Assembly (NCBI RefSeq): GCF_041146345.1
Contig: NW_027191413.1
Location: forward strand, 682,001-746,000
DNA from: Neodothiora populina
Lineage: Eukaryota
Direction of reading: 5' to 3'
DNA: 64,000 nucleotides
Notes under the pieces: model-generated
What the model saw: only the letters and a program-made list of their open reading frames with translations
What the model was told of the DNA's origin: nothing
The model's database searches: none
Shown: one piece after another, positions 1 to 64,000 of the stretch
Layout: each line of letters starts with the position of its first letter
How positions within the stretch are numbered: the stretch's first letter is position 1
Position numbers and translations under genes: made by a program

Positions 1-877
1 CTTCAACCCAATGACAGACTCTATCCCTCTTCCTGATGGCAAGGGTGAGTTCAAGTTCGAGCCTCCCACCGGCAAGGATCTACCGTCATTAGGTTTCGCC
101 CAGGGTAACCCTCTCTTCATGCCTACTCCCGGAAAGCCCGATCCCTCGGCTGAGGTCAAGGTCGATCCCTCATCCGACCGTCTCGCCATTCTCGAACCCT
201 TTTCGCCATTCCCCGAATCCGAACTCGAAGGTCTCCGCGTCCTCGTCAAGGTCAAGGGCCAATGCACAACCGACACCATCTCCGCCGCCGGACCTTGGTT
301 GAAATACAAAGGGCACCTGCCCAACATTGCCGAGAACACACTGATCGGCGCCATCAACGCCGAGACCGGCGAGACCAACACCGTCTACGACATCAACGAC
401 ACCACCTCGCGCTCCAACGGCATGGGCATCCCCGAGCTCGCCAAGAAGTGGAAGACAGAAGGCAAAGAGTGGCTCGTAGTCGCCGAGCACAACTACGGCG
501 AGGGATCCGCGCGCGAACACGCCGCTCTGCAACCGCGCTACCTCGGCGGCCGCATCATCCTGACCAAGTCCTTTGCGCGCATCCACGAGACGAATCTCAA
601 GAAACAAGGCGTCGTGCCACTGACCTTTGTCAGCGAAAACGACTACGACAAGATGGACGCCTGCGACGAAGTCCGAACCGAGGGCCTGTTGGATGTTCTC
701 AAGTCCGGCGGTCAGGGATCCGTTACTATCGTTGTCAAGAAGAGCGACGGCAGCGAGGTCACTATCCCCACCAAGCACACGCTATCAGACACGCAGTGCG
801 CGTTCATCCTCGCGGGCAGTGCACTGAATCTGTTGGCCGCCAAGGCCTCCAAGGGCGCCGCCGCCGCTGCCGTGTAA
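1..877 (+). CDS. acoB: Aconitase-family protein, Aco2/AcoB type, C-terminal swivel domain (5' truncated by window edge)
   Basis: Motifs KVKGQCTTDTISAAGPWLKYKGHL, NYGEGSAREHAALQPRYLGG, SFARIHETNLKKQG. KYKGH and GSAREHA match the Aco2 clade rather than Aco1 (KYRGH, GSSREHA). Stop TAA 875-877. Confidence 0.9.
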   Translation, partial: FNPMTDSIPLPDGKGEFKFEPPTGKDLPSLGFAQGNPLFMPTPGKPDPSAEVKVDPSSDRLAILEPFSPFPESELEGLRVLVKVKGQCTTDTISAAGPWLKYKGHLPNIAENTLIGAINAETGETNTVYDINDTTSRSNGMGIPELAKKWKTEGKEWLVVAEHNYGEGSAREHAALQPRYLGGRIILTKSFARIHETNLKKQGVVPLTFVSENDYDKMDACDEVRTEGLLDVLKSGGQGSVTIVVKKSDGSEVTIPTKHTLSDTQCAFILAGSALNLLAAKASKGAAAAAV

Positions 878-1777
878 AAAGAGAAGAAAAAGAAATGGAT
901 TGTCTGACACAGAAAACAGCGTTCAGTCGTATATTTCGTCATGAGCACAAACAAGAGAGGTTGCATGTTCTGGCCTACCTACACAAAAATAAAAGGAAGA
1001 AGAAGAACGACTTTTACAGAAGTTTGTACCCACAGAGCGATTCTCTGGGAAAGGGGACCTAGAATGAAATGTATATATATGTGCAGAGTTTCTTTCCCCC
1101 TTTCTTTCGCCTCAGAGAGAAATGTGCGCAACGAAACACACGGAAATGGCTTGAGCGAGGAAAGTGAGTGAGGTGATGCATCCTAGAAGCAAGGCACGCT
1201 GCGCAGTGTACTGTAGCAGTGCGATGGTTTACTAGGCTTCGATCCGACGGGACTGGACTCGACTCGACTCGACTGGGTTTCTCGGGCTTTAGTCTCATGC
1301 CTACCTCACCTTATTTTACATGTTTTGCCTTGCCTAAGGTACCTTGACTTACATGCAGATTATCTAGTACTTGCACAGACAGGTACACACTCACAGACGA
1401 CGCGACATGACCTAGCCCCACTCTCCTCTGCTCTCTTCTGCTTTTCTTCGTACTTGAAAGTTCATTGAGAGTAAAAGAGTATCATTTTCCATTTCCACAT
1501 TATCATAATCTCGAAAACCAAGAAATCCCCTTTTCAGCACCACGCCAGAGAGGGTCAGCAGCTTTTCCTTCCTTCTGCGTATCAATGCACCTTGACGAAT
1601 GCCCGACTTTTTGTTCGAATTGCAGATTCCTTCCTATCATGTGTGCGGCCGTGTCTAGGGGGGGGGGCTGAGATCGGTCGTCGCGCTGAGCTTCATCATT
1701 TGTCTGCCATCTGACGGCCAGCCGCCAGTGCCGTGCTTGCTGTTATCCCGCGTCGTTGGCGGATCAGGCAAAGCAGA

Positions 1778-3460
1778 TTAGACGTTCAGAGGCTCGGCCA
1801 ACATCCAGGGTGTCTCGCCTGCTGTCGTAGCCTCGGCGGCGCGCGGGCCCTCAGTCGACGCCGAACTTGGTTGTTCTGCGCCCGTCCTTCTTGCGGCCCT
1901 GTCGGGTCTTGGCACTGACGTTGACGAGGTATTGCGCGCCTGGGCATGTTCGGTTTCCGTCTCGGTTGCGTCGGCGTCTGTGTCTGCTGCATGCTGCTCC
2001 ACCTGGTGTGAGTCGTCATCGTTGTCTTCATCCAGGGAAGTGAAGAAAGCGGCGTATGGAGCCTCGTACCACTGGCGCTCGTCTTCGTGGAGATCTCTGA
2101 ATCGCGCCCACAGAGCACTGCGAAGTCTGATGCCTTGCTCGCGCCAGAGCTGGCGACTGTTGGCCGCTTGTGGTGCTCTTGAGAACGGGACATCTGGGCC
2201 GCTGGTCTGGCTTGATCTGTGTCTTGGCACATTACGATGCGAACGCGGTGGAGGCGGACCGAGCAAGATGGTATGACAGGCAGCTATCAGAGTGGCTTGA
2301 TCGCTTCCGGCAGGCAACGTCGTTGCCATACGATACAGTCCTCTCGCCAGCTGTGTCCGGCGCCGTGTGTGATCATCGTTGACCTCGCCCATGATCGCTC
2401 TATTGACGTGATCAATTGCAGCGCGTCCAGCATAGTGGCCACCCGTACTTGCCATGTCCTCGTCTTGCGAATCCGAATCCGAATCGTGTGATTGTGCTTC
2501 AGAAGAGGAAGTGGAGGATACCTCTATGCCCATTTCGCGCATCGTCTCGTCGAAAGATACATCTCTATCAGCTCTTACCGGTGCCATGACGTTCGACTCA
2601 TGATCGGGATCGGGTAAAATAGGCAGAGAATCTGCTGCAGCTCTTGCACTGGCGAAGCTTGTCGAAGCCGAGGGTGAGGTTTCGTCTGGTGTCATCGTGA
2701 CACGCATGACTTGCCAGGTATCAGCGGTGGGAGATGGAGTCTGACCGGTGGACACCTCGTCGTGAGCGGCGCCAGCCGTGCTGCGCGATGGGCTGAGTGC
2801 GGCATCTTCGGTTTGGTCAGGAGGAGCGGAAAGGTCCAGTGGTGGAGTGGGAAGATTTGCTCTGCTGGTGGACTGCTGAGCGCGTTCTCTCAGTGTGTCT
2901 GCATTGGCACGCCTGCTCGATGCTTGCCTAGCTTCTAGAGTTCGCTGTTGAGCTATTAGTCGCGACAGGGTTTCGCTGCGTGCAGCCCTTGGATGGGACG
3001 CAGGGACTGTTGGAGGAAATCGGGTGCCTGTTCGACGCGCGAGAAGACCACGACTCTCGCGAGGTGCGTCAGCAGTACCTGTGGCTGCGGGTGAAGCATC
3101 GCGACTCCCTGTCGTTGATCCGTGACTGGAGGAGGAGTCGCTACTATCAGGTTGTTGGACATGCTCTATGGCCTGCAAGGCGGCTGTATGGTTGGATTCG
3201 CCATCTACACGGCGAAGATGTGCTTGTATGCGGCGAGTTTCGCCGAGTGGACGTCGTCGAATGACGGAGCGAGCAAGAAGGTATTGCGGATTCGGGGCGT
3301 TGTGTTTTCCGCTGTCCTTGGATGCATGTGGCTTTTCCGCCTTGTCATTGTTGTCGTCGGAATGATTCCATATGCTGGCGTCGACATGAGATTAGCGTGA
3401 TAATCGGACGGAGCTGAGATGCGCGTCGCGTTGGCTGCTCGCGACTTACGGGAGACCCAT
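1778..3460 (-). CDS. Hypothetical disordered protein (~535 aa) starting MGLPIW; 11-nt first coding exon
   Basis: Exon 1 3460-3450 (ATGGGTCTCCC). Intron 3449-3375 has a GTAAGT donor, GCTAAT branch and CAG acceptor. Exon 2 3374-1778 is open throughout and contains the 466-aa track ORF. Total 1608 nt, divisible by 3. S/T/A/R-rich. Confidence 0.7.
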
Positions 3461-4132
3461 CGCGTCTGATTATTATGGACGAGGTGAATTCACGACCGAG
3501 GTTGTTGCTATTGTTATCTGCTGCGAAACGGACACGACCGCGAGGAATGCTCGGGAGATGACAGTGAAGCTCAAAAGGTTCAAAGTAAGCAGAGCACAAG
3601 TCAACAATGATGATTGTTGCTCTGATACTACGCAGATAAATTAAGCTAAGGTAGGTAACACTTGAGTAAAGGTAGCTTTGGCTGCCTTAAACTGCACCGT
3701 AGACACGCGCTTTGCCGTAGCTGTAGCTACGCAGCTGTGTTGGCCTGCCTTAGGCAACCGGTCAAAGCTCCTGATCATGACTCAAGACCTCCGACTTCAT
3801 ATAAGCCCGAGGTCACTACCAGCAAGAATAACTAATTATTCTTCACAACAGCATCATGTCAACGCTATTGCTCCTCCTCGACACCGCCGAGCTAAGGCTG
3901 GTGCTGTAATATCGGCTGTGCTCATCTAAGGTAGAGTATTTCTGAGGCGATCAAGAGGATTTCTACGGAAGTACTCGAAGCGAATTTATGTCATTTCCTG
4001 GCGCATGGCTTCTCCAAGTGCCGCCATACGCAAGTTCTTTTTATTCAGTCATCGAGGTCGAAACCGCACCCTCAATCTGGTGCAGATAGCGAGATCATAG
4101 AGATCCAACAACCCTTTTCACCCTTTAGCATC

Positions 4133-5563
4133 ATGATAGAACTTGGATTAGCTCGCATCTTTCGCCTCTTGGCTCGGACGCCTCTACCATGGCGAGCCAT
4201 ACATGTTGCTGGCACAAATGGCAAGGGCTCCATCTGCGCATACGTAACCGGTATGCTCTCGGCATACAATGTCTCTACTTTCCGCTCTGAATCCGATCAA
4301 TCTGCACTAAAGCACGGTCGCTTCAACTCACCTCATCTGATTGATCGATGGGACTGTATTACCATCGACGGGGAGACCATTTCCGAGTCCATCTTCCGCC
4401 AGGTCGAGGCCCGTTTGATCGAGCTTAACGAGAACGAGGGCATCGGCGCCTCGGAATTTGAGTTACTTACTGCTACGGCCTTTGAAATATTCACCCAGGA
4501 GAATGTTGATGTTGCTGTCATTGAAGTCGGCATGGGCGGTCGCCTTGATGCAACTAACATCCTTGGGCAGAGCTCCGGATGGGATAAGCCCGATGTTGCT
4601 GGCGTGTCTATCGACCAGTTCAGACCGAAACCGCTTGCCACTGCAGTGTCCACAATTGCCCTCGACCACCAGGGCTTCCTTGGCTCTACCCTAGAACAAA
4701 TCTCGACCGAGAAGGCCGGTATCATGAAACCTGGTGTGCCTGTAGTCCTAGCTCCGAACGATGCCACGGTGACGCAAAACCTTCTGAACATTGCGAAGAA
4801 AGTTGGGGTCAGTCAGATCATTCGTGCCGAAGACACTCAGGGCTACGAGAGCATTTGGAGCCACACCCAGAAGCCTCAACTGTTCGATAACGAGCAGGTG
4901 CGAAAACAGAATTCTGCCATGGCATTTTCCTTGACCTGGCTTGCACTTCAGCAACTGCATCGCCTACACGATCACATCCCCAGCGCTCTCACAGCTTTGA
5001 TCAGCTCCTTCAGAGAGGTGCCTTCACATACTATCTGGCCTGGTAGAGTCCAAGATGTGAGCATCGAGTGCATCACCGGCTACAAACCCCTGATCCTTAT
5101 CGACGGCGCTCATAATGCTGAATCTGCCGAAGCACTCGCTAACACTGTGCGCAAACGCACTTACAACGATCGACCAATCATTTGGGTTGTCGCGGCCTCT
5201 TACGGGAAAGATGTCAGATCTATGCTGCAACACTTCCTGTCCATTGATGCCGACCAGAGGCGTACACATCCCCCTTGCGTCATCGCTACCAGATTTGGCC
5301 CGGTGGATGGGATGCCCTGGGTGAGAGCAATGTCTCCTGTGGAGATCGTGGACCAGGTACGACAGACCACCAACCAGTGCAAATCTGCCAACTTCAGCGT
5401 CAAGCCCTCATATCAGACCGCTGTGAACGATCTGAGAGATGCTTTGGAAGAGGCTTGTACCATTGCAAAAAAATGGGATGGACTCGTCGTTGTGGCGGGT
5501 AGCCTTTATCTTGTTGGAGATGTACTGAGGATGGTACGGGAACACGGGGGCGACATATCATAG
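4133..5563 (+). CDS. fol3: Dihydrofolate synthetase / folylpolyglutamate synthase family
   Basis: Intronless 476-aa ORF with MIELGL start, IHVAGTNGKGS P-loop, FNSPHL, EVGMGGRLDATN, WPGR, IDGAHN, GSLYLVG. Confidence 0.92.
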   Translation: MIELGLARIFRLLARTPLPWRAIHVAGTNGKGSICAYVTGMLSAYNVSTFRSESDQSALKHGRFNSPHLIDRWDCITIDGETISESIFRQVEARLIELNENEGIGASEFELLTATAFEIFTQENVDVAVIEVGMGGRLDATNILGQSSGWDKPDVAGVSIDQFRPKPLATAVSTIALDHQGFLGSTLEQISTEKAGIMKPGVPVVLAPNDATVTQNLLNIAKKVGVSQIIRAEDTQGYESIWSHTQKPQLFDNEQVRKQNSAMAFSLTWLALQQLHRLHDHIPSALTALISSFREVPSHTIWPGRVQDVSIECITGYKPLILIDGAHNAESAEALANTVRKRTYNDRPIIWVVAASYGKDVRSMLQHFLSIDADQRRTHPPCVIATRFGPVDGMPWVRAMSPVEIVDQVRQTTNQCKSANFSVKPSYQTAVNDLRDALEEACTIAKKWDGLVVVAGSLYLVGDVLRMVREHGGDIS

Positions 5564-6556
5564 GCGAGCAGCTGGCTGCTGGTATTCCAGCTTCTGGAGT
5601 GAACTGAGATCATTGCGTCCATCGAAGATCCACCTTTGGCGTCAATGCTTCCCTTGATCTTCGCTCTTCAAGATGCCATGTAAGGACAGTTCGAGTCACC
5701 GCATTCACGATTTACGGATGGAGAGAGAAAAGTTTCCTTTCACAAGGACCCAATGGTATCATCTACAGGCACGGCAGCGATCTCGCCGTGAAGGTGCGTA
5801 CCATGAGGATTGAGTGCACTGTTATCGTAGCCTCGGAAAGACACACGACCTCTGGTGTTACGAAGGTGACGAGGAACTTGACACAGAGCTTTACAGCATA
5901 CCTGCAGATAGCCAAATGGTCTTCGCAAATCGAGCGACTGGCTGCAGTTGAGCCTACACAGGCATAGAATGATCACCACTGCCAAGCCTGATTTGAAACT
6001 TCACAGCATAGCACAGTAGCATTCTCACCTCCTTGAGCGGTATATTTAATGTACGATCAAACAATAATACCTCCGCTACTCGAGCAATCTCTGTCTGCAT
6101 CATCCTTCTGTCGCAGTGCTGTCAAATGTGATATGCAAGAAGGCCCCGCAGATCCAGTGAGCCTACCTTATTGAGCTTAGTTCATGAGGCATTCCCCTGC
6201 AGAATTAACGCTAAGGCAATCCTGGGAACCGACCCTGGGGTATAATTTTAATCGCAAGGCTAGCGGCGATGTATCTCCGCCGCAGATAGCCAACAGGCTA
6301 CGACGTGTGTCCAGCTACTCGAGAGGACATTCCGTTCTACACGATTCATGTATGATTTCTGGCGTATTGAAGTTCAGAAAGGGAAGTATCTCGATATACA
6401 CGGACAGCCACGTGATACGCCTTGCCCCTGTCCCTTTATAGCCCTATTCCGTGTTCCTGCATGGGACGGACGCTCGGACCATCTATAACACTGTCCCTTC
6501 ACTTGTACCTGATGTCTGACGTAAATCTCCATGTTTTGAAATGTCACGATGAATGA

Positions 6557-9424
6557 ATGAACGAAGATCTCGCATCTGTTATTGTCGGTCAGTCGCGGCC
6601 AGGTATCATGAGTACCGATGAACTCCTTGCATTTGCAAGGGCGGCACTCGATGAGACGGCCGAGAAGCAGCGTGCGGCATTGGATGGCGGCGCTACACTG
6701 CCGTTTGGCTATGGTCCCCAGCCAGGAGATACACTTGATCTGGGGGACAAAGGAATTAATGTGCTCCCGACCGAGCTCATCTTATTGATCAAGGATAGAG
6801 TTGAGAGGTTCGATGATGACATGAACATCTTTTGACGAGGATGACACTGAGACTGACAATCTATAGACTGGCTATCGGTCATAACCGCCTCTCACAAATA
6901 CCGTCGCAGATAGGTCTTTGCCATAACCTTTTGTATCTCAACCTTCGACACAATAACTTCACTGCAATCCCGGAACCAGTATGTATTTACATAAAGCCTA
7001 CCAGTCTGCAGATGATCTAATCGTAGAACAGGTACTAGGTCTAAAGAACCTCCAAATCCTGGACTTCAGTTTCAATCGTGTCAGAGTGATTCACGATGAC
7101 ATTAGGAGAATGTACTCATTAATGTTCCTCGCTATGGAGGGCAATGAGATCAAGCGCCTTCCCGTCTGTCTTGGACAGATGTCACGGTTGACCAAGGTGA
7201 AATTCGGAGGCAACCCGCTTGAGTTCCCTCCTCGTGAAGTCCTTACTGCCAGTGCCAATGCCACAGGTGACGCTCAGGTCGAAGAATCTCGCCAGATTTG
7301 TTCGCAGCTCAAGTCTTACCTGCGGGAATACGCAGCGAGAGAACAGCAAAGACGCAATGCGGCTGCTCCTGAGTCAAAGTCAGTCTATCAACAACTTATG
7401 AAACTGTCGTGTGATGGCAATTTACTAACAGTGAAAACAGCAGCGAGAGCAACATGGAAACGCCACGTCCACCTAGACGTACTGTGTCAGGACGTTTTCC
7501 AGTAAGACCATCCGTGAGCGGCATCGACGGCCTTGAGTCTTTGAGGATCAACACAGAGGGCAGTCTCATGCCTCCGCCACCGATCCCACAGAGATCAAGA
7601 GCACGTGATTCCCTTGTCTTGCAGAATGCTCCTCGTCGCCCAAGTCTCACAGCTCTGACTGTCGATGGTGAGAGGATTCGCAGCCGCAGTGATGGCATGG
7701 CAGTGACGGTCAATGCTCGCTCGAAACGGCTAGGTTATGTCCCGCGGAAGACTTCTGGTGGCGTTGCTCTGAACCCTACAGATAACGGCACTGTCAGGCC
7801 TTATCACTACCGCGGTCCTAGCCAGCTATCGACAAACAGCTTCAATGCCTACAGTGGCACAGAGTCCTCGTCAGGCGCTGTCAGCCCTTCCGAATCACCA
7901 GTCGCTCCACGTGTGCCACTTACCCGGAGACGCTTGTCAAGCTTGCCCGAGGATCGACGCGTGTCACGGCCTACAAGTATGACCATCAAGCTGGCTACCC
8001 GGGTTTACTTTACAATTTTCCAGCTCAACAGCTCCCTTGGCGACGCCGTGCGTATCATCAAGAGCGGTACACCCAGGAAGAACGCAATTGCCATCGAAAG
8101 AACATTCTTCGAAGCAAGTGCGTCATTGGAAGAACTCGGTCGCCGTCTGGACCAATTAGCTAGCGATACTGGCGCACACCGAGCCACCGAACGCGATCCT
8201 TGGATCCAGGCAATCCGCAAGAAGTCCGGTCATGTCCTCTCCGCCTACAGCAATCTCGCGGGTGAGCTCCGTCTGCACGCCCGTAGGATTAGTCAACGCG
8301 GCGAAGCCATGCACATTCGCAACCTGATGCTCCATCTTTACGGCACTCTCGTAGAGGTCAAGAACATTCTGGATTTCCAAAAGACAGAGATGATTCAGGT
8401 CAAGACACCAGTCATGAGCACACGCAGCTCACTCGCTACGTCGAGCAGCCGCTCTGTCACGCCAACACAGGCCAAACCGTATCCAAAGAAGCGGCTGCGT
8501 GGTGCCACTATCCTCCAACCATCTAGGCTCGCGACTCCAGGCTCCATACCGCCTCCTGTCGCTCTCAGTGCTAGTCGAAGTAACACGATGACATCTGCAA
8601 GTGGAACTCCACAACTCAGCGCGATCACACCTCGTTCAGGAGAGTCGTTCCCTTCGATCTCCATGTCCAGGAGTAGCACACAGCAAGGTCACTACGAAGA
8701 CTCCGACGAGCAGCGACAGTTCGAAGCGATCTACATCAAGTACCAGCATACCTGTGATATCGCCAGCCAAGTGCTTCCCAGTTGCCGCATGGATTTCTTC
8801 AATCGCAAAGAAGGAGCTGCGAGAAGCATGCAAGCTCGTGTGGCGCAACACTGGGCCTTGGTTCTAGAGAAATGCGACATTAGCATCAACGAACTCGAAG
8901 CTCTGAAGGATCGTCTTGCCGTTGTGAAGCTGAAGGATCCCAATCTCCGTTATCAACGCGATTTGTGGATGAATGGCGAGAGATTCACGCGGGTATGTAC
9001 TATCTTCTTCCCATTATTGGAACTCCCTTCAAGATTTACTAACGAGACACAGGCTTTCCTCGAGGTGGCGGTAGAACTCAAAAACATGCATCGTCAAGGA
9101 CACGATACCGCGAGCATCGGCAGTGTGATGCGACCTCTACACCAAGCCGTCAAGGACACATCTCGTACGATGACAGAGTCTCCAATCTACCAACGAGTCA
9201 AGAACCCACCCAGTGGCTATGTGACACCAATACCTGCCACGCCACTGAGCGCAGCGCTGGGGCCCGCGGCTCTGGCGACCGTGCCCAACACACCTCGAGA
9301 GACGCCAGGAGTTCAGTATCAGTTGGAGTACTTCATGAACAACATGAATTCGGGAGACGGTGCGCGAAGCATCCACCAAATCGACAAGACGGTTCGGCAC
9401 ATGAGGGATCCAGGCAGGGGTTAG
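6557..9424 (+). CDS. sog2: Leucine-rich repeat protein Sog2 (RAM/MOR signalling network)
   Basis: N-terminal LRRs (LDLGDKGINVLP, LAIGHNRLSQIP, LNLRHNNFTAIP, LDFSFNRV, FGGNPLEFPP), RRTVSGRFPVRPS, C-terminal PATPLSAALGPA. Introns 6808-6866, 6979-7031, 7379-7440, 8993-9052. Confidence 0.85.
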
Positions 9425-10266
9425 TTTGTGATCTCTTTCAAGGTAAGTCAACGACTTTGTCCACTTTGATTGGATATATGTCTTGGCCACGTTCCTTGGA
9501 CTTGGCTCGCTAGCTTGTTCAATTGTCGCTTGGGTAGCATGAAGAAAGATGGAAAAGAGGAAAATGCAACCCCGCGCAACTGAAGCTTCGCTGAGGCTAC
9601 TTGGAATGATCTGGTTGACTTGAAGAAATGGTGTGACGGAATGGATATGCAACCCTTCACAGGGATTTGATAAGACGAGGATGCTCTGACACGAAAGTAT
9701 GATCTGCATAAAGCATTGAAGCGTTGATTGGGGACGGGGAAAGGACAGGGTTATGATCGTCTGATTGCACTTGGGGCGATCATAGAGGCCTGGGCGAAAA
9801 TCATTTTTCGGGTTCCTTTTTCTGCGAGACCTTTTTATTTGAAGCTTTTATGAGGGAGCTGGAGGCGCAACATGGCGATTGACATATCAAAGGCACAGAC
9901 TGTATACTAGGTAGTAGAGGCACGGCACGGCGCACTGAACGCATCAAAGCATTTGCGTTTCCTCTATTTTTTTTTCTTTCGAGGGAACGGGAAAGTGATT
10001 GTTTTTTTCGACTTCAAAATGCAGAAGCGTGCAGGATTTCGTTACGGTGCGAGCTATTATGCCCGCCGAAGCCTTCTAAACGGTGACAGTACCAGGAGCC
10101 ATCATCCTCCATGAATCAACGTGAAAGTAACAACAAACACCCTGGCCCGAACGCCCTTTTTCCGATCCCGCGCCGCAGTTCCACACATTTGATCTTGGCA
10201 AGTTTTCGCAGTGATACGCTGATTGTTGCTTTTTTCGCGAGGATATGAGCAAGTCTACGCACACGC

Positions 10267-10889
10267 TTAGTCGAAAAGACCGAAGCCCATGTCGTCGTCG
10301 GACTCCTCCTTCTCCTCCTCCTTGGCCTCCTCAGCAGGGGCGTCGGCAGCGGCACCACCAGCGGCGGCACCACCGGCGGCAGGGGCGGCAGCGGCACCAC
10401 CTCCGGAGCCAACGTTCAGGAGAAGGTCCTTGACATCCTTGCCCTCGAGAGCCTGTAGTTGTCGCACACACATGGTCAGAAAAAAGGTCTTGTTCTACGT
10501 TTGCTTTGCTTGCCGGTTGCTTCCAAAAGGATTGAGAGGGTGTGATTGAATATGTACCTTGGCGAAGAGGGTGGTCCAGATGGGCTCAACGTCAGCGACC
10601 TTAGCGGCACCGATGAGGGTCTGGAGCTTGTCGGCCTGTAGAAAGAAAAGAATGTCAGAGCTGGAGTTTTATTTTCTTCATCATCGCTGCAGCAGCGCGT
10701 GTTGCTTCTCGTCTGTCTCTCGTGTCTCTGTTTCTCTTCTCTATCGAACTTTTTTCTTTCTCGCCGCTGCTGCTGCTGCTGCTAGATGAGGGGGACTTGA
10801 AAGGAGGATGCTCAGCGTACGGTGATCTCAATACCGTCATCGGCCAGGATGAGGGCGGCGTAGGAGGAAGCGAGCTCGGAGGTAGACAT
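10267..10889 (-). CDS. rpp1: 60S acidic ribosomal protein P1
   Basis: Spliced product [60 protein letters not shown]...[13 protein letters not shown]. Introns 10820-10636 and 10557-10453. Confidence 0.96.
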
Positions 10890-11241
10890 TTTGAGGGATG
10901 TTTTGTGGTGGTGTTGAGATGCCTTACAGTTTTCTGAAGGGTAACTGTCGGACTTCTTCTCAGTGGATTGATGATCTCTTTCGCGAAAGTCTTTCTGGGA
11001 TGCGAGTGTGAAACCAAAATGTCGACGCGCTAGCTCTCGCTTGTCCGGCGAATCGACGGCTCTTCATGCTTCTTGCGCCGGGGGCCGACCTCCGACTGGG
11101 CTTGGCGTTGAGCAGAAGTCTTGGCAGATACCCCCGCAGCCTGAGGCGACAAGAAGGCGACCGAGTGCTGTCCGTGCGCTACCATGACCACTAACGGGGG
11201 CCTGTCAGCCAGGCGGTCTCGTGCAGCTCTAGCCGGACAGA

Positions 11242-11292
11242 GACAGAGAGGAGAGAGAGACAGAGAGGAGAGAGAGACAGAGAGAGGAGAGA
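11242..11292. repeat. Purine-rich tandem repeat, 17-nt unit GACAGAGAGGAGAGAGA x ~3, in the rpp1 / YPL260W-like divergent promoter
   Basis: Two identical units 11242-11258 and 11259-11275, plus a third variant unit. Confidence 0.85.
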
Positions 11293-11712
11293 TGTCTTGG
11301 CTCAAGTGTGCGTCATTGGGTTGATGCCCGCCGCCGCCGCTCTTTCGACCTTCGACCTTCTGGGTGCTGGGATAAGCGATCCCTATCTAAGAGTAGCTTA
11401 AGCCTCCGTAGTAGTCACTTACTAAGGTACGTTGCGACCATTCAGTAATCTGCATCCGTGTCGCGTGGAAACTGCTGTACTACTACTATATACCAGACCG
11501 CAACATTGACAAGCTACACAAAATACACATCACTATCAGCTTAACAACCACAAAGGACGCTGAGATTGAGCAACTGTGACTTCTCTGACGACCACCACCG
11601 CCGCCACATCACCCCGCTCCTCTGTCTCTCTCTCTCTCCACAGCTTCCACCAGGACCCGGACAACCACCTCACCTTCCTTGAACAACTTCATCAACCCTC
11701 AACCATAAAATC

Positions 11713-13529
11713 ATGACCGACTCTCCGGCATTTCGCATACCCATTGATGCCAATGAACAGCCCATCCTTGACAATGTTTTGAATATCAGGGACAAACTAT
11801 CCTTACTCAAGCAGGACCGCAGCACCTACGTCCGCAGCCAGGATGTCATCACTCTCTACAACGAGGTCATCCAACAGGTCGAGAAGCTGAATGCCATCAG
11901 ACAGTCAAAGCGAGGAGAGCAGAATCGAGGTATGCTCATGCGCCTTGTCGTATATATGTTCTGGGGCTGACTTTCATGATCAAGTGGATACCGTTCTCGA
12001 CGACTGTTTCCAGCTCATATCACTCTTCTTCTTGACCATCGGTCGAAACCAAGAAGCCCCCGCAGTGTAAGTTGCTATATTGCACCACTTCCGCAAATGT
12101 ACTAAGACATGGTCCAGATACTCCGCCATTTCTACAGTCAAGGTTTGTCATTTATCGCCGGATGCAGCAAACACAATCGTGCGCTGACCGATGCGAAACA
12201 GCGATTACTCGACCACCTCAAGGAAGCAGGCTTCTACTCACCCAAAGATCTAGAGTCCATCCAACATAACCTGGACAAATGGCAAGAGTCGGTGGAGCGA
12301 GGCAAGGACACCCACAGCCCAGAGTTGATGACCCTGCTCGAAGCTCGCATCACCGTCTGTCGCAACACCTTGGAGGAGCTCCAGAAGAGCTTGTCCAAAC
12401 TCAGCCCAGACAAGGTGGATACATACGAACAGTTGGTGTCCATCTTGAGGTCACTGAGCGCATGCAATACCCGATCAAAGGTGAGTGCTACACCTTGCAG
12501 CCACGAATCGTGACGTGCGGAGCTGATCCGACAACAAGTTCCCCGACAAGGATGTCAAAGAGTTTGAGGAGCAACTGCACAAAATACAGAGAGAGCTTAG
12601 TGAGACGGGTTTCGAACATGAAGGCAGGACGGCCGAGCAAGCGTATGCGGATAGGCTAGCCTCGTTCCAAATCCAAGAGGGCGCTGTGCCAGAAGGAAAC
12701 CAGGTCGTCTCCATTCTGCTCGCGAGATGTTTCCTATGGGTCGAGGTCATTCAGGAGAAGTATGGTCATCGGTCGTTCAGGATGCGTGATTGCGCTCTAA
12801 CACAGATCACAGACAAGGAAAGATCGACGAGCGCTTCCAAGAGACATACGCCAAATTGCTCAAGGTTAGGAATACGCTTGAGCAGATGAACCTGACCCAA
12901 GCTTGGTCCCTGAGAGAAACCGATCTCTACTCTTATCAACGACAACTTGACCGAATCGACGAGAGCAGAATCGACGGTAACTTCATCGACGCTGAAGGCA
13001 GGCCTGCGGATCTGCACGCACAACGAGTGAGCATATACCTCCGCCGTAAACCCCCTTCCATGGCATATCACTAACTATAGTAGACGCTTCTGTACCTTTT
13101 GCGCAAGTGTTACTCCTACATTTATCAATACATAGTCTCATCAGAGCCTGTGTCGGAGGCTTTGCTACCGATCTACAACCAGCTTTTGACCCTCAAGCGG
13201 TGCCTCATCGAGGTCAAGAACTCGGGTGGAGTCGATTCACCCCGCGAATTATACCCTTACTCTATGAAGGTGAGCCAATACTCCAACGCGGAAAGTAGTC
13301 AATCAAGAATACTGACTGATGTCTCATAAAGATCAATTCCATCGACAACATGAAGAAGGACGGCAAATTCATGGTGGGTAACGACATACCAGAAGGCCAA
13401 GGTGCCGTGATTGCGTTACTTTCCGAATGTTTCGATCTTGTGTATGACCTCCGAACCGATGTAGTGGAGAGAGACGAGTCACAAGAGCCCTCTGCCACGG
13501 ATGTGAACGGAGTCGGCACGAAGGAATGA
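11713..13529 (+). CDS. Conserved fungal protein of the YPL260W/Cub1 (DUF2408) family, 8 exons
   Basis: Motifs IRDKLSLLKQDRSTYV, FQLISLFFLTIGRNQEAPA, LTQAWSLRETDLY, SSEPVSEALLPIYNQL, RELYPYSMK, DIPEGQG. Seven GT-AG introns, including ones flanking a 25-nt exon at 12118-12142. Confidence 0.85.
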
Positions 13530-13829
13530 TCAAGGTCCTGAAGCTACGAGATCATCACGAATCATCGGAGTGGCGTACACTACTTCGGTCCCCGCTTGTA
13601 TCGAAGCTCCCCCCTCACTCGGTGATTATGTCGCTCGGATACCCTGCGCCGCTGAGGAAGGAGAAATCATATGCATGGCGCTGGAAAGGATTGGATGGTC
13701 AGCACTCGACTGGCTGCCTTACAGTACGATCTTGAAAGGAAGACTATCGGGAGCTCGCATAGGGGTTGCGGAGTACAGGGGGTCTATTGAATTCTTTTTT
13801 TCTGCTTTCTTCTTATCTATCTCCTGTCT

Positions 13830-14677
13830 TCAAGGGTCGTCAAGCTGTATATTACTCAATATATGTGAACCGTCACCCTCGGGAGTCGGCGGTCTAGCAT
13901 CAGTGTCGACAAATGTCAGACGCGACCCATATGATATACCTTTTTTTTCGGTCAGCCATTGTCTATGCAGATACTACCTTATGTTTCCCAAAGACCCTTG
14001 GTCCAAGTGTTGATAGTAAGACTCACATAGTTCCTCGCCGGCCTCGATATCTCGTAAAGCAACATATGTCACAATCTCTCGCGCGAGATCACGTTCCCAC
14101 CCTACATTCTGTGAATGGGACGAATGATTGAACATGGATCCGAGACCCAGGATGACGGCCTGCGTCGTCTGTGGCCTCTCGCCATCACGCACCGGCAGGG
14201 GCCAATTACTGCGGACGCTCTCGAGTCATTATTTTTGTTCACAGATATTCCCCCTTTGCGCTCGCTCGCTCACTGACGAGTTCCACGAATGCCTATCTTG
14301 GTTTTGTTTTTCGATTCATGATAATAATGACAAGGGCGCAAACATACTAGGTATAGTGATACAAGGACGTCTTCTCAACATGCAGTTTATTCTCGACAGG
14401 ATCCAAGACCAGCGCCGGACACGTCTCCAGGACTGTGCCCGAGGGTATACAGGACCGCGCGAACACGCCTCGACCTGTGAAGAAGAAAAGAAAGAATATC
14501 GTCATCAGCTCTCGTGTCTCTTTTCTCATCGTGTCACCTTGTTTGTATACTTCTCCACGATCCCACTACGGTTTTGCCGTAGGTTGAGAGTTCACTATGA
14601 TGAGTACCTTTTGGCGTGTCCTCGACTAATAATAGTTCGCCGTGGCGAGTGAGGGGGAGAGCTTTCTCGAGTCTCAT
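13830..14677 (-). CDS. Small SET-domain protein-lysine methyltransferase (S. pombe Set7-like)
   Basis: Spliced product ...TPKG/RGVFA...LYHYTY/NWP...LGLGSMFNHS...YVALRDIEAGEELC/ISYG, carrying the SET motifs GxGVFA, FNHS and ELxISYG. Introns 14607-14475, 14347-14209, 14026-13940. Confidence 0.88.
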
Positions 14678-14746
14678 ATTGATTGGATATGAAGGGGGGC
14701 CCAGAGGAAGGGGCCGGCCAGGGGAGTTTCCTTTTTGGGCAGCCTC

Positions 14747-14750
<4 letters not shown>

Positions 14751-14782
<32 letters not shown>
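14751..14782. repeat. (CT)16 microsatellite just upstream of the SET gene start
   Basis: Direct reading of the sequence. Confidence 0.95.
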
Positions 14783-14785
<3 letters not shown>

Positions 14786-15414
14786 GCTCGAGTATAGAGT
14801 GTGGATGGTATGTGCTGCTACCCTGTGATCCACGCAGACACTGTACGTGTAGAAACCCAGCAGCGCCGCAATTTGATGACGCAAGACCTGACCTGACCTG
14901 ACCGGCAGATGAATGCGGATAAAAGATCGAAGCGTGGACGGACTGCTGACTGCTGACTGCTGCTGCTGCTGATGTTGATGACGAATGGCTCTAAACGAAG
15001 TAATAATAGAAAAGCAAAGACTCGAAACAAAAGGGATTCAAGACCATATAATAGCTAATAATAATATGTGTAACGAAGAAGGCAATATATGCAGTCGAAG
15101 ATGGTTAGAGTTCGCTATGCACAAGTGTGAAGACAATTTCTCTACTTCTTCCGCCGAGTTGCAGCGCAGTGCAGATCTGTAGGTGAAGTGGGAGAGAGAG
15201 ACGCACGGATCAGCAGTTCCCGCGTGTTGGTGAAACGGTTAATACACAGTTACATCTTTGGGGGAAAGTGTTTACTGATACTGTGACTGTTCAACACCTC
15301 ATCGCCCTCCACCAACTACCGAACTTACCCGCTCTGCGCCTTCTCGAACGCCACTGCTCTTTTGACAGCAGTAAGAGGCATGAGATAAGGTCGTCAGGAG
15401 TGCAATGCCGCTGT

Positions 15415-16434
15415 ATGGCGCAATCACGACAGACTTTGGCGGCTGCCGGCGGGAGTCAACACCCGCATAGTGTGAGCTTGAAAGTGCTACGGTATGTGTG
15501 CTGTGCCAATTGTTCATAGACTTCCCCAGATGATTGACGACTTCGCCTTCGCAGCTTGTCAAAGCCTACCTTGGTTCCGGCAGTAGACGTTCCCGGACCG
15601 GGCATCTTGAACACAGCTTCCAAGCCGTATCCTTCCACATCCAGGAGCTCATATTCCCTCACCCCTCTATTGCAACTCCCTCCGGCCTTCGGTGCTGCTT
15701 ATGTAGGCACGACTTTTTCGTGTACGTTGTGCGCCAACAACGAGCTTCCTGAGTCGTCTCCCATCATCATTCGTGATGTCGAAATCACAGCGGAACTGCA
15801 GTCACCCGGAGGCGTCATACCCCTGGACCTGAGCGACCAATATGCCGACGTCAACACAGCCGTTCTCGAATCGGGACGCACAGTCCAGAAGATCATTCGA
15901 CAGGAGCTGAGAGAGGACGGACAGCATGTTCTCGCCGTCATGGTCACCTACACCGAGGTACCTTCGGAGCAGCAAGGCGACGCATCCGAAGAAGATGCGG
16001 GCAACAAACGGACGTTTCGGAAGCTCTATCAATTTACTGCTCAACCCGCCGTCGGAGTCAGAACCAAGATTGGAGAACTCAAGCGCAATACTTCCGGATC
16101 GAGAAAGTTCGTACTAGAGGCCCAGCTGGAGAATCTCACAGAGGGATCTATTGTGCTGGACGCGGTGTCTCTGAATCTGGCAAAAGCCCTCACGTCTAAG
16201 AGTCTCAATCGGGACTCGGATGGGACTGATGAGAAAAACACGCCTCACAAGAAGCCATGCATGGCACCTGAAGATGTCATGCAGGTTGCTTTCGTGATCG
16301 ATCAAGTGGATGGAAAGACGCTGGAAGAGAAGAGAGATCGCATTGTGCTGGCTCAGGTGCACCTCGAATGGAACGGGCCAATGGGAGAGAAGGGAGAACT
16401 GACTACTGGCTGGCTTGGATGCAAGGGACGGTAA
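15415..16434 (+). CDS. TRAPP complex subunit 13 (TRAPPC13 / DUF974) family protein
   Basis: HSVSLKVLR/LSKP across intron 15492-15554; LPPAFGAAYVGTTFSCTLCANN, RTFRKLYQF, LEAQLEN, MGEKGELTTG. Confidence 0.88.
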
Positions 16435-19400
16435 ACACGGGATGGCGCAAGATCCCAACTCAGCACGAAAATAGAGACGGATTTGCTTATTGTCGACATT
16501 CCGACCGGAAGTGTAGCTCGATCTTACGCCACCAGGGTTTCGTCAAGCGCCTTGAGATCGACAGGCGTTCTCTTGTCTCTTCTCGGCTTTTCATCAGTCT
16601 CTCGTTGGTCCTATACCTCAAAAGGCAATTCTAAAGAGTAACTCCATGGCAGCCACATGTACCCACCTCCCTCACACGTTTCAAGCTTCGGACTTGCTCC
16701 GATCGTGCTATCTCGACACGCGATTGTGATCGATGCATTGCCCGATCTCAGAACGGCGCACACTCCACTTGAAGACCGGCTAGCATATACATATATATAT
16801 TGCATGTCTCAAAGTCACCATATGATAATTCAAATTGCCTATATGACCACATATAGAAGCATATATGTATATAAATACACACCCGATAATCTTTATCTCG
16901 GCGAGATCTAGGTGCACAGTATAGCAGCCACGGGCGTCCGAGTCAGACACTGAAAGTAGGAGGGTTGAAAGGCAAATGTGCAGCAGCAGCATGCAGAGAC
17001 ACAAAAGTAATGTCTCGCAAGCGAGTCCTATCTCGACATTACAGCGCAGGGGGCATGATTCGCCACAGGCTGAATCTATCGCAATAGGATCGTTGCTGCT
17101 GTAGTGCAGAGCCCCGAGAACAAGCACCTCCATGAAGACTTTGCCTTGGACACTTGCCGTAGATCAGAGGTGAGGAGGAGCAGCAGCCGCAGCAGGAGCA
17201 ACAGGAGAAAGGGATTGCGCAATGTTGCGCGCGTTTCGTAATCTGCGCACGCAAGACACACACAGCTCTACGCCCTCGACGATTCTTCTTTCGCTGTGGC
17301 TGTCAGACGAGTCCTTCTAGCGAGCGCTTATACCCAAGGCAATAACCAATGCAGACGACTACAGGAGCACCCCGCTGATTGGCCAAGGGCGTAAGAGGAA
17401 GGGCCGGCCCTAAGACGACATCCACTCTGGACCCTTGACTAATAATGACGAGAAGGGAAGGACAAGCGAATTAAGATATGGAGAGTCAGAGACACCCTGG
17501 TATGAGATTGAGAAAGGGTGGATAGGTGGGGAGGATTCACCATCGCGCGAACAGTGCTCTTTAATCACCCTGAGACGAATGGGCTGCGGAACTCGACGTA
17601 GATCGTTGAATTCATCACGGCCAATCTTTGTCCGTGCTCCCTGGGATGTCTTGTGGTGATTGATTGTATGGAGAGGATATGCCGCCGCAGCTCGAACCCT
17701 TTTTGGCCCGATAAACCCCCCTCCCCTCCCCCTCCGCAAAAATCACTCGATCATTTGTTTCTTCAGCTTCAAGCGAGGGTGGGATCACGCACCATATATA
17801 CTATATGTGATGATGGTCATATACGTCTGGACGTTGTGCAAGGCGGATCTTATGCAGCTACCTTAGTCTGAACTCGACCGGGTGCCGAACAGGACAAGAC
17901 TCGCACAGTCACACCTCAAAAGCTATACGAGAGTGCGCCAAGGTCAGGCATTGTTCGTAGTGACGAACGCTCGGGGGAATTTTCTCTTTCTGGAGCAACT
18001 TTCTCTATCGGTCAGGTACCGAGTGGAAGAAATCCGAGTGCGGTATAGTCGTTGATGCGACCCGGGTACACGAATCGAGCGTTCAGTACCCTGCCCAGAC
18101 CCTAATTCAGAGAGATGGAGCATAGCACGATTGAACTCCTGCTTAGTACCAAAATAAGAAGTTTAGATCTAGCGTCGATAGCTAAGCTCAGGGTTTGCGG
18201 TTTTTACGAGTCGTGTAAGAGGGTGGGTAGGGCCACTCTGTGACCACTCTCTCTGCGGCTCGTATCATCATCATCTCAAATCCATCCACAGCCACTGTTC
18301 GTCAGGTACGAGGATGGAGAGGGTCCATAGAGGCACCTGCGCAGAAGCTCAGTGTATAGCGCGAAGACGGAGTTCGGCTGGATGGGCTCTCTCTGGCGTC
18401 GTCCCTGCCGTGTGTCGTCTACCATCACGCTGCTTTTCTGATTACTGATGGTCGAAATCCCGATACTAGCCTGGTACAGCGGTTGCGCCAATAGTCGGAC
18501 ACACGTTCACTTGCAAAGGAAAAAAATGGCCCGGCGCACGTGGCTATGGTGTATTACTGCATGAGCGGGACTTGAAGGCTGAAGCCAACGTGGTGCTCGT
18601 ACTCAAACGGAAAAACCAACAGTGTTGATCTTATGAATAAGGTGGGATTGTGGGATTGACAGGCCACACGTCACGTCCGCGGGAACCCCTCCAAAACACA
18701 GAGTCCCTCGACCACCAGCCCAACCTTAAAACCGAGGGCAGATGAGAGGAAAGGTGGATCCGCGCCCTAGTAATGGGGGGTGAGTGGTCCTGAGGAAACC
18801 TGTTCTTGTATCGTCGCCCGGCTCTTTTGACAAGCCCAGTGTTAGGCAAGCAAAAAACCACCTACCCTACCTTAGCTGCCCGTTGATCACAACGTTTTGC
18901 AAAACGCTGAGCCCAAGCCAAAGGCGGGAGAGCAAAGCCAAAAGTAGACGTGGGCTTGAGACATGATTGGTGACAGTGTTGGTGTACCTTGATCCCATAG
19001 GTGTCCCATGGCGCGGTTGATTGTCGATAACAGTGATCTGCAGGGGACAACGTCTGCGTCCGCGTCTTGCTTGTCTCTTGCTGCGTGCAGTGGGTCGGTC
19101 GACTGCCTTGCGCCTTGCATTCTCCCCTTCGAATACCGGACCGGTGTTATAGTTATATTTTTTTTCTATCTCTCTTACATGTGATGTGGGTGCATGTGTG
19201 TCTAACTGTATCTCGAACCGAAACCCCTCTCTCTTCCACTTTACCTCTTATACCTTTCTCAGATCGAGCCCGTCTGTGGCCCTGACGACTTTATCAAGTT
19301 TTAGAATCGTGCGCCAATAATAATCAAACAATAGCACTACTATCAAAGACCCTTGGATAGCTCCGATCGCTCACCGCACTGGGCTCCAACAGCACAGCGC

Positions 19401-19965
19401 AGACCTAACCCTCTCCGCTCCCTTTCTGCCGTTACTGTCGCTGTTGCTGCTGCTGTTGCTGCTGCTTGCAGTACTACTCTTTCGATAGCATTTCCTGGAA
19501 ACGCTTTTTGGGCAACGCGCTCTCTTCTGATACTTTTTGTTCTGTTGTTGTTGTTGTTGTTACCACTCACATTCCCTGTTTCTGCTACGTTCGACGCTTT
19601 GGCATATATCAACAGTTCATTCACGACCAGCATAATTCCCTATTTCGTGCGCTACCCGAAACACATCACGGCAGTCAGGCCCGTCTGTCGGCATATTGCA
19701 GTAAAACACACTTGGATCAGTCATTGTTTCGTCTAAGCCTTTTCCGCGGGAACTTGCAGCTATACCGCCCTGGGTGCTTCAAAAGTTTGGATTACATTAC
19801 GGACGCCTGCATCTGAGTTGGATCAACCTCACATAAGACGTTGATATTCGAGTCGGTGAATCAATCAATGGATTAGATTGACTCACAGCTACTGGACACG
19901 AACATCTATTACAACCCTCTTCTCCTACCTTGGCGCCAGAGCTTGCGCTTCACTCCTTCCTCCCA

Positions 19966-22900
19966 ATGGCCCCAGCACCCAAACCTGCCAACGCGGACGC
20001 TTCTTCAGTGCCCTTGGCAGATCACTTCTTCATTGCCGGAATAGAGTCCACCCAGATATATGATGAGCGACTACATCGTGTCTCGTCACCGCCTCCGGTG
20101 GAGGAAACCATCGACGAGGATGTTGCTTTGGAGACAGATACCCTGAGGGACCTCAGCATACGACCAGAGACGCCGGCTTCACCAGGTGCAGTCCCAGATG
20201 GTGGCCCGATGAGAATAACACACAGATACAGTTGGGAGGCACGAAAGAGCATAGGGAGTGTTATTGGACCTCTAGACATCAAACCCACCCCAAGCAATCG
20301 AAGCAGCGCAACCATCAAGGCCGTTCAGGCCGATAACTTACCTGGTCTGAGTGACGAGGATTTCGAGCAGGCGCTGAAGAAGTTCGCGACCGAGAGAGAC
20401 TCTTTTCTCGAAGAGATACAGGTTCAGGCCGGCGCCGTGGTGCCTCCGAAACCAGCAAAGGCTCGACCGAAGACCCTTCGAGTCGCACATAGCGAGGACT
20501 CGGCGAATCTCACCAATGGTCCTCGTAGCGGTATCGGCAGCGGAATCGGTAGCATAAGGAGAAGGCTGTCTACCATGAACAGACCGAGGAGACAAGCGTC
20601 CACAGCCTCTCGAGCAGGTAAGTTGCTCTCCTCTTTTCTGACAAGACACACTGTGTGACGCTGAGCTGTTTTTAGCCTCTACAAGGACGACGAAAAGACT
20701 AAGCGGCTACAACTCGGTGATCCCTTCTCCACAGCCCTTTCAAACCAGCCCCCACATGCACCCCCTCAAACGACGTTACGAACCGGTCCTGCTCGACAGA
20801 TATCCCACCAAGGCTATGGTGGACGAGTCGAAACGCAGGAAACCTTTTCCCGATTATGTTCCCATGTTCGCCTTCCCCAACGATGTCGCTGTCGTATCTT
20901 CGGACGAGCGACCAAAGGCGACATGGCATGGATTTGCAATGACAAATGGAGACGGATCTATTTTACACGGCATTTGTGTCACCATCTGGCTACCATTGAA
21001 CCACTCGGCTTCAGAGGAGCTCGAACGCCAATGCAAACTCTGGCGAGAAGCCAACATGAGCGAAGAAGAAAGAGAGCTTGCTAGTAGCTTAGGCGAGAGA
21101 CTCGCTGGGGAAAGAGCAAGAATCTCAAGATTACTAGCGCAGCTACCCACCGTGCCATCCGGTTCCGCGGAGCGAGATGCACTCGACGATGAGATTAACG
21201 CTGTCGAAGAAAAAATAGCATTGATGACAGACCTTCTCCGCCCAGTGCGACATGGAGCAGCTTCCAAGATTGACGGCCTCACGGATGGAGAGACAGGATT
21301 CTGGATCCCCCGTGTGTACGGCATCCTTGGAAGAGATGGTGCCTTGACCAGCTTTTGGAAGGAGTGGCTGAAGGCTGTTGTGGTACCTATGATGGATGGG
21401 GGTGTCCTAAGAGTACCGCCAAGTTCCCCTAAAGTTGGCATCTGGCAGCCACTCGAACGATATGTTGTGAACCTATGCGTGGAAGCTCCCAGCCCCATGT
21501 CATCCATAACACAAATCGAAGTGGCCGTTCGCGAACTACGTCTCTACGCCCGCAAGGAGGCCGCCAACGAGCTGCCCGGCTCGCGAAACACAGACATATA
21601 CGCACTGTTCCGTGCACTGACAATACCAAACTTACTCACTTTGTTTGAGTATGTTTTGGGGGAAGGTAGAATCATCCTATTGTCCTCGCACACGTCCATG
21701 TTGCATCTAGCGAGCGCTGCGATTAGCAGTCTTCTGTACCCAATGAAGTGGAGTGGTGTGTTCATCCCGGTCCTTCCTGCTCGCCTTATCACGGCGCTCG
21801 AAGCGCCCTGTCCGTACATTATCGGAGTGGAAAGACGATATGATTCTCTCGATCTCCCCGATGACGACTTTGTGCTGGTGGACCTCGACCAGAACAGCGT
21901 CGAGAGCACCTTCGCCCCTACGCCTTTGCCTCGTCAAATCAGAAGGAAGCTCATGTCGCTGCTGCAAGCAGCAGCTCCCCATCATAACAGATATGGTGTG
22001 CCTGTTGGTCCACCTCCGTATGCGGCGGAGATGTTCCCCCACGACGCCTTTTCCTCGGAGAACACACAGATCTTCAACCAGACCGCCGAGCGATCTACAC
22101 TCGCTTCACTCGTGGGCCAGAACTCGGCCACCTTCGGCGAAACACTCACCATGGGCCCTCCTCAAACACGAATCTCTGTCTATAATGCCTTCCTCGGCGT
22201 GCGCAAAAACTCCAGCAGAGACAGCGATAGACCCTCAACTAGCTCTACTAGCAGAGCCAGCAAGTCGTCTTCGACAAAATCACCTCCGTCGCCTACCACG
22301 TCGCCTCTGTCTTCTTCTTTCCCAGCAACGCCGGTCTCACGCAATGACTCAGGATTCGGTCTACAAGCCTCGCTCCGCGAAAAGCGATCGGGACACTTCG
22401 AAATGGCCGCCCGACGCAGCTCATCTGTAAGTCTTGATGGCAAGTCAGAGTATGCTTCGGTACTAACGTCATGACAGTTTGGATTTGACCGAATGAACAC
22501 ATTGCGCCGCCCGAGTCAACCCACGATGCATACCACCACCCAACCTTTCATCAGTCACTCTAGCAGCATGTCGACATCCACGCTGACAAACGGAGGAGCT
22601 ATCGCGAATGGAATCGCGAATGGAGGCATGAATGCCGGGTACGCGCCATCAGTGTATGCGCCGTCCACGGTTGCTGCCTCTACCATTATGCCTTCGGTTC
22701 TCTACCAACCAGTCCGTGATACAGAAGGCACAAGGTGGGTAGAAGGCCATTGCTTGGTTTTCCGCAAACGAGAAGAGAATGTGTACTGTACCATCTGTGA
22801 CGAAAAGTGCGACGAAGGCTTGTACCGCTGCACAGGTGAGTTCTACAATTGATTTCAGTCTATACGCAATCAGCTAAACTTGCTTAGGATGTGCCGTTTG

Positions 22901-23587
22901 CGTACATGGCCGTTGCGCCGGTGCCCTTTCGCTGGTATGCCCTGTTGCCTTCCGCGCTGACCAAGTGCGTGCGGCCTTTGTTCGCAGTTTTGCATCGCTG
23001 TTCTACACGTATCGTCGCTATATGCTTCCAGCCTCCGGTGAGCGCCGCAAGCACGGCATGATGTATCACTTCAACATGGACGCCTTCTTGAAGAGTGTCC
23101 CGAATGAGAACGCGGAGTACGTGCATATGCTGCGCGAAACCCAGGGTAAGTCTTTCCACCCTTGACAACATTTTCTACCGAGACGGTGACTGACGAGAGA
23201 CGCACGACAGCATTCAATGAATTCATACACGAACGTGAAATGACACGAGCAGAAAGTCCTTCCATCAAACTCTTCGACGAGATCATCCTAGCAAAGCGCA
23301 ACCGCGGCCGCGGAGGCATTTTCTCCAAATCAAGCACATCCTTCCTCTTCGACACTTCCGACCACCTATGGCGATCGGCATCCACCGCGGCACCGAACAG
23401 TCGCATTCCAGGTGATTACCGCGCGATAGTGACACGCATACCAGCAAGTCTAGACCCGACGTTGATGAAGGAGCCCAGAGCAGTCCAAGGAGCTCCCAGG
23501 ATCCCGGCGAACGCAAGGACTCGAAGAAAACCCATCCCGAGCATGTTGGCCATGTCTTCGACACAGGAAGACGCCCCGGTCGAGTAA
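19966..23587 (+). CDS. DENN-domain protein (putative Rab GEF) with a C1-like Cys/His domain
   Basis: LADHFFIAGI, PVLLDRYP, YVPMFAFP (uDENN), GVFIPVLP...LEAPCPYIIG (DENN core), H...CTICDEKC...C..C..CVH..C (C1-like), MLRETQ/AFNEFI (dDENN). Four introns near 20618-20675, 22427-22477, 22836-22888, 23145-23210. Confidence 0.88.
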
Positions 23588-26500
23588 AAGCTCTTTGCTT
23601 TCTCGGCGGTCCAAATCCACCGTAAAGTGGTGTGCTCTTGACAGCAGACACAAGGCACCAATATTATCATAATTATAAGTTCAAAATCTACTATGCGACA
23701 GAACAGCCCTAGAAACCACCACCACCCCAGCCTCCGATAGAGATTAAAAGAGCCATACTCCCCAGATTTGGCGAAGACAACATTATAGCACACACAGTAT
23801 CAGACCCCCAAAGTGCCAGAAAGTACCCAGCACAGAAGAACGGAAGGAAGAAAGAAAAGTCAGAGAAAGACAGAGAGGCGGGGGGGTTAAGTATCCAAAA
23901 CAGCATTCGAAACAAAAGGAAAAAGAATACTTTTTCTGTCGAGCGGCCTAATCAACACTCTATACCCCAATCGCACTCGGCCCACTCCCCAAGAGCTCTC
24001 TTTCTCTCTCCTCAGCCACAAAGTCTCATAGCCCGAAGAACAACCCCATTCGCTTGCCCTCTTCTTCGCGACCTCGAATGTAACAATTCTCTTCTTGTTC
24101 CAGCGAGGCGTAATCGAGGCGTTGTTTTTCTTTTCCATTCTTCAACGGTCCGGCTCCTTCCTGCTCAATTTTTTTTGGCATGCTCGTCCTTCTCTGCTAT
24201 TTTCTCATTGTTCGAAATTTGCAAATCCACGTCTCGTTATCTCCGACCGTTCAGAGGGCCCTTTTCTCGTTATTGTTTTCTCGTTCTTTTTCTTTCATAC
24301 TGTATTACTACGATAGCTTAAACCAAAGCAAGCCCTACGAAATTCCTCGGGAGTCGTTTTTGGCCCCCGCCCCCTTTTTCTTACATCTCTTTCCTCTGTT
24401 AGGTGTGTTTCGTTGATGTTTCTCTCTTTGAAAGGGACGGCTTCCTGCTTGAAGCAGAAGGATGAATATGAAACGGGGGGTTGGTATAGAAGGGGAAAAG
24501 GGGAAGAGAAATGGGTTCAAGAAGGGGGTCTAGATGGTGATGAGGGGGCCATGAATAGCAAAATAAAGACCCCCTTTTTTTGATAAAATTTCATTTCTTG
24601 TTCTTTTTGTTTTGCATTTTCCTCTCGTCATTTCTTCTGTTGTATGTGTGTGCGTGCTTGTATCTGTACCAAATTCTCTGGGTCTCTTTTCCCTGCTTGT
24701 TCTCTGCCTCTGAGTGTTTTTCTGAGTTTCTTCCTTTTGGCCTTGATCTTCCAGAGAAGCTAATGGTCCTCTCTACCTCTCATCCTCTCTCTTTCCTCTT
24801 AACTGCACATAAGTGAAGAGAAACAATGAACTAGAGGGCTTTGCGGAAGAAGAGCGAGAGTGAAATAGATATCGATGCAACGGCAACGGCGCTTTTCTGG
24901 TTGGGGTGTAGAGAATCATCTGTGCTGTCCTATGCAATCATCTAGTGTAATCTTTGTTGGGGTTCTATAGACTGTGTGTCGTCCGATATGAGACAACAAA
25001 ATCAAAGTAAAATCTGACTTGGCTGATCATATCGAGTCGGGCATGTTGTGAGAACAAGGGGAGTGACTCGTTGGTGTCTAGCCATGAGTGTCTGGGTAGT
25101 AAGGAGATACGAGTGTAACAGGTGTGTCGTGCTCTGCTTGATGCTCAAATCCCACACGACTTTGCTGACGAGGTATGTCTACATCACCTTTTTCCCCGTC
25201 ATGCCAAATGCGTCATTCAGCTTCACGGGTTGTGTTACTACAGTGTTGTGAGCTCAGAACTGCACCTCGTGTGTATCTGGATCAGGAGCATTCATGGCGA
25301 TCCTGTCCATATCGATGGGCTCGCACCTTTAACTACCTAGCGAAAGTAGCAAGTCTTCTAGCTGAGGAGTATACCGAAGCATGCGGATACGGAGCAGCTC
25401 GACCGGGGTAATGATGGTGGGCCAGTCGTCTTCATCGTATAGGGAAAACTGCAGGAAGATTCTTCCGTTGTCTAAGCGAGCAAAGTAGGTCTACCTCAGC
25501 TGTGGCCATGATTATGGAGCATTGGCGTGTATCTCGTGGCGTGAGATGTTCACTTATACCATCGTGCCGTCTACAGCGTGTGATTCTGGCTTCAAGCCTA
25601 CTGCGGAAATGCGCGAGTCCGAATAAGCATACGACGAGGGCGGAGGATTCCTTGTTTTGAGTCAATAACGCTGACAGAGCTGAGGCTCCAAGTGTGGCTT
25701 GGATGTGGAAGCGAGCGACACGTGCAGCTGGCCTATCTAGCCAACACTAGAAATGTTGAGCATGGTGGATGGCTTCGAAGCATGCCCGCAGCGCTGGCAC
25801 CGGCCACTACTTCAAGCGAATCTTGGTAGGATCGAGTCGAACAACGGTTTCATTTCGGGCATGGGCGTGAGGTCAGCCATACGAGAAGGCCAGCAGCGCT
25901 CTTGTTCTCCGAGGGTCCAATGGTCTCTGGCTGCAGTAATACCATGCGTGTCTACTGTCTGCGAGCATTGAAGAGACATTCATCTGTAAAACCCAAGACC
26001 GTTTTTAGACTGTGAGCAAAACACCGACTTACCTGCACTCTATGTGACAATATTTTCTGACTAGAGCCCTATCGATCATCACAGTAGACAGCCTACACGC
26101 GTATTTGTTAATCTGACATACAACTGCAAGCTACCGTACGGTTGCAAAATGGCCTCGCTGCCGCTTCGTTTAGGCCAAGGTCATTTTGCACTATCAGTGT
26201 ACAGGAGGCTTCTGTACAGCACAGGCGACATTGACCAGGTTAGCTGAAGGATTGAGACCGAAGTGAGCGAAAAGGATCCTTCTAGTTGTCATTCTACAAT
26301 ATTCGTAAAGGCGTGAGACTATAACAATAACGTTCAGGTAGCCTTTGCCAAGCTGCATTCATCATGCCCAATGCGCCGCTTGGGCCTAAGAACCTTCCTG
26401 CATGCATAGCAGGTGTATGACATAGTCAAGCGCGTTTTCCGGCCTCGAGGAATGTCTCCTTCCTGAGTGAGTTGTCTAATAGCCCAGGCTTACGTTTGGC

Positions 26501-27764
26501 CTGCGGCGGTCGTGCATCCGCGCTAGTGAGCATTTAGGCGATCCAGTCTTTCTGTACGATAGGTGTGAGATGCTTGTAGGACATTGACATCTTGCGACAT
26601 ATCTCTAGCGCGAAGTGCAGTGTACATTATGTACCAGGCTGGCAGAATAAGCTATTCTGGAAAGATCGTGCTACCGAGACCATGGACTTGGGGAAGCCGA
26701 CTGCAAGTCGTCGTTGAAGATGACTAGGGGGGGGGGGGAAAGGTTATCTACGCACACCGACATTAAGAAGCTCAGTCTAGTGTCGGCGAAGCAAGCCTCA
26801 AAGTGGAGAGCGATCGCAAGAAAGGTCTGCAGCACAAGGATTGTTCGTGTGTCATGTAAGACTGCTCGCTGTGCAGTAAGGCGTAGCATTACTTGTCGCA
26901 GAGTACAATGCCACTGGGGGTCACTAAGGTTGATAGAGGCGATGAAATCTCACTGCCTATCTGAGCTCGCTGCAGTCTGTAGCTTCCAGAACCACGGTAA
27001 CACTCCTGGTGTGCTTTAATATAAGGCGCGGCTAGTGACGCACTCGGGAGAGTCCTTTCAACGATCCTGGGGGACGGTGCGTCCTTGCATATGCTATTCC
27101 CACTCTTGTATTCTCCGATTATCAGCTGTTCCAAGTGTGAATGATGTAGAGGACGACCCGTGTTGCTGACCGTATTGACGATTGGGCTTATGCTCGATAA
27201 CATCCCCATGGCCCTAGGCTACTAGAGGGTATTGCACTCAAGTGCCTGCGATGCATATGATTCAGTAGTAGTAACTGTATTAGCCTTTTCAGTTCGGGTG
27301 CTCAGATCGGAGTTTTCTCACAGTCCAACGGTGCACTCTCTACTAGGTAAGGTAGGTTTCATTGACATGTTCCTTGATAGTTTTGACATCTGCAAGCCAC
27401 TCAAGTAGCCAATAAGCTCTAACCAGCGTTACATGCGCGCTACGTGCCGGACGCATCTTCTCATGCGCGCCGGTCGGCGAACTTGAGCAGGAGCCAGCCT
27501 AGAAGTCATCGGGTGTTCAGCGAAACCACAAGAGAAGCCTTGTGTCGAGTGTCCTTGTGGAGGCCCACTTCTGATGTTCTGCTCGATCCGCAGCCCTTAT
27601 GCAAAGCCGTCGTGCTTGTACGTGTTCCTCACAATTTAGAACTCGCAAACAATGACTGCCCGCGGTATGTGAATTGGTGGCTTTGCTTGATCATACATTG
27701 CTGTCAATCAAATCATAAAACCTTCGGTTGTGTTCTCTTAATCACCGTCCTAGATTCCAACGCC

Positions 27765-29235
27765 ATGGCCTCGGTGCCGCAACCATGGAATGACGAGGTA
27801 GAGATGATCTCAGGTAGAGAGTTCCACAAATTCTCTGTGCGACATGGAGTTTACCGCCTTCCTGTAGATGAGACTGTATGTGTTTTTTTTGGCGTTGCGG
27901 ATTCATAGTACCAAAGAGTCTTCACATCCTCTGCCCATTCGCTTGACTCTTGACGGTCCCAGTGTGGTAACCGCGACGGACAGAGGTCACAGCTTGTCAG
28001 CCGGAGGGTTGGTTGTAGGAAACGCTCTTTGGATGCGGTTGCCGCTGCGTACTTTTACCTGCTTCCGAGCCATGGCTGACAATGTTCCAGGAAGAGGATC
28101 GACTGGACAAGGTTCACAGCATTCTGACTTCATGGGAAGACTTTGGCGGTCTCATTCTACCGGATCCTACTGAAGTGAAACTTTCCGCTGTGCTGGATTG
28201 TGGTTGTGGCAGTGGAGCATGGGCGGATGCAATAAGCGATGAATATGCCGACGGTGAAGACATCTCTGTATTACTCACAGCAATCCAATACCTGTCAGGT
28301 TTACCTTTCGGACTCATTCTCTGCATCGAACACTTGTACAGTCGAAGCGTCGTTGCTGACAACTGCTCGCTAGGTCGTTGGGGTGGACTTGTACCCTCCG
28401 AAACAGTGCGAATACTTAGACTTCCAGCGTTGGAACCTCAATGCACCTTTCCGACTGGACCAAGGTGTGTTGTCCGAAAGATACACCTTCATAAACTCTC
28501 GATTCCTGGCCAACGGGATCGACGCAGCCAGATGGCCCAGCTACATCCAGGATATGTATGGCCGACTTCGGTCTGGAGGTTGGCTCCAAATGACCGAAGC
28601 ATACATGAATATACAATCAGACAATGGGAGAAGAGATGAGGCGCCGTCCCTAGGCAGATGGTGGCATTTGTTCAGTACCGCGTTAGAGCAACAAGGGAGA
28701 GATCCGCGGGTCGGAACCACAGTCGTACATGCGAACCAGAGGTCCTGGGCAAACCTCAAAGCCTTGATGACCCAGGCTGGTTTTGATTGTATACAAGAGC
28801 GGCACCCTCGACTACCGATAGGTGGATGGAAGCCAGGTAAGACACTTTGGTTCAGTGAGTTGGATGGACTCTCCCAATTGACTGAAAAATGTTAGGGGCG
28901 TCTCGATATATTGGTGAGAGAGTTTTCGACTTGATGCGTGGAACATTAGAGTCTCTGGGACTTTGGGCATGCTGTCGGGTCCATGGCATGTCGGCTCAGT
29001 CTTTCACAGATCTGCTGGACGAATGTGTACAGGAGATGAGCAATGCAGACCTGCATCTATACATCCAGTTGTAAGTGTTCTATCATTGGCGTGGGAACCT
29101 CGCTCTTATTGACGACCAAATAGCTATTCGGTTTGGGGCCAGAAGCCTGGTCATGGGCGGCGACAGAGTAAAAGTACACGACGATCCTCACAGGTGCTAG
29201 ATCAAACAATGCCTCCACCAAGCATAGGCAGGTGA
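27765..29235 (+). CDS. SAM-dependent methyltransferase, LaeA-like family
   Basis: YRLPVDET/EEDRLD, motif I VLDCGCGSGAWA, VVGVDLYP, LRSGGWLQMTE, LPIGGW, YSVWGQKP. Introns 27876-28090, 28268-28373, ~28837-28895, ~29070-29123. Confidence 0.85.
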
Positions 29236-32200
29236 TAGGCACGTGGGTAGACGTGCCAGCAGTGTTAGACGCCAGGCTACTACAGGTACCAGCAAGGCGA
29301 TTTCGTGCAAGGGTGTCAGTACGACTACGATCAGCAGCCTCTCTGAACGTCGAACAACCATTCTATGCTTTGTTATGCTGTAGCCATGTATGTCATTCTC
29401 TTATCACAGAGTGCATGTACGCTGATATCAGTATGGTATTGATGCAATGCTCCTTTGTAGTTGTTCTCGATGAAAACTCGGCAAGACGAATGCCTATGCC
29501 TCGCGGAAGTGTCGTAAGGTCGCTGACCGGCATTCATGGTCTGGCCTGTTCTCGAATGCTGCTGGAGTGAGCAATTGGCAGATGATGGTTTACGCAGGAC
29601 GTTCACGCCTCTCACAGCTTTACCTCACATTGTAGGCGACGCACAATGTCAGGACAGGAGATTGTAAGTCACGAAAGGAAGCTCGAGGGGAAAGAAACAT
29701 AAGAAAACCGTCATCACTTCCGAGAAACGTTCGGTCCCAAAGACGTGGGCCTCGCGGGTCACATAGGTACCTTACCTACGCCTACATCCGGAGGACTGGT
29801 TCGAGGTCTTAGCTGCACGCATCGTCTGGACTAGGGCGCCATAGAATCAAAAGGTCTAAACAGGATTTTCTGATAAGAGGGCATCTGCGAATCTTTTCCC
29901 GCTTGCAAATACACAATCTCGAGCCAGTATTGACATGTCATCGTAAGGCTTGGACACAAGTACTCACTCTAGGTTTGACAGTGGGAGACAACATCATAGC
30001 CTACATTCAGTACCTGACTCAGGAAAGGCGCATCCGCGGCTTAGCGTCCGATCCATTCACCCCGCCGTTAGATCTTCCTAGTCTTTTCACATGTGCTGCA
30101 GTCGTGGTTCATTGCGGGTACGTCAACATCCGGCAAACCTTAAGTGGATAGGCTCACTGCAATGAATGGCAAGGTACAGTACTGCAAGGACACGGCAAAC
30201 ACGATACAGGCTATTACTCTGCAGGAACGCATTCCGTGGATCCGAGGGAAATGTGATTGGCTAGCATCTGCTCCAAGGATACAGTATGTCATATCGGATA
30301 GGAAATGAAGGAAATCACAAAGACAATACACCCAGTCCCAACGTATATACTTGTCCCCTAAGGTATCTATCAACTCCGCGTATCAAGGCCTTAATGATAC
30401 CGTACTTCCTACCCGGGATCTAGGGCAGGGTGAAGGAGCTTTGATCACTGAGGTATGCATACTGATTAGGCGCATCATCATGAAAGCAGGCAAACAACTT
30501 AGCGTTCTACCTAATCCATGTCAGTTTGATACGTTGTTCACACCTCGCAATGCCGTTGGAACAAGAGCCAATCTGTAAATCATGTGCTCACGACCCTCAT
30601 GTATAGGTAGGATACGGTATTGGTGGACCTCACTTTGGGCAGCTTCTCGTGAAAATGTTGAAGATGGAACTTTTGACAACGGGGGAGCGGCATTACACGT
30701 CTCTTTTTAACGTGGACGTTTTGGCACGGCAAGAGATACGGCCGAGATGGTCGAAGAAGACACCTAATTGTGTGCACACATGTGCTGAGTAATAGCCGTC
30801 AGCACTTTTCAAGCACTTACTATGCATACTGTAGGTTGAAACAGCCAAGGCAGGGATCTCACATACGAGGAAGCTAGAAAGTATGTATATGGAATATCAT
30901 AAGATCATATGTCGCATATGGGAAGCGAGGAATCAGCGTATCATCACAGCTCCGCAATACATACAGTGTGCGACAAGCCTAGATGATCTAGATGATCATG
31001 TATGAGATAATGCATGATCCATCTGAAAATATCTGGTTGGTTAACAACAGAATGCCCAGCAATTAGGCAGGAAGCTCGAACGTGGGCCGCACTACACAAC
31101 AGAGCAACCAATCGATCGAACGTGAATCTAGATTCGAATCATAAAGCATGGTACTTGTGTCTTACTAGGTTATTGGCGAGGGTTTAGATTGTTCAACCTC
31201 GAAGACGTTTCAGGTTTGATGACGTTAGTATTGTATGGGACGTTCCCAGTCTTTTTGATCTGGCAATAAACAGCGTCAACACCAACATCGTCCTTAGCCA
31301 TTGACTCGACATTTAGCTCTACACAGCCATGTCGTGGAAAGTCAACATAGATATCGTAGGTAAGGCACTGAGCGAGATGCGGTTTGATGACCATGTCATA
31401 GCCGTCATCAGGATGAATAAGGTGAAACGAACTGGATCATCCCGTGCTCTGAGCAGGGCTTCGCACAAGTCATGCATTGCGTCCGCATCTCGCTTACATG
31501 TGTCATGCAAGCCTTGATTCGAATTTCGGAGCATCGGAGTTGTTGTGCCCTGAGCCCATGATTTCACTCATGTGATGGCGAAGGCAAGGTAAAGAGGTGA
31601 GGGCGAGGTGTATTGTAAATGCTGGATGGTCCCTCCCGCTATTGTTACGTATGTAATTTTCGACGAGAACGAGGACCTCATCCTTGCAAAAACCAGCATC
31701 AAGGAGATTTATATGCCGTGAAAACAGGCTTGTTGATTCAGCACAAGGGATGTGCGCAGTCAAGTGAAAGAAGTACCTTGCTGTACCGCGTCCCGTGAAC
31801 CCAAATTGATTGGATTGATTGGTCGAGTGAACCGTCTATCGCCCAATCTACGGCATCGCAAAGAACGCGACTACTCGAGCCGAGATACCTTAATTACGGC
31901 TCAATAGTCTGTAAGGTATTTCCTGGATTTACAGACCTGCGCGCTTCGCTGTTGATCGTGAACACCACCGGAACGGCTTATTTCTGCGCAGCTGTCCTCA
32001 TAACAGTCAAAGGTCGAGGTGCAAGCTTTGCGCTCTTCCCTCTATCCCGGTCTTGACATCGCGTTGTTCACGCTGCGTCTCCAATAAAGTGAAGTGGAAC
32101 CACATAGCGTACTGCAGCAGCAGCGGTAAAGCAAAGGGCGGTCAAGACTACATTAGTGGCAGAATCAACCACCTGCTCAAGTTTCCATGGTAGTGCGAGT

Positions 32201-32343
32201 ATACCCAACTTTCTTCACGACGTCCGGGAGACAATCAAGCAATCCCACACCGCACTGCAATTTGCCGCACACGACGTCCCGAGCTTGAAGACGCCGCAAA
32301 GTCTTGTCCAGACACGCCTTCGAAGCGTGCCCTTCGCGCGCAC

Positions 32344-33758
32344 ATGTGGCTCACTCGTTTGATTTCTTCGGTGCTCTACCTGTTCGCCATCATCTTCACC
32401 ATTCCCCTGGCCTTTGATGTCGGCGGCCGCACCTGTGGTCTTGCCTTCTCTCTAGCACTCAGTTGCTTCTACTTTTTCTATTCTGCCCTTCAGCTGTCAA
32501 CGCCGCATGATTCGAGATTCCGCTGGGTTCTAGGCAAGATCATAGCTGCCTCGCAGTGGATCATCATCCCCACTCTGTTGATCTGGAGTCTCAACAAGTT
32601 CTCTGTCGATTCGGACAACAGCTCTGGGTGGGTGGAAAAGACGTTGGGTGGGGAGAGAGCAGAGTCTCAATCCGTCAGGGAATGGTTCTTTGGCAAGGAA
32701 GGAATCGTGGAAAACATCACAATAGGTGGATGGGATAAATTGCTGCGATGGTCTACTCCAGTCTTTCAACTCAGCGAGGGCTTCTGCAGTCTACTGGTCA
32801 TCCAGGCGGCAGGCCAGATTACTCGCTACTTGGTGAATGGAGAGGGAGGAGATGGCTGGATGGTCAGTAGCACGATCCCCTGACGTCCTCCGGCAGGCAC
32901 TGACAATACATCCTAGATCGGACTCTTGATCACCTCCGCCTCGATCATCTCTACCTCGGTGTACTTCTTGTGGAGAATCACGACCTTTCCGGAAATTGGC
33001 AACATTGATGCTGTGCTCATCGGAATTGCCATCACCTGTGCTTTCTTCCTCTGCGCTTGGGGTATCGGCAGCGGTAGAGGCAATCCAGTGGAAAGCTCTC
33101 TTCTGGCAAGTAGAACAATGGCGCGAACCTGGTGATTCTTGCTGACTTTTCACAGTTTGCGTATATGACGCTCTGCATCTACCAAATCTTCACGGACTAC
33201 CAGCCATCGCATCCTGTGGAGAGCACAATGCCCCTGGAGCCAGACTTCCCCCCACTACCACCAATAATCATGGCCTCGTATTCGACCCTCATGCATGCCC
33301 TATCCACGCTCCCCTCGACCATACATTCCGCCTTCAGCTTCCTGGTCGCAGCGATCATGACCATAACGCCATCCGTCATCATCTCGCTTGCCTACAGGCT
33401 TTTTGTCATGTACGCCTCGGCGCGCATCATTCCAGCTGTAAGAGATTCTGGCGCACGCGCCCTCTCTCAGGAGCCATCTCTGGACGACAATGATGGCGTC
33501 GGCCAGGTACTTGGTTTTCTCAGCTACTTCAGCCCTAGTATCCTGATTGCTGTCTACACGAGCCTCTTGATGCAGCATTTCGCTTCAGCCTCGACTGACC
33601 ATACAGGAGAATGGTGGACGAGCCAGGGCGGCGATGCAGGCAGTAGCGTGTGGCGATGGGCGAATCTCGCTGGGACTTTAGTGCTGTACGCGGTCGAGCT
33701 GTACCTCGGCAAGGGGCATGACGACAGCAGCCTCACAAGCCACTGGAAGGTCGATTGA
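32344..33758 (+). CDS. ice2: ER membrane protein Ice2
   Basis: Multi-TM protein with IPLAFDVGGRTCGLAFSL, LSEGFCSLLVIQAAGQ, RGNPVESSLL/FAY, ILIAVYTSLLMQH. Introns 32863-32916 (GT-AG) and 33106-33155 (GC-AG). Confidence 0.9.
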
Positions 33759-34709
33759 ACAGCCACGGCCATTCTCAACCGTTACGAAAGCACACGAGCG
33801 CTGCTCACATTCGCAATAGCTAGACGAGTCCAGAGGACACGTCAAAAACGCGCCGCACCCAAAACCTTCCAGATCACACGCCATTTTGCATACCACCGCG
33901 ATCGTATGGCCAGCGCCAACTTGGGGTTGAAATGCCTGATCGGTGCCTTTATCATAATGAGGCCTTGTGTTGCATGAGACCAAATTCCCAAGCCACCTTG
34001 CTTAGCAACATGCCGAGTCAAGTGCAGGGAGCCCCCAGGACGCGGCCGAGCACTGTGAACTGGGATTATACACAGGGATAACAAGCGGCACAACATATAC
34101 GAAGCTACTGTACCTTAGCTTATTATTCGTCACGTTCTCGTGGCGAAGCATGAATCAGATTTGTGCATTTTAGCATAGCATGGGGATCGTAGTACATATA
34201 TATAATCATATATTCAATAGCGGACTCGAAAGATGCATCAAGATGAATGCTTCATGATTCTTGTCCTGCAAGATAAGCGAGGCGCTCAATCCTTCAATCT
34301 CACGCTTATCTCCGCAGTATCTCGTGGGCTAAGATGGGATCTTACTTCACTTCAGGTGTTTTCATGAGGTAAGTGGTTGTGCGTCAAACTCAAGCGTGTC
34401 ACAGAAGTGTCATGGCGATCTCCCGCTTCCCGAATGAGGTACCAGAGACATGGGGAACGTGTCAGCCTCCTGACGTCACCAACGATCATACTGAAGGTAT
34501 GAGGTATGGTGCCCACACGTGTAAGGAGCTCGAGGTATGAACGATGAGTGATCAGAGTTGTCAACAGGCTAGTCTTGAAAGTATACAGTAGCCAGGACAT
34601 GTTAGAGCAAACCTCTGCTCACCAAAACCAATACCAGTCTTCACTTCATCGTCCACTTCGCAAACCTCGTTGTATACCTCAAATACTTAGGTTTCAATTC
34701 ACGTAAACA

Positions 34710-35866
34710 ATGGCAGAGACACAACATTTCCACGCCGACAAGCTGTTCGAAGTCAAGGGATGGGTCTGCGTAGTCACTGGAGGTGGCACGGGCATCGGAT
34801 TAATGGCAACTCAGGCACTCGCGGCCAACGGTTTGTCATGCCTATTGGAGATGCGTCCAAGCACAACGGCTAAGGTATCTTTCAGGTGCAAAGGTGTACA
34901 TTCTGGGTAGAAGTGGGTTCCGTCCCTCATCATCAATTCTCTGTGCATCGCTGATGTGGTATAGGAACGGAGGTGCTAGAGAACGCAAAGGAGAGCCACG
35001 ATCCCTCCGGAGGATCGATCATTCCGTAGGCACATGTGCCTTAGTCCCTTGCCAACATGTGGTGCTTATCATTTCCCACAGTATCGGATCTGTCGACGTG
35101 ACCAACAAAGATGACCTTGAGAAAGCCGTCAAAGAGATCGAGAAGAAGGAGAAGTACATCAACCTACTGAGTATGTCACCAACCGAACTTCTAGATGCTA
35201 TCCATCGCTTACCAGTCCTTTTCGCGCAGTATGCAACGCGGGAGTCCCAGGCCCCAAGGCGCCCCCAGAGCACATTGATGCTAAAGATATGAAAAAGAAG
35301 CTTTGGGAAGGAGAGTCGGTTCAAGAGTGGGACGAGACCTACCGCACAGATGTGACTGCTGTCTACTTCACTACTGTGGCTTTCCTGCCTCTCCTCCAGG
35401 CGGGTGTGGAACCGAACGGACCCAACAGCCCGAACCAACCCTCCGTCATCACCATCTCCTCTATGTCCGGTATGATGCGCCACGCTCAAGGACACTTTGC
35501 ATACAACGCCGCCAAGGGAGCGACTGTTCACTTGACCAAGCTCATGTCTTCTGAGTTCGCCAAGTGCTCCATCAGAGTCAACAGTATCGCACCGGGCTAC
35601 TTCCCGAGCGAGATGACAACCAAGGACTCGGACGACAAAAACAAGAGCGATCTTCCGGCGCAGCAGGTCGCCGACAAAGGCCACGTTCCCGCGATGCGTG
35701 GAGGAAAGGAAGAAGAGATGGGTATGGCAGTGGTAAGTAATCAGTTCGAAGTATTGTGTGCAGAGGAAATGCTGACTCCGCAAAGTTGTTCCTGGCAAAG
35801 AACGAATATGTCAATGGACAAATATTGGCTATCGATGGCGGAGTGCTCAACACCATCGCTTCTTAA
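34710..35866 (+). CDS. Short-chain dehydrogenase/reductase (classical SDR), 6 exons
   Basis: VVTGGGTGIG, AKVYILGRR (basic residues suggest NADP(H)), CNAG, ISSMSG, catalytic YNAAK, RVNSIAPGYFPS, VNGQILAIDGG. Five GT-AG introns. Confidence 0.9.
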
Positions 35867-36915
35867 GGCGATGTTTGGAGTGGGAGATATGTGCTATATG
35901 CACTGCACAGCTGCTCCGAAAGACCCTCGGCCTCCAAGCAACGCCGGTCGGTTCACGTTAGTCATGAAAGTGGGGCATTGTTTACCAAGGATATAGTACA
36001 TGTGCTGCTGTACATAGTTATAGCAACAACACACCTTGAGAGAAGCATCTCACCAAGACCTGAATATACGATAAGCTCATTTATTTGTGACTTGACGGGT
36101 AGTATCCCGCTTGGCGGATGATCCTGCGAAGGATTCCCGCAACCCATGTTTTGTATTTGTATAGGGCGGATCGTCTGCTAGGACCACGGCTTTATCTACC
36201 ATGAAACAATGTACGTATCTCTCAAAACAGGGCAGTGCGCGTGTTCTTAGCGGATGCGCAAACAGTAAATTGATTGCAAGTGTCGCGTGAAGCAACGGGC
36301 AGGACGATCCGCGAGCGATGTCTCTCCCACCCAGTGTGCAGTGTATTTTTACCTACAAGTCGATGTTATATAATAATGCCTGAACGGCTCGCGCGCGCGG
36401 ACCTCACTGCATGACCTCCGTTTCTCGCGACCAACATTCCAGCGAGCGGACCAGCGCCGCAGTACGACGACTCCCTCGATGATTCACACTGATTTTAATA
36501 TCCAGCACAAGGCACAGACTCCGAGACGATCAAAGAGGTCGCAAAGTGCAGGCGACTCCCACGTCACCAGCTGACTCTCTGGTGTTTTGGGTGCGAACGC
36601 TTGCGATCATCAACAACAAGCGCAGGTATAACAGTAACAGTCAGGCAAGACTCTGGGAACGTCCGCTGGCGGGCATGAGGCCTCACACGCCTATACCATA
36701 ATTTACGCAACTGTCGAGATTAATCACAGCATATTGGTTGTTCTTTTATTCCCTTACCGCATAGTAAAATCTTCTTGGTTGTATTGTTGTCGTCACACAG
36801 ACACTTTCGTCAACAGAAAGATCAACCCAGAGATATCGCCCGGGCCTCCACCGGTCAAGGTAGCGCAGTGGACGATTAACAGTATCCGAGACGTGCAATC
36901 TTTATCGCCATCGCC

Positions 36916-39900
36916 ATGCCCGCGTCCTCGTCAGCTCGCCCTTCGTCGTCGTCTGCTGTCGCTGCGGAGAAATTGTCCAGCTCATATAACAGCAGTGGCA
37001 GCGAACTCTCAACATATTTAAGCGCCGAAAGTGGAGTATCGAAGCAACGACGGTCAAATTCCACCCACCAAGGAGGAGGCCAGCAATCGCAATATATCAG
37101 ACCGGATTCTTCTTCCCTGGCGACGCAGAAACCACAGCAAAATGCTGTCCAAAATCCCATCAAGGCTAGAGAAATCCCGCGCGAGAAACCTCCGAGTAAA
37201 GATGGCACCGCTCAGAGGGCCGCTGGTGAAGTCGCCGGACTGAAGGACTACGTAAGTGCTTTCTTTGTCTGAGTGATGCCCAATGTTGGGCAGTAGAGCG
37301 TCGAAGCCACGTCAATGCCAGCATCTTTGAGACAAGAGTCGGGTGATTGAGACACTAGGGAAGGGACTTTGGGAGGCAAGAAAGAAGCTGAGACACCATG
37401 GTCAGACTTTTGAATACAATGAACGAGGAAACATGAGAAGGGACGTGTATCTCGAGTGCCACCGAGGAAGATATGAGATATGGAAACAAAAGACTGAGCT
37501 CGCGACCGACTGGCTTTCATCACTCGACCGACTGCGCCTTGCCTGTGTTTTCTGCCATTGTCGTCTTCACTTTGTTGACGTCGCTGTTGTATGCAACGAG
37601 TGACTGACTATTCGATAGCAATTAGGCGACTGCCTGGGCAAAGGCGCCTTCGGGAGCGTCTATCGTGCTCTCAATTGGGGTACTGGCGAGACCGTCGCAA
37701 TCAAGCAAGTGAGGCTTGTCGATCTGCCTAAAGGCGAGATCCGAGTCATTATGGTAACTCTCAGTTCGAATCCCCAAATTGATAGCGCATGCAATGTTGA
37801 CGCCTCAACAGATGGAAATCGACCTGTTAAAGAATCTCAACGTAGGCAGACATTGAACTCCCTGGGCTCTCTTCATTCTGACCACACTTAGCATCCCAAC
37901 ATCGTCAAATACCACGGCTTCGTCAAATCAACCGAGTCATTATACATCATCCTCGAGTAGGTTCTCGTCAATCTTCTCCGCCGTTTGAATGTCTTGACTA
38001 ATCCCTCAGATACTGTGAAAACGGATCATTACACTCGATATGCAAGAACTTCGGCAAATTCCCCGAAAATCTTGTCGCACTTTACATGGCCCAGGTATTG
38101 AATGGTCTCTTATATCTTCACGAACAAGGTGTCATCCATCGTGACATCAAGGGTGCCAACATCCTCACCACCAAGGAGGGTCTAGTGAAGCTTGCCGATT
38201 TCGGTGTTGCGACCAGAAAGGACAACGGCCTTCACGAGAGTAGCGTCGTGGGCACACCATATTGGATGGCCCCTGAGGTCATCGAGCTCTCTGGCGCGAC
38301 GACAGCTTCTGATATCTGGAGTTTGGGCTGCACAGTGATTGAGCTATTAGACGGCAAGCCACCTTATCATAAGCTTCAACCTATGCCTGCACTATTCCGC
38401 ATTGTGAACGACGACCACCCACCTTTACCGGAAGGAGCTTCTCCCGCCGTTCGCGATTTCCTGATGCAATGCTTCCAAAAAGACCCTAACCTCAGAGTTT
38501 CGGCTCGGAAGCTACTCAAACATCCATGGATCCTGAGCGCAAAGCGATCAGACCAAGTCATAGCTAAAACTACCAAGTATGATGAAGCCGTGAAGAGTGT
38601 TCAGGAATGGAACGAAGCCCTCAAATCGCCCAACAACGGGTCATTACGGCATGCTTCTCGAGCCATGTCTATGAGTCCGGCGCCCTCTAGAACAGACGCA
38701 TCGCATATGAAGACCCCTGCGCCACCAAAAGATGCTCTGAATATTGCAAAACGTGACAACACGAAGCTCTATCAATCGCCAGAGAGCGACACCAAAGATA
38801 ACTGGGACGATGACTTCGCCACTTCAATTGGCATGAAGGACCTGCATCTCCCTCATCTTAAGCCCCACGATAATTTTGGTGGGATGTTGTCATCCGACAA
38901 ATTGAAAGCATTCGCAACCTTCGACCCTGTCACTGAAGAGGAAAATTGGGACGATAACTTCGAGGGCGATCTTACGGTGAGGAGTCCTATGGAGCTCACA
39001 TCTGGCGACCCCCTTCAAACAGTCAGACCATGGTATCCAGCTCGAGCGAAGACTTCCGATATTCTGCACAACCCGCCTACAGTCTCGCCCCCGCCATCGG
39101 TTCCAAAACAGCAACCACGGACAAGTTCCAAGGAGTCGAGTCAGAAGACGCAAATGCTCAGACCTGCGCAGACGCCAGTGCAACAGGGAGCCAACGTTCG
39201 GCGCCCCTCGATTCTATACCGAGAGAAGTCAATCGAGGACTACTCCGATCTCGCACCCCAGGATGATCTGGCTTTCCAAAGGAAACTTGCACTCATGCAG
39301 ACCCACAAAGAGAATAACAGATACGAGCCTAAACTTTTCCACCCCAATGATCTTCGGGATGTACCGCGCCCGGTCTCCAAAGCTGGAAGTATTCGTCGTA
39401 CTTCACCACAAATACACGACGCCGCTGCGATGCGTCGGACGCGATCCGAGGTTGAGATCCAGAAGTATGCCGAAGACCCGGAAGATGAAGACTTTTCAGA
39501 TGTGTTTGGTAAAGACGAACAATCTGCAAGATTCACAAAACCGGAAAGCGAAAGCGGATCCGAAAGAGGCACACCCATGATGCTCAATTCCAAGTTGTCT
39601 ACGAATTCCTGGCTCGGAGACGAGGAAGACGAAGATGATCCTTTCGCTCAACTCGAGGAAGGCTTTGATGAAATGGACTTGGAGACGAACATTGCTCGTG
39701 ATAAGCATGCCAGGGTTGTCACTCTCGTGGAAGGGTTAGTCGGCTCACTAAAGCTCTCGCAACCAGAAGACGTACTTGAGGAAATTGTCGCCCAGCTCAT
39801 GCAGGTACTGTACGAAGTGCCGGAGATCAAGTCAGTCGTCATATCCTCCCACGGTATGCTCCCCATATTGGAGATACTGGAGACATGTAACAGACCGCAC

Positions 39901-42202
39901 ACCATCCTGAGTCTGCTCAAGATTGTCAACTTAATCATTCTAGACAATGTTGAGATCCAGGAGAACCTATGTTTTGTGGGTGGCATTCCTATCATCACAC
40001 GCTTCGCTAGCAAAAGATTCAGTAGTGACATCCGACTCGAGGCTGCGGCTTTTGTACGACAAATGTATCAGACGAGCACATTGACGCTACAAATGTTTGT
40101 CAGCTGTGGCGGTCTTAATGTTTTGGTGGAGTTCCTCGAGGAAGATTACGAGGCGGAGAGAGACTTGGTGCTCATCGGTGTCAATGGCGTGTGGAGTGTG
40201 TTTGAGCTGCAGGTGAGTCGTGATCTTTTTCTTGTCTGCAAAATTGTGGCTGACGGTCTCCGCAGGGCCCCACGCCGAAGAACGACTTTTGCCGTATCTT
40301 TTCGCGTAGTTCTGTGCTCTATCCTCTTTCCCTAGTGCTCAATAGAGTGCTAGATGAGGATGGCGAACTAGCAGAACTGGTCGAAGGACGCATCGTCAAT
40401 ATTTTCTTACTTTTCTCACAAGCGGAGAACCATGTCAAAGAAACGGTGGCGGATCGTATGGTGCTCAAACGTAAGTGAAGTCGGTTACGGTTTATTTGGC
40501 AAATGCTTATAAAGGACGCACAGGTGTGCTCAAGGATCTGGGACGCATGTCACCGAACCATCAAATCACAATGCTCAAGTTCATTAAAAACCTGTCGATG
40601 CTTGCCACCACTCTAGATGCCCTGCAGAACTCAAACGCCATCGAAGTACTTACAGACCTTCTCAATGCGAGCATGAAGTTTGCGCATTTCAGAGAAATCT
40701 CTAATCAGGTCCTGAACATCATGTACAACCTGTGCAGGCTGAGCAAGACACGGCAGGAGGATGCTGCGCTCAATGGCGTGATTCCGCTGCTTCAACGGAT
40801 TGTCAAGACAGAACGTCCGCTGAAGGAATTCGCATTGCCCATACTCTGCGACATGGCTCACTCTGGCAAGGTCGGACGAAAGATTTTGTGGCAACAGAAG
40901 GGTCTTCAATTTTATGTTTCTCTCTTGGCAGACCAGTATTGGCAGGTCACTGCGCTGGACGCAATCTTCATATGGTGTGTAGTATCTTTGTCTTTGCGGT
41001 ATACTTCTTTGCTAACACATTCAAGGCTACAAGAAGAGACCGCAAAAGTGGAAGAGCATCTTTTGTCAAACCCCGCTTTCGCTCGAGCCATTATCGGCGC
41101 GTTCGCAAACTCGAAGGCGGATTCGTTCGAAAACTTCCTCGAACCACTCCAGAAACTCCTTCGGTTGTCGCCACCGATTGCGTCCTCGCTTGCACACCCT
41201 GACCTCTTTCTTCGCGCAGCACAGAAGCTTCGAACGAAGAAAGCTCTTGTCCGTCTCAACCTACTCAGAATCATTCGAAGCGTGGTAGAGGCTGCCGACG
41301 AAGAGGGCAATCTCATAGAAAATGTCGGACTCGCAGACCTGATCCGCGAGACGGCCAAGACAGATCCGGCAATTTTGGTCCGCGAGATGGCTTCGGACCT
41401 GCTGAAGTCATCGGAGCTTGTCGCTTCCCGTGCCGCTCATAATGCTCGAGCTGCCGGCGATGCAAACAGGGTACGACCACTCCGTCGATCTTCGAGTTCG
41501 ACAATGGTCCCGACTGGAGCTTCACTCCCGCCGACTCCTGTTTCTGATCGCGCGCCTCCACCTTTAAGCAGAGCAGGCTCATACTTTGACCCTGCTAGTG
41601 ATCTGACCCGCACCTCAGCCGTAGCACACGCACGTGGACTAACATCGCCAAACCTCGCCTCTAGTCCATTCCGACCTACCAGTCGCGACGGTAATTCTGG
41701 CGGGCACAGCGCCTCGTCTTCGGCCGGCGCAATCAACTGGAGCGCGTTGAACAGTCCGCCATCATCAGGATTCGCAGGTGGCAATCTCAATGTCATCAAC
41801 GGTCTCAATGGCATGGGCAATGTCTTGTCCAAGAGCAGGCTCCCTAGAACAAGCATATCCGGGCGACCGCCGAGCTCAAGGCTCACACTAGGAGGAGGAG
41901 GCGCAGCGTCAGGAGACATGCGACCCAACAGCTCCCATCGACCGAGCAGTTCTCGGTCTACGACAAGCGAGAAGAACGAGAACCTGACTCCTATTTTGCA
42001 TCAGGCCAGACCCTCCAGTCGTTTAGGTCAGACACCATCGCAATCGAATATCCATCACCATCATAATCATCACCATAGAGGCAACAGCAGCAGCAACACC
42101 TCTACCAATAATTTGAACGGCAACACAGCGGCAGCGGTGACAGGAATGCCTGCTAATCTGAGGAGAAATACAAAGAGGATCGCCAGTGGAGAGATGCGCT
42201 AG
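36916..42202 (+). CDS. sepH: Septation initiation network kinase SepH (Cdc7/Cdc15 orthologue)
   Basis: LKDY/QLGDCLGKGAFGSVY, VAIK, HRDIKGANIL, DFG, VVGTPYWMAPEVIELSG, NWDDDF repeats and a C-terminal ARM-like region. Seven introns, including ones flanking a 30-nt exon at 37812-37841. Confidence 0.93.
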
Positions 42203-42250
42203 GTGAGCTCTCTTCATTTCTGGAGACATCGACAACAGCGGCATCGTCAC

Positions 42251-42373
42251 CAGCAGCAGCAGCAGCAGCAGCAGGACAGAGCAGCGGAGTATGTTGTTGA
42301 TGAGCAACAAGAAGAAGAGAAAGAAGAAGAAGAAGAAGAAGAAGAAGAAGAAGAAGATGATGATGATGATGAT
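42251..42373. repeat. Compound trinucleotide microsatellite (CAG)8 ... (GAA)n(GAT)n directly after the sepH stop
   Basis: Direct reading: (CAG)8 at 42251-42274, then a GAA run and a GAT run at ~42311-42373. Confidence 0.95.
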
Positions 42374-43109
42374 GAAAGAGGAGAATAAACGAACCCTTTT
42401 TCGTCCTCTGGGCTTGTTTGCCACTTCATTCTTCCTTTTATTCCAAAAGTCAGAGAAGACTTATGAACAACATCCCTTTCCCCCCCTTATTCCCAACCAC
42501 ACAACGAAAGCACCTTACTTTTCTTTTCTTGCTTGTATTTCTTGCTTTGTGGTCTGGGGATTTTCACTCGCGGATAGAGCGAGTCGAGTGAGCATTGGGG
42601 GTTCCAGGGAGGCGGGAAAGAGAGATACACATGCGTAGAAGTGGGACCGATGGGGATAGAATGGGGTATATACCACGCTGTTACATGAAGCCATTATTCC
42701 CATCCCAGACACGAGAAATAACTAACAGAAGTGATGATCATATGGTGCTGTCAATGATGGGGTGTCTTGCTCGTGTCTATCGTGCTCTCTGGCTCATAAG
42801 TACCAGGCCATACATATCATCCGATCATACAGGCAAGGCGTGGGTGTCTTGAGAGCAACCACCAGGAGAAAAAAGGCGCAAGGAAAAGGGCAGGGTAGAC
42901 ATTTAGGAATTTTTTCTGGTTTTTTTGTGAATTGGTTACTGTACACTCTCTCAACCTCGAGCCTCATCTTACCATCTACTAATGCCCCCCCCCCCCCCCT
43001 CCCACCCTTCAGTATACCAATTCCACGACCCTGACCATCAAAGACCTCGAAAAACTCAGGCAGCCCATCCTCACGACCCAGCAAGCAAGCTAGCAAGCAG
43101 CCTTGGATC

Positions 43110-44978
43110 TCATTTCTTATTCTTACCCTTACGATCAGCAATCTCCGCCCTCATCTCCCTCTTGATTCGAGAAATCGTGCCCGCGCCACCATACACCATG
43201 GCGGTGTAGACAAACGCGATGCTGGCGCCTGCGTTCAGGACTTCGAGAGCTTGTGCGCCGGTGGTTATGCCGCCTGTTGCGAAGATGAGTTTGTCTTTTT
43301 GTTGTTGCTGCGCTTGGGACGGGGTGGCGCGAGGTGCTGTCGTTGACATTGACTTGTCGTCAGAGGAGGAAGAGGAGGGCGAGTCATGGCGCGACGGAAT
43401 CTGGACGAGCGGCTGGGCTCTGCTCTCGTCGTCTGCTTTGGGCGTGAGGGGTTTGAGGTGCGCGCGGTCGCGCTGGACGGAGTCGTCGATGCGGGCGGCG
43501 GTCTCTTTTGATAGCGCTGTGGGGGGGTTCGAGTCCTTGTCGTCAGCGGTGGCGGCGGAAGCAGCGGGCTTTGAATCTATGGCTTTGGGCTGTGACGAAG
43601 AAGAAGAAGAAGAAGAAGAAGAAGAAGAAGAAGCGGATTTGGCATTCCCTTCTTGCGGGCCTTGGTCGAGCGCGAGTCTGTATTTCTTGACCAGCGAGAC
43701 GGTGCGCCCGAAGAGTTGCGGGCCGGAGTAGCCGCCCATCTCGAGCATGATTTTGGCTTCCTTCTCCGAGAGTGCGTAGCCTGCTGGCAGAGGGTCGGGT
43801 CGCTTCTTGGTGGTATTGCCGACGATGACTCCGTCGACGCCACTTGCCCAGACTGCGGCGCAGATGCCGTTGACTTGCTCGTCGCTGTCCTCGTCGGGAG
43901 ACACTTTGACCATGACGGCTGGCTTGGTCTTTCGCGAAGTCGCTTGCGCGGCGTCGACGACGGCAGACAAGATCTTGGTCAGGGGCTCTGAAGCCTGCAG
44001 GTTTCGCAGACCGGGCGTGTTGGGGCTCGAGACGTTGACGACGAGAATGTCGGCGTATTTGGCCAGTTTGTCCACCGCGTCGGTGTAGTCCTTTGCGATG
44101 GCGTTGATGTCGTTGTCCGGTGTCCCCTTCATCTTGGCCACCTGCACGGCCAACAGACGTCCTGGCACATGGCTACCGGGAGGCACGCCGACTTCACCAT
44201 CGAGCACCTCTCGCTCCGCTTCCACGTCCAGGCCCAGACCCATGTCGTATGCGAATTGTCGCAGTCTCTGACGTAGACGCATGGCGACGCTCTCGGCACC
44301 TTCCGAGTTGAGGCCGTAGCGATTGATGATGGCGTTCTGGGAAGGAACGCGGAAGCATCGCGGCTTGGCGTTGCCTTCTTGTGGCCGCGGCGTGATGCCG
44401 CCGACCTCGACGAGACCAGGACCGAGGGCGAGGATGGGATCAATGACTTCGGCGTTCTTGTCGAGTCCGGCTGATGTGGCGATCGGATTGTCGAGCATGT
44501 GCCCGAACACTTCGACTCTCAGATCGCCGGCGGCATCTGGGTTTCCACGTTCGCGCGGGTGCAGACCGAAGGCATAAAGACCCTTGAGCATGTCGTTCCC
44601 AAAACGATGGGCATCTTCGGCGTCGGGGAAGAAAGTGCGAATGAACGGAGGAACAAGATATTGGTGGAATGCGGCGCGGGAATCAGAGACGTAGAGGTAG
44701 CCGAAAGTTCCAGTGACGAGCAGGATGGAGGCATAGATTACTCTCTTGACGGTCTCGAAGCCCGAGCGAGCGCTTTTCACGGGGTCGGCCTGGGCGACTG
44801 TGGTCTTGACGTCTGTTGAGACATGTCGTACTTGCTGTGAGAGGCGTGTGGCACGATATTGGTATTGCTGCGGATTAGGCGATTGGCGACTCAAGGATGC
44901 GAATGAATGTCTCGATGGTCGCAGTAATGAGCTCCTCGTCGCCGCCTGTATGCCTGTGCAAACCAATCGACCCCTCAT
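43110..44978 (-). CDS. ura9: Dihydroorotate dehydrogenase, class 2 (mitochondrial, quinone-dependent)
   Basis: R/S-rich presequence and TM helix, DAEDAH, SAGLDKNAE, QEGNAKPRCFR, INRYGLNSEG, VNVSSPNTPGLR, VKVSPD, GNTT, GGYSG, FATGGI, YTAMVYGG. Confidence 0.95.
   Translation of the reverse strand: MRGRLVCTGIQAATRSSLLRPSRHSFASLSRQSPNPQQYQYRATRLSQQVRHVSTDVKTTVAQADPVKSARSGFETVKRVIYASILLVTGTFGYLYVSDSRAAFHQYLVPPFIRTFFPDAEDAHRFGNDMLKGLYAFGLHPRERGNPDAAGDLRVEVFGHMLDNPIATSAGLDKNAEVIDPILALGPGLVEVGGITPRPQEGNAKPRCFRVPSQNAIINRYGLNSEGAESVAMRLRQRLRQFAYDMGLGLDVEAEREVLDGEVGVPPGSHVPGRLLAVQVAKMKGTPDNDINAIAKDYTDAVDKLAKYADILVVNVSSPNTPGLRNLQASEPLTKILSAVVDAAQATSRKTKPAVMVKVSPDEDSDEQVNGICAAVWASGVDGVIVGNTTKKRPDPLPAGYALSEKEAKIMLEMGGYSGPQLFGRTVSLVKKYRLALDQGPQEGNAKSASSSSSSSSSSSSSQPKAIDSKPAASAATADDKDSNPPTALSKETAARIDDSVQRDRAHLKPLTPKADDESRAQPLVQIPSRHDSPSSSSSDDKSMSTTAPRATPSQAQQQQKDKLIFATGGITTGAQALEVLNAGASIAFVYTAMVYGGAGTISRIKREMRAEIADRKGKNKK
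43597..43632. repeat. (GAA)12 coding microsatellite giving poly-Ser in DHODH
   Basis: Direct reading; encodes the Ser run in ...[19 protein letters not shown]... Confidence 0.95.
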
Positions 44979-45487
44979 ACTGACACAATTGACCAGAGCC
45001 GGAGGTCAAGCGATCTTGCTTGTCGAAGGATAGAATGTAACCTGGTATATACGTCAAGTCACTGTAGATTCAATACAGCGACCTGGACTTTGCCTGCGAA
45101 ACGCCACATCTTTCGCAGTCGGACCAGGGTCGCCAAGACTGCATCGACAGGTCACCTACACACGCTGTGTCACTCTTCAAATCACCATGCATCACCTCAT
45201 CAATGACTAAAATCGAAAAATTGTACTTCAAGAATCATGGCTTCGAAGCGACCGGTTTCATGTCGATGCGCACACCATAGTGGAATCATGTCGCGTCAGT
45301 CTGCTTCGTACAGCCTCAATCGTGTGCACACAAAAAGCCAAACTGAAGTGGTGGGGACCAAAAAAAGTAGAGGGTGATGTCCTTGCCTTGCACACTTTGC
45401 TCCAAGAAACCCTATGAAAGAGAAAAGAAAGTGTATGTGAGAAGCGGTACCAGAAAAGAAAACAAACCACTGTGCATCTTTGATCAT

Positions 45488-47815
45488 CTAATCCACTTTT
45501 CCTGCTGCCGCTCCTGGAGCCCCTAGGAGTCCGTCCTTCTCATTTAGAGTGAAGAATCCGCCGCTGCCGAATGACTTCCCGCTGCCTCGTCTCATGGCTC
45601 CCCGTCCCCAGATGCCCAGACCGACGAACATCACGGCCGCTACACCCATGGTGATGAGGGGATGTGCCGCCAGACCACTTCGCACCTTGAATGCAATGTG
45701 GCCAAAGAAGGAGTTCTTGTTGACCGGGCTGATCTTGGGTGGATTAGCCACGACCTTGGGCAGGGTCTCGAGAATAGAGACACGAGAAGGAACAATAGGG
45801 TTGCCGGTGATGGTGACGTCCCAGTAACGTTGGTTCTGCCGCATGTCAGTACATCTGTAGTTGTAAACCCGTGCTGTCTGTAATGGACTATCACTCACGT
45901 CTTCGTCGTTGATGACGACCTTCTCGCCCTCCTTGACAGAGATGCCAAAGGTCGTCTTGATCCATCGCTCCCAGAACACGCCATCAACCCAGGCGAAACC
46001 GACTTGCTTCCAATCGACTTCGTCCATGTCGATGACGATCTGCTTGGCCGCTCTCAAAGCGCGCTGGTCGTTGCGGTCCTCGGCTTCCTCGATGCGCAAT
46101 TGCTTGGCATCTCTCAGTTCCTGTCTCTCTAGCTGGAATGCCTGTGTCTCCTTGTCGATCCATTCCAGAGCAGCTTGCTTGAGTTCACGGCGTGCGATGA
46201 TGAACTCGTCAGATCTCTCCCGGGACAGAATGGCCAGGACGACGAGTCTGCCGTCCATGATCTCGCGGGCATTGGCTGCGGTCAGCTCAGGGACAATGGG
46301 CTGCCACACGGACTGCATCCAATTGAGCACTTTGCGGAAGTCACGGATATCTTTTGGCGCCAGGGGGGTGAAGTAGGTCGGCTTGGTGTCGCGCGACACG
46401 ACGAGTCTGGGCCAGGTAGAGATTCGGAAGCGCGCTTCAAGGTCGGCATCGTGGGTTCTGACCAGCTTCGCGTGGCCGATGAGGGAAAGAAGCAGACGCT
46501 CGAGGGCGGCAAAGTCCTCGGTAGTGGTGGCGTGGTCGTAGAAATACAGGAAAATGACCTCTTCCTTCTTCTCCATCTCCTCGAACTCGGCCAGAGTGAC
46601 GTCCTCGACTCCGTTGCCAGCATCGACGGCCTGGTTGGCATACTTGATCAGATCTCCGACTCCGCGAAGGCCCTCGTACTCGACTCGCTCTCCGGCTTGG
46701 AAGTAGACGAGAGTCGGGTAGCCCTTGACGTGAACATCCTTGCAGAGACGTTTCTCCGCCTCGCAGTTGACCTCACCGATATTGAGACGGCCCTTCATCT
46801 CCTTGGCCATGGCCATCCAATTCGGACCCATGGCCTGGCAGTGGTGGCACCAGGGAGCGTAGAACTTGATGAACCACGGATCATGGGTGGTGGTGACAAG
46901 GGTCTGGAAGGTCTCGGCTGTGAGAGGGATGGATCTGCCGGAAGGGTTGTGCTCCTGAGCGACGAGAGTACTCTTGGTGGAAGAGGCAGTCGAGGTGGTA
47001 GAAGTAGAAGCGGCAGCCTTGTCAGCGGCCTTGTCGTCCTTTGCGGGGGCATGCTTTGCTGCCGAGCCAGAGTCTCCGCCATCGACGTGATGAGCTCCTA
47101 CTTTGGGCAGCTTGGGTCCACCCTTGGGACGCGAGCCAGGACGAATTGTTTCGAGAGTGGACTCGATCCACTTGCTCAAGGTCTTGATGTCCTGTCCGCC
47201 GACTTTCTTGTCTATGGCTTTGCCATCCTTGAACAGCACAATGGTGGGGAAAGAATGAATCTCCTTGTCTGCGCACGCGGTGCCAAAGGCGACACAGTCG
47301 AGCTTGGCGAACTTGAAGTCGTAGTAGCGGGTGAAGGAGTTGAGGGACTTTGTGGAATCGGGCGAGTCAGCAGCCGAGTTGGCCGACGAGTCGGCGAGAG
47401 GAGTCGAGGCGTAGTAGAATTCGAAGGCTGTCTGCCACGTCGGAGCAAAGGCCTTGCAATGGTGGCAATAAGGGGAGAAGAATTCGACAAGCCAGTAGCC
47501 CGAAGCAATGTCTTTGTCTATCGACTCTCCACTCAGTTCGGTGAGCGGAGGCACCTTGTGGCCGCTGAAGGTTGTGCCTGAGGCATCGTCTGCATCTGAT
47601 CCATCCGTCACTGGGGCAGCGGCAGTATCGCCGGCGACAACGGGGTTATCTGCAGGGGAGGCAGGACCGGGCGCTGGAGCTGGTGCTGCCGCATCCTTCT
47701 CCGCCCCTTTCGGCACCTCGATGGCAGCTTCGGGTTGCGGGTCGAGCTGAGGCGCAGCCAGAGCGGACGTGAGGGCAGCGAGTGCGAGAAGAGGTGTCAG
47801 AGAGGGGAAGCGCAT
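45488..47815 (-). CDS. Membrane-anchored thioredoxin-domain / protein disulfide isomerase family protein (Eps1-like)
   Basis: Signal peptide, two active sites (FFSPYCHHC, FYAPWCHHC), C-terminal TM helix and GKVD end. One 63-nt intron 45898-45836 is read through by the track ORF. Confidence 0.88.
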   Translation of the reverse strand: MRFPSLTPLLALAALTSALAAPQLDPQPEAAIEVPKGAEKDAAAPAPAPGPASPADNPVVAGDTAAAPVTDGSDADDASGTTFSGHKVPPLTELSGESIDKDIASGYWLVEFFSPYCHHCKAFAPTWQTAFEFYYASTPLADSSANSAADSPDSTKSLNSFTRYYDFKFAKLDCVAFGTACADKEIHSFPTIVLFKDGKAIDKKVGGQDIKTLSKWIESTLETIRPGSRPKGGPKLPKVGAHHVDGGDSGSAAKHAPAKDDKAADKAAASTSTTSTASSTKSTLVAQEHNPSGRSIPLTAETFQTLVTTTHDPWFIKFYAPWCHHCQAMGPNWMAMAKEMKGRLNIGEVNCEAEKRLCKDVHVKGYPTLVYFQAGERVEYEGLRGVGDLIKYANQAVDAGNGVEDVTLAEFEEMEKKEEVIFLYFYDHATTTEDFAALERLLLSLIGHAKLVRTHDADLEARFRISTWPRLVVSRDTKPTYFTPLAPKDIRDFRKVLNWMQSVWQPIVPELTAANAREIMDGRLVVLAILSRERSDEFIIARRELKQAALEWIDKETQAFQLERQELRDAKQLRIEEAEDRNDQRALRAAKQIVIDMDEVDWKQVGFAWVDGVFWERWIKTTFGISVKEGEKVVINDEDVSDSPLQTARVYNYRCTDMRQNQRYWDVTITGNPIVPSRVSILETLPKVVANPPKISPVNKNSFFGHIAFKVRSGLAAHPLITMGVAAVMFVGLGIWGRGAMRRGSGKSFGSGGFFTLNEKDGLLGAPGAAAGKVD

Positions 47816-48616
47816 GTTGACGTCGATGTGCGTATGCGTTCAGGCCGGTGGAAGTGTGCGCGTAGAGGCCTACGGGCTCAAGAGGGGGGTACGCGGCCGT
47901 CGTGGTTGAGGAATGCGCCTGGCTGAGTCAGGCTTCCGGACTGTAGGTGTCGAGTGACCGAGCACACCTCAACAGGGAGCAGCAGATGAAAGTACAGGAG
48001 AGTCGTCGTGTGTTCCTACTCCATCAGGTGACACGAGACATGCACTGTATGTACAGATACACAGACACAATAGGGTATTCTCTGCGCGGCCCCGGTCTCT
48101 CTGTCTCTCTGTGAGAAAGGTATTGATCGGCGACAGGAGGTGTGTATGTCTGCGGTAGTCACTACAGCAAGTGTTGATACGGTCCAGTAAGGTAAGGTAC
48201 CTTATGTTCCAACTATAGAAGGGCCAAGGGATGTCCGCTGAGCCCCGGGTCAGCGTTGTCTTGGCATTCCGCCCTGTCTGGAACGGAGAGCTGACTCGAA
48301 GGAAGGTCACGGCGGAGATCTGCCAGCACACAGCACTAGTCAGAGAGCTCACAGTCCTGATTGACCACGAACCATTACCAAATTGCTTTCGGATCCGTGC
48401 GCAAATCGTGCTCGTCTTGTGTATTGATTGTTGCTGACTCACAGGGACATACGTACACAAACGCTCTACAACTGCTGGTTATAGCACACTCGTATAAACG
48501 TGAACATTAATCTGCTAGTACTGCAGATAACGCAAGACTTTTCCTTTCCTCGCAAGTATAAACTCAACAAGCAGCACAGCCGTCGCTCTCATCAGAATCA
48601 TGTCAACCTATATCAT

Positions 48617-50608
48617 TCACTTCTTCTGCATGCCATCTCCCTCGTGCACAATCTCCGTCAACTGATGCCTCTCGGCGCTGCCGCCGGCGCTGACCCCACG
48701 GATATGCTCCCACTCTTGCTCGTCCCGCGCCTCCTCGGCCAAGTCCGCAGTGATGACCTCGGTCTCGACGTCGTCTTCCTCTTCCTCGGGCAGGATGAGA
48801 TTCAAGATGACGGAGAGAAAGGCGGCGATGGCGAAGCCGTTTTCCATCACTAGCACGATGGCGTTGTAGAAGCCTAGGAGGGCGTGGTTCGGGCCCGAGT
48901 AGGTGAAGACGTAGCTGAACCATCTGTTTTGTGCTCGAGTCAGCAATTCGCTTCTTCTTCTTCTTCTTCTTCTTCTTCTTCTTCTTCTTCTTCTTCTTCT
49001 TCTTCTTCTTCTTCTTCTTCTTCTTCTTCTCTTCTTCTCAGACGCAATGATTGTGTAACAGGATGAGATGGGACAGAAAAACACTTACGTAGGCACGAGC
49101 GTCGCTCCGAACCCCGGCGCCAGAGCCGCAGTCAGAATAAACCTGTTGCGGCGATTGAACGGCACCTTCGATATGATACGAATACCAGACGTGGCGACGG
49201 ACGCGAAAAGAAACGTCGTCATACCGCCCAGGACCGCCGACGGGATCGCCACGAGGGCGGCAGCGAACTTGCTGAATATGCCCATGACGAGCAGCCAGAA
49301 GCAAGCCGCGTAGCCCGCCTTGCGATTCGCGCAGCGCGTCAGCGCGATCACGCCGTTGTTCTGCGCGAACGTCGACATGGGCGTCATGGTGCAGAGGCCG
49401 GCGATGATGCCGTTCAGCCCGTCTGCGAGCACGCCGCCTTGGATGCGGCTGTCGAAGAGGGGCCCATCGACTTCGAGGCGCGACACGTCGCAGGTTGCGG
49501 TTATGTCGCCGATGGCCTCCATTGCGATGACGATGAAGACGGCGAGCAAGGGGAGGACTAGAGGTCCGTAGACTTTGAGTCTGAAGGTTTGCACCCAGAT
49601 GAAGGACGCTACGGGCGCAGAGTCGATTCCTGAACGGTCAAAGTAGCCGCATGCTGCTGCGATGATGCATCCGACCAGCAGACCTACAACCACAGCGCAG
49701 GACTTCATGATCGGGCTGCCGAATCGCTCGCAGAGAATGATGGTCAAAAAGACAGAGAATCCAAGACCGATGAACTCTGCGCTTCCCCAGGGCAGGGCAT
49801 GCGGCGCAGAAGTGCTGGGACACAAGCTGTACATGCCGGTCTCGGGCCTCGACATGCAACTGCCTGAACCACCAGCCCAGTCCTCGAATCCAGAAGTGAT
49901 GAGGGAAACACCGATCAGCATGACCGTCGGACCCGTGACGAGCGGAGGGAAGATCTTCTTCAGCATGCGCGGTGAAGTGAAGGACATGAGGATTTCGAGC
50001 AGCGCGCAGCAACACGATGTCGCCAGGATCGCGCCATAGCCATCGGGACACGGAAGAGGGTTTCCCTCAGCGTCGGACGGGCAGTAGCCTGTGGCGTACA
50101 TCTGCGACAGCGCGCCTGTCGCAACAGGAATGACTGCGAAAGAAGTTCCTACCACGGAGATCAAGCCCGTGCCGAGATAGTAGGGCGTCTTGAAGAGGTG
50201 GAAGCGAGTGATTTGGATGGCGGATAGGATGCCGCATACGATGAGCGAGGTGCTGACGAGGTATTGCTGCTGACTTTGCAACAAATTGGCACTGCCAGCC
50301 AGAATAATGGGGGGAGAAATGACACCAGCCAGCATGGACAAGGCATGTTGGAATCCAAGCAACATAGCCAGGAGGAAGGGCATCTTGTCGTTGAGTCCGA
50401 AGAATGGCGCCGCTCGTCGCTCACGCTTCATGAATGGGATCTGGGGCTTGAAAAGGAAGGCATAGTCGTAGTCTCCCACAAGACCATCCTTGGTGGTCAG
50501 CGCCCTGATCATGCGTCTGCCTTTGTCGGCGAATGATCTTTTGCGTGTGAAGTCGGGACCAATTTGGTCAGGACTGTCGTCCTTGACGTAGCTAGGGTTG
50601 CTAGACAT
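48617..50608 (-). CDS. uapC: Uric acid-xanthine permease, NAT/NCS2 family (UapA/UapC-like)
   Basis: GDYDYAFLF N-tail, LGFQHALSM, EAIGDITAT, NAT signature QNNGVIALTRCAN. Intron 49088-48924. Confidence 0.9.
48951..49028. repeat. (CTT)26 microsatellite, (GAA)26 on the sense strand of the permease intron
   Basis: 78-nt perfect run inside intron 48924-49088. It produces the spurious poly-R and poly-S ORFs in the track. Confidence 0.97.
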
Positions 50609-50787
50609 GGTGTCGTCGCAGAGTATTCAGGATGGACCAATTGATCAAATGAAATATATTTGATTGGGATACTGAAAGACAGTACAAGTCGAACTTCTCA
50701 AAGCTGGGCTTGGTCGGTTCTCCAATCTTCAGCAATGTTCAAGGTATAGCGCATGGGTATAGTTAGACAACAGCAAATATGGGTATA

Positions 50788-51236
50788 TGATAGCGTTTAA
50801 GTCATGAGCACTTAATGCGTCGGCGTAGTTCTAGATAAGTATGGAGGCTATAAGATGGACAGGACAAGGCCTTATGTACGGAGTATAACACAACCTACCG
50901 TTCATCGAGGGACGAGAACGATGATATACTACAGTGCTTCTCCCACCAGGATGGCGAAAAAAAACAATCTACGGCTAAACCTTCATATCGGAATCTGGGT
51001 TTTAGAGATATGGGAGGTGATGGGCCAGTATGCGGTCCCCGGTATGCGGCGACTTTACATCAACACCTTACGAGCAAGAGAGGGTAGCATCAAACGTGGA
51101 AGTCGGAGGCGCGCGAAATGAGACCTACTGATTCACCAAAGTGCGTATACGCACGCTTTTCCATGACTGACCGGAGAGCGGCGAGCAATGTTGTTGCTCG
51201 ATGCGATTTGGTGAGAGCCCGCCGGCCTACTGATAA
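50788..51236. promoter_or_regulatory. Candidate AreA/GATA (HGATAR) sites upstream of the purine permease
   Basis: TGATAG 50788-50793, AGATAA 50833-50838, TGATAA 51231-51236, all within ~630 bp of the ATG. Nitrogen regulation of uap genes is known in Aspergillus, but such short motifs also occur by chance. Confidence 0.35.
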
Positions 51237-51771
51237 GGGCTGCTTGGCTGCTCGAATGGCCCCGCTAAGGAGGTACCTCCGGCGTGGAGTTGCCGCATTC
51301 AGTCGGAGAGAAAAGCAACTCCGTAAGGTAGGAAGAGTGTAGTGTCTTCTAGGGCGATCATCCGAGCGCTACGACCTCTGGTTTCTTCTATCCCGTCCAT
51401 CCATTCGTACGCAGTGGCTGTGTTTCCAATGATCTAGGCATCTGATCGTCCATGTAGTTAAGGTACGTGTCGTACATTGTCTTCAAAATCTGGTGCGCGC
51501 GTCACTCCGACAAGTCACTTGAAGCTTTTCAGAGGGGTTTGGAGTTGGTGATCCCCATACAGTAAGTGTGGAGTCATGACCGTTGTTGAAAGACTATAGC
51601 CCGGTAAATGACTAGCCACATCACGGCAGCATAGTACTGTACAATACTCCAAGCTGTAGTCGAAAGGCTGGCTGTACGTTCGAGCAATACATGATCATCC
51701 CATTCGTCATTAGCTAATAGGTACAACAAACGAGCTCCGATCGCACAGGTCTTGGAGATGGTGGACATCAG

Positions 51772-52377
51772 TCAAGTCATTGTGCCTTGAAAATGCGGCT
51801 GCGGACGCGGCGGCGTAGGTACGACACCCAGATACTGTAAAGCCACTTCGGCAGCATCTTCTCTAGCATTGTTGACGCATGCCCCATCATACCAATATCG
51901 GGCTCGATGCTTTCTCCCATCGACTTCCACAGTACTGGACCAGGCGGTGCGACCCCCTACAAACGATCAGCGTTCTCGATTTCACAGATCTGTCTAGCTG
52001 TTTGCACAGTGGGTGACAGGAATCGTGACCCCTGACGTTACTAGATAAGCGCTCTGATCCTCGTTCTCAGCAGCTTGAATCGAGACTTTGTAAGGGAAAG
52101 CTAGAGCCAGTCTCTAATGTCAGGGGTCACGATTTTTGTCACCCACTGCGTTGCCTAGACGCAAGTACGAGATTCAGCAAGAACCGTATGACATACCTCG
52201 TCGATCAGAGCATTCCTGATAGACCGGTGGACGGACACCCATGCTCCTACATTGGCCTAGCAAAGTCAGTCATCGCACTAAAGAACAATGGCTCAATGCC
52301 AACTTACTGTTCAGCCGGGTCTGCCATGCCATGGACTGCGTTGAACTAGCCAGGGTCTGAGCATTGGCTGCTGACAT
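51772..52377 (-). CDS. Small (104 aa) double-stranded-RNA-binding-domain-like protein, 3 exons, absent from the ORF track
   Basis: Exons 52377-52308, 52256-52197, 51956-51772 (315 nt), with GTAAGT/GTATGT donors, CTGAC/CTGAT branches and TAG acceptors. Product MSAANAQTLASSTQSMAWQTRLNSQCRSMGVRPPVYQECSDRRGGRTAWSSTVEVDGRKHRARYWYDGACVNNAREDAAEVALQYLGVVPTPPRPQPHFQGTMT, with an alpha-beta-beta-beta-alpha pattern ending AxxxAAxxAL. Confidence 0.82.
52007..52148. mobile_element. 142-bp MITE-like element with 34-bp terminal inverted repeats starting CAGTGGG (Tc1/mariner, impala/mimp-like ends)
   Basis: Left TIR 52007-52040 CAGTGGGTGACAGGAATCGTGACCCCTGACGTTA. Right TIR 52115-52148, reverse complement CAGTGGGTGACAAAAATCGTGACCCCTGACATTA (31/34 identical). 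74-bp non-coding core. The TA target duplication is not intact (flanks CA / CG). Confidence 0.8.
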
Positions 52378-53798
52378 TGTGACCAAATTTAGGACAGGGC
52401 AGCGATTGTCCGTTGTGTGAGGGGATTGATTTCTTTTCGAAGGACTCAGGCAGCAGAGAGAGCAGCAGCCAACACATTAGGGTATATATATCTGGCCCTT
52501 GTTCCAGTCATTTATGGACTACACAGTTAAGCAGCAGGCTGCCGTACATCAGCAGACTGAAGATGGGACATTTCATTTCATACTTGGCCAGCGTACAGCA
52601 AGTAGATGCATATGCGCTGGCCCATACGCGTTAAAGGGAAATCTTCATGGGACTCCACGACAGTCATCGTGTCGAACAGAAGCATGCAGCCTCGCGTTGC
52701 GAAGCAACGCAGCAGCAGCGAGAGATGCGAGCTCGCCACCCTGACGTTAAGGCATCATTGGGTTCGTCCCGTACCGATGCCATAGAGCTGATGATCGGTG
52801 GGGGTAAAGTGCCAAACGCTACTACCCACTACCGTCACTGCTACTACCACTACCACTGCCCTGTGCAATCGGATACATCGAACAGACACTCGTGTGCTCA
52901 AAGAGTGGGTTTGGTGCGCTGGACTCGTTTGTCATAGCGGACAAATGTGCAAGGCGTCATTTCAAAGCCGAATAAGCTAGATGGATGGCTCGGCATTAGG
53001 TTTGGGCATCGAAACGAAGCGCCCTACATTCTCGGCAGATACATACCGCACTAACCACATCCATTTACTCCCTGGGTACCGATCAGGATGTGCTATCACT
53101 GATCGTCTGTGGCTTTCCTCTCTGTGAAGGTCGAATATTGTGCAAGAGTCGCAGTGCGAGCACCCTGACGTTGGGTGCCGGTGCCCAAAAGATATATACT
53201 ACCCTGAGACAAGTGGCAGAACATCATACACTAATATCAAGCGTTCCTGCGCCGGACTACGACCGGGCCTTCCCGTGTCAACCCCACCTCCCTGGTCATC
53301 GATCACCCATGAAGAAGCGATGAATATAGCCAGAGACGAGGTTAACGGTAGTACGGCAGCTCGGACCAAAGCATCCGTATGGTGACACGCAGTCACCCCA
53401 TATGCATTGCGATATGAACGTATATTGTACTAATTCCCCATAGACGAGACAACCAAATTATACTTGTAGCTAATCATGTCAAGCTCGATACCGGTGCGAA
53501 GTAAGGCGAGGGCACTTCCTTGGTGAGGCGATACCATGATCAGTACGTTCCTGCCTGGACCGGTGACAGACCGATAAAGTACTAGTCTGCGTCGGTAGAA
53601 AATTATCCTTAAGGACGAGGCCCCCTTGAATCTGCAATGGTCACTTTCAGAACATACAATGCAGCATTCCGTCGATCGTTGAGAAGCGAGATTGCTTCAA
53701 GCTTCGCTTGACTGCTGTGGACATCGGAGTGAACGTATCATTGATCATTAATTGTTTCATTACATAAGGTACTATTGAAGATGCTAAGGGTCGTCAAG

Positions 53799-55167
53799 TC
53801 ACCACTCATGGGTATGACTGCGCAGTGTTGAAGGCCGATGAAGCATATCTCTCCAAAGGGTCTTGGTCCCGACGTAGTCAACATCCACCCTGAATTTCGG
53901 AACTGGAATCAAGAATTGTCGACGCATTTGGGGATGAAAGCGCTGCTTGATACAGTCATCTGCTAGTGCAATGAGTCCACTAGCAACGACGACACTGGTT
54001 GGGTGGTCAGAGATATGCCATAAAGAGCGGTGCACGTTGGGCGACTTACTCAGATGCCTCGGTCTGGTCTTGCAGAATCGTTTCATCGTCAATCTGCATG
54101 ACACACGGTGGTATCCACCCGCCTTTGCTCTCTTCCTCGTCAGCTTCGACAGAAGTCAGATAACAAGGCTCAATACGCGCCAGTACCCGCGAGTCCCCTG
54201 CGCGGTGTAAGTAGTACAGCATGCCCTCCGAAGGACCAGACTTGTCGACTATGCGCTTCCACACGTATTCAGTACCCCAGTACTCGAATTCATAGCGCTT
54301 ATTACTTCTCGTACCCCTACGCTTGACCTCCACTTGTGAGTAATTTGCGAATTCGAGCTTGGTCGTATTCGTCGGGATGAGCGTATGTCTCGTACTTGAC
54401 AAATCACGCATGGCCGGAAGTCCAGCATCTCTCTCCACGAATTTCGACGAGTTGATCGACTCATAGCCAGAGTCTGATCTCTTCAGCTTTGGGGTAGTGA
54501 CGACCTTACCGCCATCCGACTTCATCGCAGCAAAAGCAGTACTGAGGGAGCGTCCAAGATGCGGCCTGCGTTCGATCGCCGGCTCTCTATACTTTCGCAC
54601 CGAGTGGCAAACCTCACGACCAGAGTCTCGACAGTATCGTCGCAACGAGAACTCTCGCTTCTTCAGGTCATGCATACGAAGGTGGAATAGAGTCATTTTC
54701 TGAGGCCTGCTGCCTGGGATATCTACAGCAGTATCGATGCGCAGATTCATGTTACCATCGGCAGTGGAATCATCGTGTCTGATGATCAGACTCCTCTTGG
54801 AGGGAAACAACCGGGCGAAATCCGACGGCGTTGTCGGCAAGGCTTCAGATGGATATAATCTTACTGTTCGCATCCGAGGATCCTCGTTTTCTAGTTCCTC
54901 ACTATCTGCATCGATAGTTGAGGCGTACGTCTCTACAGAGGAATTAGGGCCATCACTATAGTCAGACCAACGGTCACCATCGACACAGCGATGCTCTATT
55001 CTCGCACCGCATGTTTCGTAACGAGGGACTGCGGGTCTTGTGGGCAATTCGTTTCTAGCAAGAGGTGTTGATTTGGAGTTGTAGGACTTTTCGCTCGCGT
55101 GGGAATCACTTCCGGAGAACCCAGAATCCCGACTTTGAGGATAGCTTCGAGAGGTAAGATGGTTCAT
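53799..55167 (-). CDS. Conserved hypothetical fungal protein
   Basis: Long ORF with globular-looking blocks (TPSDFARLFPS, IRHDDSTADGNMNLRID, LFHLRMHDLKKREFSLRRYCRDSGREVCH, KLEFANYSQV, YEFEYWG, GGWIPPC). Intron 54049-53995 joins to DVVVASGLIALADDCI. Confidence 0.8.
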
Positions 55168-56988
55168 GATGACGATGATGAATGTCGTATGAGTATAGGC
55201 AATAAAGTATTGGAGCAATATAATCGAGAAGGGCCTGTGCGTGAAGAGGCTACTAGACCACCGTGGGTGAAGTACAATTTAACAACACCACATTGTTGTT
55301 GTATAATCTTGGTTGAGATTGACGTACGTCTTGTAGCATCATCAGAATAGGGGGTAAGAAAAAACAAGTTGGTGTTCCAGATAATTGAGAAAGAGATCCC
55401 AACTCAGCGGGTTGGGAACATTGCTGGTCTTTCTAACATGCTACGGTGCCATGGTTTCCCCACGGTGATACGGCATCCCTAAGCAACGCATGGAGCGCCA
55501 ACGGCACACTGCATGATAGCGTCTCTAGCATTATGCAGGTCATACCCAATGAAGTGATCTTCTATACCGCCCATTCAGAACAATGTCACCGATGCTTCCG
55601 CATGCACACACGCAAAGACCTCGCAGTAGGGCCCCCCCCCCCCCGCCCCTCTAGACCTGCACTCTGCCACGTTACAGCACGAGACACCCGTCGGTCCTGC
55701 GAGTGGCGTATCGGAATGTGCCAACAGTCACAAGCCCCCATCACCTCGATCACATGCAGGCTGCTTGTACAAGCAAAATCCATCGCCCATACACATCCGG
55801 GCGCCCATCTTCGCCTGGTAGCCGTGCCTGTTAGCTGTACCTACAGCACTCGCAGCTGCTTGGGTATCGCTTTAGATCGAATTAGCCATGGAATAGCCAT
55901 ATGATAGCCATCACGATCCTTCTTCCTTGTTATGCGGCTGAAGCAAGAAAGAACAAGGTTATCGTACCTCGACGCCGCGTTGCGTGCGTGTATTGCTAAA
56001 CAGGAAAAACCGAGCCTAAAGGCAAGATGACTTTTATGAAAAGCTCCACGGACTATTCGAATCTAAACGCCCGCCGCCTGCCCGTCGGCTGTCAAAAGTC
56101 AGCTTGCACCAATTGTACGACCACCACTACTGATACTGACTACTTTCGCTGCCTTCTGTCTCGCCTGAGCCAGGTAGCCGCATCATATGCCCTTCTCAGC
56201 CAGTCATCTGGGCGCGGCCTGAGTCTCCCATCCATCACATCGAATGTTTCTGATGACTGACTTTCCGCGGGATCCCAGGCATGAGCAGGCGAAACAAGTG
56301 CCCGCTCGGCCAGCCAGCCAGTTGTAGCTTGAGACGATTCCACCCTTTGGGCCCAGCAATATCAAACCGGTAGCACACCTATGTAAGTGCAGCTTGCGAA
56401 CGAGCGAGCGAAGCATCGATCGGCGCACAGCACAGCCCAGCCTGAAAGACGTGAGCGATTCGTCCCAGCTAGCCAGCTAGCTAGTGAGCGGGACTACACT
56501 ACTCGATCGTTCTCTTTTCCTGTCTCACGATCCACGATCTCCCTTCCCCTTCCCGTTCACGCATTGTTGTTTACCCAAGAAAAGGGTTTGGTTCCAAGGT
56601 AGGTAGGCCCCCGCCGTTCCATTGCGCTGGAGCAGCATAGATAGCTTGTGAGGAAAGAGTGAGAGTGGAGCTTGCTTGTCCTGTCGAGCCCCGCGGCACA
56701 GATGTACATGAGGTAAGGTAAGGTGTGTATGTATGTATGTATGTAGGTACACAGCGGCTAAGACGTGTGCGGAGATGCTCCGCATATAATGCATGCACAC
56801 AATGTCTTGCCGTATCGTATCGTATCGTGTCATTTTTCACGGTTCCCAATCAGACAGCATTCACCTGTCGATGGATGGGACGGGGGCTTATCTTCTTACT
56901 CATCCGCCGACTCGGTTGCGTGGCTCACTCAGCCCCTCCTCTACTTCGTCTCTTGCCAGGTCTGATTGCACAGTAATCCTTGCCTGAC

Positions 56989-57015
56989 CAGCAGCAGCAG
57001 CAGCAGCAGCAGCAG
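56989..57015. repeat. (CAG)9 intergenic microsatellite
   Basis: Direct reading of the sequence. Confidence 0.95.
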
Positions 57016-58113
57016 TAGCCGCCGTTGGCCTGATGGTTGGGGGGCCTGAGGGTTGAGAGGCCTGGATCTCATTCAGGCTCTTTGACTAAGCGAGTCGAGG
57101 TACTTTTGCTTCTACTGGCCTGAGGTGTCCTCGAGTCCACGAAAAGCTATTTTAAGCCACCAAACGAATGTCGAATACAAGTACAGTAATATGATTCCGT
57201 TAATCAAAGCCACGCACGCCGCTTAGGCTAAAACAGGATGGGTTCGCAAGCCCCCTTCGCAAAGGCTGTATGATGGAAGCGAAGCGTCTACAGAATATCG
57301 TTCTTCTGGCTCCGTTGCTGCCCAACTCGGGCTCAGCACTTCTCGTTGTCACTTGGTCAAACTTGTTATAGGCAAAACGGTCATGCAATGCGTCATGGCG
57401 ATTTATACTATCGCTAAAGACGGAGACGTGGAATCACAGAGACAACATTACAAATTATTTCGTCACAATCGCACCAATGGTGGAACGACTGGGATATGAC
57501 TTAGTTTGTTTGGCATCATTAATGACAGGTTCGGAAATCAATGGCTCTGCTGGGAGAGACCAATGGTATAGCTTTTTGCTCTTAGCGATTGGAGTGGATA
57601 AATAGGCTTCATGTTGTGGACGCATAGTGTCGCCCAAAAACATTTAGCCATGGGTTTGTCATACTCGCCCCTATAAGGTCGCATTCGAGCTGCCACGCCA
57701 ATGAGCTCGGTCGATCTAGTGACTGCAGCTTGGATTTAGGCGGTGATCATCCAATTAAGAATATCATAGCCGGACACAGTCAACGTCCTGTAACACAACC
57801 CATGAAAGGTCGTGGTATCCTTTGATTATGATTAGACGGTCAGAAGAAACATTCGAATCAATCAGGACAGGACGCGCATGCTGATAGTGGTTTGCAATAC
57901 TAGCTGCATCGCTATCTTCCATGTATCGTATACTGCAGTGCGACCCAATCATTCAGCTGTATCGAGAAGAACGCAGCGGTTTCAGCAGTGTCTGTCCCAC
58001 ATCCGAGCATGCGGACAAGTGTGGCCGTTAACACAACTTGTCTTGTGCACCGTGACGGTCAACCGATGAACTCCAGAAGTGAGCGTGCTGCGCACTCCGT
58101 AGAGATGACTCAT

Positions 58114-59712
58114 TCAAGAAAATTTGACTGGCTCGCCTTTCGGGAACATTCGAATATAATAGTGCTCGCCAGTGCTTTCGACGACGATATCATCACCTAC
58201 GCAGAGACGTTCACAGGCATTTTCAGCTTTGAGCAGCGGGACCGCAGACATCCCTAAGCAAGGATCTGGGCCGGCGCCTTCATCGACGTACGCTCGTGCC
58301 TTTCTTAAAACACGAAGCGGCTCCTGTCGATCTCTATTGCCGGTCTCAGGATCTACGTTAGGAAGCTCGCAACGAGTTGTCCGAGAGCTGATGTGGTAGG
58401 ATAATGAACCTATGCGAACCTTTTTCCATGTATCTTCGACATAGGGTGGTCCTCCGGTGACTGTACAAAGTTATTCAGCAGGTGAAGGCGGGGACGAACA
58501 TTTGGTATCACATGCCACTCTTCCCAGTCCTAGCAGAGACGACAAGTAACTATGCATGGCTCGGAACAGCGGTGTGAGGGCTCAACATACAGTAAATGTT
58601 GGCGCGGAAGCGCAGAGCACTCAGATTGAAGGGCTGAGGTCGTTTTATCTTGCTAGCAACGTCTTGCACCGATGCAAGTCCCATGAAAGTCAGCGGATAC
58701 TATGCACGCTAGGTCAGTATGAAGCTTTACACATCAAGTCTCAACGTAGCAGGTCGGTGAAGATCATCTGCCTACGTCTTGAGTGCCCGACAGATTGACT
58801 TACCGCGTCAGCAAAACCAGTCCCGGGCTGATAACCAGCTTCTTCAATAGTTGGTGCATTCCGGAACACATCTCGGCGCTTGCTTGGATCCGCCATAAAG
58901 AGTGCCAGGGGATTCGACATTTCGAAGAAGCTCTTTAGCTTCGCAAGTGTCGAAGGTGGTATTTCGGACGTCACGTTGATTGCTTCTGGAGCATCTTTCC
59001 ATATATGCATGATCTCTCTGCTGTGCTTGGCCGAGCGAATAGCATCAGGTTCAAGAGGGAGTCTGAACTGCACCATCGGCTCCGCACTCAGGCTCCGGGC
59101 AGCAATCTTTGCTTCAACGATTGTCCAGACATCCTGCAAAGTCTGCCATTCGAACACATTCCAGAATCCCAAGTTCGGAGTAAACGGAAATTTGCACACC
59201 AGGCAGCCTCCAGACTTGACCCATTCAAGATCTGGTGAGTATTCCGGTGATGACTGGTCCGGGAGCCATAGCTCCGTGTGAATCTGGCTAAGCTGTCGCA
59301 CCTTTCGCTGCGTGATGCAAGTCCATTTGTACTTCGGTTGGGATTGGACGCCAGTGTCGTCCTCTGCTCTCGCCACCTCCTCCGAGTGCAACTGCGCGAA
59401 TGAAAACTGCCTGTCATAGCGAAAGCCTGTAGCAATGACGTCGGTCTCCGAGAGCTCTATGATTCCACAAGACTTGATAGGATAGACAAACAGAGCTTTC
59501 ACTTTGGGACTTGATGCAGCCGTGCCGTGTCCATTGTGAATTGAAGAATATTGGTCGCTTAGGTTGCTGTTGCTTAGCAGTCCCACGCGCCCGCAGCCAA
59601 GAACTCTGTGTCTCTTACTACTCTGCCTCGCTAAGAAAGTGAAGATAACAAATGCCAGCGAGCAGCAAACCACGGTAGTGGTAACAAGCGAAGTGAGTTG
59701 ACCTGCTGTCAT
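58114..59712 (-). CDS. MOSC-domain protein (mARC-like) with N-terminal membrane anchor, 3 exons
   Basis: LFVYPIKSC and YDRQFSFA (MOSC_N), GFADA/YPL, LRFRANIY/FTGGPPYVEDTW, and RTTRCELPNVDPETG with the conserved Cys. Introns 58803-58700 and 58590-58461. Exons 2-3 are not in the ORF track. Confidence 0.88.
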
Positions 59713-62700
59713 GATGCCACTAAGCCTGCAACAGGCTGGGATGCTCAAAGTCTGATTCGTCTACCGAGAAGATTGACATGTCAAGATGAAACTGTACAAG
59801 TCAAGCTTAGTCTCATCGCTGTGGGAACAACTTCCTACCCCAGCCAGTGAAGTAGCGAGTGGATATTAGTCAATTGGAGAGCAGCAATGACATTTCACGA
59901 CAGGTATACCGATCGTAAGAGGTCGTGACGGAAAAGCCTCCGGAGCAGCAACCAGAGGAATGGTAGAATCATCGGGCCGTTGAACTTCCCGCACTCGATC
60001 GAGGCTTAGTGCTACTTGGCATGCCCTTGTCTGTTCAATGTGGTAAAGTAAGGTAGAGATGTAAAGTCTCAACAGCTATACGAAGTCTTGATAGCGATTG
60101 GAAGCTATGCTGGATCCTGCTTGCTTTACAACAAATCTGGGATCGATCTACTAGCTAATGGTCGCTATTCCCAACCGTTGATAAGAAGGTCAGTGCATCA
60201 GCCTCTCTGGAGGCTTCTTTGTAGGGATCACGGAACAAGATCAACAACTTATTCACACCGAAGCAGAAGTGAAGAGAATATGATAAAGTTGACGATGTAA
60301 CAGCATTCGTCCAGTACGACTCTTTCACCTACAGTAATAAAACAACGATGATATCGCTACGTTACGACATGGCTGAAGGCACGCAATATGTAGCATGATC
60401 ATCAGGAGAGTAACCCTGTCTCTTCTGTCCTCTTATATAAGATATAGGTGCACTACTAACCAAAGAACATGCAGGTTTTACAGAGATTACTCTCGCAAGT
60501 CGTTATGTTCGTATCTGGTAGGGGTTTATGGTGTAAGGCTTGAACGTCAACAGCGCTTTGAGGAGGCAGCACTTGTTACGAGGTTGCGATTCAAAGCTCA
60601 AGCAGGAGGAGCAGATATCTATTGCAGACCATCCATCTCACTAAAAACCAGGAGACAGAGCGTCACAAAGTCGCAGCTTCTCTCACTCATTATCTTGTGA
60701 CGTGCTGAAGGACAAGTCCGAATTTACTAGGGAGGAGAAGAGCCCTCATGCGCGCGTTTTCCGCGAGTCAATACCGAGACTCATGGGGATGATGTCTTAT
60801 GATCAGTACAGCCCGTATAGTGGCTACTCAGATACACTGTCTTACTATTGACTCTCTCCACAAAATCTGCTGTAGCGGTGTGGGGGTCCTTCGAATGGTA
60901 TCGAGCACATGAGCACACACCATTGCGCCACGATCGCATGCTGTACGTACCTGCATTAGAGGTCTATGACGGAAACATTGCATCTTGAAGGAAAGACATC
61001 AGCTGATGTTTACGGTAGCAGCGCGTTTTGAAGGGTGTGAAATTCGGCTTTTGGAGATATAGACCGTCCGCAAATACTGTAGGTGACAATGAGGGCCGGA
61101 AAGAGATCCGATTCTCGGATCCTGGACCATGTCATTCAATTGCACTCGTTATTGCATCCGAGAAAATGTGGAGTCATATTCGACGCGAGGTCGTCCATGA
61201 TGCCATCTATCGCTCACGGAGAAAGCTTCCTTGTACTATGCTTGTAAGTAGTCCATGTCTCTTGCGGACCATGACGGAGAGAATATTATCTATCTTGGTC
61301 AGTGACCTCAGTGGTTATCCACATATGAGGTAGTCGTAGTGGAGTTGCAATCTCACTTGTTCCCGAACCAGGCTCCCGTTTGCGAGAGAGAAAAAGGCTG
61401 ATGGACGGGCTTACCCGCCCTCTCCACTGCAAAGAAAGTCACTGTGAGCTACCTTGGGCCTGCAGCGGCTGCAATCTGTACTGCGAGCTGCAAGCCAATC
61501 CGCAGTCGGTCTGCATTCCCCACGGTAAGGTTAGTCACAGCAAAGTACCTTATGTATGTAAGGTATCCATCAGGTAAGATAGGGACGGTACTGTACCTCA
61601 GGGCATCGTCAGGACAGGCACCCCGCACTTGACTCGCATAACCCGCAATTTGAAACGCAAAGCATTTGTCTGTTCCAAGCTATAAGACTGCACGCGAGCG
61701 GTTAAATGTAAACAGGTGATGTAAGTCGCCCCATCGAGCTATCAAACCTACCTTGCAGGTTTGGCAAGTATCGTTACAATCGTGTTCGAGCGTGTTGCTT
61801 GCTTTTGGTGCAACCGCAGCACCGGAACGTCAATGATCATCAGTCGTCGTCATGTTCATGTCAAGCTGATGGAATTTGCAATCTACCAGACAATTGAACA
61901 GCCGACATCGAAGATGATAGGTGTTACCGATTTCGAACAGGCATTTTGCGCAAGCGGCAGATATTGGTTCTCTACTGTGTATGTACAGTAGGGTTCGTTC
62001 CAAAGCTTGCCGGTGACGTGAAGATGGAAGAAGTCAATCAAATGTACCTTCGAAATTATCTCCAAAAGCGGGGAAAGGGTAAAAGTAAGGTCCTGTGGAA
62101 GCTGGCGGGCTTCCGTCACCAGGGAAGCAGAAAATAGATCGTCCCAAGATTCTCGAAGGAACTTATCAACGCCCCAAGACATAGGCATCCAAGGAGAAGG
62201 AGGGGGCTTGATATCGTTGGGGTAACTCAAATTGTTGGGCCATTTCCGGGCCAAGGCAGGTACAAGTACATAGAGGGTGAGATAAGGTGAGGCAGGCGCA
62301 CGCATGTGACAGCTACATGTGAGCGAGAAGGTACACGGGTTGTCTTACCATGAAAAATGAGTACGCGTCTTGTAGCATTGCATTGATCACATTCGATATA
62401 CCGGATGACTTTATGACGCAAGTGTGTCAACACCTTGTACTACGTCTAGCGGAAAAGAAGGGGGCTAGATGGGCTACGGGCCTGCAACAGTAAATAATGG
62501 CGGTTATATGACTAGAGCCATCAAAAGAGCGATGTGTGTGGGAAAAGGCATTGTACTGTTCCCCAATGAGGGGAGCGGTACCTCTGGAAAAGAGAAGGTA
62601 CGACGCTACAAGACATGCATGGTCGCTCCCCCACGCCTTTAACGTGCAGGTTACAATATTGTCTCGTCCCCGCGAGCGGGACGAGCGGGTAAGGCACTTG

Positions 62701-63640
62701 GTATTGCAATATTCCGGGGAAGGTACCGACGCCAACTTCGTCCATGGCTTGATGACAACTGCCTGCAAGGAAAAACTGTTGAAGAAATTGAGCAGAGATG
62801 TAGGTGCGCGATATCCGGGAGCCTGCGACACAGACGTGGTCCAGATCTTTGTAGCGGGTAATCGTGTCGTAAATCACGTGCGCCGCCACATAGAAGTCGC
62901 CATTTGGGGGCGGAACTTTGCGACTGGATACGGCACCCTTTGCGGCAGACACTGACATCCCGTGTCCGAGTACCTTTTTTTCTGGCAGTAGCTTCCATAT
63001 CCCCAGATTCGAACGTAAATGCTTGCCGCACCTTTAAATCCTTGCGGGAATCTGGGGAAGATGCGTGTTGTGGAGGTGACTGATCTCATAAGAGATGGCA
63101 GTGTTCATCAGGGCATTAATCGGTCAAGGTACTTGTGAGACGATAAAATGTAGAATTCATGTAGCGAATTGCAGAGAGATTCTCGGAACTGCGCAGGTTC
63201 TGCGTCTTAAAAGGTGTCAATAATCTATATATCTAAAGCAATGTGATTCACGCGTTACAAGAGAAGAGGAGACTTTGAGTGAAAACGCGTTCGAGATCGA
63301 ATCGACAAATCCGAGAGAAAAAACTCGTGACCATCGATTATTTGAGTGAGAAAAAAAGGCAAGGGGTGACAAAACAATGTTTAGAAAGAATCGCTATGCC
63401 AATCTCGTGATTGCTGGTATCGTCGAACGCAACTCGTACCAGAGCAGCCGTCAAACCATAAACACAGGAACTTGCCATGTCCTCAGCATACCGTCCCACC
63501 GACTCCAGACCGATCTATAGGATAAAAGAAAACGCCGCGCACAGGTTAAAAGTGTTGACATGTTTGCCGGAAACGCCTCGGGGCTCCTATGGGGTCCGCC
63601 CATTGCCACAACTCCGAATCCCAAAGCTTACAAAGTGCTA

Positions 63641-64000
63641 TCAAGATGAACGTTCGCCCAAGTCGCCGGCAACACTGCCTGTGGTGCTCGATTGGCCACT
63701 GCTGAAGCCGCTGCCAGGGTTCAGGAGGTCGTTGACTTTCATGGCAGACGGCACCATGGGGATCGGAAGTTTTCGCTGCGCACCGTCTTCTCGCTCCATG
63801 ATCTCACTAATGCGAAGGCCGCTGTGATGGGTTGGAATGTACGGCTGTTGACCGTCAGCGGACGGCTCAACAGGAGCAAGGGCGGGAGGCGGTTGTTGGT
63901 GCTGGAGGGAGAGATGGTGAAGAGTGGGGAGCTGCACACCGTTGTGGAAGTATTGCGGACGAAGCCGAGGAGAATGCGATGGCGTAGCCAGCGGAGTGTG
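63641..64000 (-). CDS. creA: Carbon catabolite repressor CreA/Cre1, C-terminal part (5' truncated by window edge)
   Basis: [37 protein letters not shown]...[16 protein letters not shown] and the terminal SVAGDLGER are characteristic of CreA C-termini. Confidence 0.9.

Follow-up and report, generated by a model that had tools for sequence, protein, structure and literature searches.

Canonical dsRBDs make their main contacts with RNA through a histidine in the β1-β2 loop and a KKxAK motif at the start of helix 2. Among DNA transposons, a CAGTG start is typical of Tc1-type ends, and multi-copy status is a defining property of a transposon family. In those passages of the mimp literature that define the elements, mimps are described from Fusarium and are recognised by a regular expression, a length of 180-220 bp and a TA duplication (van Dam and Rep, 2017, PMC5579170), their repeats being about 27 nt long (PMC3599309; PMC5579170). 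The 3' IR pattern given in the corresponding section of Schmidt et al. (2013, PMC3599309) is TT[TA]TTGCNNCCCACTG, after which TA stands in 150 of 158 matches, TA being the required target duplication of both mimps and impala (PMC3599309); a similar mimp pattern appears in the relevant part of PMC6131394.

The locus compared here with these systems is AAFC00_002607, a three-exon gene of ordinary make-up that had already been annotated in the Dothideomycete Neodothiora populina and lies on the minus strand of the window, i.e. the whole 64-kb stretch of DNA that was analysed. The surroundings are those of a housekeeping region, comprising aconitase, a kinase, DHODH, a thioredoxin-domain protein and a xanthine/uracil permease. 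The initial annotation had proposed three short exons that splice into a 104-aa protein, and this model was reproduced exactly: joined by script, the exons form a CDS of 315 nt encoding 104 aa, the product matches the deposited protein, and many homologues run on without a break across the exon junctions. The gene had also been called hidden, a label that has to be dropped since the identical 104-aa protein is already on record in both NCBI and UniRef. A protein search with exon 3 retrieved it (P0001, 104 aa, 100% the same as the spliced product), listed as "hypothetical protein AAFC00_002607 [Neodothiora populina]" in the former and as "DRBM domain-containing protein" in the latter. The components of the gene are as follows, branch-point motifs having been called with the consensus CTRAY:

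52377-52308, minus strand: exon 1, 70 nt, with the ATG at 52377; residues 1-23 and the first base of codon 24
52307-52257, minus strand: intron 1, 51 nt, GTAAGT..AG, with a CTGAC branch-type motif at 52269-52265
52256-52197, minus strand: exon 2, 60 nt, encoding the end of helix 1 and strand 1, terminating in ...SDRRG with a split Gly codon
52196-51957, minus strand: intron 2, 240 nt, phase 1, GTATGT..AG, at the same position in 57 of 80 homologous loci
51970-51966, minus strand: putative branch-point CTGAT, with its A at 51967, 10 nt from the 3' splice site and outside the stem described below
51956-51772, minus strand: exon 3, 185 nt including the stop at 51774-51772, encoding strands 2-3, helix 2 and the C-terminal tail

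Translation of the retained forms showed that retention of either intron 1 or intron 2 leads to early stop codons. Searched alone, neither exon 3 nor exon 2 matched any Pfam family. Just upstream of the gene, on the same strand, stands a 410-aa open frame (54049-55278, minus strand) with no Pfam match at E <= 1e-5.

The structure of the encoded protein was modelled with AlphaFold2 using an alignment of 42 full-length members of its family (alignment A1 of the P0001 family). The model, with a mean pLDDT of 79.6, places helices at residues 17-29 and 68-86 and strands at residues 35-43, 46-55 and 58-61, and together with Foldseek it reveals the α1-β1-β2-β3-α2 fold of a dsRBD. The top-ranked structures in the Foldseek search of the PDB were dsRBDs (HYL1, DRB4, DRB3, DRB7.2, hDus2, Staufen, TRBP and RNase III); eight matches were obtained at E <= 0.001, and the first, HYL1 (3adg), had an E-value of 2.3e-5, a TM-score by target of 0.84, an rmsd of 2.0 Å and a probability of 1.00. 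HYL1 dsRBD1 was retrieved again, with E 2.8e-4, when the PDB was searched with the family profile. The Pfam dsrm profile (PF00035) aligned over nearly its whole length to residues 20-86, scoring 17.2 bits (E 0.0078), which is below its gathering threshold of 23, and just 2 of the 11 family members scanned gave any dsrm match at E <= 10. The initial reading of the protein as a stand-alone dsRBD is upheld as regards the fold, on which AlphaFold2, Foldseek and the HYL1 profile match agree, but it needs qualifying on account of the sub-threshold Pfam score and the contact motifs, which are mostly replaced. In structural terms, the 104-aa product is predicted to be a stand-alone, divergent and non-canonical protein of dsRBD-type fold.

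Alignment to HYL1 dsRBD1 locates the divergence. The α-β-β-β-α fold is common to this protein and the HYL1/DRB dsRBDs, with TM-scores by target of up to 0.84, and the conserved ..AAEVAL.. of helix 2 aligns, whereas the β1-β2 loop reads DRRGGRT, with no histidine, where HYL1 has EGPSHKS, and helix 2 starts with NNARED where HYL1 has NRKAAEQ. A single basic residue, R75, is found at the start of this helix, where the family has either R or K; neither the loop histidine nor KKxAK, the canonical motifs of RNA contact, is kept. The loop does hold three conserved arginines (R42, R43 and R46 in A1). On this sequence evidence, binding of dsRNA by the protein is plausible, though not assured, since most of the RNA-contact residues of canonical dsRBDs are missing.

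The family itself extends far beyond N. populina. HMMER, run exhaustively with exon 3 as the query, returned 262 representative clusters at E <= 1e-3, 55 of them at E <= 1e-10, and the look-alike clusters of the protein atlas, with 421, 87 and 54 members, were from Ascomycota. Judging from these matches and from A1, the P0001 family is apparently large, widespread in Ascomycota, strongly conserved and uncharacterised. Nine positions are invariant across the 42 aligned members (S40, R43, R46, T47, A48, W49, D77, A78 and A82), and a further set is conserved in at least 90% of them (C26, P34, D41, R42, G44, G45, S50, A62, R63, W65, Y66, D67, G68, A74, E76, A79, E80 and L83). The resulting signature, SDRRGGRTAW ... 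ARYWYDG ... NA[RK]EDAAEVAL, is conserved far above what would be expected of a generic dsRNA binder. No Pfam family covers it at threshold, and the P0001 family is a candidate for a family definition of its own. Judged by titles and abstracts, the literature on fungal DRBM domain-containing proteins included nothing on this family, and that on Neodothiora populina included no genome or transposon analysis.

Deposited gene models of relatives are often wrong near the middle exon, and the shortness of this 60-nt exon is the probable cause of the frequent misprediction. Some models skip exon 2 (P0003 and P0005), joining WQ..L.S directly to GRTAWSS, and others, P0034 and P0040 among them, read through intron 2. 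As the length of exon 2 is a multiple of three, genuine skipping would also keep the reading frame.

What sets the N. populina gene apart is the content of its second intron. An inverted repeat (52007-52040 / 52115-52148) with arms of 34 nt, complementary at 31 of 34 positions (91%) and spaced 74 nt apart, stands first in strength among the 14 inverted repeats reported for the window and delimits the following features, none of which is assigned a strand:

52007..52148: MITE-like insert of 142 bp, consisting of two 34-nt terminal inverted repeats and a 74-nt non-coding core
52007..52040: left terminal inverted repeat, starting with CAGTGGG and departing from the published mimp IR pattern at 3 positions
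52115..52148: right terminal inverted repeat, ending with CCCACTG and differing, over its final 16 nt, at 1 position from the mimp 3' IR pattern as published

The positions and the pairing of this repeat, including its three A.C mismatches, are as the initial annotation had given them. At each mismatch (52019/52136, 52020/52135 and 52037/52118), a G in the left arm stands against an A in the reverse complement of the right arm, and it is this shared polarity that makes all three of them A.C on the sense RNA of the gene. On the antisense RNA they become G.U, leaving an unbroken stem of 34 bp at -98.1 kcal/mol (z -7.73). Of the two arms, the left appears to be derived when compared with the mimp consensus. 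Folding of intron 2 gave -96.3 kcal/mol, compared with -64.3 +/- 5.0 kcal/mol for 200 shuffled sequences, none of which was as low (0/200; z -6.46), and on this measure the stem is real. The earlier observation that donor, branch point and acceptor are left outside the stem also holds: the donor (52196-52191), the acceptor and the CTGAT at 51970-51966, which is the sole acceptor-proximal match to CTRAY, all lie clear of it, and one further motif, CTGAC, lies inside the 5' arm. Stop codons occur inside the insert in the reading frame of the gene. As to the statement that introns of about 50-60 nt are typical here, the unusual length of intron 2 stands in comparison with intron 1 (51 nt) and with 50 homologous introns of other organisms (median 61.5 nt), to which the comparison is confined.

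Just beyond the arms, within 51990-52006 and 52149-52166, a 6-bp complementary pair (GTCTAG / CTAGAC) forms part of the predicted fold; it may be due to chance, or it may be the trace of a palindrome that was once longer. An intronic snoRNA or another known RNA family was considered and rejected, as Rfam gave a single generic match, to a model of miRNA-hairpin type and on both strands, at 27.5 bits, below the gathering threshold of 90. Elsewhere in the window, at 10712-11639, there is a cluster of GA/CT-rich low-complexity inverted repeats with several pairs of 20-34 nt.

The ends of the repeat resemble those of known transposons. The last 16 nt of the right arm (52133-52148) differ at one position from the mimp 3' IR pattern; this is the sole such match in 64 kb, where 0.05 would be expected, and it sits exactly at the terminus of a repeat that was found independently. 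The left arm, with its three mismatches, is not significant by itself, 7.95 such matches being expected by chance in the window. Both arms start with CAGTG, as Tc1-type ends do. With a 74-nt core, the unit of 142 bp also has the structure expected of a MITE, namely a short non-coding core (<500 bp) between terminal inverted repeats. Against a mimp in the strict sense, the flanking dinucleotides are CA (52005-52006) and CG (52149-52150), with no TA duplication, and the length of 142 bp falls outside the 180-220 bp stated in the published definition. Other target duplications were tried without success: for a hAT-type duplication of 8 bp, the flanks TGTTTGCA and CGTTGCCT agree by eye at 4 of 8 positions, which is unconvincing, and the 3-bp TTG duplication that arises when the repeats are extended by 2 nt is too weak to use.

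Searches for further copies were uniformly negative. Within the window, neither the arm pattern nor BLASTN gave a second copy; a 30-nt pattern of the arm with up to 3 mismatches recovered the two arm sites alone (0 expected from 100 shuffles). BLASTN of the insert and of the whole intron against the window and 80 homologous loci yielded short chance matches only. Metagenome contigs contained no pair of the two 12-nt termini at a distance of 103-133 nt, a search that diverged copies or copies of other lengths would escape. No transposase domain occurs in any of the window's 77 ORFs with 130 aa or more, and an 11-nt terminus string, when searched in the literature, led to unrelated papers only. 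By its sequence, the insert is best described as MITE-like with impala/mimp-like termini; it is not filed as a mimp because of the CA/CG flanks, the shorter unit, the longer repeats and the absence of a second copy or a transposase from the sequence searched.

With A1 as the profile, 80 homologous loci were collected from metagenome contigs, and the junction of exons 2 and 3 was located in each by script. An intron occupies exactly the same codon position in 57 of the 80 loci, no intron is present there in 14, and the junction was not found in the remaining 9; all 57 introns end in AG, 56 starting with GT and one with GC. The 50 distinct introns among them have a median length of 61.5 nt and range from 49 to 377 nt, a single one being 240 nt or longer, compared with the 240 nt of N. 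populina. Their longest exact Watson-Crick stem does not exceed 9 bp, against 16 bp within the 34-bp stem of N. populina, and their MFE per nt lies between 0 and -0.32, against -0.40. A stem comparable to that of N. populina was found in 0/50, nearest relatives included. In the loci that match best (L008 and L009, 69% identity) the intron measures 52 nt, and the model of the closest relative by protein (P0034, 73% over exon 3) includes an unspliced intron of about 132 nt, the translation of which bears no likeness to the insert. Insert-like sequence was present in none of the 80 loci.

Eight of the loci in which no intron interrupts this position (L001, L002, L003, L005, L006, L007, L010 and L038) are uninterrupted start-to-stop ORFs of the family, closed at both intron positions, on contigs of 1.0-1.7 kb, and represent either assembled transcripts or intronless genes. 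Four more (L024, L027, L041 and L060) lack intron 2 and have no start-to-stop ORF; L041 is on a contig of 1.8 kb, the other three on contigs of 11-314 kb. Taken together, the loci suggest that the position of intron 2 is old and conserved, with a normal length of about 50-130 nt, and that the hairpin is lineage-specific.

The reading preferred here, to which we assign a probability of roughly 60%, is that of a lineage-specific MITE-like insertion that is tolerated in intron 2. A neutral, tolerated insertion had been mentioned initially as an alternative, and it is now favoured by the absence of the hairpin from 50/50 homologous introns and by ends that resemble those of Tc1/mariner MITEs. Intron 2 would have acquired the non-coding insert of 142 bp in the N. 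populina lineage, either by transposition or as a decayed copy, and, as the termini resemble impala/mimp (Tc1/mariner) ends, the insert is most likely a MITE or a decayed remnant of one. Secondary structure within introns can shorten the effective distance between donor and branch point, as in yeast introns. In the pre-mRNA the two arms may zip into the long stem and loop the insert out, so that some 48 nt of ordinary intron would remain next to the donor and 50 nt next to branch point and acceptor, with the splice signals accessible; intron 2 could then still be spliced, and the insertion would be tolerated. Seen in this way, the hairpin would be a by-product of transposon structure, tolerated because it is intronic, and not a device serving the gene. 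One figure counts against the insertion: without the insert, intron 2 would measure 98 nt, which is above the median of its homologues.

The same repeat could have arisen locally, through replication template switching or repair that made an inverted copy of some 34 nt of the intron, in which case the likeness to mimps would be coincidental. Knowledge of one copy only, across the window, the metagenome contigs and the 80 loci, fits such an inverted duplication, as do the missing TA duplication and a size beyond the range given in the published mimp definition, and the GTCTAG / CTAGAC pair extends the palindromy past the putative element. A duplication of this kind would, however, leave unexplained why a 16-nt transposon terminus with a single mismatch, expected 0.05 times in 64 kb, falls exactly at the end of the repeat, and why both arms begin with the CAGTG of Tc1-type ends; we consider this origin unlikely, though it is the most serious competitor of the transposon-like insertion. 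A different question is whether the hairpin has consequences for the gene. Its stem might be cut by Dicer as a putative source of small RNAs, or it might slow splicing and cause retention or the skipping of exon 2, with less output, the encoded protein being uninvolved in either case. Either strand folds into a long, stable stem, the 60-nt exon 2 can be skipped in frame, exon-2-less models exist (P0003 and P0005, possibly annotation errors), and plant MITE-derived miRNAs are a topic in the titles and abstracts of the literature. The structure is, on the other hand, not conserved in any relative examined, and a role of this sort appears improbable.

Least credible is the proposal with which the hairpin was originally presented, namely an autoregulatory module in which the dsRBD-like protein binds the intronic hairpin of its own transcript, with feedback on splicing, or in which the hairpin feeds Dicer. 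A 34-bp stem exceeds the duplex length that a dsRBD needs, the fold is of dsRBD type, and R42, R43 and R46 are conserved in the β1-β2 loop. Yet the hairpin is absent from all 50 homologous introns, nearest relatives included, although the protein is highly conserved, and the initial annotation had itself named absence in close relatives, coupled with unchanged splicing or expression on deletion, among the observations that would speak against its module. Since the protein is conserved and the hairpin is not, the conserved function of the protein cannot be the binding of that hairpin. The canonical motifs of dsRNA contact are replaced in the HYL1 alignment, the dsrm score of 17.2 bits lies below the cut-off of 23, and, as dsRBDs are without sequence specificity, nothing would mark out the hairpin of intron 2. 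With ends that are MITE-like and 0/50 relatives sharing the structure, the module finds no support, and autoregulation is very improbable. A narrower variant would have a recent transposon hairpin captured as a feedback element in this lineage alone, the arginine-rich dsRBD-like protein binding the stem or passing it on to Dicer and thereby tuning its own splicing. The chances of this are equally slight; if it were true, we would be seeing a dsRBD gene at the moment of recruiting an autoregulatory dsRNA from a MITE.

A tolerated, transposon-like intron insertion in an annotated small gene is a common kind of event and carries little weight by itself. Should genome-wide copies exist, impala/mimp-like termini in a Dothideomycete would widen the known range of this element type, which the passages cited above describe only from Fusarium. 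The stand-alone, non-canonical dsRBD-like family in Ascomycota merits functional study whatever the hairpin proves to be.

Set beside canonical dsRBDs (PF00035), the protein is distinguished by the near-invariant W49, W65, Y66, D67 and G68, which are peculiar to the P0001 family, and, in contrast to canonical dsRBD proteins, it stands alone in about 100 aa without a partner domain. With intronic MITE-derived hairpins that give rise to small RNAs, known mainly from plants as far as titles and abstracts describe them, the locus has in common an inverted-repeat element in a transcribed intron and a long stem. The likeness to mimp/impala elements (Tc1/mariner, Fusarium), as defined in the passages cited, lies in the short non-coding unit and in terminal inverted repeats that start with CAGTGGG, and the right arm, compared by eye, fits the mimp regular expression of 2017 as well, bar the same one position (PMC5579170). 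Differences from the published mimps are found in the left arm with its three mismatches, in the length of the unit (142 bp, as against 180-220 bp) and of the repeats (34 nt, as against about 27 nt), and in the flanks, which are CA/CG in place of a TA duplication (PMC3599309; PMC5579170). The element from N. populina is known as a single copy across the window, the metagenome contigs and the 80 loci, and its host is a Dothideomycete, whereas the mimps of the cited descriptions come from Fusarium (PMC5579170).
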